Source of the DNA: Thermoproteota archaeon
GTDB taxonomy: Archaea; Thermoproteota; Thermoprotei_A; Sulfolobales; Ignisphaeraceae
Direction of reading: 5' to 3'
DNA: 64,000 nt
Assembly (NCBI GenBank): GCA_030550585.1
Contig: JAUQPB010000004.1
Coordinates: 32,001-96,000 of the forward strand
The notes beneath the pieces are model-generated. The model had not been told where the DNA came from. It saw nothing but the letters and a program-made list of their open reading frames with translations, and ran no database searches. Below, in pieces: positions 1 to 64,000 of this stretch. Within the stretch, counting starts at the first letter, position 1, and the number at the start of each line of letters is the position of its first letter. The position numbers were made by a program, and so were the translations under genes.

Positions 1-1
1 A

Positions 2-784
2 ACAGTTGCAAGACTCTTAAATCTTTCGTTTTCAAGGATTCAGTGTACTGTAGACATACTTCCATCCGATATTATAGGGACTAGGATATTCAATCAGAAG
101 ACAGGCGAGTTTGAGCTTAGGCTAGGGCCAATACACTCCAATGTAGTGCTAGTTGACGAGATTAACAGAGCCTCTCCAAGAGCGCAATCAGCTCTTCTAG
201 AGGCTATGCAGGAGAGGCAGGTGACCATAGATGGTGAGACAATTAAGCTTCCCAGACCCTTCATAGTTATAGCAACACAAAACCCTGTAGAGTTAGAAGG
301 TACATTCCCCCTTCCAGAGGCGCAGCTGGACAGATTCTATATAAAAATTAATATGAGCCCGCTTGAGAGGGCATCTCTAATTAAGCTTCTTAAAAAGGAT
401 TTGAGAGCCATAGAAAGAGAGTTTGAGAATCTAAGGCCTGTGGTAGGCAGAGAAGATTTGGAGGAGGCATCGGAGGAAATAGAGCATGTATATATAGACG
501 ATTCTATATACGACTACGTTGCGCGAATAGCTGAATACAGCAATAGGCATCCTGCTGTAAGGCTTGGGATAACCCCGAGAGGGGCTCTAATGCTGGTTAA
601 CCTAGCTAAAGAGTTTGCACTCTATGAGGGGAGAAAATATGTTATACCAGATGATATTAAAAAAGCGTCTATACCCGCATTATCGCATAGGATTTTGCTG
701 AAACCAGAATACATAGCTGGGGAATACAGTGTGGAGCGCATAATACAGGAGATTTTGGCTAAGGTTGAGGTGCCAAGACCATAG
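2..784 (+). CDS. MoxR-family AAA+ ATPase (5' end outside window)
   Basis: Frame is open from base 2 (RIQCTVDILPSDIIG). Motifs DEINRA, ALLEAMQERQVT and ATQNPVELEGTFPLPEAQLDRF. Confidence 0.95.
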   Translation, partial: TVARLLNLSFSRIQCTVDILPSDIIGTRIFNQKTGEFELRLGPIHSNVVLVDEINRASPRAQSALLEAMQERQVTIDGETIKLPRPFIVIATQNPVELEGTFPLPEAQLDRFYIKINMSPLERASLIKLLKKDLRAIEREFENLRPVVGREDLEEASEEIEHVYIDDSIYDYVARIAEYSNRHPAVRLGITPRGALMLVNLAKEFALYEGRKYVIPDDIKKASIPALSHRILLKPEYIAGEYSVERIIQEILAKVEVPRP

Positions 785-2076
785 AGCATAACAGGCTGGA
801 GTTCTATCCAAAGCCAAGCAAATTGCTGTACATTGTTTTCCTACTTGCTCTAGCCATGACTATATACATAAATGGCATGCCAAAAACCCTAGCCCTCTTT
901 GCAGCGACCACAACCCTGACAATTATTTCGACATCACTTTCAATAGCGACATCGGCAAAGAGCATAGTGTTTGATGTAAAGGCTCTAAGACCTGATATAA
1001 CTGGGCTGGAAAACGAGGACATTGAAATACCTTTTGAGATAATCTACAGACTACCCTACGTTCTATCAATTACTGCTGTGAAGCTAGATAATGATATGGG
1101 CATCTCATATTCTAAACACATTACAAAAGCTGATGGCAATAAATACGAATTAAAAGTCTATGTAAGAGGCTATGTAGGTAGCCATAGAATAAATGGACTG
1201 ACAATAACGTTTCAAGACATATTCAAGTTGTTTAGAATTGAAGTGAAAGTGGGCTTTGGTGTTCCAGTAGCTGTGCATATAGTTCCTGTTAAAACATCAA
1301 CACGGTTTAGAATAGAGTTTTTATTGCCGTCAGAAGTTCTATACGAATCTTATGTATCTAGAAGAAAGGGATATGGAATAAACATACTTGGTGTAAGAGA
1401 GTATACAGTAGGTGATGAGTTTAGAAGAATAGCTTGGAAGGCAACCGCGAAGACAGGTCGTTTAATGGTCAAAGAGTATGAGGGTATGTCGTATAGAAAT
1501 ATAGTTGTTGTTGCATCTCTTCACAATGGGCATTACATAGGGGATCCACCGCCTATACACTATATAGGGAATGCCGTACTGGGCATTGTCTCTGCTGCTT
1601 GTGAGAGGAATATGAAGGTAAGGGTTGGTGTAATTACTGAAGAGGGTATAAAGATAAGTAGTGAGATAACCAAAAAAGATATTGACAATGTGCACACAAT
1701 TCTGTCATTGATTGAATGGCCTCTAAAGCCAATCAGATTCTACAGCTATTCTAGTAGCAATAGAATAGTTAGATGGTTTGTCAAACAACTGGTTTTCAAT
1801 TCCTGTAGAGAGCCATGTATCGTCGCATTATTTATCGATCCATTAGACGATCTGGATGTTGAGAATATTGCAAGACTTTATAGAGAGCTTAAGATGCGTG
1901 GGCATGAACTGAAGCTGTTTCTAGCACCGCCAACGCTAATCAATTTTCTATACAACAAGAATCTGCCTATACAGGATCTTGACAGCGCTGTGAAAGAGAT
2001 CAATAGAATTGATATGATAGTTAGAAGCCTTCACAGAATAGCAAAGATCTATACGCCAGACAAATATATTGTGTAA
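781..2076 (+). CDS. DUF58 family protein (MoxR-associated); start is either ATA 781 or TTG 823
   Basis: Motif REYTVGDEFRRIAWKATAKTGRLMVKEYE, N-terminal TM segments, directly after the MoxR gene. Confidence 0.88.
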   Translation: MEHNRLEFYPKPSKLLYIVFLLALAMTIYINGMPKTLALFAATTTLTIISTSLSIATSAKSIVFDVKALRPDITGLENEDIEIPFEIIYRLPYVLSITAVKLDNDMGISYSKHITKADGNKYELKVYVRGYVGSHRINGLTITFQDIFKLFRIEVKVGFGVPVAVHIVPVKTSTRFRIEFLLPSEVLYESYVSRRKGYGINILGVREYTVGDEFRRIAWKATAKTGRLMVKEYEGMSYRNIVVVASLHNGHYIGDPPPIHYIGNAVLGIVSAACERNMKVRVGVITEEGIKISSEITKKDIDNVHTILSLIEWPLKPIRFYSYSSSNRIVRWFVKQLVFNSCREPCIVALFIDPLDDLDVENIARLYRELKMRGHELKLFLAPPTLINFLYNKNLPIQDLDSAVKEINRIDMIVRSLHRIAKIYTPDKYIV

Positions 2077-2077
2077 T

Positions 2078-3085
2078 TCATTTGAATCCCGGTGGCCTCA
2101 CCTTTAAAACATCTTTGTTTACCAGCGTTGGAGGCTCTCTACCCTCGTAAAATGTTATGAGATTTTCTGCAACTAGCTCCGCCATGGCATGTCTAGCCTC
2201 ATATGTTGCAGAGCCTATGTGAGGTGCTAACACAACATTTTTAAATGCTGTTAGTGGGTGGTTTGGTGGGAGAGGCTCCTGCTCAAAAACATCTAGGCCT
2301 GCACCAGCTATCCAGCCCTCAGCCAAAGCCTTTACCAAAGCGTTTGTATCTACGACAGCGCCCCTCGCAGTGTTTATCAGTATAGCTGTCCTCTTCATTT
2401 TTCTAAGCCTCTCCTCGTTGATGAGATGATATGTTTCTTTTGTTAAGGGTACGTGTATCGAAACTATATCCGCTTCCTGCAAAAGTGTGTCAATATCCCT
2501 ATACTCCGCGCCCAGCCTCTTCTCCAATTCCTCGTTTCTCGACCTGCTATAGTATATTATTTTCATGCCAAATGCCTTGCCTATCTCAGCGACTCTAGAG
2601 CCTATTCTGCCAAGGCCTATGATGCCAAGTGTCTTTCCCTTCAACTCAACGCCTAGCATCATGTGTGGGTGCCAGCCTGTTCTTGTTCTCCACCACTCAC
2701 CCCACCTAACAAATGTATCAGCCTCGACAATTCTTCTCGCAACAGCTAGTATCAAGGCCCATGTAAGCTCGGCTGTAGCCTCTGTCAAAACATCTGGTGT
2801 GTTGGTAACATAGATTCCCAGTCTGGTTGCACATGCAACATCTATATTGTCATAGCCAACAGCGTACTGAGCGACAATCCTAAGCCTTTTGGCTTGCTGC
2901 AAAAGGTTACAGTCTATTCTATCACTAAGCATAGATGCTAATGCATCGACCTCCTTGGCTTTTTCAAGAAGAACCTCATATGGTGGGGGCTGATACCTGT
3001 CCCAGACCTCAACCTCATAATATTTACTCAATTTCTCAATTACATTAGGAAAAAGCTCTCTTGTTACAAAAAGTTTTGGTCTCAT
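2078..3085 (-). CDS. gyaR: Glyoxylate reductase (D-2-hydroxyacid dehydrogenase family)
   Basis: [31 protein letters not shown] and APHIGSAT motifs. GAGGTG RBS before ATG 3085. Confidence 0.9.
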
Positions 3086-3336
3086 GGATCGCACCTCAAC
3101 TTGTTGTAATATCTCCGTAATATCTAGTATATTAAATCTTTCGCCATACCCATAAATATTTGATTTACAAAGCTATTTCCCGCATCCAAATATCCTCAGC
3201 ATCTGACAGTAGCATAATCTGTTTCTGCAGATGGTAGCCTATCCTATTACACATTTTGCTTAGGATCTTCTAAAGGTGTTTAAGCCAGAGAGTGGTAGCA
3301 AGCCCAAAATTTATGATGATAAATGTAGTTAGGCAG

Positions 3337-5097
3337 CTACGAATAGAGGGAAACATGCTGCTTTATATAAGATGGAATTTTGTTAAACAAAGCTGATATT
3401 ATTAGAGTAGACAGTTTTGGCTGTCTATCTCTTGTGTATACACCTTTTCTATTTAATATTGTTCTACCTGGGCTTTGAGGTGTTCTAAAATCTGCGAAAT
3501 TCCATATATGTAGCCCCACTATGTAGTCTCTCTTCATAAGTGCCTCAATGTAGTTTTTGATTAGCTCTGCTTGATATTCCTCTGACCACATCTGTGGCGG
3601 ATCGCTGTGCAAACCTAGAATTGCGTCTGCCCCAAACTCTGTTATTATTATTGGTTTTTCTGGGAATTTGCTATGTATTTGCTCTAGCTCGTTCAACATA
3701 TTTTCTACGCCTTTTTGTATATCTCCCCATTCAGAGTACCAGCCACGATAGTAGTTAAGTGATATGATATCCACATAGCCTAGTGCAAGGTCTTTAAACG
3801 ATTTGTGAGAGGCAAAGGTTACCGGCCTTGTCGGGTCGATGGATTTTACAAACTCTGAGAGTTTTCTTATAGCCTCTGCAACCTCTGGCAAGTCGCTTGG
3901 AGGTTCATTCATAATGCTATACATTATTACTGAAGGTCTATTCTTGTGCTGTCTAACCATTTCTTCTATGAACCTCTTCGCCTTTGCCAAATACTCTTCA
4001 TCTCTAAACAGCTTTGCAATATCCTCTGTGTTGAGAAGCCTTTCTATGCCTGAGTAGCATAGAGGTGGCTCTAGAATAACCATAAAGCCAAATTCGTCTG
4101 CTAGATCTAGATGCTCGTTAGAGTATGGATAGTGAGAGGTTCTAAATGAATTTGCACCCATTTTCTTCATAAGATAGAAGTCTCTTACAAGAACAGCTCC
4201 CGGAAGATACTTACCTGTAACAGGAAAGTCCTCGTGTCTTCCAAAACCTTTGAGAAACACCGGCCTATCGTTTAGATATATTCTTCCATTCCTTACTGTA
4301 ATGCTTCTAAAACCAATCCGCTCGTAGATGGCATCCCTTAAAATGTTGCCAACATAAACCTCGACAACAAAACTATATAGATTTGGCTCCTCAGGCCCCC
4401 AAGGCTTTACACCATCATATCTCTTCTCAAATTTCAGTACACCAGGTTTAGCATTTCTGATATAGTCTTCTGAGATAACCTTGCCAAGCTCTTTATCCAT
4501 GAGAGCAACCCTAACATCAACTTCTCTATCACATACTATCTCAATATCTGCTTTAAGGGCTCCACCATGATTTGTAGCAATTGTTACATCATTTACATGA
4601 CAAACATCAGTAAATTCCAAGTAAACGGGTCTGTGTATACCGCCATAGTGAAAGAAGTCAAAGGCAGTTAAATTAAGCTCCTTTGCTGGAGGTATATTGA
4701 GTATCGATGGAGTGTTGTCTATCCTCACCACAACTTTGTTTAAATCGCCAAATCTTATGCTATCCACTCTAAACTTGAATTGTGTAAAAGACCCTTCATG
4801 CTCGCCAACAAACTTCTCATTTATCCATACGCTAGTCTTGTACCCAGCACCCTCAAATACAATCCAAGCCTCTTTACAATCCAAGAGCCTATCAACATAA
4901 AAATTCTTTTGATACCATGCAACACCTGTAAACTGATCCCATTCAGGGTTTTGCTCATTCCAAGACGATGGAACGTATATTAAATCGCTAGATTCAAAAC
5001 CTCTGAACCAACCCTCTTTATCGCCAGCAAGATTTCTATCAACTCTAAATTTCCAGAAGCCTTCGAGAGATATTTTTGGTCTAAACCAAGATTTCAT
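3337..5097 (-). CDS. uidA: GH2 beta-glucuronidase
   Basis: FDFFHYGGIHRPV, ANSFRTSHYPY, acid/base NEP, nucleophile ITEFG, WNFADF and the NxKG (NRKG) glucuronidase motif. Confidence 0.9.
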   Translation of the reverse strand: MKSWFRPKISLEGFWKFRVDRNLAGDKEGWFRGFESSDLIYVPSSWNEQNPEWDQFTGVAWYQKNFYVDRLLDCKEAWIVFEGAGYKTSVWINEKFVGEHEGSFTQFKFRVDSIRFGDLNKVVVRIDNTPSILNIPPAKELNLTAFDFFHYGGIHRPVYLEFTDVCHVNDVTIATNHGGALKADIEIVCDREVDVRVALMDKELGKVISEDYIRNAKPGVLKFEKRYDGVKPWGPEEPNLYSFVVEVYVGNILRDAIYERIGFRSITVRNGRIYLNDRPVFLKGFGRHEDFPVTGKYLPGAVLVRDFYLMKKMGANSFRTSHYPYSNEHLDLADEFGFMVILEPPLCYSGIERLLNTEDIAKLFRDEEYLAKAKRFIEEMVRQHKNRPSVIMYSIMNEPPSDLPEVAEAIRKLSEFVKSIDPTRPVTFASHKSFKDLALGYVDIISLNYYRGWYSEWGDIQKGVENMLNELEQIHSKFPEKPIIITEFGADAILGLHSDPPQMWSEEYQAELIKNYIEALMKRDYIVGLHIWNFADFRTPQSPGRTILNRKGVYTRDRQPKLSTLIISALFNKIPSYIKQHVSLYS

Positions 5098-5182
5098 AGT
5101 TTCACAACAGTAGTGAGAATAGAGAGTATAAAAATTTCTTAGTAACTGGGATTAGGATTGGAAATTTATTTGTAGAGAATAT

Positions 5183-7330
5183 TTAGGTTAGCGATTTTAT
5201 TGTACTAACAATTCTCGATCTAAACGCAAGGTATTCTTCAGTAAATTCATGCATTGTTTTTGCTGATGGCCCGTAGGATGGCCATTCATCTACTCTCAGC
5301 CCTCTATTCCCATAGTCTCTATCTATGCCAATTTTCTTTAAAAGCTCGTTAACTTCTGGCGATGCTTCATAGGCTTTTACAAAATCCTCCATTTGCATCA
5401 ATATCTCGAGATATTTTCTTGGCAGTTGCTGATATATAGACTCCCTCAAGTCCTCTAATACAATACTCTTCTTGGCAACCTCTTCAACTACATTTAGTTG
5501 ATGATCTGGGAACTCTGTATTTGTCATGTTTCTGGATGCAAATGTGTATAGAGTGTCAATAGGCTTTCTTTTTGATGCTGGAAGCAGGTCTATTCTGTCC
5601 ATAACAAGCTCTGCCTCTGCTTTTGTTAACCCATACTCTCTAACTAGATAGTTTACCCACTTCTCTCTATTCCACGGAGCAAACATTATCTCATAAACTC
5701 TTTGAGCTACAAATGTGCCTGAAAGCCTCAAAGCCTCTTCAACAGGTTGCAGACTGTTCAAAGCCTCTTCCCTAGATTTGTACAAGCCCAGCTCAACCAA
5801 GGCATCTATGAATGCGTCTCTCAGCAGGTTTCTGCCCAATACCCTTCTACTAGTCAAGAAGCTTACAATACTCTTCAAATCTCTCTTCTTCATCTCCTGC
5901 CAAACATCGTCTTTTACCCCGAGACCCTTAGCAAGCTTCTCTAAAACAACACTTCTCCTAGCCTCATCGACTCTTTCAATAGCTTTCAATAGAAGCTGAG
6001 CAGCAAACTCCTCTCTCAAATGATCCTCTAGCCTACCACCCATGTTAGTGTCATATGTTTGTGTTGGTATAATACCTTTTCTAATGGCCTTTGCCATCCC
6101 CTTTATAGCTGCAAATCCGATTAGAATCTCTTGAGAAACCGTGAAGCTTACGGTTATGTTTTGGCCAACACCCATTTCGTTGATTCTCTCAGCAATTTCT
6201 ATGGCAGCTGGATATGCAGCTGCAACCTTTACAACAAGGTTAGCCCTACCCTTTTCAGGTATGTTATAGCCCCACCAGAGATATTCGTCGTAGACACTAA
6301 GATCTCTTTCCAACCTTGTCACAAATATCTTGACAGCCTCAACACTCTTCTCAACATCGTTTGCTATAAGTGGGTTTAGCTGGTAGCTAACAAGCCCATC
6401 GTGATATTTGGAGAGTATGAATGGAACTCTAAACACATAGAAGTTTTCCATTAAAGCAAATCTAGTGGCCTCCATAGCAATTTCATCAGCATATTTCTCG
6501 GGATTCTCAAACCACTCTGGATGTTCCTTAGCCAGAACATTTTTTGCATATTTCTTGAATCTCTCTAGAAGCTCTGGATCGTCGTTGTATGCAGTAGCTG
6601 CTAGGGGAGGGTTTGTGGATACCTGTACAAATCCTAGATGTCTTAGAAATCTCAGTCCCAGCGCATAGTCATTCCCAAACTTGCATAAACCTGCTTCATA
6701 TGCTTTTCTATAGAATAGATCTCTTATTTGATTGGCCATTGCATTGATGTAGCTCCTGGCTATAGAACCTCTATCAATTTTCTTTGAAACCTCTTGAGCA
6801 ACTCTTGCAACGAGGCTCTTACCCTTGTTGATCTTCATCAAGTCATTTAGTTGCATCTCTACTACAGAATACATTATTGCAGGTTCTCCAAGCTCCTGTC
6901 TCTCAAGAGATTCGAAATAGTCAAGAGCATTAGTTAGGTGTTTAATGTGATTCTCCACATCTTCGCTGGTATAACCAGCCCACTTGCTTTCGGCACCACT
7001 CAAATTGAAGATCATTTCAAATAGGGTATCATAGATTCTAAACCTCTTTAAAACAACTTCTTCATTAAGCCTCCCAGAATGATCTAAAACCTTCTCACTT
7101 TTCAGCAGGTGTTCAACCCTTCTTATAAGAGAGGAAAACGCCTCATTAGCAATTTTGGCAAACTCTGGGTGGAGTATATGGTCTGCTGCAAGTTTTGTCC
7201 AGCCCATTAAAGATGTTTTGATTATATGGTCGGCATGGTCTATACGAGGGGACATGGGTAGTGAGAGGGGTTCAGGCTCTGCTTTTCTAACTATTCCAAT
7301 TATGGTATCTTTGTTTACATAGATTTTCAT
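5183..7330 (-). CDS. Transaldolase-family protein, unusually long (~715 aa)
   Basis: FGND, VSTNPPL, GLVSYQLNP, VVKVAA (Schiff-base Lys), NITVSFTVSQ and MGGRLED motifs, plus a ~215 aa N-terminal extension. Confidence 0.8.
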   Translation of the reverse strand: MKIYVNKDTIIGIVRKAEPEPLSLPMSPRIDHADHIIKTSLMGWTKLAADHILHPEFAKIANEAFSSLIRRVEHLLKSEKVLDHSGRLNEEVVLKRFRIYDTLFEMIFNLSGAESKWAGYTSEDVENHIKHLTNALDYFESLERQELGEPAIMYSVVEMQLNDLMKINKGKSLVARVAQEVSKKIDRGSIARSYINAMANQIRDLFYRKAYEAGLCKFGNDYALGLRFLRHLGFVQVSTNPPLAATAYNDDPELLERFKKYAKNVLAKEHPEWFENPEKYADEIAMEATRFALMENFYVFRVPFILSKYHDGLVSYQLNPLIANDVEKSVEAVKIFVTRLERDLSVYDEYLWWGYNIPEKGRANLVVKVAAAYPAAIEIAERINEMGVGQNITVSFTVSQEILIGFAAIKGMAKAIRKGIIPTQTYDTNMGGRLEDHLREEFAAQLLLKAIERVDEARRSVVLEKLAKGLGVKDDVWQEMKKRDLKSIVSFLTSRRVLGRNLLRDAFIDALVELGLYKSREEALNSLQPVEEALRLSGTFVAQRVYEIMFAPWNREKWVNYLVREYGLTKAEAELVMDRIDLLPASKRKPIDTLYTFASRNMTNTEFPDHQLNVVEEVAKKSIVLEDLRESIYQQLPRKYLEILMQMEDFVKAYEASPEVNELLKKIGIDRDYGNRGLRVDEWPSYGPSAKTMHEFTEEYLAFRSRIVSTIKSLT

Positions 7331-7363
7331 GTTCTCACCATACAATGGAATTAACCTTAGGAT

Positions 7364-8296
7364 TTACATAGATGTTTCTGCTTGGAGATAGAGCTGGAAG
7401 GCGCGTAGGAGAACACTTTTAGCGGTGTGCACAACCTCCATTGGATGCTGACCCTCCTCCGGCCTCACCTCAAAACTTATAGCGCCTCTATAGCCAATGT
7501 CACTCAAAACAGTTAGTAGTTTCGCAACATCTTGTTCTGTATTCAATGCTCCGGGTCTGTAGAAGCCTGGATGGGTATCCAGGAGTTTGTCTCCCACTCT
7601 TTTTGCGCAACCTATATGGATATGCCCTATGAAATCTGGGTATGACTTCAACAGATCTGGAGATTCGTTTAGCAGTGGGGCGTGGCTTAGATCCCACATT
7701 ATATAAACATTCTTTGCCTGTTCCCTCACTTTCTCAACTATCTTTACAGTTTCTTGCAGGGGGCCTGCAAGCCTCTTTCTATCCCAAGCAACATCGAATG
7801 TCTCCAAATAGAGATTCATATTATACTTTGCCGCCTCGCTCCCAAGCTCAACAAGGGTTTTGATCAATGCCTCCCTTGCCTTCTCCCTCTCCGAACCCTC
7901 AACATTTGGCCCAGAACAAATGCCAACAGCTTTATAGCCTCTTCCACCAGCAACCCTAACCTCTCTAAGCAGAACTTCAACACTTTTCATTCTCTCTGCT
8001 TCATCAGTAGCACTAGGATTAACACCCCTTGTTAAGATAACTGGTTGAAGACCCAGAGCAAACTTCTTTCCATACAACCTATTCAACTCATTAATTTTCT
8101 TCCACTCCACATCATCTATAATCATAACTTCCAACAAATCAAAGTAAGGATCTTCTAGCAAAACCCTTATCTTCTCTGAAGCACCTTCAGATGTTTTCAT
8201 AAGTTCTGGGAAAACCATGAATGACACTATACCTATATCCCAAGGAAATCTTGCTATAATTTCAAATTCATTCTTCTTTATATAGCCATACAGCAT
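7364..8296 (-). CDS. Sugar phosphate isomerase/epimerase (xylose-isomerase-like TIM barrel)
   Basis: Metal-binding pattern LETFD...WDLSH...HIHIG...SFEV. Confidence 0.85.
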   Translation of the reverse strand: MLYGYIKKNEFEIIARFPWDIGIVSFMVFPELMKTSEGASEKIRVLLEDPYFDLLEVMIIDDVEWKKINELNRLYGKKFALGLQPVILTRGVNPSATDEAERMKSVEVLLREVRVAGGRGYKAVGICSGPNVEGSEREKAREALIKTLVELGSEAAKYNMNLYLETFDVAWDRKRLAGPLQETVKIVEKVREQAKNVYIMWDLSHAPLLNESPDLLKSYPDFIGHIHIGCAKRVGDKLLDTHPGFYRPGALNTEQDVAKLLTVLSDIGYRGAISFEVRPEEGQHPMEVVHTAKSVLLRAFQLYLQAETSM

Positions 8297-8442
8297 CGTC
8301 TATCCCACCAACTCTTTTACATAAATCTAGATCTAGTCCCAGTTTTATGCTTTTTAGCGGTAGAAAAGGTCTAACCAAACATACACTGATATATCAAAAA
8401 GTTTGTCTCGAGCTTGTATATAGAATTCGCATTTCATAAAAA

Positions 8443-8550
8443 CTATCTTCTTCTCCTAATCCTCGAACCACCCTCTCTACCCAAAATTATATGCATTATA
8501 TAAGCCCTTCTACTTTTGAATACTCTACCACATCTTTTACACACATACAT
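8443..8550 (-). CDS. 35-aa C2H2-like zinc-finger microprotein (not in the ORF track)
   Basis: Translates as MYVCKRCGRVFKSRRAYIMHIILGREGGSRIRRRR. AGGGAG RBS lies just upstream of the ATG. Confidence 0.65.
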   Translation of the reverse strand: MYVCKRCGRVFKSRRAYIMHIILGREGGSRIRRRR

Positions 8551-8813
8551 TGAGCTCCCTATACCTGAGAACTGTTAAATAATGTTCATTCTCAGCAACT
8601 AGATGTTTAATAGTGATGATAAACATCATTATCAATTTCTCTTTAAGCAGACCCTTCTACACATGAGTGAGTCTATATCTTGATTGGTCTAACAGAAATA
8701 TGATTTTATTTGCTGTAGTTTGCGAAATCTCTTAGATGTTAGTTGCAAAGGTTCTGATAGTTGATGGATTTTTAACAGCTTTTGCTTATATATGGAAAAA
8801 TGCGTATAAGGTT

Positions 8814-10223
8814 TTATACAACAACAGTTTTTATTCCAAGGAGTTTTGCTGCATCTGCAAGGGGTTTTACATAGTCTCCGTATATCATGCTTGCGTGGTG
8901 TACAAAGCCCTCTTCTATTAGTGTTCTATACACTTTGTCTAGATCCTCCACCTCTACCCATACCCAGCTACCTCTAAAGCTTGGCTTCTCATCTTCTAGC
9001 GCCCTACCTCTGGTTATGAACAGCTTGAATTCTCCATCGTATTCAACAAGTCTCGATATTGTTACAACACCTGGTTTGAGCCTCCCCTCAAAGGTTCCAT
9101 ATGCTCTCTCAACACCGACATCTCTATACATTATGCTGTGGTACATCAATGAACATCTACCGGCACATAGAGCTGGTGGGGCATTTCCACAGTGCCATGC
9201 CAGAAACACATTTGGTTTTTCTGGGTGTTTGATTGTCCAGTCTATGAAGAATGGTGGTGTTTGTTCAAGCGATGCCGCGTACTGCATTATCATTGTCAAA
9301 ACCCCGTAGACATCAACCTCGCATGCTGTCATTATGCCGCTTTGTGTTAGTCTGGCCATTGCATGGCACGGCGAAATGCCATAGTATCTCTGTATCTCTG
9401 TCCAGCATCTAAAGCCGATGCCACTAAGCTTCTTCGACTCTGCAAATCTTCTCAATACAAGCTCTAGCTTAGCTATCTTGAGGAGCGCTTCTTTGGGAAT
9501 TTGCGAAGCATCTGCATAGCTTGTAATCTCGCTTACTATTCTCTGAACAGCTGGATCACTATCGCTAAGCTTCTTAGCCTCTTCAACAACTTCAAGCAGT
9601 GTTGCATGAACAACTCTCTGCTTGAACTTCTCAGCCATTTTAGCCTCATTAAATGTTACAGTCTCGAACCTCTCTGGCCTCGGACCCACAATTCCGACTC
9701 TAGCCCCAACAAACCTCCTATATATGGAGACAACCCTGATGAAGTTGTCGAAACTGTCTACAAACTCCTTGTCCTCTGGAAACACAATACCTCCGAACAG
9801 AAATGGTATCTTCCTTCTATACAAAGCCGAGGCTAGGGATAATGTGCCACAGAAAGAATCGGATCTCCTAAACCCGCCAGGAAGAGTCTCAGGCTCTTTA
9901 GTAGCAAAGACAATTATCGGCAAACCCCTAAACTCCTCAGCTACCCTAGCACCGGCAAGCTCATCCCCAAAGGTAAGAGTTGATAGCACTATCCCCTCAA
10001 CACCCCTCTCCCTAAAAAGCTTTACAACCCTCTCAGCATCCTCATCATCTGTAACCAACCCCATCTTAGTGTCCTTCTCACTAGGATAAACAACCTCGAC
10101 AAAACCCCCAAACCTCTGCTCAACAACACTGACAAACCTCTTCTTCAGCTCCTGAGCCCACAGCTCGTCAAATGGATATCGATGCAGAGGGACAAACCCG
10201 ATCTTTATCCTTTCCAAAACCAC
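8814..10223 (-). CDS. L-fucose/L-arabinose isomerase family protein
   Basis: DSFCG, FRCWTEIQ, ACEVDVYG, LAWHCGNAP, PGVVTISRL and GFVHHAS motifs. Confidence 0.88.
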   Translation of the reverse strand: MVLERIKIGFVPLHRYPFDELWAQELKKRFVSVVEQRFGGFVEVVYPSEKDTKMGLVTDDEDAERVVKLFRERGVEGIVLSTLTFGDELAGARVAEEFRGLPIIVFATKEPETLPGGFRRSDSFCGTLSLASALYRRKIPFLFGGIVFPEDKEFVDSFDNFIRVVSIYRRFVGARVGIVGPRPERFETVTFNEAKMAEKFKQRVVHATLLEVVEEAKKLSDSDPAVQRIVSEITSYADASQIPKEALLKIAKLELVLRRFAESKKLSGIGFRCWTEIQRYYGISPCHAMARLTQSGIMTACEVDVYGVLTMIMQYAASLEQTPPFFIDWTIKHPEKPNVFLAWHCGNAPPALCAGRCSLMYHSIMYRDVGVERAYGTFEGRLKPGVVTISRLVEYDGEFKLFITRGRALEDEKPSFRGSWVWVEVEDLDKVYRTLIEEGFVHHASMIYGDYVKPLADAAKLLGIKTVVV

Positions 10224-10336
10224 TCACCAAATTTTATCATATATAATGAGAGTCTTTTTAAGTTTTTCTGAAATATTATATAAGGTTGTATTGAGTTAAA
10301 AAATAAGTTTTTGCAAAAACGTATTACAAGTTTTCC

Positions 10337-10766
10337 TTAAGATCTAAATATTAGTGTTCTTCTCGATAAGTCAACAATCACAGCTATAACCAGTATCAAT
10401 GCTGTTGCTACATCTTGCCAATAAGGCGAAATCCCTATGAATACTATACCAGTTCTAGCAATTGACACAAGTAATGCTCCGAGTACGGCATTGAAGGCAT
10501 TTCCTTCGCCTCCAGCTAGACTTACACCTGCCAATGCACAAGACGCAACTGCCAAGAGTTCCTGTCCTGAGGCTATGTCTGCGTAACCAGATGCTATTAG
10601 CCCCGCATATATCATTCCAGCTATGCTAGCCATGGCACCAGAGTACGCAAATGCAAATATCCTCGCTTTATGTATTGGTATGCCAGCAACTCTAGCAGCC
10701 TCTAGGTTACCACCTATAGCATAGAGGTATCTTCCTATGGCAGTCCTCTGCTGAATGAATATATAT
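10337..10766 (-). pseudogene. 3' fragment of a sugar ABC transporter permease (RbsC-like); 5' part missing
   Basis: Frame reads QRTAIGRYLYAIGGNLEAARVAGIP...QELLAVASCALAGVSLAGGEG. Similarity stops at ~10766 and there is no N-terminal half. Confidence 0.85.
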
Positions 10767-11889
10767 GAGAACAGGTATACAGTTCATGCCTATAAATCCT
10801 CTTTACCAACTTTATGCCATGGTCAAAGATAATTCCTCTTCGCTTAAAGCAGCAAAAACCTTTTTGATGATGCCGGACCTGTTCAATTATTGGTTATCAG
10901 GTGTTATAGCATCTGAGTACACAGATGCTTCTACAACTCAGTTTCTTGATCCATGGTCAAAGAAATGGGCCTTTGATTTGCTAGAGGAAATAGGGTTTCC
11001 AACAGATATATTTCCCAATATTATTGAACCTGGAACAAGACTAGGTGAAGTGAGCTCTAGTCTTGCAGAGGAACTGGATATACCAAGAAGCATAGCTGTC
11101 ATTGCACCAGCTACACATGATACCGCATCAGCTGTTGCAGCTTCTCCAATAGAAGATGACTCTGCTTATATAAGTTGTGGTACATGGAGTTTAGTTGGCA
11201 TAGAGGTGCCTAGCCCAATAATAAATAGAAAGGCTATGGAATATAACTTTACCAATGAGGGAGGCATTTTCAATACAATTAGATTTCTAAAGAACGTCCA
11301 GGGAATGTGGTTCCTACAAGAGATAAAACGTGCACTCGCACTAAAAGGAGAGGATTACTCATATGAGGAACTAACAAAAATGGCTGCAGAAGCAAAAGGA
11401 TTCATAGGATTTATTGACCCGGACGACCCAAGATTCTTAGCACCAACAAATATGGTTGAAGAAATCATGAAGTTTCTTGAAGAGACAAAGCAAAACAAGC
11501 CTAGGAACATCGGTGAGCTGGTACGTCTAGTTTTAGAAAGTCTTGCAATGAAATATAGATTCGTTATAGAAAGGCTGGAAGATATATCAGGAAAGAAGAT
11601 AAGAAAGATCAACATTGTTGGAGGAGGATCAAGAAACTGGTTACACAATCAACTAGTAGCAGACTTTACAAACAAAGTTGTTGTGTCAGGGCCAGAGGAA
11701 GCCACATCAATAGGCAATATGCTTACACAGCTAGTTGGTTTAGGCTACATAAAATCATTAAAAGAGATTAGAGAATATGTGAAAAACTCATTTAATCTAC
11801 GAACATTCGAGCCTCAGCATAGCAATAAACATGATGACATGTACTCATCTTTTCTAGATATGCTAGAGAAGCTTGGCAGAATAAAGTGA
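10759..11889 (+). pseudogene. rhaB: Rhamnulokinase/fuculokinase (FGGY family) lacking its N-terminal ~100+ aa
   Basis: Begins at the internal motif IYMRTGIQFMPIN. Contains HDTASAVAA, ISCGTWSLVG and VGGGSRN. In-frame TGA at 10756, and no N-terminal DxGxSSGR-type motif. Confidence 0.85.
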
Positions 11890-11974
11890 TATATCTTAAC
11901 ATTTTAGCATTTTATAACACTTTGTTGAAAGCTTATTAAAACTGGGCTATTATCAATATGGTTTGTGACAGATT

Positions 11975-12583
11975 ATGAACCAACATAACGTTAGCGAGAA
12001 AGATAAGGTTAAGCGACAAATATGTGAAGCTCTTAGAATGATGTATCTAAAGGGGTTGATAACGCCACTTACAGGCAATATCAGTGTTAGGGTAGATGAG
12101 AAGACCATTGTTATGACACCATCAGCATTTGTTCCAACTATAAGGCTAAAGTATGAGCTCAAGCCTGAGGATCTGGTTGAGGTTGATATAGAGGGTAATG
12201 TGATTAGTGGTGGAAGACCTACAACAGAGCTGCCAATGCATTTAGCTATCTATAGAAGCTGTAGCAAGTGCAAAGCTGTTGTGCATATACATGGGGTTTA
12301 CTCTCCGCTTATATCGGAAAAGGATATGGGGAATCTGTTTTTAGATACGGAGCTGAAGTACATTCTCAAGCCTAGGATATGTCTAGTGAAGGAGCTTATC
12401 CCAAGGACAACGGATTTGGCTGACGCTGTTGCCAAGAAGGTTGCCGAGGGCTGTGAGATAATATATTTGGAGGGGCATGGCGTTGTAACAGTCTCTGACA
12501 GCCTTGGCATGGCTCTCGAGCTTGCGGAGTTGGCAGAGGTTATTGCGACCAGAACTGTTTTCCACAAGATAATGCTGAAATGA
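11975..12583 (+). CDS. Class II aldolase/adducin family (fuculose/rhamnulose-1-phosphate aldolase-like)
   Basis: GNISVR, PTTELPMHLAIY, VVHIH and LEGHGVV motifs. Confidence 0.9.
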   Translation: MNQHNVSEKDKVKRQICEALRMMYLKGLITPLTGNISVRVDEKTIVMTPSAFVPTIRLKYELKPEDLVEVDIEGNVISGGRPTTELPMHLAIYRSCSKCKAVVHIHGVYSPLISEKDMGNLFLDTELKYILKPRICLVKELIPRTTDLADAVAKKVAEGCEIIYLEGHGVVTVSDSLGMALELAELAEVIATRTVFHKIMLK

Positions 12584-12642
12584 GGTTATTGTAACAAGAA
12601 TTTTCTTGAATATTTATTATTTGTTTTGCCAAACCACTACAT

Positions 12643-13887
12643 GTGATTTACTTGAATAAGACCCTGCTGGCATTGGCCACAGCATTTGTTTTAATAGTTT
12701 TGGTCGTGGCAATACTGGTACAATACACATACCCAGACCTTGTGAAGCGAAAGTCAGTAGCAACAGTTGCAACATCTGTACAGACAGCTTCTACAACTAG
12801 TGTTGCAACAACCGGTTCTCGCTATGCGCAGATACTCTCTCTAGCTAGAGATGTTGAAAATGTTGTTGGGCGTATCAGGAACCTGTCATTCGATAGCAAC
12901 GTTAGTTTCGAGCTTATAAACACTTCATGGGCTTTGAAGCACTGGGCTCCTAGCGAGTCTTCTGAGGTGCCTCCAGAAATTCTGTATAAGGAGATTGTCT
13001 ACAAGCTGACGTTTCTAACACCACTCAACTTCTCTCTGGTCTCAGGTGAGAGGAGCTTCGTTGGGATGTTCTTGGCTGCAACAGCTGGCACAACGATATA
13101 TATAAACACAGATTATTTTGATCCCAACAGTTCTGGGTCCAGAAATGTTCTTGCCCACGAGCTTACACACGTTCTTCAATTCATACACTTTCCAAACATA
13201 TTCTCTGGGGATAACACAACAGATGCTAGCTTAGCTAAACAAGCTCTTATAGAGGGCGATGCTGGGTGGACGCAACATCTGTACTGTGTCAAAACAGGTT
13301 TGTGTACACCATCTCCAAGGACTGGGATAGACCTTGGAAACCCATATATAGCTCTTGTAACGTTTCCATATGTCTATGGAGAGTGGTTCGTTTCATACCT
13401 CTACAACTTGAGTGGTTGGAGCATTGTCAACAAAGCCTATTCCACGCCCCCCATCTCAACATCTATGGTTATGCACCCAGATAGGTATGTTGCCTACCTC
13501 TCCACAGGTGAGAAAGGCTTTGAAGATCCTATCATTGTTTGCAACTGCAGTGGCAGCAGGGTTTATTCTGATAGGCTTGGCGAATACTATGTCATGCTTG
13601 TACTAGCTAGGAGAATAGGTCTAGACAGTGCAATGGAGATAGCATCCAGCTGGGGAGGCGATAGAGTAGAGCTATACAAGACCGAGAACACAACCCATGT
13701 GACATGGACTCTATGCTGGAACATTACATGGAGATCCCAGCAAAGCCTAAACAGATTCTACGAGGTTTTCTCAAATGCTGTAAAGCCCATTGGTGGAGAA
13801 TACAACAATAGCCTACTTGTGGTCGAGACATATCGGGGGGATTCATGGACATTTATAAAATCTGTGTATGTAACAGTGAAGAGGTAG
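12643..13887 (+). CDS. Membrane-anchored surface protein with HExxH zincin motif (DUF4157/Hvo_1808-like)
   Basis: N-terminal TM, Thr/Ser linker, LAHELTHVLQ...ALIEGDA, FPYVYG and WGGDR. Confidence 0.7.
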   Translation: MIYLNKTLLALATAFVLIVLVVAILVQYTYPDLVKRKSVATVATSVQTASTTSVATTGSRYAQILSLARDVENVVGRIRNLSFDSNVSFELINTSWALKHWAPSESSEVPPEILYKEIVYKLTFLTPLNFSLVSGERSFVGMFLAATAGTTIYINTDYFDPNSSGSRNVLAHELTHVLQFIHFPNIFSGDNTTDASLAKQALIEGDAGWTQHLYCVKTGLCTPSPRTGIDLGNPYIALVTFPYVYGEWFVSYLYNLSGWSIVNKAYSTPPISTSMVMHPDRYVAYLSTGEKGFEDPIIVCNCSGSRVYSDRLGEYYVMLVLARRIGLDSAMEIASSWGGDRVELYKTENTTHVTWTLCWNITWRSQQSLNRFYEVFSNAVKPIGGEYNNSLLVVETYRGDSWTFIKSVYVTVKR

Positions 13888-13901
13888 GGGCTGGATATGC
13901 C

Positions 13902-14786
13902 ATGAGAAACGCTTTAATCCTTTCAATACTAGTGCTTTTGTTTCTGCTCCCGGCTCTGCAAGCACAAAGCGAATTTGTTTATAGGGTTGGCGATTGGATT
14001 GAATATGGAGTTCTATTTGAGATTGGATCTGCAAGATGCTTCTACATCCTAAGACTTGAGATAGAAAATGTTAGTAGCCAGGTTGTTAGCTACTCGCTGG
14101 GGATAGCAGACACCATTTTTAATAGCAGTCTATGCAATTCTGTAACAGACTTGCTTGTAACAGCAATCTACTTTGAGACTAGATACCCCATAAACACAAG
14201 CACCTCCACACCGGAAAGCAGATACATGATAATATCCCCGAGATACACAGGAAACTACACAGTCGACGACATGTCTTTGCAATACTACAAAGGTGTGCTT
14301 GTATCGGCAGAGGCTTTGCTGAAAACGCCTTTTGCAGGAACACAAAAGATATTCATAGTCAATACTAGCATAGATGAGCTAAGAAGATTTGTAAAAACCC
14401 CTCCAGAGATAGAAACCCCAAGAATTGTTATAACACATGTGGTGTATACACCAACAACAGTGTTCAACACATTAACACAAACAATTGAAACAACACATAC
14501 ATACACAACTCAAACAACAGTAACACTAACATCGCCAACAACACTTAGATACACATTGACAACTACAGCCCTAGAAACAACTACAAAGACAGAGACGGTA
14601 TCACTACAAACAACTGTTTCAATGTATCAAACAGTATCGCTAACAGAAACACTAGTAACAACAAAGCCAACGACAATCACACTAACTCAAGTACCTATGA
14701 GAATAGAGTATGCAATAGCAGTTGGAGGCGCAATAGCGATAGTAGCAGTTGTAGTGGGAATTTATATAGGGTATAGAAGAAGGTAG
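13902..14786 (+). CDS. Cell-surface protein with signal peptide, Thr-rich stalk and C-terminal TM anchor
   Basis: Signal peptide ending LQA, long Thr-rich tract, C-terminal hydrophobic helix followed by RRR. Confidence 0.8.
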   Translation: MRNALILSILVLLFLLPALQAQSEFVYRVGDWIEYGVLFEIGSARCFYILRLEIENVSSQVVSYSLGIADTIFNSSLCNSVTDLLVTAIYFETRYPINTSTSTPESRYMIISPRYTGNYTVDDMSLQYYKGVLVSAEALLKTPFAGTQKIFIVNTSIDELRRFVKTPPEIETPRIVITHVVYTPTTVFNTLTQTIETTHTYTTQTTVTLTSPTTLRYTLTTTALETTTKTETVSLQTTVSMYQTVSLTETLVTTKPTTITLTQVPMRIEYAIAVGGAIAIVAVVVGIYIGYRRR

Positions 14787-14879
14787 AGGCAGATCTACTT
14801 AAATCCTCTAATACAATCAGTTGCTGGATATAGCTGGGTTATACAACGCTTTATTAACTATAAGAGAGCTCTTTATATG

Positions 14880-15725
14880 CTAAAGAGCTGATTTTGCATA
14901 AAGATCTAGGGTTCTATTACGATTACTCTCCTCAGACTCGAAAGCGTATCTACATTCAACACCCATTTTATTGCAGGCATCGCGTATTTGTCTAAACAGG
15001 TTGCCCCAGTCATATTCAAGAGCTTTTCTAGCTAGCTGAGATAAGAACCCATCTTTCCACATAAACCTTTTGATCCTCAGCTTATCAAAATAGACAACGC
15101 TTCTAGTCTCTTTTGCTATACTCAAAATTTCTTTGATCTCTGAAACACTGTCGTTGTAGCCTGGTATTATGGGTCCGAAGAAAATCCATGTTTTTATACC
15201 TTCTGAGGCGAGCCTCTTTAGAGCTTCTATTCTTGCAGAGGGCGGCGATGAGAAAACCTCTAGGCTTTTCATAGGCGAGTCATTTTTTGTAGATGTTATC
15301 GTTATCCCCACATCTATATAGCTTCTATACCTCTTCAAAACATCTAGATCTCTTAGAATCAAGGAGCTTTTGGTCTGTATACTGACCTTGAACTCGTTTT
15401 TGACTAGAATCTCAATTGATCTTATGGAGAGTTTGTATAGAGCCTCCACAGGCTGGTAGCCATCAGTTATTGTTCCAAGCCCAACAACACCCTTTCTAAA
15501 CCTCTTAACCTCTCTCTCCAAAACATCCAGAAGATTCTTCTTTACATAGATGACATACCCCCAATTATCAACAACTTCTCGGTTTGGTACATAATCTCTA
15601 GCATAGCAGTAAAGACATCCATGGGAACATCCTATATACGGATTTAGAGCATAGTCCAAATCTGGCAATCCAGACTTTGACAATGCACTCGAAACAGTGG
15701 TTTCAATGATTTTGAGCCTCATCAA
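14880..15725 (-). CDS. Radical SAM protein (SPL/Rv2578c-like)
   Basis: LNPYIGCSHGCLYCYA (CxxxCxxC), TDGYQPVE and IQTKS. Confidence 0.9.
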   Translation of the reverse strand: MMRLKIIETTVSSALSKSGLPDLDYALNPYIGCSHGCLYCYARDYVPNREVVDNWGYVIYVKKNLLDVLEREVKRFRKGVVGLGTITDGYQPVEALYKLSIRSIEILVKNEFKVSIQTKSSLILRDLDVLKRYRSYIDVGITITSTKNDSPMKSLEVFSSPPSARIEALKRLASEGIKTWIFFGPIIPGYNDSVSEIKEILSIAKETRSVVYFDKLRIKRFMWKDGFLSQLARKALEYDWGNLFRQIRDACNKMGVECRYAFESEESNRNRTLDLYAKSAL

Positions 15726-16017
15726 ATCACAGCAACCATTTTAGTTTGCAGACATGTGGTTGAGGCAATACAATATTTTATTAGAAACAGAAACTAACCT
15801 ATTTATACTTTCTGCGGTAATACCCTAACCACATTCCCACCTTTCAATGTTTTGCTTATCTATATACAAAGCATCTTTATTATCCTAGACTGTTGGACAA
15901 CTATTAGGTATCGCTACCGATCCTAGGGCCAACCCCAAGCTTCTAAACCATGGTTATGGAACTTTTTGTGACATGATTAAAAAAAGCCAATTATTTGATG
16001 TTTTATGCTAAGGGCTT

Positions 16018-17148
16018 TTAGATTGTTGCCCCTGGCACAGCAACAAAGTCTCTTATGACCCACTCAATCATCGCTGCCCCATTTGATGACATTGTTCCCC
16101 ACTCTGTTCCTATCTCCCAGTCCAGCAGGTAGTAGTCTGTGATATTGAATGTTGCATAATTTTTAGCGGTTTGTACGAAGAGTGTTGGGTCGTAGGCGAT
16201 CTGCCCGCATTTGACTCCCCAGCCCTTGGGGGCAAAAGCAATGTACTGCCAGCCGCCCCATTCAACACTATCGTGTCTCCAAACCTCAAATGTTGCGTTT
16301 GTCCTCGTTCCGTTGATTACTATTGGTATTGTGACCTCCCCAACCTTTCTGCCTGCTGGGCTGAGGTTCTGTCTATAGACCCAGACCATTATCTCTACAT
16401 CTCCCTTTGCCGGAGCTGTCGCTGGTTTTAGGGCAACGCTCTCTCTTACTATCCATGCATCAGCCGCTATGTTGAATGGCATTGAGGGGTCTATTCTCTC
16501 AACACATATGTAGAAAGATATTGTGAACGGTGTCATGTTGCTTATCTTCATTGGGAATGGCACTCCAAATCCATTGGCGTATCTTCCACCCCATGGCTTC
16601 CTGCCTATGTAGATCTCAGGGTATCCGTTGGTCCACTGCCGCGGGTTTGCATCTGTAATGTTTATCTCTGTTCTAAACTCTCTTTTGATGAGGTCTATTA
16701 CCATCTGTTGAACACCTTTATAGCTGTTTAGATTCCATGGATTAACCTCTGCAAATAGATCTGTAACCCCATCGCCATTGAGGTCAAGCTCTGCTGACGG
16801 CTTCGATGGGTAGCTGAGCACTATCTGGGTTGCCTGGGCAACTGTTTTTGTCACTGTACCCACCACAGTATATGTTATAGTCGTAGCCATCTCTTTTGTG
16901 AATGTGGAATAAAAGGTTTGTGTCACAGTTTGCGTCACACTAAGCTCTGTTGGCAGGAATGTGGTTAGAGTCTCTATAGATGTGAGGGTCACAGTCTCTG
17001 TTTCTGTATATCTATGCTCGACAGGGGTTGTGAAAACAACTGTTTTTGTTGTTGGCTGGCTTGTGAGAGAGCTGTACATATAGCCTCCGGCAAACCCTAT
17101 CACAAGCACTATTACTATAACTGCTATTGTCACCATCCTGCTAGCCAT
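16018..17148 (-). CDS. GH12 endo-beta-glucanase, membrane-anchored via a Thr-rich linker
   Basis: EVNPWN, GYPEIYIGRKPW, DVEIMVW and WEIGTEWG motifs typical of archaeal/Thermotoga GH12. Confidence 0.88.
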   Translation of the reverse strand: MASRMVTIAVIVIVLVIGFAGGYMYSSLTSQPTTKTVVFTTPVEHRYTETETVTLTSIETLTTFLPTELSVTQTVTQTFYSTFTKEMATTITYTVVGTVTKTVAQATQIVLSYPSKPSAELDLNGDGVTDLFAEVNPWNLNSYKGVQQMVIDLIKREFRTEINITDANPRQWTNGYPEIYIGRKPWGGRYANGFGVPFPMKISNMTPFTISFYICVERIDPSMPFNIAADAWIVRESVALKPATAPAKGDVEIMVWVYRQNLSPAGRKVGEVTIPIVINGTRTNATFEVWRHDSVEWGGWQYIAFAPKGWGVKCGQIAYDPTLFVQTAKNYATFNITDYYLLDWEIGTEWGTMSSNGAAMIEWVIRDFVAVPGATI

Positions 17149-17290
17149 TGCCACCACCCACAACAATACTGTGGGGTCGAGGACAATTTAAATTTATTCA
17201 ACAAGTTTATCAATGCAAACACCACCAACTATTTTAACTTTTCAAGGACGGTTATACGATCTTGAACCACCATATAATGTGGGTAAGCAT

Positions 17291-18457
17291 ATGCCAGAAC
17301 TTGTTATAAATGTCAGCAACTTCATATCACCTCTCTGCTACACAGTACTTAGGCTAGAGCCCTACACAACATGTCCATTCAAATGCGTTTACTGTTACGC
17401 TAGATGGTATATGAAATCCCCTACAAATATTGTTTACCCTAGATACAAAGCTTTAGACATGTTCAGATCATTCGTCAAAAAGGTTTATAGAAGAGGTTTG
17501 AAGCCTATCCCATTTAGGCTCTCAACCCTTGTAGACCCTTTCCCTCCTCACGAGCAACTCTACAGATTCTCTGAAAAAATGCTTAGTGTGGCTAGCGACT
17601 ATGAATACCCACTTATCATAAACACTAAGAGTGTGTATTTTGCCTATGACCCCATAAAAAAGTATTTGCTTGGACTACTGGACAAGAGGCTGGCAATACT
17701 ACAAATATCTGTTTCAGTACTTAGAGAAAGCGTGGCAAGGGTTCTAGAACCTGTTGCACCAGATCCTATAAAGAGGCTGGATGCAGTCAAAGAGCTTGGA
17801 TCTACCGATGTCCCCATAGCTATTCGCTTATCGCCTTTCATACCATTTGCATCACCATCGACTAGAGAGGACATAGAGCAGTTTGCTTTGTTAGCCAAGG
17901 AAGTGGGGGTTAAACACGTTATTGTAGAAACAATCAGGTTTGAGAGTAGTGGTATAGGGGATCTGCTCAGAAGGCTAGGCATAACCAACATTGTTTTTGA
18001 GGGCTATAGCATCAGGGAAGTAGACGGTTTAAAGCCTGTTTCAAGAGCTTCTCTGAAAATAGTTGAGGGCATATATCATATTCTTAGTCGAGAGCTTGAA
18101 AAGCATGGGATAGCGTTTGCAACATGTAAGGAAGGTCTATTCGATTTTCACACAGCTAGCGATTGTTGCGGGGCATACCTATTGAGAGATGCTGCTATCC
18201 GGCTAACACTCTACGATGTTTATAGACACGTTGTAGAGTCTGGCACCAAATCTACAAGCTTTTCGCAGGAAATTGACTTGCTGAGAGATGTTAGCAAAAG
18301 ATACTCTAGGCTTTTCGGCGACGATGTTTCTGTTTATCCAAGAGAGGTTTCAAAGCCTCTGAAAAACCATGAAAAGAAGTTGGTGAGGGTCTTGAGAAAC
18401 AGGGAGCTGCTATCCCATGTCGCTCCGCATCTAGCCAGAAGGATTCTGTCTTCATAG
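17291..18457 (+). CDS. Radical SAM protein (SPL-like)
   Basis: EPYTTCPFKCVYCYA, STLVDPF, INTKS and C-terminal CKE...DCCG. Confidence 0.85.
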   Translation: MPELVINVSNFISPLCYTVLRLEPYTTCPFKCVYCYARWYMKSPTNIVYPRYKALDMFRSFVKKVYRRGLKPIPFRLSTLVDPFPPHEQLYRFSEKMLSVASDYEYPLIINTKSVYFAYDPIKKYLLGLLDKRLAILQISVSVLRESVARVLEPVAPDPIKRLDAVKELGSTDVPIAIRLSPFIPFASPSTREDIEQFALLAKEVGVKHVIVETIRFESSGIGDLLRRLGITNIVFEGYSIREVDGLKPVSRASLKIVEGIYHILSRELEKHGIAFATCKEGLFDFHTASDCCGAYLLRDAAIRLTLYDVYRHVVESGTKSTSFSQEIDLLRDVSKRYSRLFGDDVSVYPREVSKPLKNHEKKLVRVLRNRELLSHVAPHLARRILSS

Positions 18458-18477
18458 CATTCAAAAATTGTTTAGCT

Positions 18478-19407
18478 CTATGTGGCTTCCCAGATATAGT
18501 CTACTACCTCTTCGTGTCTAGGGGTTTCGTGGGATCCCAGCCTAGTTATCTTCAGAGCAGCAACAGCGTTTGCATATAGAATAGCCTTTCTTGTTGAATA
18601 GCCCCTGACAAGCCCTGCTATGAGGCCTGCTGCAAACGCGTCTCCAGCACCTGTTGTGTCAACAACCTTGTCTACCCTTACAGCTGGAACCTCTTCGTCA
18701 ATGCCGTTTCCAAGTGCGTAGACACCCCTTGGCCCAAGCTTTACAACAACAAGCTCTGGCCCAAGACCTTTGATGATCTTTGCCGCTTCTCTGTAGTTGT
18801 CGGGGCTTGTACCTGTTAGAGCAGCGGCCTCGTGGTTGTTCAGCGAAACAATGTCAACTTGTTTCACAAGTGCTTCGAGCTCTTTTAGCCCTTTTCTCGA
18901 TAACACTCTTCCAGGATCCCAAGAAACCTTTACACCATTCTTTTTAGCTATCTCAATAGCTTTAAGAGATGTGTCAACTCTCAAGCTGGCTATGTGTATG
19001 TAGCGTGTGTTTGCAATAACATCGTCTACCACATCGCTTGGCTCAAGCTCTTCTGCAACACCTTTGAAGCCATACATTGTTATATTGCCATTCTTGTCTA
19101 TGACAACTATTGTGAATCCTGTCTGCCCCTTTGAGGCAACTCTCAGACCCGTTATATCAACACCTTCTCTGAGAAGCTCATCTACTATAATCCTCCCAAA
19201 ACTGTCAAAACCTATTTTAGCTACTACAGCTGTTTTTAGACCAAGTCTACAGCCATCTATAGCAACATTCACAGCCGAGCCTCCGCCACCCCAAACCTGG
19301 CTGAGGACAATAGACTCCTCATCTGGCCCTGGAAACCTTTCGACAACTATTCTAATGTCGACGAGGGCATGCCCAACAGTGACCAGGTCGTATCTTGGCT
19401 GCATCAC
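18478..19407 (-). CDS. PfkB-family carbohydrate kinase
   Basis: GGSAVNVA and DTTGAGDAF motifs. Confidence 0.93.
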   Translation of the reverse strand: MMQPRYDLVTVGHALVDIRIVVERFPGPDEESIVLSQVWGGGGSAVNVAIDGCRLGLKTAVVAKIGFDSFGRIIVDELLREGVDITGLRVASKGQTGFTIVVIDKNGNITMYGFKGVAEELEPSDVVDDVIANTRYIHIASLRVDTSLKAIEIAKKNGVKVSWDPGRVLSRKGLKELEALVKQVDIVSLNNHEAAALTGTSPDNYREAAKIIKGLGPELVVVKLGPRGVYALGNGIDEEVPAVRVDKVVDTTGAGDAFAAGLIAGLVRGYSTRKAILYANAVAALKITRLGSHETPRHEEVVDYIWEAT

Positions 19408-19416
19408 AAAGTCCTC

Positions 19417-20232
19417 TTACTCAACATATTTTATGGCTTCCTCCGGCTCTTTACCCTCGTGAACAATAGACATTATAGCTTTTATCATCCCAGCCGGGTT
19501 CTTGTGCTGGAAAACATTTCTCCCCACAACAACGCCTCTGGCCCCAGCTTCAACAACATTCTTAACATCTTTGAGAAACTCTATTGGCTTCTCCCTAGCG
19601 GGGCCACCACTCATGAGCACGGGTATACCTGCAGCAACCTTCACAACCTCTTCAAATGTTTCTTTCGATCCTGTATAGTAGGTTTTGATCAAGTCAGCGC
19701 CACTCTCAATAGCCGCTCTAACACCGTATTTAACAATCTCAACATCATACATATTCTTTATAGCTGGCCCCCTCGGATATGCCAACTGGAGACATGGCAG
19801 CCCATATCTCTCAGCAGCTTCTCTCACACTAAACCACATGTTCAGCATGGCATCCTCGTATTGGCTGCCCCAATAAACAGTTGCGGCAACAGCGTCTGCG
19901 CCAAGCGCCACAGCATCCTCTACATAGCCAAAGACGCTTTGGAGCATCCTCTGATCCTCTGGCCTCAGATTGGTTTTGCTGGTTACCTTGACAATTAGAG
20001 CTGTTTTATTTGCCCAAACCTCGTGGGTTAGATAAGCCATGCCAGGTAGGAGCATGACAGCATCAACACTAGCGTCAACAACCTTCTTGAGTATTACCCT
20101 AGGGTCTATGTGCTCAGGTGGGAAGTCCTTTGGACCGTGCTCAACACCATGATCAAATGCGAATACAACTGCTTTTCCATCTCTCAATATTCTTGAGAGC
20201 CTGACCCTCTTCCCAATGGCGTTGTAGGCCAA
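19417..20232 (-). CDS. fba: Archaeal-type class I fructose-bisphosphate aldolase (DhnA family)
   Basis: [30 protein letters not shown] and VGRNVFQ motifs. Confidence 0.9.
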
Positions 20233-20287
20233 GTAGAATCACCGACATACCTTCTGCACTAGTTGAAATATAAACTCATTTGCTTGG

Positions 20288-20974
20288 CTATATCTCCTTG
20301 TCTAAAACCCATGCAATACCCCCTAGAACATGCCTCTGGAACCACTCCTCCCTCCACCTCTTTGTCTGATGGCCAAAAGCCGTGTAGAAGACTTTTCCAC
20401 CTCCGTATCTGTGGCACCAGGCGATGGGATAGTCAGAAACTTCTTTGGGTGCCTTGCCCATGTCTACAGATGTTGTGTCTAGGCTTATGAGCACATGTGT
20501 CTTCTCTCTACCAAGCCAGTTCTTAAACAGGTATATCTCTTCGAAGGCTCTAAACGTCTTTGGAAGATGTTTTGTAGATGGATGCTCAGAGTCCTCGACA
20601 ATGAAAACGGCTTCTTGTGTCCATGGATGTGAGTGGAAATAGCCTCCAAGCATCTCGCCGTAGGGGGGATAGCTATAGAGGGTGTCAGCAGCGTTGTGAA
20701 TGCCTACAAACCCGCCCCCACCCCTGACAAAGTTTATCAGCAACTCTTTTTGCTTTTCTGAAAAGGGGATCTCCCCCGATGTGAGAAATAAAATAGCGCT
20801 GAAACCTGAAATCACATCCAGGTTGAACTCCTCTAGATCCTCTGTGGCATAGGCTCTGAAAAGCCTAGACTCTTCACCCAGCCTCGTTAAAACCTCTATG
20901 GCAGTTGATATATAGTTATGCCTATAACCGGCATTATATGCGAATATAAGGATTCTGCTCATTATAAACACCAA
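20288..20974 (-). CDS. ThuA-domain (class I glutamine amidotransferase-like) protein
   Basis: GYRH, GGGFVGIHNAAD, GGYFHSHPW, EEIY and KVFYTAFGH motifs. Confidence 0.88.
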   Translation of the reverse strand: MVFIMSRILIFAYNAGYRHNYISTAIEVLTRLGEESRLFRAYATEDLEEFNLDVISGFSAILFLTSGEIPFSEKQKELLINFVRGGGGFVGIHNAADTLYSYPPYGEMLGGYFHSHPWTQEAVFIVEDSEHPSTKHLPKTFRAFEEIYLFKNWLGREKTHVLISLDTTSVDMGKAPKEVSDYPIAWCHRYGGGKVFYTAFGHQTKRWREEWFQRHVLGGIAWVLDKEI

Positions 20975-21102
20975 AAGCAGTTCTACTATAATCGTTATAG
21001 CTACCCCTATATTTGTGCTTTTTTGTTTTCAGCGAATACTTTATGGCATATCATGGACATGGTCTGTAGATGCTATTGAATGATCTGATCAATTCTATAT
21101 CA

Positions 21103-22293
21103 TCAAATCATCAATAAGATTGTTGTTATGCTCAATGTAATTATTATTGTCAAAACAATTGATTGTATCAGATGTTTTATGTATACGCTACCCAAACTCG
21201 ATTTGAAGTATTTGGCTGAAAGCACGAAGCATGCATGCAAAGGTGATAACATAGCGCCTGTGAAGCCTCCGAGAAAGGCAAGTGTTATTCTATAGCCTTT
21301 CAATAGTGGAAGGATAGATGGGAAGGCAAGTGTTGCAAATGTGAATTCAAATCCCGTGGCAATAACCATTAGAAATGGTATTGCAAAAACAGCTATATCA
21401 GCGTATCGATATAGATGCTGAGCTAGTTGATTTGATAAACCGGATCTTTCTATTACATTGCTGAATATCAATGACTCTATTATGAGCATTGTTATCGTTG
21501 GATCAATTGAATACTTCAATCCATTCTTAATTGCGTATTTTGATGGCTTATGGATAGCAATAAATAATATGATTGTTGTTATTAGCGATAATGGAAGAGG
21601 CATCTTCATAACCATAACCAGCATCGCTATGACTATGAAGGGCCACAGATAGAGTAATCCACTATGACTCCTATGCTTTTCTCTCTTGATACAATTACCA
21701 CTAAATGTAAGCATAATAGGCATTGACTTTATTAATCCACTGGTTAAGGCTCCGACAAATATCGGCCAATTGTAATAGAGTATATCATTAAAGCTCATAT
21801 TAAGTATAGCCGAAGCTAGTATAACAACTTGGTAAAGCGGCCATACGGTTACCCAAACATGTCTAAACCAATAGTTGAGAAATGTTTTGTCTTCAGAGCC
21901 CAATTTGCAATTAGTGTATAGAGGATCTATAATGGTTGCTGAAATATAGGCGCCAGCAGGCATTGGAAGAAGACCTATGATTGCAGGAACAGAAAAAGCT
22001 GCTAATCTAGGGCTGAGAGACTCTAGAGAAGCAACCATTTTATTGCCTATGCCACTAGATCTAAATAAGTCGGCTAGAAACATTGCTAGTATAAGAGACA
22101 AAACTGTGTTTAGAAGAGTCAAATTGAAAGAATCTTTAATTATTTCTATTATTTCCAGACCCTGCAAAGGCAAGGAGTATACTAGTATGGCTAATCCAAT
22201 TGCTATAGCAATGTTGAATCCATATAGTATTAAGATAAAGGCTGACAATGTTGAGATTATAAATAATATTATTGTTAATGACATTAATGTCAC
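21103..22293 (-). CDS. DUF401 family integral membrane protein
   Basis: IGLLPMPAGAYISA, NYWFRHVW..WPLY and SPLHAC motifs; many TM segments. Confidence 0.85.
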   Translation of the reverse strand: MTLMSLTIILFIISTLSAFILILYGFNIAIAIGLAILVYSLPLQGLEIIEIIKDSFNLTLLNTVLSLILAMFLADLFRSSGIGNKMVASLESLSPRLAAFSVPAIIGLLPMPAGAYISATIIDPLYTNCKLGSEDKTFLNYWFRHVWVTVWPLYQVVILASAILNMSFNDILYYNWPIFVGALTSGLIKSMPIMLTFSGNCIKREKHRSHSGLLYLWPFIVIAMLVMVMKMPLPLSLITTIILFIAIHKPSKYAIKNGLKYSIDPTITMLIIESLIFSNVIERSGLSNQLAQHLYRYADIAVFAIPFLMVIATGFEFTFATLAFPSILPLLKGYRITLAFLGGFTGAMLSPLHACFVLSAKYFKSSLGSVYIKHLIQSIVLTIIITLSITTILLMI

Positions 22294-22411
22294 GTGCTAA
22301 ATTCATCGTTTTATTATTTTAAATAGGAATGCAATGAAAATTTAAGCATTTATACAAGAAACGTATGATATAGTCTATTAACTATTAGCTATATTAATAG
22401 GTGAGGAAACT

Positions 22412-23443
22412 ATGCAATACACCCGTCTTGGATGGTCTGGTTTAAAAGTTTCCAGATTTTGCTTAGGAACGATGTCATTTGGTGATCCCAAGCTTCAGAC
22501 TCATGGTGGTGGATGGGTTGTTGGAAAGGAGGAGGCTTTCAAGGTTTTGAAGAAGGCCTGGGATCTCGGAATAAACTTCTTTGACACAGCTAACGTGTAT
22601 TCAAGAGGTAAGTCAGAGGAAATATTGGGCGAATTTGCGCAGGGACTTGATAGAGAGGAGGTAGTTATAGCCACAAAGGTTTACTTTCAGATAGGTTCAG
22701 GCATCAATGATTGGGGGTTGTCTAGAAAACATATTATGAGAGCTGTTAAAGAATCTTTACAGAGACTTAAAACAGATTATATAGATTTGTATCAGATTCA
22801 TAGATGGGATGATACAACACCTATCGAAGAAACACTTTCAGCACTAACTGACTTAGTTAGACAAGGTCTTGTGAGATACATTGGAGCTTCTAGTATGTGG
22901 GGATGGCAATTCGCTAAAATGTATTTTGTGGCTGAGTTTAAGGGATATGAGAAACCTGTTAGTATTCAAACGCCATATAATTTGCTTTATAGAGAAGAGG
23001 AAAGGGAGATAATACCATTTTGCAAAGCTCATAATATAGCATATATGGCATACTCACCAACTGCTGTAGGAGTGCTATCTGGTAAATACTTTAAGGATGG
23101 AAAAATAGTTGTACCGCCAGATGCTCCAGAACGGCTTAGACCAGGTGTTGGCTATTGGTATAAGATCTATGTAGAGCCGCCAGAAAATGCTGAAATACTC
23201 AAAAAAGTTATAGAGATAGCAAAAAATAAAGGTGCCACACCAACACAAATAGCATTGGCATGGCTTTTACACAAAGATGTCATCCCAATAATAGCAACCT
23301 CTAAAGTAGAGCACCTAGAAGAAGATGTTGAAGCTTTAAATATAAAGCTTAAAGAAGATGAGATAAGATATCTTGAAGAACCTTACAAACCAAAGCCTGT
23401 ACTCCATATTACGAAGGTTCAAATACCGCCAGAATTACTATAG
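22412..23443 (+). CDS. Aldo/keto reductase
   Basis: CLGTMSFG, GINFFDTANVY, DYIDLYQIHRWD and RYIGAS motifs. Confidence 0.95.
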   Translation: MQYTRLGWSGLKVSRFCLGTMSFGDPKLQTHGGGWVVGKEEAFKVLKKAWDLGINFFDTANVYSRGKSEEILGEFAQGLDREEVVIATKVYFQIGSGINDWGLSRKHIMRAVKESLQRLKTDYIDLYQIHRWDDTTPIEETLSALTDLVRQGLVRYIGASSMWGWQFAKMYFVAEFKGYEKPVSIQTPYNLLYREEEREIIPFCKAHNIAYMAYSPTAVGVLSGKYFKDGKIVVPPDAPERLRPGVGYWYKIYVEPPENAEILKKVIEIAKNKGATPTQIALAWLLHKDVIPIIATSKVEHLEEDVEALNIKLKEDEIRYLEEPYKPKPVLHITKVQIPPELL

Positions 23444-23687
23444 GTGTAATATCGCATAAACTCTTGATTCATAATTTTAATCTCATTTTTTATTTTTACT
23501 TCACGAGTTATGGAATGTTCTTAAATTCAAAACGATATAGTGCAAACCATAATATTAATGATTTTGAGAAGAGGCTATAGCAATATATAAAAATTTAGCT
23601 CTAGGTTTTGTAACATAAAGTCTTTAATATAGCTCAAGGTTGCGAAACGATTCCTATTAAAACCACTGGTTGTGGTGATATATATAT

Positions 23688-25073
23688 ATGGATGGTAGTG
23701 AGAGGCTTGGCATCTACAGAGATAGAATCCTGAACGGCCCTGTAACAAAGATGCTTATATTGCTTGGCGCACCTCTTATCGTTGTTCAACTAGTCAATAT
23801 ATCTTATAATCTAGCAGATGCCTATTGGCTTTCCCAGTACTCTCCTATTCTTGTAAGCATCCCTAGGCAGATTTGGCCAACTTTCTTTCTTTTTCAGGCT
23901 CTTGCAATGGCTTTGAGTGCTGCAAACCAGACATTGATTTCGCAGTATATTGGCGCTAAAATGTTTGAAGAAGCCGCTAGAATTTCTAGGCAGTATATCA
24001 CAGTTTCGGCTGCTTTAGGGAGTTTCTTTGGGTTTTCATATTATTTGCTTAGACCTTTGATATTTGGTTCTATAACTTCTGTACCCCCAGAAATCTACAA
24101 TGATGTTTTAACCTATTCTGGAATAATATCACTAGATCTTGCGGCAAGCTATTTCGGTATATGCTTTTCAACAATTCTTCAAAGTATTGGAGATACAAAG
24201 ACACCTTCTATAGTAAACGGCGTTTCAGCTACTATAAATATTGTTTTAGATCCTTTAATGATTATGGGAATAGGCCCTTTTCCTCAGATGGGTGTGGCTG
24301 GAGCTGCTATAGCAACTGTTATATCTCGTGCAACTGGAAGTGCACTACTAGTCTATGTAACGATAAAGAGGTTGCCAGCTATAAAAAATATGTTTACAAA
24401 GAATATAGAGCCTTCATGGATAGAATCGATAACTCGTGTTGGAGGACCAATACTTCTGATGAACATCCTAAACTCACTTGCATTTACATTTCAGCTTAGA
24501 CTCGTTAACATGTTTGGCGTTGTCTCGGCAACTGCTTGGGGAATCGGGTTTACAGTTATAGATGTTGCCGATGCAACTTTGTTCGGATTAACACAGGCAA
24601 CAGCTATTACAGTTGGTCAGTGTCTTGGTGCTCAGCAAATTGGGAAGGCCAAGCAGTATGCAAACAAATCCAATGTTTTGGTCGGTTTAAGTGTCGGTTT
24701 GGGAGCGTTAATCGCATATCTAATTAAGAGAAACATAATATCCTTGTTTCTATCAAATAACGATCCGCTAGCAGACGATATATTCCTTGAAACAGAAAAC
24801 TTCTTAAACTATGCTATTCTAACCCTGCCATTCTTTGGCTTGTTCTTCGTCGGAATGTCTGTTGGGAGAGGCTCTGGACACACAGTATACCCAACTATAA
24901 TCGGTATTGTAAGGCTATGGGTAATAAGAATAGGTTTTGGATACATCTTGTCGCTGTCACTAGGATCGACAGGAATATGGATTGCATTTGCATTGAGCAA
25001 CATATTCTCAGGCATAGCCTCTTTACTATGGGTTCTTAAGGGGTCTTGGGCAAAGCCTATCATAAAAACATAG
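23688..25073 (+). CDS. MATE family efflux transporter
   Basis: YNLADAYW, GDTKTP, NIVLDPL and GVAGAAIATVIS motifs; about 12 TM segments. Confidence 0.93.
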   Translation: MDGSERLGIYRDRILNGPVTKMLILLGAPLIVVQLVNISYNLADAYWLSQYSPILVSIPRQIWPTFFLFQALAMALSAANQTLISQYIGAKMFEEAARISRQYITVSAALGSFFGFSYYLLRPLIFGSITSVPPEIYNDVLTYSGIISLDLAASYFGICFSTILQSIGDTKTPSIVNGVSATINIVLDPLMIMGIGPFPQMGVAGAAIATVISRATGSALLVYVTIKRLPAIKNMFTKNIEPSWIESITRVGGPILLMNILNSLAFTFQLRLVNMFGVVSATAWGIGFTVIDVADATLFGLTQATAITVGQCLGAQQIGKAKQYANKSNVLVGLSVGLGALIAYLIKRNIISLFLSNNDPLADDIFLETENFLNYAILTLPFFGLFFVGMSVGRGSGHTVYPTIIGIVRLWVIRIGFGYILSLSLGSTGIWIAFALSNIFSGIASLLWVLKGSWAKPIIKT

Positions 25074-25074
25074 C

Positions 25075-25629
25075 TCAATACTCAACCTTATTGGTGTCAA
25101 GCCAGTAAACAGTGAAAATACCCGCATAATTCTGCTTAAAGAATGTGTACATGTTATGACAATGAGGGCACGTGGTCAAACCGAACATTATAATGTGCGG
25201 ACCGCTTCCACTTACAATACTCTTCAGCAATTCGTTTAACCTACTTTCATTTATATTCACATAACCTATTACAGTCTGTCCAGTATAAACAGGTATCTGT
25301 ACCACTCCAGCGCTCTTCTTGGCTTGTAAAGACAATATAGAGTCCCAGAAGGTTTTGTTCACTATTTCACCTATTTCAATTGCTGTTACAGTATTGTTGT
25401 TCACTATAACGATATGTGGAACTACATAGACAAGGCTTTCTTGTATGTTGCTTGACAGTTCTGCTTCTACCAAAGCTTGCCAGAAAGCTTTGTATGCGTT
25501 GTTAGTTGTGTTAGCTGTGTTATGAAGAGAGAGAAGAATCCATATGACTGCGATAACAGCTATTATTGCTATCAAGGATATGATTAATGGTCTAGCCTTG
25601 CTTTTCTTTCTAATCCTAGCTTTTTTCAT
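25075..25629 (-). CDS. Membrane-anchored glutaredoxin/thioredoxin-like protein, apparently circularly permuted
   Basis: Basic N-terminus plus TM helix. The VPHIVIV...IEIGE segment comes before IIMFGLTTCPHC, which lies near the C-terminus. Confidence 0.7.
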   Translation of the reverse strand: MKKARIRKKSKARPLIISLIAIIAVIAVIWILLSLHNTANTTNNAYKAFWQALVEAELSSNIQESLVYVVPHIVIVNNNTVTAIEIGEIVNKTFWDSILSLQAKKSAGVVQIPVYTGQTVIGYVNINESRLNELLKSIVSGSGPHIIMFGLTTCPHCHNMYTFFKQNYAGIFTVYWLDTNKVEY

Positions 25630-25747
25630 TGGTTTTGACCCTGGATAGGTTTCACATCTCCAGATAATAACATTATGTGTTCGTGTGTCACATTGCAATA
25701 GCTTAATATTTTGTGGTAGAGTTTCGTGCTGTAGGGTTGGAAGATAT

Positions 25748-26536
25748 ATGATGAGAGCAGATCTCAGAAATCTTAAAGATGTTAGGAACATTGTTGCAGT
25801 TATGAGTGGGAAGGGTGGTGTTGGAAAGTCGTTTGTATCAGCGGCATTGGCAATAGCTTTTAGAGAGCTTGGCTATAGCGTTGCTATACTCGATGCGGAT
25901 ATACATGGGCCTAGCATTCCCTGGATGCTAGGTGTCGAGTCAGGGTCTATGGGAGCCTCAATAGATGGGAGCATAGTACCTTTAGATGTAGACGGTATTG
26001 CAGTGGCTTCATTCGAGCTTTTGCTACCGTCGAGAGAGAGCCCCATTGTTTGGAGGGGCCCTTTAAAGACTAGGGCTATACTCGAGCTTGTATCTAAAAC
26101 TAGTTGGGGCTACAGAGACTTTATGGTTGTTGACATGCCTCCTGGGACGGGAGACGAGCATTTGACAATAGCCCAGTTCCTCAAACCCTTTGTCAAGGGA
26201 GCTGTCCTAGTTCTGACGCCAGGTGACCTAGTTCTCCATGTTGTTAGAAAGGCTAGGGAGTTCCTGAAGGGGGTTGGCATAGATCTTTTAGGGGCTATAG
26301 TAAACATGGCCTACTTTAGATGCCCGGTTTGCGGAACCATCCACAAAATATTTGGCGAATACAGTGCAGAGGACATTCAAATACTTGCTGAGATACCGAT
26401 AAAACCGGAGCTGGCACAAGCTATAAACAGGGGGGAGATAATCAAATATTTGAAGAGCTTTGATAGAGAATTGCTCGAAACATTTATTGAGGTTGCAAAA
26501 AAGATTGCAAGTAAGGTTGCTCCCTCAACCACATAG
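25748..26536 (+). CDS. Mrp/NBP35 (ApbC) Fe-S cluster carrier ATPase
   Basis: SGKGGVGKS, DADIHGPS, VWRGP, DMPPGTGD and CPVCG motifs. Confidence 0.93.
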   Translation: MMRADLRNLKDVRNIVAVMSGKGGVGKSFVSAALAIAFRELGYSVAILDADIHGPSIPWMLGVESGSMGASIDGSIVPLDVDGIAVASFELLLPSRESPIVWRGPLKTRAILELVSKTSWGYRDFMVVDMPPGTGDEHLTIAQFLKPFVKGAVLVLTPGDLVLHVVRKAREFLKGVGIDLLGAIVNMAYFRCPVCGTIHKIFGEYSAEDIQILAEIPIKPELAQAINRGEIIKYLKSFDRELLETFIEVAKKIASKVAPSTT

Positions 26537-26570
26537 CAAATTTTCCAATACCATCCATTTTTAAACAATG

Positions 26571-27230
26571 CTATGCAGATTCCTCGAATTCCTTATATAT
26601 ATCTGCAAACCTTCTTATTAGCGGGGACTGCCTGATTATATCCATGGCGCTCCTCGGCTTCTTTGCAAAGAGTATCTCATAGATGTTTTGGTGCCTGTAC
26701 AGTGTAGCTGCAATACATTTTGTTAGGGTAAGTACCGATGTTGGTGATAGTGGATCTGAGGCAAAGGTCTCTAGACAGTCTTTGAAGTATGGATTTTCGA
26801 AGATGGCTATCTTGGCCATTGTGACCACATTGATTCTGAGAATAACTCTATCGCTGTATGCACCCTCGAGATATATCCTCAAAACATGGCTTCTAGGAGT
26901 AATACCGCAGTTGACAAGATCGCAGTCAAGCACATCAACATATGTATTCGTGTTTTCAATTCTATACGCCTCCTCAATACCGTGATAGAGAAACAGTTTG
27001 AAAGAACCGAACTTGCTACGGTAGATCTCAACACCGTTATACCTGTTTATAATATTCTCTATAGCCCTCCAAAAACTTGTCTTTGCAGAATAGTTGTGCA
27101 GCCCATAGCTATCCAACATACCCGATGTCAGGCATGGAGGGTCTAAACAGCGAAGATTATACTTAACACAGTTAATTGTCTGGTCATAAACACCTCTAGC
27201 CACTATCTTCACAATATCCACTATCTTCAC
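26571..27230 (-). CDS. Hypothetical protein
   Basis: 219-aa ORF with genome-like composition; no family recognised. Confidence 0.7.
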   Translation of the reverse strand: MKIVDIVKIVARGVYDQTINCVKYNLRCLDPPCLTSGMLDSYGLHNYSAKTSFWRAIENIINRYNGVEIYRSKFGSFKLFLYHGIEEAYRIENTNTYVDVLDCDLVNCGITPRSHVLRIYLEGAYSDRVILRINVVTMAKIAIFENPYFKDCLETFASDPLSPTSVLTLTKCIAATLYRHQNIYEILFAKKPRSAMDIIRQSPLIRRFADIYKEFEESA

Positions 27231-27544
27231 TTTTCAAACCCAGTAAAATTTCTCTTGAAGCAGTTTTATAAACTTCTATGGAATGCTCTCCAAAGCTCTA
27301 GTAATACAGTTATTGGAAACACAAATTCATTTTAATTTGAAAACCATTTAGTAGCTTAAAAATGTTAGAATGTGGTTAGACTATGTGGTCTCACTTAAAG
27401 TGCCAGTTAAAGTTTTTTGTTTAGACCAAAGCGACACTGGTTTGGTGATCGAATAGACAAAGCATGTTTAGCATCGCCTCTGAGGTATATGGTGGCGGAA
27501 TAAGGACGATGCTATATATGGTGAAGCATATCAACATAGTTAAA

Positions 27545-28657
27545 TCAAGCTATTTGCTCTTTCTCCTCAACAAGCTTTTCATGCAGAATTGTTGTCAATG
27601 CTATTAGAGCTGATGAGAGTGCATACTCTGTTGAGATCACTATGCCGGGCGCCACATCTAGTACAAAGTTTGCGTATCTGAAGAGGCTTGTTGGAACACC
27701 CTCTCTAGCGCCAATCATGATATTGATTCTTTTCCCTTTTTTCAGCGAGCTCATTACAAATTCTGCAACCTCGTTTGACACCCTTGAAATAGGCTCTCCC
27801 TCTGGCTCGAATATTATTAGCGGTTCGCCTATTCTCGACCTAACGAACTGGTACATGTCTTGGACCATGACCTTGGTTTTCACAACCTCTCTTCCATAGC
27901 TCTTTCTCTGTATCTCATATCTCGATTCTATCCCTTCGAACAGCCCCCTCAAAAAGTTGTATAGGCTGTAGGCATCGACAGGGCCTATTGGTGCTACAAC
28001 AAGTTCTCCAACCTCGTAGGTCTGCACCTCCCTACCTATTCTAGTCCCAAATGTGTATGCTGCATCGGCGGGGCCTAGATATGGCTCGTGAGCAACAACA
28101 AGCTTGTTGAATATTCTGTGCATGGGGTATTTATAGGGCTTCATCTTCTTGTAGAACTCGCTGCCCGGAACAATGCTTATATATGCATAGTCCTTGATTA
28201 TCTGAATCACAATAACCTTATCAGGGTTCTCCAGATCCACCCTGGCATTGGTCATCTCCTTTACAGTTGCCCCGACAGCCACATTGACATCTATGCTTGT
28301 GAAGCTGTGTGTGCCCCTTCTAGTTGTTCTAACAGCAAAGCTGTCGCTAGGGGATATGAGGTTCTTCACAACGCTTTTCACAGCATCTACAATGCTATTG
28401 ACATCGGCTTTCGAACATGTTAAAACGGTATAGATTTTCTCTGCTTCTGGAACCCTTCTTCTAATCTCTTCTGCAAAAACGCTCTTGTCCCTAACGCCAT
28501 AGACGATGACGAGACCCATGAAATTGTCGGGGGCTGGAACAGCCTTTGCATTGGGATCCAGCTCCGCTATGTATGAGGCTACTACCCTCTCCATGCCAAG
28601 CCTACAAGTAACTATTATGTCTACACAGCCCTCGTAATCAAATCGCATTTTAGCCAA
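27545..28657 (-). CDS. THUMP + SPOUT domain RNA methyltransferase
   Basis: THUMP segment SFAVRTTRRG...VDLENPD and SPOUT knot IGAREGVP...DVAPGIVISTE. Confidence 0.85.
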   Translation of the reverse strand: MAKMRFDYEGCVDIIVTCRLGMERVVASYIAELDPNAKAVPAPDNFMGLVIVYGVRDKSVFAEEIRRRVPEAEKIYTVLTCSKADVNSIVDAVKSVVKNLISPSDSFAVRTTRRGTHSFTSIDVNVAVGATVKEMTNARVDLENPDKVIVIQIIKDYAYISIVPGSEFYKKMKPYKYPMHRIFNKLVVAHEPYLGPADAAYTFGTRIGREVQTYEVGELVVAPIGPVDAYSLYNFLRGLFEGIESRYEIQRKSYGREVVKTKVMVQDMYQFVRSRIGEPLIIFEPEGEPISRVSNEVAEFVMSSLKKGKRINIMIGAREGVPTSLFRYANFVLDVAPGIVISTEYALSSALIALTTILHEKLVEEKEQIA

Positions 28658-28755
28658 CCCAAGCAGACAACGCTGTATACCGGTTTAATGCTTCTACTAC
28701 TAAAAGATTTAAAAATGTGGAGAACACACAGTACTACTGGGTAGGGGGTCTGTAT

Positions 28756-29247
28756 ATGGTTATAACAATCAGGAGGCTTATCCAAATTATCGCCTCATTT
28801 AAAGATAGGGAGTTCTCCCTTGAAGACCTCATCTCTAGAGGTAACATATCTCCCAATACTGCAAAGAGGTATGTAAGAGAGATGCTGAGGCAGGGCCTGA
28901 TTAGAGAGGTCGGATATAACAAGTATGTGGTTTCTGACAAAGCAACAATATATATGGAGGCTTTTGACACAGCCAAAAAGTTTGTTGAGGAAAGACTTGC
29001 ATATATATTCACAGACGAGAAGGATTCCCCGCTACCACTGAAAATAGATAGCATTGAAAAACTGTATATAGCGATAAAACATGGTTTTATACCAGAAAAG
29101 GATGTTATGAGACATATAGAGAAGGGCTATCTACCAAAATGGCTTTCTGAAACGCTAGGCGCTAAAATGCTTGCCCAAAAGCTTCAGCAATGTAAAAGTG
29201 TGGGCGAGGTTATAAAGATATTGGAAGAGTATATGAAATTAGCTTAG
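28756..29247 (+). CDS. Winged-HTH domain protein
   Basis: N-terminal wHTH pattern (ISPNTAKRYVREMLRQGLIREV) and a helical C-terminal domain. Confidence 0.7.
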   Translation: MVITIRRLIQIIASFKDREFSLEDLISRGNISPNTAKRYVREMLRQGLIREVGYNKYVVSDKATIYMEAFDTAKKFVEERLAYIFTDEKDSPLPLKIDSIEKLYIAIKHGFIPEKDVMRHIEKGYLPKWLSETLGAKMLAQKLQQCKSVGEVIKILEEYMKLA

Positions 29248-29332
29248 ATTTGCCCAAAGCTTCTACGACAATATCTTTGCAATTTATTTAGCGATACAGT
29301 ACCGTGTGTTTGACCATCCTCTATTTTGTTTG

Positions 29333-30055
29333 TTACGGCTTGACAGTATAATATAACCTCTTTTTGTTTCTTCCCTTGTTTTCTGCCTTCAGAAAGACTA
29401 TCTCCCCTATCTCCCTCGTGTTTCTCACATGAGGCCCTCCATCTGCTTGTATGTCAACCCCTGGTATCTCAACTATTCTGAGAACATCTATCTCAGGCGG
29501 CATTCTAGACGCTAGCTTCACTATCCCCGGTATCTTCATAGCCTCTTCCCTCTTCAGCCAGTATATCTTGACCTCGATCCCCTGCTGAACAACCTGGTTA
29601 GCTTTATTCACAGCATCTTTAAATATTTCTGGATTGAATTGCTCCAAGCTGTAGTCGTCATATGCCTTCTCTGGGTCTATGTTACCGCCTGTAATCAGCG
29701 CTCCATAATCTCTATACATAATTGCTGAGAGTATGTGTGCAGCTGTGTGCATTCTCATTATTCTGTATCTCCTATCCCAGTCTATAACACCTCTAACCTC
29801 ATCACCGGCAACAATATCGTGGTTTTCGGACTCTAGATAGTGTAGAACCTCGCCACTATCCTTATCCATGACAACTTTAACAACCCTATAGCCCTTACCG
29901 CCCTTGTAGATATAGCCAGTATCATGCTCCAAGCCACCGCTTCGAGGGTTGAAAGCTGTTTTATCTAAGACTATAACCTCTTTATCAACTCTTTTCACAG
30001 TTGCTGTAAACTCTTTCAAGTAGCTATCTTTTTGGTATAGCAAATCTGTAGCCAC
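29333..30055 (-). CDS. alaXM: Alanyl-tRNA editing protein AlaX-M
   Basis: LLYQKDSYLKEF, MRMHTAAHILS and QADGGPHV motifs. GTG start at 30055. Confidence 0.92.
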   Translation of the reverse strand: MATDLLYQKDSYLKEFTATVKRVDKEVIVLDKTAFNPRSGGLEHDTGYIYKGGKGYRVVKVVMDKDSGEVLHYLESENHDIVAGDEVRGVIDWDRRYRIMRMHTAAHILSAIMYRDYGALITGGNIDPEKAYDDYSLEQFNPEIFKDAVNKANQVVQQGIEVKIYWLKREEAMKIPGIVKLASRMPPEIDVLRIVEIPGVDIQADGGPHVRNTREIGEIVFLKAENKGRNKKRLYYTVKP

Positions 30056-30134
30056 AGAAAGTCGCCTAGAGATAGGGTATTCAGTACAGCAAAGTTTATA
30101 TAGATGCTTCGCCCTTAACTCTTTGGTGCTGTAT

Positions 30135-31175
30135 ATGCTTTCCAAACACCCACTCGACTTGCCTGTTGGCAGGAAGCTGACTAGGGAAGAGGTTGCAGAG
30201 GCTCTTAGGCTTGCTGTAATAGCCGAGCTTGATGCTATCAACCTCTATCTACAGCTTGCCAGAGCCATTGAAGATGAGAAGATTAGAAAGGTTTTCGAGG
30301 ATATTGCCAAAGAGGAGAAAACACATGTTGGCGAGTTTCTAGCGGTTTTAAAGTCTTTGGATAGCGAGCAGGTTGAGGAGCTTAGAAAAGGTGCTGAAGA
30401 GGTCAGTAGGTTAACTGGACTTGAATTTAAGGATCCTCCAAATAATGGCTCTGAGGATGTGTGGAAGGGTGTTTTGGATGTTATTGCAAAGACTGTTGAC
30501 TCTGTTAGGATCTTTAGAAAGTACCTGCCTGTAACAGTTGTTGGCAGAGGTGTTGACGGAGTTCCGCTAGAGGCTGTTGGCTCTGGCACCAGAGTTGTGA
30601 TACCCTTGGAGGAGATAAGCGTTGAGTTTAAGGTTTCGCAGAGATCTGTTGACTATGGAGAGGTCTACAAGCTTCCTACAGAGCTTGGCGATGGCTATAG
30701 AGCTGCTGTAGAATTCGCCTCAATGGAGGATAGATTCATACTCGAAAAGCTGCTGAAGCTCTCAAACACTATAAAACTCGATATTGGTAGCTGGGACGAG
30801 CCAGGACAAGCACTGCGAGAGGTTTCAGAAGCTATATCGAAAATGCTTGGAGGTGGTGTTAGAGAGCCATTCATATTATTCGTAAGTCCTGCTAGATATG
30901 CAAAGCTGTTGGCTGTTCACGAAAGGACAGGCGTGATGGAGATAACAAGGATTAAAGGCATTGTGAAAGAAGTTGTTGCCACACCGATACTACCAGATGA
31001 TACAGCACTACTTGTATCTGCCAACCCATATGTTCTAGATGTTGTCGTTGGCGTGGATACAAAAATAGACTATCTCGGACCTGAAAACGGCTATCACAAA
31101 CTGAGGATATGGGAGACAATAGCTGTTAGACCAAGAATGGAAAAGGGAATTGCAGTACTGAAGCAGGTAAAGTAG
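30135..31175 (+). CDS. Ferritin-like (Flp) domain fused to a family 1 encapsulin shell protein
   Basis: N-terminal AELDAINLYLQ...EEKTHVGEF di-iron motifs, followed by a Linocin-M18/encapsulin-like domain (RKYLPV..VGRG, EDRFIL, YLGPE..HKLRIWET). Same architecture as Pyrococcus PfV. Confidence 0.9.
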   Translation: MLSKHPLDLPVGRKLTREEVAEALRLAVIAELDAINLYLQLARAIEDEKIRKVFEDIAKEEKTHVGEFLAVLKSLDSEQVEELRKGAEEVSRLTGLEFKDPPNNGSEDVWKGVLDVIAKTVDSVRIFRKYLPVTVVGRGVDGVPLEAVGSGTRVVIPLEEISVEFKVSQRSVDYGEVYKLPTELGDGYRAAVEFASMEDRFILEKLLKLSNTIKLDIGSWDEPGQALREVSEAISKMLGGGVREPFILFVSPARYAKLLAVHERTGVMEITRIKGIVKEVVATPILPDDTALLVSANPYVLDVVVGVDTKIDYLGPENGYHKLRIWETIAVRPRMEKGIAVLKQVK

Positions 31176-31294
31176 TGCTCATCAGCCTTGAAACACCTCA
31201 TCACATATCAATCAGTGTTCACAGCCATCATCACAGCAGCTGTTTTCCAATCAAAATTTTTAATATTTTAAAGCATATATTTCTCTTGATTAAA

Positions 31295-31756
31295 ATGGGC
31301 ATCATCGAGGATATTGAGAAGAGGATTCTAAGGGCAATGATAATCTTCGTGGTTTTGCCTCCCACACCAATTATAATAGCCGTCATAATTTTTTCATATA
31401 TACTGAAAAGCATTAGCCTATTGCTAAACACATTGATTATTTTAACACCTATCATAGCATTATTCACAATTTTGAAGATATGGCTATGGAAAACAACATA
31501 TATTGAGCCCATCAAGAATCTTGAGAAACACATAAAGAATTTGAAGAATCTGGGATATCAAATAGATGACTCTACATATGTTGTTCTCCCTATAAACACA
31601 GCTGTTATCACAGTCAAAAGCTATAGCGATATACCGAAAAACCATGTATACAAGGTGGCAGCTGTAGAGACTGGGAGAAGAGGATACATAGCATTAATAG
31701 GCATTGCAAATGAAAATAACCAGATATATGATCTAACCAAGGTGAGGCCGCAGTAA
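31295..31756 (+). CDS. Hypothetical membrane protein (2 TM)
   Basis: ORF with two hydrophobic helices; ATG at 31295. Confidence 0.6.
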   Translation: MGIIEDIEKRILRAMIIFVVLPPTPIIIAVIIFSYILKSISLLLNTLIILTPIIALFTILKIWLWKTTYIEPIKNLEKHIKNLKNLGYQIDDSTYVVLPINTAVITVKSYSDIPKNHVYKVAAVETGRRGYIALIGIANENNQIYDLTKVRPQ

Positions 31757-31831
31757 AACAGCTGAGGATCTCTACACATCTAGCTGTTTTCGATAATGCT
31801 TATTAGAGTATGTTGTGTCAAGGTATTGCTG

Positions 31832-31885
31832 TAGATGATGAGTTCAAGACGGAATGACCAGTGATTGAAACTCCCCGACCTGATC
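31832..31885 (+). ncRNA. Box C/D methylation-guide sRNA
   Basis: Box C ATGATGA 31835-41, guide GTTCAAGACGGA, D' ATGA, C' GTGATTGA, guide AACTCCCCGAC, box D CTGA 31880-83. Intergenic. Guide 1 is complementary to the conserved 23S rRNA sequence CCGUCUUGAA. Confidence 0.8.
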
Positions 31886-31974
31886 AAAAGGCTATTGTAT
31901 GTTGGCATGTTTTAGGTTGTGATTTGCTCTACAGGATATAAGTTTTGTTGTTGCTATACATGAATGTGTATTTT

Positions 31975-32697
31975 ATGAGTTTCGCTAGATATGCTGCAAT
32001 TGTCAAGAATTTGAGGGGTGTTGTTCTAGCCGATATTGATGAGGATGGTGTTTGGAGTAGTGTTATGTGGCTTGTTAACCGGTTTAGGTATCGCGATCTT
32101 GGGATTGTCCCAAGTGTTGTTAAGAGGTATAGGAGTTTGTTGGAGAGGTACTTGAATGGGAATCCATTTAGAGAGCTTGTTTCTCCGACAGACTCTATCC
32201 AGATTTTTATAGAGAGGCTGGGGAGGGCATCTGGTCTTCCGCTAGAGGTTGTAGAGCTTTTGGCTCTATCATCAGCATATATATCGCCTGCTATTGTCAT
32301 AGGCAACAAATATTCTGGGTATTTGAAAGAGATTTCGACAGATGTTGTCAATGTGTGCAAAGATATGGATACAAATTCTTGGAAGCTCCATCTGAGAATA
32401 GCTGACTATACTATTCTAGACCTCTATGAGGCTAGTGTTGAAGAGGTCTTAAACGCCATTGAGAAGGGGGTGTCGAGACAGCTTCTAGAGAAGATTTCGG
32501 ATGGTAGAAGAAGTGTTATAGAGGCTGATAAGAAGAGGTATTGGAGGATAGCATGCGATAGTGGAAAGCCATTTCTATACTACATAGACATGGTAAACAT
32601 TGTGCTTAGATACGATGTGTACAAAGATCTTGTTGCAGACCATGCTGCATGCCTATCGATAGTACCTGTAGTTATGATCCCGCCAAACATGAAATAG
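31975..32697 (+). CDS. Hypothetical protein
   Basis: ~240-aa ORF with genome-like codon usage. Confidence 0.75.
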   Translation: MSFARYAAIVKNLRGVVLADIDEDGVWSSVMWLVNRFRYRDLGIVPSVVKRYRSLLERYLNGNPFRELVSPTDSIQIFIERLGRASGLPLEVVELLALSSAYISPAIVIGNKYSGYLKEISTDVVNVCKDMDTNSWKLHLRIADYTILDLYEASVEEVLNAIEKGVSRQLLEKISDGRRSVIEADKKRYWRIACDSGKPFLYYIDMVNIVLRYDVYKDLVADHAACLSIVPVVMIPPNMK

Positions 32698-32714
32698 CTG
32701 TAGGGCTGTATGAA

Positions 32715-33248
32715 ATGGGTGTAGAGGTTTTCTACACAACCGAAGACATAGATGTTAGGAAATGCGTTGAAGCTGCAATTGTAGAGATACTCAATCTAAA
32801 GATAGTTGATGAACGCGATATAGCCCTGCCAGACTGGCTATTCGATCAACGCAGAAAACAGTATAGAGCTGAGGAGGTTCTAGACTACATAGCTACACTA
32901 AGAAAATATGAGAAAACATATGTGTTTGGAGTCATAGATGCCGATGGCTATGTAAAAGGGCTCAACTTTGTCTTTGGAGTGGCATATCCACATATGGGAG
33001 CTGTGGTGTTTCTACAGAGACTGAAGACACAATCAAAAGAATTGTTTTTGTTGAGAACAAGAAAAGAGGTTCTACATGAGCTAGGCCACGTACTTGGATT
33101 AGAACATTGCAAACAATTTGGGTGTGTAATGAACTTCAGCAACTCGGTCTTCGAGGTAGATATGAAGAGAGATGCTTTTTGCAAAAAATGTGCCTCAAAG
33201 CTTAGCGAATTCGGTGTAGTGGTAAATCCTAGACATGTTCTAATCTAA
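32715..33248 (+). CDS. amzA: Archaemetzincin family zinc metalloprotease
   Basis: RKQYRA, GLNFVFG and HELGHVLGLEHC...CVMNFSNS...C..C motifs. Confidence 0.93.
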   Translation: MGVEVFYTTEDIDVRKCVEAAIVEILNLKIVDERDIALPDWLFDQRRKQYRAEEVLDYIATLRKYEKTYVFGVIDADGYVKGLNFVFGVAYPHMGAVVFLQRLKTQSKELFLLRTRKEVLHELGHVLGLEHCKQFGCVMNFSNSVFEVDMKRDAFCKKCASKLSEFGVVVNPRHVLI

Positions 33249-33373
33249 ACATATTGCAATAGCTGTTTAGACGAGCTTGACTTTTCATGACTGTGAAACA
33301 TAATCTGTATCTACAAAAACATTTATATATAAGATCCAATGATTTTATTTGGTGAACACGAGGTGTGGTATCC

Positions 33374-33619
33374 ATGGCTAGATATAGGGTTGTAGTTGAT
33401 AGAGTTACATGTATTGCATGTGGTGCTGCTCCAGCTACATGCCCTGAGATATTTGAGCTTGGGTCTGACAATGGGAAGAACAGGGTTGTTGAAAAGTATA
33501 GTGTTAAAACAGATGATAGTGTTTCCATAGGGGAGATACCCGAGGAGCTGTACAGTTGCGCCAAGGCAGGAGCTGATGTGTGTCCCGTTAACGCTATAAA
33601 GATCGAGAGAATTGAGTAG
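33374..33619 (+). CDS. Ferredoxin (single-cluster type, variant motif)
   Basis: CIACGAAPATCP...CPVNAI; upstream of the OFOR genes. Confidence 0.88.
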   Translation: MARYRVVVDRVTCIACGAAPATCPEIFELGSDNGKNRVVEKYSVKTDDSVSIGEIPEELYSCAKAGADVCPVNAIKIERIE

Positions 33620-33629
33620 GGGCTAGCCA

Positions 33630-33941
33630 ATGTCTGATAAAGATGTTTGTTCTAGATGCATATTTTTTAAACCAAATATCTATTATCCTTATATAGGCTA
33701 TTGCATCATCAAAAAAGAGACAAGGTTCTATGAAGAGCCTGCTGTTTGCGAGTCTTTCAGACCTTCTTCTATTGATGAGCTTAAAAAAGCTCTAGAAGCG
33801 CAGGGGTGGCTATATTGTGTGAATTGCAGGAAGGTTATCCACGATGTTGAGGAGCTGGAGAAGCATGTTAGAGAACACCTTGTTTCTACTGGGATAGTTA
33901 TAGATGAGGCTGTGGCCGAGGAGGCTCACTCTGTTGACTGA
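33630..33941 (+). CDS. Cys/His-rich metal-binding hypothetical protein
   Basis: CSRC...C...C and CVNC...H...H motifs. Confidence 0.75.
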   Translation: MSDKDVCSRCIFFKPNIYYPYIGYCIIKKETRFYEEPAVCESFRPSSIDELKKALEAQGWLYCVNCRKVIHDVEELEKHVREHLVSTGIVIDEAVAEEAHSVD

Positions 33942-33964
33942 TAACAGTGCTAAGGGTTGAGCAA

Positions 33965-36812
<2,848 letters not shown>

Positions 36813-36956
36813 AATCTTGGCTATGAGAATATGCCTACCTTTTCAACACCCCAATCCCACTAAATACGCTAAAATTCCCTAGATATGCTGGCTTTAGATG
36901 AGCTAAAGAGCCTCTAACATTGACAGTATTCTTAAATAACTATAAAGGGTTGCAAC

Positions 36957-37724
36957 ATGTGTGTACACATATTGTTGCCAATAGCTTCAGCTCTATTTTT
37001 ATTAGAGTCTATTGTAGTGTTAGCTCATAACTTTCCTTGGATTGTGAGGCTGTGGAGGCTTAGAGTACATCATTTGAGGCTTTTCAGAGACGATCTGCCC
37101 ATTCTAATAGTATCTGATATCCATCTAGGCAATAGAGATAGTTTGGGCAAGGATGTTCTTAGAATTGCTTCGAAGCGTGGTTTTCATACACTTGTCATAG
37201 CTGGAGATTTGCTTGACAAGAGAACTCTATTCAGCGACAAGATCTTCGATCTTCTCGAAAAATTTCTTGTGGGGAACATTAGAAATGTTCTCTATGTACC
37301 CTCATCGTCTAGCCACGATATCAAGCCCCTGCCCACTGGCCCAATATCGAGGCAACTCAATGGCAAGAGAGTTGTGGTGGTTCCCGAGGTGCTGGCTTTA
37401 TCTGTAGACGGATGTGTTGGAAGTTTGTATATAACGCATGGCGACTATTCGTCGAGGAATGGTATATTCGCTCACATAATTGATGCAATAACTTTGAAAG
37501 TTTTTTCTAAGCCTTTCACAGGAACCATTCTCAGAAAGATTCTTGAGACCGGCGACGTCGACTGGGTTATTCATGGCCATAGCCACTTAGCAGTACATTC
37601 ACAAAAACTTAGGATTGTCGATACCGGGTGCTGGGTAAAGAGACCACATGAATCTGTGCAGAGAGCGTTTGCTGTTGCTACATGTAGAAATGGTGTTGTG
37701 GAGGTTGATTTGATCAGGATATGA
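36957..37724 (+). CDS. Metallophosphoesterase (calcineurin-like) with N-terminal TM
   Basis: SDIHLG, AGDLLD, THGD, HGHSH and DTGCW motifs. Confidence 0.85.
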   Translation: MCVHILLPIASALFLLESIVVLAHNFPWIVRLWRLRVHHLRLFRDDLPILIVSDIHLGNRDSLGKDVLRIASKRGFHTLVIAGDLLDKRTLFSDKIFDLLEKFLVGNIRNVLYVPSSSSHDIKPLPTGPISRQLNGKRVVVVPEVLALSVDGCVGSLYITHGDYSSRNGIFAHIIDAITLKVFSKPFTGTILRKILETGDVDWVIHGHSHLAVHSQKLRIVDTGCWVKRPHESVQRAFAVATCRNGVVEVDLIRI

Positions 37725-37775
37725 AACTTGAGATGTGTCTGTGGATACCTAGGAATAATTGGGTTGGAAAAAAGA

Positions 37776-39380
37776 TTATTTGGAGAGTATCGCCTCGAAC
37801 ACATCTTTGTCTACTTCATCTACTGTTGGTATCCCCAACACCCTAGCAGCCCTTTCTGTTAGTGCTGCTACATCCGATCTGTCTAACAGCCACAGCTTAT
37901 ACTTTCTCTGCCCAGCCATCAAAATCTTTATTCCTACTGCAATTTTTGTGAAGTATGTGTATAGACCTATTGCACCCGATTTCAGCAGCTTCTCATAGTT
38001 TGATGCTCCATATCTTGCCACAATCTCTGGGGCTGCCACGAAGAACTGCTCTGGCTTTGTGCCATACCTTTTAGCGAAGTCTGGTGGTAACGCACCTTTT
38101 TGGGCAAGCTCTAGGAAGTACTTTGACTTCATGACAGCTGTTATTGGTGCTCGGGCCACTGCAACTGCTTTAACGTATGGCCCTTCCCCAAAGTTGCTGA
38201 GGGCAATGGCCTTGACTATTTGGTGCTCGTTCGAGAAGCCGCCAGCCATTGCAATGTCTGGTATGTGCATACCCCTCTTCTTCATTATGTTGCATGCTTT
38301 TAGAACCCAGGCCTCCATGTATAGTGTTGGAACGCCGCTTTCATTCATCATTGGTATTGGTGACATTCCTGTTCCTCCGCCAGCACCATCAAATGTCACA
38401 CCATCTGCTTTAGCCTCTGAGGCTAGCTTTAAAACAAATGCTATTTCTGCTGGTCTATATGTGCCAGTCTTTATCCATATCCTCTTAACACCCATTGATC
38501 TGAGCTTGTCTATCCTCTCTAGGAAGTGCTGCGGGTCTGGCTTAGCTATTCTGCTATGCCTTTCAAACGTCTTTATAGCACCAAGCTTGTATGCCTCTTG
38601 AACGTTTTTGTCTTCTGGGTCTGGAATAACGATGTAGCCTCTTCTCTTAAGCTCTATAGCCCTATTAATATCGCTTACCCTTACCTCACCACCTATAGAT
38701 TTTGCTCCCTGGCCAAACTTCTTCTCAATTGTGTTCACCTCTAGCTTAGATGCAGCATATATGTCAACCCCCATCATCTCGTCTTCAACATTTGTCTGAA
38801 CGGCTATGTCTCCATGTCTACCATCCCAAAACTCTCTATATGTCCTAACCCTGTACTCCATATCCTTAGAGCTGACAACCTGGCCATTTGAAAACACAGC
38901 CTCTTTGTCCATGCCACACACATTTTCTCCAACAACCATTGCTGTACCAGATATCGCAGCTCCATATGCAAGTCCATCCCAATTCCTCTTGGCCACATCA
39001 GTAGAGCCAAGCGCAGCTATAAACACTGGTATTCTTAAATCGACACCACCATACCTTGTGGAGACATCGACATTTTCAAATATCATCTTATCTGGTATGG
39101 GCTCAACACCAAACACTTGGGATAGTCTCGGCATCAACTGTACATCTGACCAGTCTAGGCCAAAGTCCTTGTTGGCTGCTGCTGTACTCGCACCGAACTC
39201 TTCTGGCTCTGGATACAGCACCTCCCTGCCTCTGAAAGCGGCTTTGCCAATATCACATAGTATAGGGCAGCTGTATATACATAGTGAGCAAATTCCGCTT
39301 AGAGGCGTTATATCGGGGCTTCTAGTTCTTGTGCCAGCCAGTAGACTGCTATTCTCTGTTGGAAGCTTTTTCTCAGGCAT
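37776..39380 (-). CDS. FMN-binding glutamate synthase family protein
   Basis: N-terminal CSLC...C...C, KFGQGAKSIGGE, DGAGGGTGMSP and AGGF motifs. Confidence 0.9.
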   Translation of the reverse strand: MPEKKLPTENSSLLAGTRTRSPDITPLSGICSLCIYSCPILCDIGKAAFRGREVLYPEPEEFGASTAAANKDFGLDWSDVQLMPRLSQVFGVEPIPDKMIFENVDVSTRYGGVDLRIPVFIAALGSTDVAKRNWDGLAYGAAISGTAMVVGENVCGMDKEAVFSNGQVVSSKDMEYRVRTYREFWDGRHGDIAVQTNVEDEMMGVDIYAASKLEVNTIEKKFGQGAKSIGGEVRVSDINRAIELKRRGYIVIPDPEDKNVQEAYKLGAIKTFERHSRIAKPDPQHFLERIDKLRSMGVKRIWIKTGTYRPAEIAFVLKLASEAKADGVTFDGAGGGTGMSPIPMMNESGVPTLYMEAWVLKACNIMKKRGMHIPDIAMAGGFSNEHQIVKAIALSNFGEGPYVKAVAVARAPITAVMKSKYFLELAQKGALPPDFAKRYGTKPEQFFVAAPEIVARYGASNYEKLLKSGAIGLYTYFTKIAVGIKILMAGQRKYKLWLLDRSDVAALTERAARVLGIPTVDEVDKDVFEAILSK

Positions 39381-39579
39381 GTCTATCCGCCGATTTTGAA
39401 CCAAGATCTTGATCTACAATTATAAAAACTTTGCTATTGATTAGATTTTTATTTCTATTAAAATATGCTTATATGTGTTTATACCATATTAAACACTGGT
39501 TTTAACCTCCGCAACATACTACCTAAATTTGATAACACTAAAATATTGGTAGCCAAGACATATACAAGAATGTGAAACC

Positions 39580-41475
39580 ATGGGAACAAAACTCGCCTTG
39601 TACATTGCCCTCCCCTCTGTAGATGCGCTACTACGTGATTTGAGAAAGTTTGACGCTTTGGTTTCACTATTGAAGCGCTTGGGTTTTGAGAAGGTTTATC
39701 TTGAGAACTATAGAGATGGCAAGCTGCTGAGCGAGAATGAGATGGCTAGGATTAGGGACATGTTTGAGAAGGAGTTTAGTGTTGCTGGTGGTGTTGCTAT
39801 AGGTACTTGGGGGCCTGGCATGGGTAGAAACGCCGATTTTTGGAGTGTCTGTGCTTGTATAGATGATGAGAGGAATGTTGGCTTATTTGAAAAGGCTGTT
39901 GTTCAGCAGGCTAAGATTTTTGACGAGGTTCTAATCGATGATTTCTGGGCCAACTGGTGCTATTCCAACGAAGGGGTTGAATATCTCAACAAATCATTTG
40001 GTGTTTCACTAACACTACCCAGTTTGAGAAGGCTTTTGATGGTTGATGACGAGGTTAGGAGGCTGTGGTCAGAATACTCAAAAACTCTTCTAGCCAATGC
40101 ATCGAGGAGGATATACGATAGTGCCAAGGCTGTTAACAACAATGTTAGAGTTGTTTTGAAGGTTGCTGAGTGGCGCGAGCATTTTCTGCATAGAGGTCTT
40201 GACCTGCCACTCATGGCAAAGATATTCGATGGTATATATGTTGGTACAGAGTCTAGAGAGGGAACAAAGAGATTTGGATCTCTTTTCATAATAGACTATG
40301 TAAGAGCATTTGTGGGAGAGAAGCTAAGGGGTGTGTGGTTCGATTCTTACAACGGGCTTGGAATATCCACTACAATGTCTCCAGAGACATTTGAGGAGCA
40401 GCTGTGGTATAGCTTCTTAGGCAAGGTAGATGAGATAACATTTTTCCAGGGAGTAGAATACATAGATTTTGTTGTTGAGGAGCATAAGCATGATATGAGG
40501 AGCCTCTTCATAATGGATGAGAGCAGAAGAGAGCATATAGCACATGTTGAGAGGAGCCTACCTCTTCTAAGATCTGTTGAAAACCTGTTGACTGAGGAGA
40601 AGATCGGTGTTGTCTCCCCAGCTATCCAACCGCTTTGGAGCGATCCATACGATGGATACATAGAGGATGTTCTCGGGTCTATGGGAATACCATTAACAGC
40701 CAAGCCCATTGACAAGCTGAGGCAAGGAGATGTTGTTTTGGTGAAAAGACATATTCTTAAATATGTGGATCTATTCGATCTGCTGAGAAAGGGGGTTAAC
40801 ATTGTCTTAACAGCTGCAGCAACGGAGAGCATTGCCAGAGGTGCTCTAGGTTATGATGCTATTAGTGTTGTGGGTGCTGATATAGATGAGCCTATTCTTC
40901 ATAGCGTTGTCGAGGCCGTGGCCTTCACCGATGGGAAAACCTATGCTGATAGAAGTCATAGAAGACCTTATGTATACGCCTTTGGCCCTGTCTTAAAAAT
41001 GGATAGAAGTGCTAGCATCAAGGTGCTTCTATATGGTGTTGATGAGAGGGGCTGGAAATACCCAGCGATTTACGTGGTTGACCATGGAAATGCGAAAGTG
41101 GTTGTCGCTACCATAACCAGAAACTCTCTGGCATACCTACACCAGTTCCCAGAGATAGCTAGGCAGGCACTAAGAGACGCTTTATACAGTTTCATTGGCG
41201 TTAAGATAGAGTCTAGAGCTCGTGACCCCAATTCCAGTGAAACTTCGGATATAGCTGTAGTTGTGTACAAGTCTAGGAGCATCGCCTTAGTGAACAACAA
41301 TCTTTATAACAACTACCTTGGTCTTGTAGTCAATAAGAAGATGTTTGGGGTCTCTAACTTTGCTGGCTCTGAGCTTGGCGCGGCAAAGGCGGTCAATGTT
41401 GAGGATATTGGTGAGGAAATCAGGGTGGATGTAAAAATTGCTAGACACTCCTTCGATCTAATGAGGTTTGGATAG
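39580..41475 (+). CDS. Uncharacterised protein, probable glycoside-hydrolase-like TIM barrel plus C-terminal domains
   Basis: 631 aa with acidic strand-end motifs (VYLENYR, LIDDFW, YVGTESR, WFDSY). Convergent with the GH20 gene. Confidence 0.55.
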   Translation: MGTKLALYIALPSVDALLRDLRKFDALVSLLKRLGFEKVYLENYRDGKLLSENEMARIRDMFEKEFSVAGGVAIGTWGPGMGRNADFWSVCACIDDERNVGLFEKAVVQQAKIFDEVLIDDFWANWCYSNEGVEYLNKSFGVSLTLPSLRRLLMVDDEVRRLWSEYSKTLLANASRRIYDSAKAVNNNVRVVLKVAEWREHFLHRGLDLPLMAKIFDGIYVGTESREGTKRFGSLFIIDYVRAFVGEKLRGVWFDSYNGLGISTTMSPETFEEQLWYSFLGKVDEITFFQGVEYIDFVVEEHKHDMRSLFIMDESRREHIAHVERSLPLLRSVENLLTEEKIGVVSPAIQPLWSDPYDGYIEDVLGSMGIPLTAKPIDKLRQGDVVLVKRHILKYVDLFDLLRKGVNIVLTAAATESIARGALGYDAISVVGADIDEPILHSVVEAVAFTDGKTYADRSHRRPYVYAFGPVLKMDRSASIKVLLYGVDERGWKYPAIYVVDHGNAKVVVATITRNSLAYLHQFPEIARQALRDALYSFIGVKIESRARDPNSSETSDIAVVVYKSRSIALVNNNLYNNYLGLVVNKKMFGVSNFAGSELGAAKAVNVEDIGEEIRVDVKIARHSFDLMRFG

Positions 41476-43161
41476 AAGAGATCTTTCCATTTCTGTTACT
41501 CCGGCTGCCCTCCAGAATTTCCCAACAACTGTTTCCAGTCCCTGCGGCTTTCTCTCGCTTAGCCACAGCTCTATATACATTTTTGCAAGTGCTATATAGT
41601 CAGAAGCTGTTTCTCTGCCATCCAAAACCTTTAGAACAAGCTTGTAGAACTCCTTCACAAATTCTAGCTCCTTTGGCAAATTGATTAACTCAGCCATTTT
41701 CACAACCTCCTCAATCTCCCTCCTCATACTATCCACAACACTCTTATCCAAATACATTTTAGCAATCTTCATATCTTCTGTCTTCAATGCTATGTGCTTT
41801 GGCAGCCAGAAGCCCCATCTAGTCCAATACTCGTCCTTGGCACTGAAGATCTTGCCAAACCATTTTCTAATCTCTAGAACTTCTCTACTTTCACCTGTTA
41901 ATGCAAGCCACTTCTCCTCCCATTTACCCACACCCTCAGCAATCTCCATAGCAGCTAATATGAGTGGGTACAGATATTGGAATAGACACTCACTTCCATC
42001 ATCACCCCAAGCAGTTATAAGAAACCCCTCAACACTTGAATCGTTTTTGGCAGCCTCGAAGAAGTTCCTTAGATTCTCTAGTGCCGTTAGGAAATCTGGG
42101 TAGAATCTACTCCAATTCCACAGACCAGGTGCAATAATCTGCTTCAACCCTCTATCCCCAATAACCCTTATAGAATGCTTAAAGTGTTCTACAGGACTTG
42201 GTGTATAGTCCCAATTGACAATTATGGCCTCTCTCCATATTTTGCTCTCCAAAATCTTTCTCCAAATCTCTTTCTCACTTTCTTTCAAATAACTAGCCGT
42301 TATCATATCCCCCCACAACATAGGTTTTTTGCCATAACTCTTAACAACATCTATCAACATCTTCATGTGTTTTTCATAGATTTCAGGGCCTCTGAATGTG
42401 TTTGTCTTATCAAGGCTTCTCCCTCTTCCGAGAGCCCATGTCTCATCCCCTCCAATGTGGATGTACTGTGATGGGAAGAACTCTACAACTTCTTGTAGAA
42501 GCTCTTTAGCAAAGTTCCTAGCCTCTTCGTCAGATGCATCCAAAACCCCTTCTCTTGGATTGTGCCACTCACTATATTTTCTGTATGGGGGTAGAACAAG
42601 GATGTTTTCCATGTGGCCTAGGAGCTCAAGTGATGGTATAACCTCTACACCAAGTTTCTTACCATATTCTATAACCTCTTTGAGTTCATCTCTGCTATAC
42701 CTACCCCGAACAACTCCAATATCTCTGTACTTCTCCCATGGAAACAAATCCTCTAGGTAAAGGGCTAGGTAATTATATTTCAAGAGGTAAAGCCATTTCA
42801 AAAGCTTTTTAAGAGCATCAACTGTTGGTACACCACCTCTAGCAACATCTAGATGAAAACCTCTAAAAGCATATCTAAACTCTTCAACAACCCTAACACT
42901 AGGCAGTTTATCTCTTCCTTGGAGAACAAGCTGAAGGATTGTGGCATACGCGATCCTCTCATCACCCCAGATCCTGACAACACCTTTCTCAATCCTAAGG
43001 CCGGTTCCCATACCACTGCTTTTCTCAATAATCCAGCTACCCTTGGCAACACTAAACTCCTTGGCTAAGAACTCTGGAAAGTTTTGGAAACCATCAAAAT
43101 CGTACCAAGTGCCATCAAATTCTAGATGCTTTGGCTCAGGAACAATATAAAAATTTTTCAT
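41458..43161 (-). CDS. GH20 beta-N-acetylhexosaminidase
   Basis: RGFHLDVAR, ELLGHME, catalytic HIGGDET, WGDM and TAWGDDG motifs. Confidence 0.9.
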   Translation of the reverse strand: MKNFYIVPEPKHLEFDGTWYDFDGFQNFPEFLAKEFSVAKGSWIIEKSSGMGTGLRIEKGVVRIWGDERIAYATILQLVLQGRDKLPSVRVVEEFRYAFRGFHLDVARGGVPTVDALKKLLKWLYLLKYNYLALYLEDLFPWEKYRDIGVVRGRYSRDELKEVIEYGKKLGVEVIPSLELLGHMENILVLPPYRKYSEWHNPREGVLDASDEEARNFAKELLQEVVEFFPSQYIHIGGDETWALGRGRSLDKTNTFRGPEIYEKHMKMLIDVVKSYGKKPMLWGDMITASYLKESEKEIWRKILESKIWREAIIVNWDYTPSPVEHFKHSIRVIGDRGLKQIIAPGLWNWSRFYPDFLTALENLRNFFEAAKNDSSVEGFLITAWGDDGSECLFQYLYPLILAAMEIAEGVGKWEEKWLALTGESREVLEIRKWFGKIFSAKDEYWTRWGFWLPKHIALKTEDMKIAKMYLDKSVVDSMRREIEEVVKMAELINLPKELEFVKEFYKLVLKVLDGRETASDYIALAKMYIELWLSERKPQGLETVVGKFWRAAGVTEMERSLLSKPH

Positions 43162-43268
43162 ATCCTTCACACAATGCATTAAATTTAGACTGAGAGATGG
43201 CTAAACTTTAATATTTATTACGTTTTAATTTTGTGCAGTATACACGTAATAGAGGAGGCTGTGAATCT

Positions 43269-44678
43269 ATGTCTGCGGATATATCGATTGATTTTGGGAA
43301 GGAGGTTTTGGATAGGGTGCTGAGGAGGGGTGTTGAGGAGGGTTTGGTTAGGCTTCAGGAGAGGAGCTATGAGCTGATAGTGTTTGATAATGGTGTTCTT
43401 AGAAGCTATGGCATATCCAAGGTTGTTGGCATTGGCATACAAGTCTTTGTGAATGGTTTTACAGGCTATAGCTACACATCCTCACTGTCTTTGGACAGCA
43501 TTGAAAACACTGTTGATAGGGCCATCAAAAACGCTAAGGCGTTGGCAAATGTTGCAAAGCCGCGGAGGTTTGCCGAGGTCTCTGGTGTGAAGGGCTTCTA
43601 TAGAACGAGCTATGCTGAAGACCCCTTTGCTGTTGATCCTTCCGACAAGATTTCGCTTGTTAGAGACCTTAACGTTGGGAGCATGAAGTTCTCCAACATC
43701 GTTTCTGCTGTCACTAGATTTGCTTGTGAAAGGGATAGGAGGGTTGTTGTTTCTAGCAGAGGTGTAGAGGTTTTTAACGAGGTTACAGCAGTTGGCTTAA
43801 GCCACATGGCTGTTGCCAGATCTGGCGAAGTTATGGAGAGAGTCTACGACCAGAAAACATTTGTTGGCGGTTACGAGCATGTTAAAAGATTTGATTGGCA
43901 TGGCTTCGTGGATGAGGTGAACGATCTTGCTGTGAAGGCTTCTCAGGCCAGGGCCCCAAAGGCCGGTGTTTATAGAGCTGTTATCGACAATGAGTTGATA
44001 GGACTTATGCTCCACGAGGCCTTTGGACACGCATCTGAGGGTGACCTTGTTCTCTATAACGCATCTGTTTTGAGGGGTAGAATAGGTGAGAAGGTTGCTA
44101 GCGAGCTTGTGACCATAGTTGACGATGGTCGTGTCGATGGTGGCTACCCCGTATACTACGATGATGAAGGTGTTGAGAAGAGGCAGACTGTTGTTGTTGA
44201 AAGAGGTGTTTTGAGAAGGCACTTGAGTAGCAGGTATGTTGCTGGGGAGCTGGGAATCGAGCTAACTGGAAATGCACGTGCACAGGACATAACATTCAAT
44301 GCTATTGTGAGGCAGACAAACTTTTATATGCTTCCAGGTGATGCAAAGGTTGAGGAGCTTTTCGAAGGGGTTTCCGAGGGGATATACCTGAGGGGCAGAG
44401 GGGCTATGGGGGGACAGGTAGACCCTTCGATGGGGACATTCACATTTAGTGTAGGGCCCTCATACACAATTAAAAATGGTGAGGTTGACAAGCTTGTCAG
44501 AGGTGTTACGGTATCTGGCAACATACTAGATGTTCTGAAGAGCGTTGAGATTGTTGCAAACGATCTGAAGGTTTCTACAAGTGTTTTTGGTGGCTGTGGA
44601 AAATCATCTCAGCTTGCAAGAGTTGGTGATGGAGGGCCACATGTAAGAGTGGCCAAGATTGTTGTGGGTGGTGAGTAG
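43269..44678 (+). CDS. tldD: TldD family metalloprotease
   Basis: HEAFGHASEGD, YDDEGV, GNARA and GCGK..Q..RVGDGGP motifs. Confidence 0.93.
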   Translation: MSADISIDFGKEVLDRVLRRGVEEGLVRLQERSYELIVFDNGVLRSYGISKVVGIGIQVFVNGFTGYSYTSSLSLDSIENTVDRAIKNAKALANVAKPRRFAEVSGVKGFYRTSYAEDPFAVDPSDKISLVRDLNVGSMKFSNIVSAVTRFACERDRRVVVSSRGVEVFNEVTAVGLSHMAVARSGEVMERVYDQKTFVGGYEHVKRFDWHGFVDEVNDLAVKASQARAPKAGVYRAVIDNELIGLMLHEAFGHASEGDLVLYNASVLRGRIGEKVASELVTIVDDGRVDGGYPVYYDDEGVEKRQTVVVERGVLRRHLSSRYVAGELGIELTGNARAQDITFNAIVRQTNFYMLPGDAKVEELFEGVSEGIYLRGRGAMGGQVDPSMGTFTFSVGPSYTIKNGEVDKLVRGVTVSGNILDVLKSVEIVANDLKVSTSVFGGCGKSSQLARVGDGGPHVRVAKIVVGGE

Positions 44679-44680
44679 AC

Positions 44681-46042
44681 ATGGACTTGATTGACATGGT
44701 TGTAAAGGGTGTTAGGAAAGCGGAGCAGCTGGGGGCATCGGAGGCTGAGGTGTACATCGTTAGAGAGTATTCAACGTCTATAACCGGGGATAGCAGGGGT
44801 GTGGAGTCTATATTAAGCGGAGAATCTATAAGCGCGTTTGTGAGGGTTGTTATTGGGAAGAGGCTGTCTGTGCAAGGAGCAATGATGTCAAAGCCAAGTG
44901 ACATTGAAACGCTTGTCGAAAACGCTGTTAAGATTGCTAGGGCATCTCCCGAGGACCCCAACTGGGTTTCGCTTCCAAAGAGAATCTCCTCATCGCAGAT
45001 AATGGACATTGTCGATGAGAGGGTCAAAAGCCCTGACATAGAGTTCTATACACAGATTGTTAAGGAGGCTCTTGGAAAGCCTAGCGAGATAAGCAGAAAT
45101 GTCTTAGTTAATCAGGCAGGGGTCTCGCTGTCGTTTAGCGAGAGGGCTATTGGGAATAGCTACAGCTCCCCCATATCCTATGAGAAAACAGATTTTGTGT
45201 TTGGCATAGAGGTTAAAGCTGTTGGAGAGGGCTCTGAGTCTAGCTTCCACAGCTACTACAACGCGCCAACCCTAAAAGAGTTTAAGATGGATAAAGTTGT
45301 TGAAGAGGCTACAAAGATCGCTTTGTCAACCCTTAAGGCGAAGCCCGTTGAAACAGGTGTCTACAAAGTTGTGTTCACCCCAAGGGTTTTCGCATCAATT
45401 CTACAAGCACTTATAGTACCTGCTGTCAGAGCTGATATGGTTCAGAAGAAGAGGTCTCCACTAGCAAACAAGCTATTCTCTGAAGTGCTATCACAACAGC
45501 TAACAGTTATAGACGATGGGGCAGCTCCAAACATGCCTGGGTCGGGGCCGTTCGACGATGAGGGTGTGGCAACGAAGAGGAAAACAGTTTTTGATAGAGG
45601 TGTTCTGAGAACATATCTATACGATACATATACAGCTAACATCGATGGCAGGGAGAGCACCGGAAATGCTAGGAGATCGGGTTCATCGAATACATTTCCA
45701 GACGCCACAAACATTATTGTGCTCCCAGGGACAGAGCCCCTGGATTCCATTATAAGAGATGTTAGAAGAGGTATAATAGTCTATGGAACCATAGGAGAGT
45801 GGCTATCGAATGCTGTTAGCGGTTTTCTCAACGCAACTGTAACACACGGTCTACTGATAGAGGGTGGCGAGATCAAACAGGCTGTTAAAGGCGTTGTCAT
45901 ATCTGGTGATATATACAAGATACTCAAAGACAATTTGATCGGCATTTCAAAAGAATTCGACGCAGTTTCAAACTATTTGGTGCCTGCCATAGCTGTTGAC
46001 GGGGTAACCGTTGCTGGTGAGGGTAGTGGACAGCGTTTTTAG
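44681..46042 (+). CDS. pmbA: PmbA/TldE family protein
   Basis: AEVY, PFDDEGV and STGNARR motifs, no HExxH, directly follows tldD. Confidence 0.9.
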   Translation: MDLIDMVVKGVRKAEQLGASEAEVYIVREYSTSITGDSRGVESILSGESISAFVRVVIGKRLSVQGAMMSKPSDIETLVENAVKIARASPEDPNWVSLPKRISSSQIMDIVDERVKSPDIEFYTQIVKEALGKPSEISRNVLVNQAGVSLSFSERAIGNSYSSPISYEKTDFVFGIEVKAVGEGSESSFHSYYNAPTLKEFKMDKVVEEATKIALSTLKAKPVETGVYKVVFTPRVFASILQALIVPAVRADMVQKKRSPLANKLFSEVLSQQLTVIDDGAAPNMPGSGPFDDEGVATKRKTVFDRGVLRTYLYDTYTANIDGRESTGNARRSGSSNTFPDATNIIVLPGTEPLDSIIRDVRRGIIVYGTIGEWLSNAVSGFLNATVTHGLLIEGGEIKQAVKGVVISGDIYKILKDNLIGISKEFDAVSNYLVPAIAVDGVTVAGEGSGQRF

Positions 46043-46769
46043 GAATGAGCTTAGAAACAGGATATGGAGAATCATGGAGGAGAGGAACATAGCTAGGTTC
46101 CCCAGACCAGTGTTCGGCAGAATACCAAATTTTGTTGGTGCGGAAGATGCTGCGCAAAGACTTGTCCAATCCGATCTATTTAAGAGGGCGATGGTAGTCA
46201 AGGTGAATCCCGATGCTCCGCAGAAACCCGTTAGAGAAGCTGTTTTGAAAAGCAACAAAGTTTTGGTCATGCCAACACCCAGAATCTCCAGGGGTTTCCT
46301 ACTTCTAGACCCCAAGAAGATAAGCCCAAACCTCTATACAGTTGCATCAACAATCCAAGGCGCTTTCAAATATGGAACATTTGTAGACCCCCAAGACCTT
46401 CCAGAGATAGATCTGATTGTTGCCGGCTCTGTTGCTGTCAGCATCTATGGCGAGAGACTTGGAAAAGGGGAGGGGTACTCAGAACTCGAATACTCAATAC
46501 TAAGAGAATTTGATAAAGCCTCTGAAGAAACCCCCATAGTAACAACTGTACACGATGTGCAGGTTGTTGAGCACCACATACCCCTAGCACCATGGGACTT
46601 CACAGTAGACTACATATTCACACCAACAAAAGCAATGAAATGCCTAGGCGAAAAGCGAAGACCACCTGGAATAATGTGGGAGCATCTACCAAAAGAAAAG
46701 ATAGAGTCTATACCAATACTCAAAAAACTAGCGCAGCAAAGAGATGCTGCGGCAAACCCGTGGGTCTAG
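46026..46769 (+). CDS. 5-formyltetrahydrofolate cyclo-ligase family protein (MTHFSD-like)
   Basis: [22 protein letters not shown]...[12 protein letters not shown] and TTVHDVQ motifs. Confidence 0.9.
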
Positions 46770-47011
46770 CCCCTATCAACCTTCTTAATCTCATAATCAT
46801 TAAAGAACTTTCCAATGAGTCCAATAATGGAGTCTAAAACCTTTACACTATCCAAAGTGTTTTCAACTATTATCAAGAGCCTGTCATGAGATGTTATAAC
46901 GGCTTTGACGCTCTTTCTAATCCACGGATCTCTATCCATAAGCTCCTTCAACTCTTTTCTAAGTAGATGGGCAACAATGCCAGGGTTTCTACGCTCAATC
47001 TCTACGAACAT
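46766..47011 (-). CDS. Small hypothetical protein
   Basis: 81-aa ORF with ATG start and genome-like composition. Confidence 0.6.
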   Translation of the reverse strand: MFVEIERRNPGIVAHLLRKELKELMDRDPWIRKSVKAVITSHDRLLIIVENTLDSVKVLDSIIGLIGKFFNDYEIKKVDRG

Positions 47012-47205
47012 CTCTATTCAGTAAAGAGCATACTTTAGAGAGGCTAATATTACACAGCTAAAATTGGTCGCAGATCTCAGTGTCTGTTAAGCAGGTAATA
47101 TAGAAGTTAATGTTCTATTTATACCAGATCCACTGATATTCTACAGGCAGATAACCAGAAAGTCTTTTATAGTTCTACAAAAGAACCTCTATTCGATGAA
47201 CATCC

Positions 47206-47388
47206 ATGGAATTGGGTATAAAAGATTTTTTATGGGATTTTGCTATTGCGATACCTCTATTCATATACGTCATGCTTATAGTGTCTATAGTGACAAAACG
47301 TTTATACGACTATATGGTTGGGAGGGGGGTTAAGAGAAACGTTGCTGTTTACTACAATAGAAAGATTATACATGTTTCAACAGGTGGG
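47206..47388 (+). pseudogene. 5' part of a dolichol kinase/phosphatidate cytidylyltransferase-like membrane protein gene, interrupted by an insertion
   Basis: VYYNRKIIHVSTGG motif ends at 47388 and continues in frame at 51185 (VIALLVPMIF). Confidence 0.85.
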
Positions 47389-47464
47389 CGTGGACAATCT
47401 GCGTGGCTATGGCTAGTGCCACAAGTGCAAATACTATCACAAACGCTATTCGCTTCAGCAACAT
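47387..47464 (-). pseudogene. Truncated secreted-protein gene (signal peptide only) at the left edge of the cargo
   Basis: Translates as MLLKRIAFVIVFALVALAIATQIVHA with a GGGTG RBS, and is cut exactly at the insertion junction. Confidence 0.6.
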
Positions 47465-47553
47465 GGGGCACCCGTTACCATTAGATGCGTAGAAGAAATT
47501 AAACACCCCGGTCACCACAACAACTAGCAGTGTATATAAACATCTTGTAGCTA

Positions 47554-48138
47554 GTGCATCTACTGGTAGAGAGCATGGGCATGCAGGCGGCAAAGGCCTT
47601 GAATGCCCTGAGGCAGATCCAGAGCAAGAAGATATTCGGGCTCGAGGTCACGGAGCTGGGCAGGCGCTTCACCTCGAGGCCCGCGCTGGAGGACGCCCAG
47701 GTCGTTGGAGACACAATTGTGCTCCCAACGATGGACAGGCTGTGGAGGGGGTTCATACCCGTCTATCCCCACCTCTTCATAGCCAACTACCCCGCAAAAG
47801 ACGTCGACTATGTGGGCGACCACGCATACGACATCCTGAAGCTGCACCCGCTCTACAAATCTGTTGAGGAGGTCGACGGAAGGGTGTGGGAGTGCACAGT
47901 CGAGCGCGTAGACGGTGTGAGGTTCAGGTCTGTGGACACCTTCGAGACAGCAATTCTCCTGAACCTCGAGGTGAACCCGGGGATAACATATGGCGGGTTG
48001 CTCAGCATACTCTATGATCTGGTTCCAGACGACATGCCCGAGAAGAAGGATGCTGGGAGGTGGAAGATACTCGAAATTGCATTGGCCCAGCTCATAGGGA
48101 TGCTGGCCTACGAGGCCAGCCTCATAGAAATCATCTGA
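47554..48138 (+). CDS. GC-rich hypothetical protein (cargo)
   Basis: 194-aa ORF whose GC content is clearly above that of the flanking genes; start uncertain. Confidence 0.7.
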   Translation: MHLLVESMGMQAAKALNALRQIQSKKIFGLEVTELGRRFTSRPALEDAQVVGDTIVLPTMDRLWRGFIPVYPHLFIANYPAKDVDYVGDHAYDILKLHPLYKSVEEVDGRVWECTVERVDGVRFRSVDTFETAILLNLEVNPGITYGGLLSILYDLVPDDMPEKKDAGRWKILEIALAQLIGMLAYEASLIEII

Positions 48139-48351
48139 TTTTCTTCTCCACATACACACTTAGCATGTAATTTCATTGGTATAGTAAACGGCTATTATTC
48201 TACATGCGCTTTAATTCTACCATCTAACCTCTACATAAGTGCTAGTTTAGGTGAGGATGATATGGCTTGCCGGGATTCTAGATTTATCTAATTTATTAAC
48301 TAGATTTATTAAGTAGAGAATAGTTACAGGTTAGTTAAGCTCTGATGGATT

Positions 48352-49206
48352 GTGGTGGTGCATGTGAGTGGGGAGAGGACAAGGTGTAGAAATACTACTC
48401 TCGTGCTTGGGGTGATCATTGCTATTCTCATAGGGGCTCTCGCCGGAACACTATACTACAGCAACATGCTCTTGAGTAGCAAGGACTCCTACATCGAGGA
48501 TCTGCAAAACCAAAACAGAGAGCTACAGAACCAAATCAGTGTTCTGAGAAATTGGCTAATTGGAAACAAAACATATTGTGAAAAAGAGATTGCGGATTTG
48601 CAAAACCAAAGCAAAGAGTTGAATGAGCAGATCAATATCTTGGCTAGCTGGCTAGCTGGGAATAGAAGTAGCTACGAAGAGAAAATTAAGAGTTTGCAAA
48701 AGCAGATCACAGACCTGCAAAACCAGGTCACATCCCTAGAGACACTAAATATGCAACTCCAAACTTGGTTAGAAGGAAACAAAACACTGCTTAGAGGACT
48801 TAGCGAGAATATGACAGCTTGTGTGAGAACGGTTAAGGAGTTGCAAAGCCAAATAGACAAACTTCAGAAACAGGTAAGCATGTTGACGTCGATTGTAAAC
48901 CAAGAAGAGACGGCCACACTTGAGAAGGATAAAACAATAAATCTGCGTCCAAGATCCTATCTAGGGTTCTCATATTACACACCTTATGCTGGCTACATCA
49001 CAATTACCTTTACAGCTACGGGGGCTGTGAAGCTTTGGGTTGGAAGCAGTTCAACAACACCCACATACTACTTTAGCTATTCCCCCAGTGAAACCTATGC
49101 AACAATCACAATACCTGTTACAAGAGGCACAACATACATCGTCTTTGAAAACCCAAGTTACTTCTCTGGAGTAACCATTACATATACCATTACATACACA
49201 TACTAA
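48352..49206 (+). CDS. Membrane-anchored coiled-coil protein with beta-rich C-terminal domain (cargo)
   Basis: N-terminal TM, three imperfect LQNQ...WLxGN repeats, C-terminal YAGYITITF...ITYTY domain. Confidence 0.8.
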   Translation: MVVHVSGERTRCRNTTLVLGVIIAILIGALAGTLYYSNMLLSSKDSYIEDLQNQNRELQNQISVLRNWLIGNKTYCEKEIADLQNQSKELNEQINILASWLAGNRSSYEEKIKSLQKQITDLQNQVTSLETLNMQLQTWLEGNKTLLRGLSENMTACVRTVKELQSQIDKLQKQVSMLTSIVNQEETATLEKDKTINLRPRSYLGFSYYTPYAGYITITFTATGAVKLWVGSSSTTPTYYFSYSPSETYATITIPVTRGTTYIVFENPSYFSGVTITYTITYTY

Positions 49207-49539
49207 ACCCCAAGCCAGTAGACAGCCCTCGACACAAAGCAAAATTGGAATCGACTTAACCACAGGTTTAGGCAGTGCAGAGAACCGTGACTCACAGAGC
49301 TAGCAAAATGGTTGTGGGAATTGAAGACATAGTATTTGTCTACTTAACTACTCCAGACATTGAAAAAGCCTGAGATAATATCATGGGGGTGCTGTGCACC
49401 CATCGAAGAAAGCAGCCAAGACAAATCCCCACTACAATTTTTTCTTACAACCCTGTATTTGCAGTTGCCTAAACAATTTTCTGGGGGCAGAAAAGTTTAT
49501 TAGGGTTGCTTAGGGAATTTTATAGTCGGTTGGGGACAT

Positions 49540-49884
49540 GTGTCAGAGAAGTTGTTGAAGCCTAGAGAGTTCTGCAATATTGTTGGTATTAGCTATAGGA
49601 CTTTCAAGCGCTGGGTAGCAGAAGGTAGGATACGCGTTGTGAGGACGCCTACTGGTAGAATAAGAGTGCCGTATTCTGAAGTCGAGCAAATTCTTGGAGG
49701 AAGACCAGGGCTGGAAGTTAAAGTAGAGCAAAATGTGACTTCGAGAAGGCAGTTATTGGTTGAAGTCTTCCTAATAGTAGCCGAGCTCTTTGCAGAAAAG
49801 TTCTATGGTTTAGAAAGCCGTAAGAAAGAGAAGTTTCTCGAAGGACTCAGAAAACTACTAGAGGAGGTTGAGAAGGGTGGCTAG
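49540..49884 (+). CDS. tnpA: IS607 TnpA derivative: MerR-like DNA-binding domain plus C-terminal helix, catalytic serine-recombinase domain absent
   Basis: LLKPREFCNIVGISYRTFKRW...TPTGRIRVP joins almost directly to LLVEVFLIVAELFAEKFYGLESRK. No YARVS motif; 114 aa. Confidence 0.85.
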   Translation: MSEKLLKPREFCNIVGISYRTFKRWVAEGRIRVVRTPTGRIRVPYSEVEQILGGRPGLEVKVEQNVTSRRQLLVEVFLIVAELFAEKFYGLESRKKEKFLEGLRKLLEEVEKGG

Positions 49885-51175
49885 GGTAGCGAGGACTGTT
49901 GTTGTTAGAAGCACACCTTTGCCGAAGAAGGTATTCAGGGTTTTCACAGAGCTTGAGGGAATGTACCGCAACATAGTTGAGCAGCTAGCCATGTATGCTG
50001 TGAGAAGCAATCTGAAGAGCTTCACAAAGCTGAAGGCTTTGAAGTACCGCGAAATGCGAAACCTATATCCACAGCTACCATCACACTACGCCTACACAGC
50101 ATGCCAGGATGCCTCTATGAGGGTTAAGAGCTTCCTGAAGCTGAAGAAGCTTGGCTTAGCTGAGAAGGAGTATCCAGAAGTCAAGAACATCTCTATTTGG
50201 CTTGACGACCACTTGTGGAAGCCCAATGGCCTAACCTCTATCAAGATAGCTACTCACAAGGGTTGGGTAGAAATCGAGTTAGAACCTCACAAGCAGTACT
50301 GGAAGTATATCAACAGAGGCTGGAAGCTTTCTTCAGAAGCCAAGGTAAAGCTCGATAAGAAGAGCAGGCAACTACTAGTCTACTTAACCTTCGTCAAGGA
50401 TGTCGAAGAGTATGAGCCTAGAGGGTTTCTGCCCGTTGATGTTAACGAGAACAATGTTACGGTTCTAGTTGATGGTGTAGCCTACTTGTTCGAGACGAAT
50501 TTAGAGAAGGTTGTTCTGGGATACTACTATCGTAGGAAGAGGGTTCAGGAGAAGTATGATAAGCTCTATGGTGTTGACTCAAGGATTAAGAGAAAGGCTA
50601 TGAGGAAGCTCAAGGAGCGTGAGAAGAAGAGCGATTTAAGGTGGAAGGTTGCTAACATAGTTGTCAAAGTTGCATGCAAGAAGCAGTATGCTATTGTCCT
50701 TGAGAAGCTCGGTAAGAAGCCTGCTAGCAGTATGATTAAGAGAATCAAGGATAAACAGCTTCGCCATAGAATATTCCAGGCATCTTTCAGAGGTGTTCAG
50801 AGAGCTATTGAGGAGAAGGCTAGGGAGCGTGGTGTTCCAGTAATCTACGTGAACCCGAGAAATACTTCTAAGCTATGTCCAGTTCACAACACCGAGATAA
50901 TCTATAGCAATAGCTCCAGGATTGGGAGGTGTAGTAAAAGCGGAGAGTCCTGGCACCGTGACGTAGTAGCTGTGTGGAACCTTCTTCTAAGAGCCCGCCT
51001 AGGCGATGGGGGCAGTGCTCCAAGCCTAGGTGGGTCTATCCTAGATGTGACCCGCGTGCCGTTCGGGTCGAACGCCACCCATGAACCCGCAGGAATACCA
51101 AAATCCCTGTGGGCGAGGTGGAAGTCCCTAGAGGCAACCTCAAGTGTCCCTAAACTATGTAAAACAACCCTCTAG
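49868..51175 (+). CDS. tnpB: TnpB RNA-guided endonuclease
   Basis: RuvC-I PVDVNE, RuvC-II IVLEKL, NPRNTSKLCPVH zinc-ribbon region, RuvC-III HRDVVAVWNL. Confidence 0.93.
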   Translation: MRRVARVARTVVVRSTPLPKKVFRVFTELEGMYRNIVEQLAMYAVRSNLKSFTKLKALKYREMRNLYPQLPSHYAYTACQDASMRVKSFLKLKKLGLAEKEYPEVKNISIWLDDHLWKPNGLTSIKIATHKGWVEIELEPHKQYWKYINRGWKLSSEAKVKLDKKSRQLLVYLTFVKDVEEYEPRGFLPVDVNENNVTVLVDGVAYLFETNLEKVVLGYYYRRKRVQEKYDKLYGVDSRIKRKAMRKLKEREKKSDLRWKVANIVVKVACKKQYAIVLEKLGKKPASSMIKRIKDKQLRHRIFQASFRGVQRAIEEKARERGVPVIYVNPRNTSKLCPVHNTEIIYSNSSRIGRCSKSGESWHRDVVAVWNLLLRARLGDGGSAPSLGGSILDVTRVPFGSNATHEPAGIPKSLWARWKSLEATSSVPKLCKTTL

Positions 51176-51205
51176 GGACAAACGGTTATAGCGCTTCTAG
51201 TTCCA
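50990..51205 (+). ncRNA. Putative TnpB omegaRNA (scaffold overlapping the tnpB 3' end and right end; guide from the flank)
   Basis: Stems 50993-51004/51024-51035, GACCCG/CGGGTC and CCACC/GGTGG, plus a perfect 11-bp inverted repeat GTCCCTAGAGG 51124-34 / CCTCTAGGGAC 51169-79. Confidence 0.7.
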
Positions 51206-51676
51206 ATGATATTCAGAGAGCCTTTCACACCATTTGTCTTCGCTCTCATACTAGCGGTAATAACTCTGTATCCGCATTTGAAGGGAAGTGAATTAAGCTG
51301 GTTTCAAACAAAGGACAATGCATATGAGGTGAATTTCTGTATTGCTTGGGGATCCTCTATCCTTGTCCTGTGGCTCTACCTCAACAATGCGTGGATATCT
51401 ATTTTGCCGGCTCTCTTCATATCGATAGGCGATGCTGTTACAGGTGTTGTGAGAAACGCTATATTTGGTAAAAGGACCAAGCACTGGGTTGGAAACCTAG
51501 CAATGGCTGTAACCACGATACCGATAGGCTATAGCCTAGCGGGAATCCCAGGCGCAATAGCAGGTGCCCTTGCAACAATAGCAGAGAGGTTTGAGTTTGG
51601 CTACATAGACGACAACATACTGATAACAATAGTCTCTATAGCAACTCTAATAGCTTTAAAAAGCTGGCTACCCTAA
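51185..51676 (+). pseudogene. 3' part of the interrupted dolichol kinase/cytidylyltransferase-like membrane gene
   Basis: Motifs WFQTKDNAYEVNFCIAWG, GDAVTGVVRN, TKHWVGN and IDDNILI. Confidence 0.85.
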
Positions 51677-51961
51677 ACAGTTAGAGATGACTGCGATCTC
51701 CGATTCTGAATTGTGATGAGGCCCCGCAGTGAGGAGAATATCCACATGTTTACTAGGTAGCTATAAACACCTTGGACATTAGCCAGCATTTACAGTGATG
51801 ATAAATAGTGTTGCTGACAATATCTCCGAGTACCAAGAAGAGGATAGTGGTAGTAGTCTGGGAGGCTTGCAGAGTCAAACCTGGTGAGAGCTGGTAATGG
51901 TGTACTCATCCTTCAGGACGAGGAGGCTAGAGAATAGACTAGAGAATAGAACTGTTCATTG

Positions 51962-52324
51962 CTACGGTTTTAGATATTTTTCTATTAGTTTCAAAAACTC
52001 ATCATCTCTACCTGTTTTTACTAGATACAACATTTCATCAACATCAACACTCTTTATGTGTCTGGCTATGGGATTGAGAAACAGCGTCTTGAACATTGTG
52101 TCTGCTGTAAATGTGTTTTTGTAAAATGATAAAACTATTTGGTAGAGTCTGCTGGGAGATGTGAAGAGAAGCGACATGGCATCTAATCCTGTAGCTGATT
52201 TGCAAAGCACATTTAGGATGTGCATAGCCCCGGGAACAGCCTTAGAAGCATAGCTGTATACATGGTCTCTGAGGCTCTGAACCTCACGGCTTTGAAACAA
52301 CCCCCAGTTATCCCTCCCATCCAT
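51962..52324 (-). CDS. Hypothetical protein
   Basis: ~120-aa ORF from ATG 52324. Confidence 0.6.
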   Translation of the reverse strand: MDGRDNWGLFQSREVQSLRDHVYSYASKAVPGAMHILNVLCKSATGLDAMSLLFTSPSRLYQIVLSFYKNTFTADTMFKTLFLNPIARHIKSVDVDEMLYLVKTGRDDEFLKLIEKYLKP

Positions 52325-52524
52325 TAACGAGGGCACACAGCTCCCCAAACAAATTAATAGGATTGCAAAATATTTAAGCTTTTGAGATCCAAAGCCTTTT
52401 CTTTTCCCAAAACTACTCTTACACCATGGATTTGAAGAACACTTTTCGTAGCGGATTAGATGTTGCTTTACCACGGATTAGACTTATATTCTGTAGCTTT
52501 GCAAGAAATTTGATGTGATGTGTT

Positions 52525-53838
52525 TTGGAGTCTAGCTGGTTTTTGAAGTCTCTTGAGCTTCACCAGCTGTATAGGGGAAAGATCGAGATTGTTCCAAAGG
52601 TTCCCATAACAGGTTTAGACGATTTCTCTATTTGGTATACACCTGGTGTTGCCGAGCCTAGCAAGAGGATTTATCAAGAAGGTGATGACCTCTCGTTTGA
52701 GTATACCTGGAGGTGGAACACCGCTGTTGTTGTAAGCGATGGTACAAGGGTTCTTGGCTTGGGTGGCATTGGCCCTGCAGCTGCTTTGCCTGTTATGGAG
52801 GGCAAGGCCCTTTTGTTTAAGTATCTCGGTGGTGTTGATGCCATCCCACTTGTTGTTGGTGAGAGGGATCCAGATAAATTCATCTATATTGTCAAGGCTC
52901 TTGAGCCGAGTTTTGGAGCTGTTAATCTAGAGGATATAGAGTCGCCGAAGTGCTTCTACATCCTCGAGAGGCTTCAGGAGATTCTAGACATACCTGTTTG
53001 GCACGACGATCAGCAGGGAACGGCCCTAGTAACCATAGCGGGTCTGCTAAACGCTTTGAAGATTGTCGGTAAAAAGATTGGAGATGCTAGAATCGTTTTG
53101 TTTGGCGCTGGAGCTGCAAATATATGCACATACAAGTATCTCAAGGCTGTTGGCGCGAAACCTGGTAACATAGTTGTTGTCGATAGCAAGGGGCCTTTGC
53201 ATAGGGGTAGAGCTGATTTGGAGGAGATGAAGAGGGGCAACCCATGGAAGTATAGAATTGCTGTTGAGAGCAACGCTGAAGAGGTTAGAGATGTTGCAAA
53301 GGCTTTTGAGGGAGCAGATGTCGTTATAGCAGCTTCATCTCCCGGCCCAGGCGTTATTAAGAAGGATTGGATAAGGTCTATGAACAAAGACGCCATTGTT
53401 TTTGCAGAGGCAAACCCAGTTCCAGAGATATGGCCTTGGGAGGCCAAGGAGGCTGGCGCAAGAATAGTTGCTACAGGTAGAAGTGATTTTCCGAACCAGA
53501 TAAACAACAGCCTTGGGTTCCCAGCCGTCTTCAGGGGTGTTCTAACTGTTAGAGCTAGGAAGATGACAGATGAAATGTTTTTGGCAGCTGCACACGCAAT
53601 AGCTAGGTACACAGAGGAGACTGGTCTGCACGAGGATAGGATAGTGCCGGCAATGCAGGAGACAGAGATGTATGTGAGAGAGGCTATAGCAGTGGCGGAG
53701 AAGGCTATGGAGCTAGGATATGCAAGAAGAAAGATGTCCAGAAGCGAATTGGAGAAGGAGATTAGAGAGGCTATCGAAAGACCGAGAAGGTTTATGGAGA
53801 TGGCACTGAGGGAGAATCTGGTTAAGAGATGGAGATAG
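52525..53838 (+). CDS. NAD(P)-dependent malic enzyme
   Basis: [35 protein letters not shown] and [12 protein letters not shown] motifs. Confidence 0.95.
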
Positions 53839-53864
53839 GTCGCAAGGGTTTACCTGAGAGCATT

Positions 53865-54581
53865 TCAAGGAGCAGCAAACATTGTATATATCCCAATAGC
53901 TCCGATAGCCAAAACCACTAGAACCTCAGTGCGTCTAGGCCTATTGATTTTGACTCTGGGTATCTGTGGAAGGCCATACCAATAGACTGCTTGTGCAACA
54001 TCTCTTGAAAACAGTATGGAGTGTATTATCAGTGGTTTCAAAGCTTTGTATGCATATCTCTTACCGTATTTTAGAAGCGTGGCTGTATAGGCCTCTGAGT
54101 AGAGGTTTAGCACAGCGGGTATGAGGGTGAGCACAACAGTTGTTAGACTTGCTATCGATCCTAGACCAGCTTTGCTGAGAACCCATCTAAGCTCTCTTAG
54201 GCTAATCCACTGAAAACCTAGGGCGATAATGAGGAAGAGAGCTGTGATTTTTGCTGTTGAGAGTATCAGTGTTTTGGGGGATGGGGCTGCATACCCCATA
54301 GCCACTGAAAAAAGCATTGTTGCAAAACCTATTAAAACGAATATTAGCGGCAGTTTCAAGGCGTTTAAAACCCTCTTAAACCCGCCGACCCAAAACGTTA
54401 GTGCAAACAGCAATGCAATCGAATATACCGTGAATATTATGTTAGACTCTTTGAAGAGTGTTATAGATATTGTAACCTCTACTAGAAGCACAGCCAGCAA
54501 AAGCATTTTTGTGTACAGCGAGAAGCTTGCACCCCCTCTTCTCGATATAAACAAATTTGAGAAGTCTCTAACCAGACTCAT
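53865..54581 (-). CDS. ECF transporter transmembrane (T) component, divergent
   Basis: Multi-TM protein downstream of the ECF ATPase and S component. Confidence 0.65.
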   Translation of the reverse strand: MSLVRDFSNLFISRRGGASFSLYTKMLLLAVLLVEVTISITLFKESNIIFTVYSIALLFALTFWVGGFKRVLNALKLPLIFVLIGFATMLFSVAMGYAAPSPKTLILSTAKITALFLIIALGFQWISLRELRWVLSKAGLGSIASLTTVVLTLIPAVLNLYSEAYTATLLKYGKRYAYKALKPLIIHSILFSRDVAQAVYWYGLPQIPRVKINRPRRTEVLVVLAIGAIGIYTMFAAP

Positions 54582-54614
54582 CAACCATCCCCAACACATA
54601 TCTGCGCCTAGCAT

Positions 54615-56054
54615 CTACTCATATCCGTATATCCTCTTCGCCAAATCTACAAGGTTCTGTATACCGTTCTCGCTATAGCTAAACGGTTTCAGCACCCCAT
54701 CCTCGATCTTATATATCTTGCCACCTCTAATCAGAGGTATATAGTCTTTAGAGCTTAGTGTCACAATCTTTGCAGAGCTCTCCAGCTTCTGCAGAGCCTC
54801 TATAATCTGATGTGCCTCGAAATATGTAGAGCCTGTAAAGGGCTCGTCGAGTAGTATAACACCATTTTTCGAAGCTATATAGGCTAGAACTGTCGACAAC
54901 CTCGTTACCTGGCCCCACGACAAATTTAGTGGGGTTGCGCCAAGGTCTGCATAGCCAAAGCTCTTTACAATGTTAGTTCCATACTCGATGCAGTTGCCGC
55001 CAATCTTTTTGTGCCTACAGATAGAGTTGATCTCCTCTGCAATACTGTCCTCGGTGATGAATAGATGGGGTATCTGCGGGACGTACACAACATCAGCATA
55101 TCTTTTAACAACACCTTTTACAGGCTTTACAACCCCTGCCAATATTCTTAGAAGAGTTGATTTGCCAGATCCATTAGCGCCGTAAACAACTATGGTATCC
55201 CCTCTGCAAATCTCCATGCTGACCCCTCTCAAAACCCATTTCGAATCGTCATACCTGTGCCAAACATCTCTCAACTCCAAAACAACATCACATCTACTCG
55301 CTGGGCTACTGCCACCATATCTATACTCGCTATGTGTAGGCTGTGCTGATCCATCTGTATTCAAATCTCTGAAGAGTTCTTTGCCAAGCTTTTCCAGCGA
55401 GTCTCGCCGCATTATATAAATCTCGTCGGCTAGATCCAGCAGATGTTTGAATCTGTGCTCAAAGACTATAACCGTTTTTCCAGCGCTTCTAGCAGCTCTA
55501 ATGGTATTCAAAACAACTTCGGTTCCATCAACATCGTCAAGCCACATAAGAGGTTCGTCGAGTATCAAAACACTTGGATTTGTTATAAGGGCTTTTGCTA
55601 TAGACAACCTCTTTAGCTGTCCCCCCGAGAGGCTTGTTATTGGCCTCTCCAGAAGGTCTTTAACTCCAACTGCTTGTGCAACTCTATAAACATGCTCTAA
55701 CGCGCTTTCTCCATAGACCGTCTCCGCATAGCTGACCAGGTCGTCTATTGGTATGGGCTCTAAAAAATGTGTGTATGGGTCTTGGTTAACCATCTGGACA
55801 CAGCTTTGGATCTCCCTCAAACCCATCTCCTCTAATCTTTTTCCACACAGCCATATCTCCCCCTTGACCTCAGCACCAAAAATGCTTTGGGCCACACCTG
55901 TCAATGCTCTTGCAAAAGATGTTTTTCCACACCCACTCCTACCAATGATGAGCACAGTCTTTTCAGTATCTACAGAAAAGCTTATGTTTTTCAGAACCCA
56001 GTCCCCATCCCCATATCTAAGCCAAAGATTCTTGACATCCACTACCCTGTTCAT
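54615..56054 (-). CDS. ECF-type ABC ATPase with two nucleotide-binding domains
   Basis: GRSGCGKT / LSGGQ / LDEP and GANGSGKS / LSWGQ / LDEP. Confidence 0.9.
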   Translation of the reverse strand: MNRVVDVKNLWLRYGDGDWVLKNISFSVDTEKTVLIIGRSGCGKTSFARALTGVAQSIFGAEVKGEIWLCGKRLEEMGLREIQSCVQMVNQDPYTHFLEPIPIDDLVSYAETVYGESALEHVYRVAQAVGVKDLLERPITSLSGGQLKRLSIAKALITNPSVLILDEPLMWLDDVDGTEVVLNTIRAARSAGKTVIVFEHRFKHLLDLADEIYIMRRDSLEKLGKELFRDLNTDGSAQPTHSEYRYGGSSPASRCDVVLELRDVWHRYDDSKWVLRGVSMEICRGDTIVVYGANGSGKSTLLRILAGVVKPVKGVVKRYADVVYVPQIPHLFITEDSIAEEINSICRHKKIGGNCIEYGTNIVKSFGYADLGATPLNLSWGQVTRLSTVLAYIASKNGVILLDEPFTGSTYFEAHQIIEALQKLESSAKIVTLSSKDYIPLIRGGKIYKIEDGVLKPFSYSENGIQNLVDLAKRIYGYE

Positions 56055-56085
56055 CGATAGCCTCCTTCAATAATAAAACAGAGTA

Positions 56086-56697
56086 TTAGATAATTCGAAG
56101 CCTTTTAAGCGATGCCCATATGGAAACCGATAGCGGGGCTACATAGCAAACAACAATCGCGTTGAACAATGCAATAAATGGTAGATAGGCAACTGTGAAG
56201 CTATATCCAGCCTCCAGCGACTTTACCCACCCAGCCCACACAAGCCAGTATGGAGTCACCAAATAGTTTAGCAGAGACATTAGGCCGACTCTGCATATCA
56301 AAGCAGAGGCAAATGCTATAACAGATGATGTTTTAATGCCTGCACCCCTCCTAGAGAGTACATGCATTGTTGCTACAAGTGGCAGAGCAGTTGCAAGCTC
56401 TGCTACAATCTTCATTGTCGGCCCCACAACCTTTGTCGGATCAGATGTTAGCAACACGCTGCCGAGCCAGAAAATTGGTGCGGAAACCAATGTGTATCTC
56501 ATATCGATTAGCGCTATAATGGCTATTGGCACTCCAGCCAAATCAAATTTCAGAAACGGTGCTAGGGGAAATGGCCACTGGTATATGTGTAGCACTATTG
56601 CAAGAGCAGTCAAAACAAGTATCAAAACCAGCTCGACTATGTTGGTCACCGTTTTCATTACCTTAAAACTTGGGCTCGCCGTTGCGGAACTGCCCAT
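56086..56697 (-). CDS. ECF transporter substrate-specific (S) component
   Basis: PFPLAPFLKFD motif, LPFIALFNA and about 6 TM segments. Confidence 0.8.
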   Translation of the reverse strand: MGSSATASPSFKVMKTVTNIVELVLILVLTALAIVLHIYQWPFPLAPFLKFDLAGVPIAIIALIDMRYTLVSAPIFWLGSVLLTSDPTKVVGPTMKIVAELATALPLVATMHVLSRRGAGIKTSSVIAFASALICRVGLMSLLNYLVTPYWLVWAGWVKSLEAGYSFTVAYLPFIALFNAIVVCYVAPLSVSIWASLKRLRII

Positions 56698-56819
56698 GGT
56701 TTGCCCACCTAGCATGTGTGTATGGATCGGGCTGAACTGTTTTGCTATATAAGGTTGGCTCTCTAAGAGCTATCTAGTTAAAACTTTTTAAACTAATTTA
56801 AACACTGAAATGCTATTGG

Positions 56820-57854
56820 GTGTTGCTATTGAGGAAAATCTATAGGTTGCAGGGTATTGGAGGCTCTATATATGTTGCATTGCCTAAGGAGTGGCTCAGA
56901 AGATTCAACTTGGATAAGGGCTCTGCTGTCGAGGTCTCTCTGGAGTCTGATGGAAGTCTTAGGATAGCCCCTATTAGAGAAGGTGGTGAGGGGGCTGGCG
57001 AGGAGAAGAAGCATTTGAGTGAGATAGAGATTTTTGTTGAGAGGCCTGGCGATGTCTACACATCGCTTTTAACAGCATATCTAAGGGGTTTCGACATGAT
57101 AACACTTAGATTCTCTACAAGTGCTATTGAAAGAGAGGTTAAGAGTGTTATAGACTCTGCCAAGGATCTTCTCCTAGGCCTGGAGGCGGTGGAGATTGAG
57201 AGTAGCTACATAGTTTTGAGGGTTCTTGCATCAGAAGACATGGAGATGGACTCGATGGTCAGAAACATGCACAAAACAGTTAGGTCCATGTATCTAGACG
57301 CCCTAAACTCCCTCAAACAAAACGATGTTGAGCTGGCAAAAGCTGTTGTTCTGAGAGACAGGGATGTAAACAAACTCTACTTCTACCTAACAAGAACTAT
57401 AAGAAGAAAGATACAGACAGTCTCCCTAGACCCAAAAACACTTCTAAAGCTAGTCGATATGAGAATGCTCATAAAATTCATAGAGGAGATAGGAGACGAA
57501 GCCAAAAACGCTGCCTCTGCATTGATAGAAGCCTTCTCAAAAAATCTCAAAATAGATGAAAACTACGCCACCCAAATAGAAGACGCCGTCAACAGAGTAG
57601 ACGAGATCTACAAAAACGTCGTTATGAAAGCACATGAAAAATCCATCGAAATATCAGAGCTAAGACAACACATGAAAACATGCTTGAATGTTAGAGACTC
57701 TATGAGGAGCTTGAGAATAAAGCTGGCTGAAGAGGGAAGAGACTACTACTGGTTCCTAGAGTTCATAAAATCATTTGAAAGCATAGCTATGAGCGTCTAC
57801 GACATTCTAAGCCTAATGCCATTCGAAATAATATCCACAATGATCTACGAATAG
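56820..57854 (+). CDS. AbrB-PhoU phosphate uptake regulator family protein
   Basis: N-terminal AbrB-like GGSIYVALPKEW and PhoU-like RDRDVNKLY / EEIGD. Confidence 0.9.
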   Translation: MLLLRKIYRLQGIGGSIYVALPKEWLRRFNLDKGSAVEVSLESDGSLRIAPIREGGEGAGEEKKHLSEIEIFVERPGDVYTSLLTAYLRGFDMITLRFSTSAIEREVKSVIDSAKDLLLGLEAVEIESSYIVLRVLASEDMEMDSMVRNMHKTVRSMYLDALNSLKQNDVELAKAVVLRDRDVNKLYFYLTRTIRRKIQTVSLDPKTLLKLVDMRMLIKFIEEIGDEAKNAASALIEAFSKNLKIDENYATQIEDAVNRVDEIYKNVVMKAHEKSIEISELRQHMKTCLNVRDSMRSLRIKLAEEGRDYYWFLEFIKSFESIAMSVYDILSLMPFEIISTMIYE

Positions 57855-57901
57855 AGCTTCGCTCTATGCTATTAAAAAGTAAAAAAGTGTTTTAGTGTAT
57901 G

Positions 57902-58885
57902 CTAATGCCTCAACAGCTCTCTTATCAGTTTTTGGGCTTCTATTGGGTTGTTGGAGTCTATGACTTTTCTTATTCTCTCCCATCCGATGCTCTCTAGAGC
58001 TCTGTATATGGCTCTTACGTTCTCTATGCTTTGTCTGACCATCTCGGCTGCGTCTAGGTATCTTGGGAATAGGTCTAGGCCGAACCAGCCGCTGTAGTTT
58101 GTTTCTTTTAGCCAGTATAGGAGCTCTGCAAACTCTAGTAGGTGGACGCTTGCTGGGAATAGGTCTAGGTCTACCTCTGTGAATATGTCGTTTAGGTGTA
58201 GGTGGTACAATGCGTTGTATCTGGATATGAGGACTATTGCCTCTGGCACATACTCTTTAGCTAGTTTTGCATGGGCAAACTCTACGTTTATACCAACATT
58301 CTTTATGCCCTGCATCCTAAGCTCTAGTATTGTTGTCAGGGCTCTTGCTGCTGAGCCGTGTAGGAGGTAGCTCGATGGATCCTCTATCTTGTACTCCAAC
58401 GCAACCTTTATCTCTGGCCCATACTCAGCTACCTCCTTGATCGAGGATACGTAGTTGTTCCAGAGCTTCCTATAGTCTGTTGTGAATGGAAAGTCAAACC
58501 CCTCTCTACCAGGCCATATAATCAGTATCTCTGCCCCCAACTCCCTAGCTATATCAATTGCCTTCTTACATCTCTCAACAGCTCTTCTCCTAGTGCTCTC
58601 ATCAAGTGCAGCTAGTGCCCCCCTAGCCCACTGAGCCTCTTGAGAAAGCACAGGGGCTATAGCCACAGCCCTTAGATTAGCACTTGAAAGAGCATCCCTA
58701 ACCTGCTTAACATTCTCCTCATTAACCTCTGTCGGATAGTGGAATTCTAGGCCCTGAAGACCCTCTATACTGCCAGCCACTCTAACCAGCTCAACAATTG
58801 GTTTAGCAGACTTATACCCAGTTGGTGCAAACCTTTCTATACCAGCACCGAAAACCCATATACCAGTTGAAAACCTTATCTCCAT
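57902..58885 (-). CDS. Xylose isomerase-like sugar isomerase
   Basis: EFHYP, WPGREG, EYKIEDP, NVEFAH, HLHLND and LDLFP motifs. Confidence 0.85.
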   Translation of the reverse strand: MEIRFSTGIWVFGAGIERFAPTGYKSAKPIVELVRVAGSIEGLQGLEFHYPTEVNEENVKQVRDALSSANLRAVAIAPVLSQEAQWARGALAALDESTRRRAVERCKKAIDIARELGAEILIIWPGREGFDFPFTTDYRKLWNNYVSSIKEVAEYGPEIKVALEYKIEDPSSYLLHGSAARALTTILELRMQGIKNVGINVEFAHAKLAKEYVPEAIVLISRYNALYHLHLNDIFTEVDLDLFPASVHLLEFAELLYWLKETNYSGWFGLDLFPRYLDAAEMVRQSIENVRAIYRALESIGWERIRKVIDSNNPIEAQKLIRELLRH

Positions 58886-59076
58886 TTCCTGTTCACCACA
58901 ATCTAATAAACGGGTAAGAAAACATTAAAAAGTTTACTGCTTTGACCCCAGCCATAACTAAACTATCTAACCCCTTTTGAACAGCCCTAGCCACATCCCT
59001 TTTAACCAGTTTTTCATATGTTAAAAACCTATAGCGGCTCCATATAAAGATTGGTGTAGTTAGTGAAGGTGATGCC

Positions 59077-59475
59077 ATGTACCAAGACATTGATTTTTCA
59101 TCGATTCCCATAGGCATTAAATGTGTAGAAAGCTATAGGGTTGGGGATGGAGATATAGCAAAACATGTAGGCTCATTGTCAACACCATCAATGATACTGT
59201 TTATGGAGATGACTGCAATGCGTTGTGTTGAAAAATATCTTCCACTTGGCTATACAACCGTTGGCTACTCAGTTAATGTGAGACATGTTAGCCCTGCTCC
59301 ACCTGGGGCAACGGTTTGGGTTGAGGCAGTGCTTATCTCTAGAGACAATAGAAAACTTGTTTTTAGTGTTAAGGCATTCGTGGGGGAGAGGCTTATTGGC
59401 GAGGGTCTTCACGAGCGGTATATCGTATCTGTTGAGAGGTTCTTAGACAAGATAAGGAGATCCTTATCTAGCTGA
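59077..59475 (+). CDS. Hot-dog thioesterase (fluoroacetyl-CoA thioesterase FlK-like)
   Basis: STPSMILFME, TTVG..VNVRH and IGEGLHER motifs. Confidence 0.9.
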   Translation: MYQDIDFSSIPIGIKCVESYRVGDGDIAKHVGSLSTPSMILFMEMTAMRCVEKYLPLGYTTVGYSVNVRHVSPAPPGATVWVEAVLISRDNRKLVFSVKAFVGERLIGEGLHERYIVSVERFLDKIRRSLSS

Positions 59476-59546
59476 ATTTTCTTTACATACAAAAATGGTG
59501 TATTACCTTGGATAGCAAAGCCAAATGGCTGGTGCCAGGTTTGTGA

Positions 59547-60404
59547 TTGTGGGGAGGAGAGTTGATTGTTGTCAATAGTAGAAGAGTTAATGATTTAGCC
59601 GATATGGTTAGGGCTATTGGCCATAAGAGGATAGAGTTTTTCGAGGATATAGACCCCCAGTTTACAGCTATAAAGGATTTGGCAAACGTGTGCGGCTCTA
59701 CAAGCTATCTACTAACTATCCTCAATGCAGCTATAAGCTATAGGCTTTCTCAGCCAGGTGAAGTCTACTGGAGCCTTTTCTCAGAGTATGCGAGAAGCAG
59801 ATGCATATCTGTTTATGGGTTGAGACAGATTGGTGAGCTGGTCAAAGAGTTTGCATATATGTACAACAGGGTTGCGCTTGACCAAAAGCTTAGAAGACTT
59901 GAGAAAATGATTCGCTGCAGAAACCTCGAAGGAATTGCTGCAACAGTGGATCTAGAGGCTTTGAGAAGAGAAATTGCTTTGTGTCTAAACGTAGATTTAG
60001 ATTCGAAGACAGTTATATTCTCAGTGAAAATGGCTTACTATGTGCATAGAGCACTAGGCAAAAAGCTGGTTATACCAATGACTATTCCGATACCTGTAGA
60101 CATAAGAGTTGCTACAATAACTTATCTCTCGGGTGCGGTGGATATAGTTGGCGAGGTCATTAGCAATAAATACTCTTTGCTTAGATATAGCAAAACAATT
60201 AGAGGCATCTGGAGTGATATAGGAAGAAAATCGTTGGTGCCGCCTCTGAACCTAGATGCGCTCATATGGTACTTCGGGAAATACTCCAATGCTAAAAGCA
60301 TTGACCAGGTATATCTCTATGTATACAAAGAGCTCTACCCAATCCTTAAACAAGATGAGATAAGCCTGATAGTGAGAAATCTATTCTACAGATTAGCCAC
60401 ATGA
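59547..60404 (+). CDS. Archaeal 8-oxoguanine N-glycosylase/DNA lyase (AGOG)
   Basis: DPQF, NAAISYRL..PGE.YW, KTVIFSVKM, IPVDIRV and PPLNLDALIW motifs; start uncertain. Confidence 0.88.
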   Translation: MWGGELIVVNSRRVNDLADMVRAIGHKRIEFFEDIDPQFTAIKDLANVCGSTSYLLTILNAAISYRLSQPGEVYWSLFSEYARSRCISVYGLRQIGELVKEFAYMYNRVALDQKLRRLEKMIRCRNLEGIAATVDLEALRREIALCLNVDLDSKTVIFSVKMAYYVHRALGKKLVIPMTIPIPVDIRVATITYLSGAVDIVGEVISNKYSLLRYSKTIRGIWSDIGRKSLVPPLNLDALIWYFGKYSNAKSIDQVYLYVYKELYPILKQDEISLIVRNLFYRLAT

Positions 60405-60486
60405 AGTCTTTGGACAGCACTATTTCGAAGGAATTGTCTAAGTCGCATACAAAACGAGACAAAATAATGTTTATTAGTTCTGATAG

Positions 60487-60520
60487 CTACAGAGGTGTGT
60501 AGTAACTACAGAGGTGTGTA
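60487..60520 (+). repeat. 15-bp direct repeat CTACAGAGGTGTGTA x2 with a 4-bp spacer
   Basis: Copies at 60487-60501 and 60506-60520; each contains the GAGGTG RBS. Confidence 0.9.
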
Positions 60521-60523
60521 TCC

Positions 60524-61615
60524 ATACCCTTTTTCGACAGACCTATTGAAAAACCTGAAGAGTTATTCGATAGAGAGAAAGAGCTTGAACATCTGAGAAA
60601 GGCTGTGGCCTCCCACGCCATAACAGTTGTTGTTGGTGTTAGAAGAGTTGGGAAAACATCGCTTGTCAAAGCCTCTACCCATGATTTGCCAAGGATATAT
60701 CTGGATGTTAGGAAGTTTGAGGAGTCTCGGTATATAACATATGGAATGTTTTTAGAGGAGCTTAGAAAAGCTTTGAACGTTTTTGCTTCAATGGATAGAA
60801 AGATTGTTGAGCATCTCAAAGCTGTCAAGGGCTTGAAGATACTTGGGGTCGAAGTCGAGTTTTCTTTGGATAGATCGAGACCTCTTCTAACATCTATTCT
60901 AGAGTCTCTTGATAGGTGGGCTGGGGACAGGGGAGAGAAACTCGTTATTGTTATTGATGAAGCACAAGAGCTTATCAGGATGAGGGGATATAGTATATTG
61001 CCAGCCATAGCATATGCCTACGACAATCTCAGAAACATATCATTCATCTTTGCAGGATCCAAAATTGGTTTGCTATACAGGTTTCTCCGAGTAGAAGACC
61101 CTTCATCCCCTCTGTATGGAAGATATATGGAGAGGGTAGAGCTTAAGCCACTCGATAAAGAAAAGTCTATGGAGTTTCTCCGAAAGGGCTTTGAGGAGCA
61201 TGGCATAAGAGTTGAAGAGACTTTTATAGAAGAAGCTGTTGAGAAACTCGATGGGGTTATAGGATGGCTCTCCTACCTAGGGCTAAAAGTTGTTAGCAGA
61301 GGTGTGAGCAGAACAATCATAGACGATGTTGTTGAAGAAGCATCGAAAATCGTTGCCAACGAGTTCTGCAAATTTGTTGATGCCATGGGTAGCAAGCGCT
61401 ATGTAGAGATAATTAGGGCTATAAACAGAGAGGGGGCTACATGGTCAGAGATAAGAAGATATCTAGAGATAAGGCTTGGCACAAAGATCTACGACTCTGA
61501 GCTAGCAAGACTACTCAGAAACCTCATCGACAATGGCTTCATAGAGAAGAGAGATGATTTATACATAATACCAGATCCAATACTGAGGCAAGCCTCTAGA
61601 AACATACTGTGCTAG
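60524..61615 (+). CDS. Archaeal AAA ATPase (ATPase_2 family) with C-terminal wHTH; probable ATA start
   Basis: Upstream in-frame LFDREKEL motif, Walker A GVRRVGKTS, Walker B IDEAQ, SPLYGR. Confidence 0.9.
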   Translation: MPFFDRPIEKPEELFDREKELEHLRKAVASHAITVVVGVRRVGKTSLVKASTHDLPRIYLDVRKFEESRYITYGMFLEELRKALNVFASMDRKIVEHLKAVKGLKILGVEVEFSLDRSRPLLTSILESLDRWAGDRGEKLVIVIDEAQELIRMRGYSILPAIAYAYDNLRNISFIFAGSKIGLLYRFLRVEDPSSPLYGRYMERVELKPLDKEKSMEFLRKGFEEHGIRVEETFIEEAVEKLDGVIGWLSYLGLKVVSRGVSRTIIDDVVEEASKIVANEFCKFVDAMGSKRYVEIIRAINREGATWSEIRRYLEIRLGTKIYDSELARLLRNLIDNGFIEKRDDLYIIPDPILRQASRNILC

Positions 61616-61691
61616 TATAGATAGGGGGGTCCTAGGCTATGCCAATATTTGACATTACTTTATATACTGTTTTTGCGCAGAAAAATCTTGG

Positions 61692-62603
61692 TTGTGCTGT
61701 GTGGTGAGAAGATACAAACTGTTTAGAGATCCTCTACTGCTTATAGCACTAGCCTTGATGGTTGCCTCCCTAGCTTATATTGTCTACAGCTTTCTTCCTC
61801 ATGTATCTAGCACGAACCCCTCTAACATACTAGAGGAGTATGTGAAAGCAATTCAAAGCCTTAACAAATCTTCTACTGCTCTTGAAAAAAGAGTTGCAGG
61901 TTTCTACACGGTTGCGCCAAACATTAGTGATGTGGCTATTGCTAGGGATAGGATTAGAGGCTATCTTCGCAATTTGTCTATGATGTATGGCTTCAACAAC
62001 AGTAACTTTCTTGTTAACACCGCTAAGAACTATCTCTATATAGCTGAGGCAGCCACAAACACAACCAAAGGCTATCTATATATTAACAACTCTATTGATA
62101 TCCTCAGAGAGTCTCTAGAGCTTTTGTCTATTTGCAGAGTTAGAGATGCTCTAACTAGATATAATCGCATCGAAGATTATGTTCTAAGCTCTCTTAGTAG
62201 CATTGCAAAGGCTGTCTCCATGCTCAATAAGGTTAATAAGAGCTGTGTTGCTGAAAACCATGTTCCAGTAATCGAGGCATCTCTAGAGAGATTAGAGAAG
62301 GTGTATACATCTATTAAAAGCGCTGACGATCTCATGAGAATAGCAAAGAGATATGAGGACTATATAGAGGCTTTGTGCAGCAACCAAACAATCAATGATG
62401 CCGCAGCTTTGAATAGCATTCAAAACGAATTAAACCAGATAACGGTTTCTGGGCCACTATCACCAGAGGTGTCAAATGCCCAGAACACCCTTATAGCTCT
62501 CATCCAATCCTATCTATATGGCCAGTCAATGAATCAGCAAAACCAGTCGGGCAATTATGTTGGTGGCGGAGCTGGATATGTACCGCCAGAGTCAAGCGAC
62601 TAG
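61692..62603 (+). CDS. Membrane-anchored helical hypothetical protein
   Basis: N-terminal TM and helical body; overlaps the following VWA gene. Confidence 0.75.
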   Translation: MCCVVRRYKLFRDPLLLIALALMVASLAYIVYSFLPHVSSTNPSNILEEYVKAIQSLNKSSTALEKRVAGFYTVAPNISDVAIARDRIRGYLRNLSMMYGFNNSNFLVNTAKNYLYIAEAATNTTKGYLYINNSIDILRESLELLSICRVRDALTRYNRIEDYVLSSLSSIAKAVSMLNKVNKSCVAENHVPVIEASLERLEKVYTSIKSADDLMRIAKRYEDYIEALCSNQTINDAAALNSIQNELNQITVSGPLSPEVSNAQNTLIALIQSYLYGQSMNQQNQSGNYVGGGAGYVPPESSD

Positions 62604-62937
62604 CATAGGGTTTGACAATCCTTACATGCTTCTATTTGCCCCAATCTCGATAGCGATTCTATTTCTGTTGTATATGAGGAGTAGGAAGAGGGTATATGAG
62701 CTCTCCGCAAAACTCGGCAAAGCAGGCGATGCAAGAGTGGCTAAGCTAGTGGCTATAGCGAAATTTGCTGTGCCCATACTACTATCCTTGGCGGCTGCAC
62801 AGCCATACACTGTAACTGTTAGCCACATGGCTATAACCATGGATAATGTCCTCGATGTTAATACAGCCAACATAAGAATTATTGTGATGCTCGACACCTC
62901 TAAGAGTATGGGCTACGGCGATGTGCCTCCATCTAGA
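62578..62937 (+). pseudogene. BatA/VWA-domain protein, truncated right after the MIDAS motif
   Basis: FDNPYMLL (BatA-like), two TM segments and LDTSKSM...DVPPSR, then unrelated sequence and a stop at 62970. Confidence 0.75.
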
Positions 62938-64000
62938 GAGGCTTGGTGCAGCAGTTGGATGCAGAATTAGATTGCTACTGCGAAGCAACATTGTATTCGA
63001 AGGTATTCTAATGCCTCATCACGAATTTAGCGAAGCTGATATAATTGTTATTAAACTTGACAATGGTTACAACATAGGCATATCGATTAGAAGAGTCTCC
63101 AAGATAGACGTTGTTGAGTGTAGAGAAAGAGTGGAGGCGAAGCCACAGGAGGTTAGCCAAATCCAAAAGCCTGTTGTCAAAATCCTTGGATGTGGAGGGA
63201 CAATAGCTAGCAGAGTTGAGTATGAGACTGGCGCTGTAAAACCTGCTATGAGCCCAGCAGAGCTTATGGAGATAATACCTGAGCTAAAGAATCTTGCAGG
63301 CTATGATGTTGAGGTATTATTCAACATTCTCAGCGAGGATATGACACCATCTCATTGGAGGTCTATTGCAGAATCCGTCTACAAATCAATTGTAAGCGGC
63401 GTTGACGGTGTTGTTGTTGCCCATGGCACTGACACCATGAGCTATACAGCAGCTGCACTAGCTTTCTCTATCCAAGGCTTGCCAATGCCAGTTGCTCTCG
63501 TAGGTGCTCAGAGAAGTAGCGATAGGCCAAGTACCGATGCCGCTCTCAACCTCTTGGCAGCTGTTCTAACAACTCTTAGAGCACCTTTTGGAGAGGTTGC
63601 TGTTGTTATGCATGCAACACCATCAGATACAGAGACATTTGCGCATAGAGGTGTTAAGGTGAGGAAGATGCATAGTAGTAGAAGAGATGCTTTTCAGAGC
63701 ATCAACGACCTCCCACTTGCGAGAATAGATCTAGCAAAAATGGAGATAAATACCATCAATAGCAGGTTTATTCCAAGAGCTAAAAGCGCTGATGAAACAA
63801 GATTTTTTGCATCATTCGATGACAGAGTTGCTCTGGTTAAGGCCTATCCAGGTTTCCAGAGCGAGATAATAGATTTTCTAGTTGATAGAAAGTTCCACGG
63901 CATAGTCATTGAAGGCACGGGGCTGGGGCACATAGGAAGCTATGCTATAGAATCTATTAAGAGAGCCGTTGAAGAGGGTATAGCAGTTGTTATGACAACA
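62921..64000 (+). CDS. gatD: Glu-tRNA(Gln) amidotransferase subunit D (runs off the window; native 5' end appears replaced)
   Basis: Frame reads FEGILMP...KLDNGYNIG...GGTIASRVEYETGAV...HGTDTM...GAQRSSDRPS...RKMHSSRRDAF...GTGLGH. Not in the ORF track because there is no stop codon in the window. Confidence 0.93.
   Translation, partial: MCLHLERLGAAVGCRIRLLLRSNIVFEGILMPHHEFSEADIIVIKLDNGYNIGISIRRVSKIDVVECRERVEAKPQEVSQIQKPVVKILGCGGTIASRVEYETGAVKPAMSPAELMEIIPELKNLAGYDVEVLFNILSEDMTPSHWRSIAESVYKSIVSGVDGVVVAHGTDTMSYTAAALAFSIQGLPMPVALVGAQRSSDRPSTDAALNLLAAVLTTLRAPFGEVAVVMHATPSDTETFAHRGVKVRKMHSSRRDAFQSINDLPLARIDLAKMEINTINSRFIPRAKSADETRFFASFDDRVALVKAYPGFQSEIIDFLVDRKFHGIVIEGTGLGHIGSYAIESIKRAVEEGIAVVMTT

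Follow-up and report, generated by a model that had tools for sequence, protein, structure and literature searches.

How a conserved archaeal gene came to be split by a block of DNA that is only in part an insertion sequence is the question raised by this locus. The window, which is the whole stretch of 64,000 nucleotides of contig JAUQPB010000004.1, belongs to a Thermoproteota archaeon. The host organism is a hot-spring archaeon. The initial annotation, made from the letters alone, had read the block as an IS607/TnpB element that was excised between its true right end and a distant pseudo-left end and thereby carried about 2.1 kb of flanking DNA into the host gene. The features considered here are listed in Table 1.

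Table 1. Features of the split host gene, the cargo and the IS607-family element, in window coordinates.
Feature	Coordinates	Strand	Remarks
Host gene N-terminal part, 61 codons	47206-47388	+	Aligned to L002 (G007) up to base 1500
Outer left junction	47386-47390		Host GGTGG, then GC, then cargo GTGGAC
Minus-strand frame	47389-47593	-	Runs into the junction; from the ORF list
ORF194	47554-48138	+	Cargo gene of a rare family; GC 56.8%
ORF284	48352-49206	+	Cargo gene with N-terminal membrane anchor
Non-coding right end of cargo	49207-49485		Boundary with IS inside the G run 49483-49487
Canonical IS left end	49484-49540	+	GG core, then CAGAAAAG, then TTAGGG twice
tnpA remnant, 114 aa	49540-49884	+	Pfam HTH_17 only
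tnpB, 435 aa, intact	49868-51175	+	Cas12f1-like_TNB and TIGR01766
IS right end	51126-51184	+	CCCTAA, CTAGGGACAAAC, GG core; abuts host TTATAG
Host gene C-terminal part, 163 codons	51185-51676	+	Homologues, L002 alignment, intact G007 ORF

The host gene encodes a conserved multi-pass membrane protein for which the Pfam search retrieved no family, and homologues of its C-terminal part were found in 32 of the 41 genomes searched. The gene is uninterrupted in G007, a 97%-identical relative, and in two metagenome contigs. Joining position 47388 to 51185 restores an in-frame gene, as had been proposed, and the same join is seen in the intact 226-amino-acid G007 protein, which contains IIHVSTGGVIALLVPMIF across it. 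Window positions 46771 to 47388 align to bases 883 to 1500 of L002 (G007) with 96.3% identity, and positions 51184 to 51654 align to bases 1500 to 1970 with 97.5% identity, both host junctions falling at one base. Relative to the empty site, GGTGGGGTT, which contains a G run, the window has 3,796 extra bases (47389 to 51184, a placement ambiguous by one base, a G), and comparison with G007 and with the X2 and X4 contigs shows zero host bases lost and zero duplicated. The 3.8 kb is a single block inserted into an otherwise intact conserved gene, and on this the empty sites of G007, X2 and X4 agree.

Both states of the locus were retrieved from contigs of four runs. The X1 contig of 4,223 bp spans 46838 to 51061 and covers the host/cargo and cargo/IS junctions, the insert junctions are also covered by an X2 contig of 3,702 bp, and X3 pieces show zero differences at a depth of 2 to 9 that leaves several parts of the stretch uncovered. 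The contigs that cover junctions come from runs of two studies, some of which are possibly the source of the assembly itself, and no indel was reported at the outer left junction in the X1 or X2 contigs. A chimeric join of unrelated contigs, contradicted by this coverage in X1, X2 and X3, is extremely improbable. The X2 and X4 contigs also join 47387 straight to 51184, skipping 3,796 bases, which is the empty site, and no other joints occur in the contigs of the four runs. The locus was found in two states, with the full insert or empty, and there was no IS-only or cargo-only allele in the four runs and no such intermediate in a DNA search of 40 relatives. Cargo lying at this site without the IS, which the initial annotation regarded as the mark of two independent events, was thus not seen in either set.

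The IS607-family element proper occupies only 49484 to 51184, about 1.7 kb of the 3.8 kb. In a DNA search of 41 genomes, matches to the insert were confined to its bases 2094 to 3796 (window 49482 to 51184), with three exceptions, namely the self match, a 42-bp match in G031 and a 61-bp match elsewhere in the own genome; the original assignment of only the right 1.7 kb to IS607 agrees with this. No second copy of the IS was found in the own genome by blastn or tblastn, and both ends were defined from copies in relatives (13 left-end rows and 23 right-end rows, 20 of the latter canonical). The left-end boundary is GG in 12 of the 13 copies and is followed by CAGAAA and TTAGGG repeats, which a motif scan places at 49500 and 49510 in the window, so that the internal left end first put at 49482 to 49488 is borne out. 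Among the right-end rows, 20 of 23 end in AAAC or GAC and then GG, diverging beyond, and the right-end repeats are CCCTAA (51148) and CTAGGG. These subterminal repeats are conserved at both ends in relatives and are putative transposase binding sites, as in the IS607 family. The 1.7-kb IS also presents the GG core at both ends and has neither inverted repeats nor target duplication, judging from the copies in relatives, the like sequences in the window and one empty-site control (the G007 C8 copy versus G000). The G007 C1 copy (L029) was unusable as a control, being nested in another insertion of 511 bp.

The two genes of the element differ in their state of preservation. The tnpA remnant consists of a MerR-like HTH and a C-terminal helix and lacks some 100 residues of the serine-recombinase core, the YARVSSSDQ motif among them, when compared with full-length copies of 215 to 216 residues. 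It scores 40.6 bits against NF033518 (NCBIfam IS607; cut-off 110) and has no Resolvase domain, whereas sister copies in relatives reach 187.4 bits for NF033518 (L014) and 93.7 bits for Resolvase (L036). The combination of HTH and serine recombinase that typifies IS607 TnpA is therefore present in the sister copies and missing from the window copy, which by its sequence is a deletion derivative of an IS607 family member. No other IS607 recombinase was found in the own genome; with tnpA lacking its catalytic domain, the element is now stranded, and PCR for circles would likely find none in this strain. The tnpB gene is intact and lies downstream of tnpA, the IS607 order. It scores 52 bits for Pfam Cas12f1-like_TNB (cut-off 26.3), 68.7 bits for TIGR01766 (cut-off 32) and 93.1 bits for NF040570, slightly below the cut-off of 100, and its product is 70% identical over 421 residues to a 432-aa homologue in G008. 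The TnpB homologues of the own genome, on C3, C4 and C7, have at most 29% identity, and Rfam returned nothing above noise over 47000 to 51900. In having an N-terminal MerR-like HTH transposase gene followed by tnpB, no terminal inverted repeats, GG cores, short subterminal repeats and no target duplication, the element resembles IS607 of Helicobacter pylori and ISC1904 of Sulfolobus. It is unlike them in its tnpA without a catalytic domain, in the 2.1 kb of non-IS DNA within the inserted unit, and in an outer left junction that reads GC and has no binding repeats.

The left 2.1 kb of the insert, the cargo, has a DNA counterpart in 0 of 40 relatives. ORF194, with a GC content of 56.8% against 41.3% for the genome, lies in the top 0.27% of genome windows. 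It has five non-self relatives among 1.84 billion representatives, the closest 42% identical, and its family was detected in 10 of the 351 class genomes; apart from G000, none of the 25 genomes of the host's own family has it. The AF2 model of ORF194 is confident (pLDDT 87), and its residues 97 to 194, to which the VIA-align match is limited, are predicted to be winged-helix/RRE-like (Z of 9.4 and rmsd of 1.9 over 81 residues of 5v1u_A). Foldseek against the PDB gave no match at E<=0.001, and the ESM Atlas yielded only scores of 0.86, with TM below 0.4. Distant ORF194 homologues in other families lie inside conjugation-ATPase modules: that of G034 is flanked on one side by an AAA_10/TraG-P-loop ATPase and on the other by a TrwB/TraG-D coupling-type ATPase. 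The G191 homologue of ORF194 has a related HTH+TnpB element some 650 bp away. In ORF284, coiled-coil repeats (LQNQ/WLxGNKT) are accompanied by a beta-rich C-terminal domain that is conserved. ORF284 has 17 non-self relatives, and at E<=1e-6 its family was detected in 59 of the 351 class genomes, many of these matches being to the coiled coil only. Judging from these relatives, ORF194 and ORF284 are real conserved genes, in line with the two intact non-transposon ORFs first described.

The gene said to be cut at the boundary fared less well, as all that is found there is a minus-strand frame of 26 to 68 codons without homologue, in which translation from an internal ATG would yield 26 residues resembling a signal peptide. 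This frame has no family in Pfam or PHROGs and no tblastn match near the ORF194 homologues; a truncated donor gene may begin with it. The non-coding right end of the cargo has no DNA-level relatives in 41 genomes, no integrase or repeat bounding the cargo was found with Pfam, PHROGs or the motif scan, and the cargo holds no replication gene. The cargo is foreign, plasmid-like DNA joined to a canonical IS left end, as follows from the missing copy in the own genome (blastn and tblastn), the missing DNA matches, the GC content of ORF194, the distribution of the ORF194 family and the contexts in G034 and G191. A small plasmid in itself is an unlikely form for the cargo, given that closing it into a circle restores no convincing ORF and that it has no replication gene.

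The donor locus was found neither in the own genome, the 40 relatives and the 351 class genomes nor in the viral, plasmid, metagenome and species-representative collections searched, and the check for it suggested at the outset thus came back empty. Close relatives of ORF194 were absent from viral contigs, the plasmid collection, metagenome contigs and species-representative genomes, a word search among 5.8 billion proteins returned only ORF194 itself, and an exact 31-nt cargo pattern had 0 matches in metagenome contigs. With no donor found, the mechanism of insertion is inferred, and the contiguity of cargo and IS before insertion is unproven.

The junctions hold most of the information on mechanism. 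IS607 inserts at GG without duplication (PMC6188088). The right junction, ACAAAC-GG-TTATAG, is of the canonical IS607 type, and at the inner cargo/IS junction, CTGGG-GG-CAGAAA, stands a canonical left end. The outer left junction is one G short of what a canonical IS607 left junction would keep; in the in-family control (the G007 C8 copy versus the G000 empty site), a single case with a slightly diverged flank, the left junction retains all four target Gs. This junction is better read from its sequence as a GC core than as a GG core, although the reading is post hoc and a GG core minus one homopolymer G gives the identical sequence. The 3.8-kb unit is then bounded by GG on the right and GC on the outer left, with no duplication. 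Zedaveinyte et al. (PMC10690162) report that a circular TnpA(S) donor could integrate at GG targets even when its core was GC, the products having GC at the junction of the left end and GG at that of the right end. The pattern here matches that experiment, which points to a serine-transposase origin of the host/cargo junction. The initial annotation was right that the outer junctions are G-rich and without duplication in the L002 alignment, as in IS607 recombination; of the GG that it placed in both, the right one stands and the left one reads better as GC. The likeness that it drew between the outer left junction and the internal left end does not extend to the repeats of a real left end: a motif scan found no TTAGGG or CCCTAA within at least 700 bp of the outer left end.

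This lack bears on whether the 3.8 kb as a whole could be an ordinary IS607-type transposon of greater length that carries passenger genes and has its left end at 47389, the inner left end being part of the unit or of a nested copy. PMC10691335 mentions cargo genes, as a rarity, in serine-recombinase/TnpB transposons, and PMC12424338 lists IS607-clade recombinases among genomic-island integrases. The outer left end without transposase-binding repeats nevertheless makes this very unlikely, as do the absence of the cargo beside all 13 left-end copies examined in relatives (0 of 13) and of any second 3.8-kb unit in the own genome, 40 relatives and metagenome contigs.

On balance, the insert probably arose in a single conservative event, in which an IS607-family serine transposase acting in trans inserted a composite circle. 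The IS left end would have lain against the cargo in a donor replicon, probably a conjugative-plasmid-like one or an integrated conjugative element of another Thermoprotei lineage. There, the true right-end core (ACAAAC-GG) would have recombined with a pseudo-site some 2.1 kb upstream of the real left end, devoid of transposase-binding repeats, its core being GC from the start or GG with one G lost later. A circle of cargo and IS would thereby have been released, and its right-end/cargo junction would have recombined with the GG target in the G run of the host. Mismatched core dinucleotides or removed ends abolished excision in the assay of PMC10690162; together with the missing repeats at the outer left end, this means that excision at a pseudo-end must be rare. 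With its own transposase dead and no helper in the genome, the catalyst has to be assumed. Excision between the right end and a pseudo-left end, as first suggested, is partly supported by the one-block insertion, the foreign cargo and the junction pattern, and weakened by the unfound donor and by a competing route to the same product.

In that competing route, which we consider unlikely, two serine-transposase events took place: an IS inserted canonically, and a circle of cargo alone, with a GC core and formed, for instance, as a by-product when recombination went awry in a donor, later entered the GG core between host and IS left end. A cargo circle integrating at the left-end core of a resident IS yields the same final sequence as pseudo-left-end excision, and by the left-GC/right-GG rule (PMC10690162) it predicts exactly the three junctions seen, GC on the left, GG inside and GG on the right. 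It calls, however, for one more recombination step and for the 2.1 kb to have existed as a free circle without a replication gene, and no IS-only allele was seen in four runs or 40 relatives. Closing the cargo circle gives no convincing ORF either, the minus-strand frame extending by just 16 codons with a GC core.

Distinctly unlikely is a pair of independent events, in which the cargo entered first by end-joining capture or an unknown integrase and IS607 then landed at its right boundary, or in which the order was reversed, by a non-transposase route. The cargo/host boundary would have been a G-rich target, and IS607-type elements insert at nearly any GG (PMC6188088). Such a history nonetheless needs a strike within 1 to 2 bp of an existing boundary in a 1.76-Mb genome. 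The cargo is bounded by no integrase or repeat, no cargo-only allele occurred in the four runs, and the two host junctions coincide to the base, nothing being lost or gained, as conservative recombination typically leaves them.

Insertion of a composite circle would set this locus apart from known systems. The accepted picture of IS607 elements is that of minimal insertion sequences which mobilise nothing else, and one-ended or read-through mobilisation of flanking DNA is known from ISEcp1, IS91/ISCR, Helitrons and LINE-1 3' transduction, in which, similarly, a true end and a surrogate end carry neighbouring genes. These flank movers use DDE, HUH rolling-circle or retrotransposition mechanisms, whereas a conservative serine-recombinase exchange via a circle is proposed here. 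The closest experimental likeness is that of the engineered CboIStron GC-core circles, which at a G-rich GG target also gave GC on the left and GG on the right, but as a laboratory construct in Escherichia coli with intact ends (PMC10690162); the present case concerns a natural archaeal locus whose left partner is no transposon end. No paper describing flank capture by IS607 was found in the literature searched, and a review of archaeal integrated elements gives composite passenger-carrying DNA transposons as undetected in archaea (PMC6563490). With one locus, an unseen donor and inferred steps, flank capture by IS607 is a good lead. If true, a natural IS607 element that carried two foreign genes into a chromosome would establish flank capture as within the reach of serine transposases. 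The GC/GG junction is a natural counterpart of a puzzling laboratory result (PMC10690162).

The intact tnpB beside the cargo also lets one ask whether RNA-guided homing spreads passenger genes. It is a doubtful but conceivable reading that the composite of cargo and IS, the product of an aberrant serine-transposase event, became an RNA-guided homing cassette that spread between Ignisphaera-like strains, TnpB cleaving the empty allele and the insert-bearing chromosome serving as the copying template. The locus resembles TnpB/omega-RNA homing of IS605 and IS607 in its intact tnpB and in empty alleles that keep the exact right-flank sequence, and would differ from it in that the cargo, if homing acts, is copied along with the IS. 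Were this so, the locus would be a natural example of genes outside the transposon proper being driven through a population by TnpB, and an archaeal composite transposon with passengers. Two haplotypes share the insert, with 1 substitution in 3,753 insert bases versus 6 in 998 flank bases (Fisher p = 5e-4), and their flanks differ by 0.6%, with differences reaching to 9 bp from the junction. Homing would explain such a near-identical 3.8-kb insert between differing flanks. The empty alleles match the sequence beyond the right end perfectly, beside a TGGGG motif.

The host gene, which encodes a membrane protein, is present as two ORF pieces in the same frame (47206-47388 and 51185-51676) in an assembly of 1.76 Mb and 7 contigs, of which the window covers G000:C6:32001-96000. 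These pieces had been read as one interrupted gene, and G007, the closest among the genomes searched, does carry it whole, as a 226-aa ORF with the sequence ...IIHVSTGGVIALLVPMIF... across the joint. Positions 883-1500 of the G007 locus (L002) align with window 46771-47388 at 96.3% identity and positions 1500-1970 with 51184-51654 at 97.5%; the two stretches are adjacent in G007, with one base (1500) in common. The insert therefore measures 3,796 bp (47389-51184), its placement being ambiguous by one G, and relative to G007 it cost the host no base and duplicated none. The C-terminal part of the host protein has homologues in 32 of the 41 genomes searched, and a Pfam search with the protein gave no family match. 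The nearest named relatives found through this gene are hot-spring Ignisphaera metagenome-assembled genomes, and the runs that hold this stretch are hot-spring metagenomes.

Since no second copy of any part of the insert occurs elsewhere in its own genome, the ends of the insertion sequence (IS) were defined from relatives. A DNA search with the insert gave matches in 25 of 41 genomes, all confined to insert positions 2094-3796 (window 49482-51184) apart from the insert's match to itself, 42 bp in G031, and 61 bp of coiled-coil repeat elsewhere in G000. This agrees with the initial annotation, in which only the right part was IS607-like. Of 23 right-end rows, 20 extend as far as ...CTAGGGACAAAC (or GAAAC/AGAC), have GG next, and diverge after it; the other three are short internal matches. 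At the left end, 16 rows were reduced to 13 by setting aside three short secondary matches, and in 12 of these at least GG directly precedes the conserved CAGAAA...TTATTAGGG...TTAGGG. Both ends of the IS in the window show the same features, and the left one is internal to the insert, as had been proposed. A regular long transposon comprising the whole 3.8 kb is unlikely, as its outer left end is devoid of binding repeats and the 3.8-kb unit is found nowhere else.

Features of the insert and its junctions (window coordinates)
Feature	Position	Strand	Description
Cargo	47389 to ~49485		
Minus-strand frame		-	runs into left junction; signal-peptide-like start
ORF194	47554-48138		
ORF284	48352-49206		membrane anchor, LQNQ/WLxGNKT coiled-coil repeats, conserved beta-rich C-terminal domain
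IS left end	49483-49487		TCT-GGGGG-CAGAAAAG
TTAGGG repeats, left end	49500, 49510		
tnpA remnant	49540-49884		114 aa
tnpB	49868-51175		intact, 435 aa
CCCTAA, right end	51148		
IS right end	51184/51185		ACAAAC-GG-TTATAG

An empty-site control within the family was possible in one case, the copy on G007 C8, which has ...CAGGGG-CAG on the left and ACAAAC-GG-CTACATAC on the right, where G000 reads ...TTAGGGGCTACATAC. From this comparison, a canonical insertion retains every target G at its left junction and has GG at its right one. This is in agreement with reports that IS607 targets GG, with a preference for (G)GG and without duplication (PMC6188088), and with a proposed pathway via a circle whose joined ends form the GG overlap (PMC4058570).

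The empty site of the host gene is GGT-GGGG-TTATAG. Because the right junction is ACAAAC-GG-TTATAG, the target core is formed by the last two Gs, so that a canonical left junction would be GGTGG-GG. The outer left junction in the window is GGTGG-GC-GTGGAC, and contigs of two metagenome runs (X1 and X2) have no indel reported there. Zedaveinyte et al. describe a circular donor with a GC dinucleotide for which targeting of G-rich GG sites by TnpA(S) was kept, with a junction outcome as in the window (PMC10690162). By analogy with that outcome, the host|cargo junction carries the signature of IS607-type recombination in which the core of the incoming partner was GC. Later loss of one G from a GG core would give an identical junction.

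The TnpB protein shares 70% identity over 421 residues with a 432-aa homologue in G008 and matches the TnpB/TNB families. Aligned with the G006 and G023 copies (215-216 aa), the tnpA product matches over the helix-turn-helix (HTH) and the last 45 residues, and it is without the ~100 intervening residues, including the YARVSSSDQ stretch. Against the NCBIfam IS607 model (cutoff, 110 bits) it reaches 40.6 bits, versus 187.4 for the G008 copy; the G006 copy has a Resolvase domain (93.7 bits). Over the whole G000 genome, the sole match to the IS607 model is this HTH (31.5 bits, model positions 2 to 46), and tblastn with the G008 TnpA matched residues 3 to 56 and nothing more. Judged from these alignments, the 1.7-kb part derives by deletion from an element of the IS607 family and is predicted to be incapable now of moving itself. 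Deletion derivatives and MITE-like copies made of a left end plus a right end are common in relatives, and mobilization in trans is evidently the norm for this IS family.

Derivative copies were observed at L015 (G001 C85), L020 (G020 C234), L057 (G191 C3), L030 and L042 (both G008 C1), and L029 (G007 C1). In some, tnpB is preceded by an HTH-only or disrupted tnpA; others are ~240-bp MITE-like units in which a left end is joined to the final portion of tnpB with the right end. Repetition is by a wide margin heaviest in the terminal 150 to 190 bp, which comprise the 3' end of tnpB and the right end; the depth in X1 is 1,130 there and 220 over the rest. The one left end with AG in place of GG is the inner copy at L032 (G007 C8, 501-940), where one right end accompanies two tandem left ends ~180 bp apart, another irregular product of the family. 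At L029 (342-852), a 511-bp insertion relative to G000 C4:495349-495352 includes a MITE-like derivative of IS607, surrounded by ~270 bp of GC-rich sequence. The left junction of this insertion, G|CGTGG, resembles the start of the window's cargo, probably by chance because the similarity ends there.

The cargo DNA is foreign. Its ORF194 matches no family in Pfam, PHROG, or NCBIfam and has only five non-self relatives among 1.84 billion representatives (best identity, 42%). Across the class, 10 of 351 genomes have the ORF194 family; within the taxonomic family of the host, G000 aside, the count is 0 of 25. The GC content of ORF194 is 56.8% versus a genome mean of 41.3% (top 0.27% of windows). 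The G034 homologue is flanked on one side by a 620-aa AAA_10/TraG-P-loop ATPase and a 749-aa membrane protein and on the other by a 639-aa TrwB/TraG-D coupling-type ATPase. G191 has the same ATPase/membrane-protein pair, with a related HTH-plus-TnpB element ~650 bp beyond. In two families (L053, G034 C1:86000-102000; L057, G191 C3), the ORF194 homologue belongs to a conserved block together with an AAA_10/TraG-P-loop ATPase of 606-620 aa and a polytopic membrane protein of 685-749 aa, which has the look of a conjugative element integrated in an archaeal genome. C-terminal domains of the ORF284 family also occur in G034 and G197, 20 to 25 kb off. The conjugation genes found beside ORF194 homologues are all missing from the G000 genome. 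The predicted model of ORF194 is confident (pLDDT, 87) and had no match in the PDB by Foldseek; its residues 97 to 194 resemble winged-helix/RRE domains (5v1u_A; Z, 9.4; RMSD, 1.9 over 81 residues), which suggests a peptide- or DNA-binding module in the C-terminal half and nothing beyond that. As for the gene thought to be cut at the left boundary, an open frame does enter the junction, but it has no homologue and is at most a putative gene.

Window 46000-53000 was compared with Logan contigs from four metagenome runs. A 4,223-bp X1 contig (46838-51061) spans the host|cargo and cargo|IS junctions, and X2 has a 3,702-bp contig over 47359-51061. X2 also contains the empty site, in a contig that joins 47387 straight to 51184 ("skips 3796"), and a 21-kb X4 contig has the identical joint at ~96% identity to the window. 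Low-depth pieces from X3 are identical to the window. The two insert-bearing studies give only partly independent support, because the assembly may itself derive from some of these runs.

Most likely, a single circle of cargo plus IS inserted into the host gene. In a plasmid-like donor with the IS adjoining the cargo, the right-end core would have recombined with a site that lacks the repeats and lies 2.1 kb upstream of the IS left end. This would free the circle, and its right-end/cargo junction would then have integrated at the host GG. Against this stand the assay of Zedaveinyte et al., in which a core-dinucleotide mismatch or removal of the ends abolished excision (PMC10690162), the donor, which was not seen, and the catalyst, which must have come in trans and is now gone. 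Alternatively, the IS would have inserted canonically in the host gene, and a cargo-only circle would then have integrated at the core where host and left end meet. This order predicts an identical sequence, but it needs one step more, as well as a free circle of 2.1 kb; neither a cargo-only state nor the IS-only state, whose absence counts against this order, was seen among the contigs of the four runs. Independent events of a non-transposase kind would require a hit at most 1 to 2 bp from an existing boundary. The single cargo-plus-IS circle is thus preferred.

Literature searches on IS607 mobilization of cargo or flanking DNA retrieved no description of flank capture by IS607. Serine-type TnpB transposons are reported to carry rare cargo genes (PMC10691335), genomic-island integrases include IS607-clade recombinases (PMC12424338), and, according to a review, no composite transposons with passenger genes had been detected in archaea (PMC6563490). 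What is unusual here is the coinsertion of flanking foreign genes together with the GC/GG junction.

Of 998 bases flanking the insert (46838-47388 and 51185-51631), 6 differ between the window and the X1/X2 haplotype, the nearest being 9 bp to the left and 42 bp to the right of the insert, versus one substitution in 3,753 insert bases (49090 G>A, in ORF284; a 1-bp indel at 51008 excluded), a contrast with a Fisher p of 4.9e-4 that compares two haplotypes and is based on contigs rather than reads. At four of the six flank sites, X1 has the base of G007. By these counts, the insert seems to postdate the divergence of the flanking sequence, which fits an insertion allele passed between strains with very short coconverted flanks. 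Copying induced by double-strand breaks (TnpB homing) would also be expected to give a young insert in diverged flanks, a testable reading; ordinary recombination or small numbers could likewise cause the contrast.

The X1 and X2 contigs are short by one G in the GGGGG run at 51004-51008 (tnpB, ~codon 381), which would frameshift the last ~55 TnpB residues in that haplotype; TnpB of the window copy matches the G008 homologue through to its end. To the left of the site, 1,658 bp of other sequence lie between 46748 and 46786 in the X4 empty-site strain, and G007 has different DNA left of window 46771, including a 207-aa membrane-protein ORF. These differences point to a second indel ~600 bp from the insertion site.
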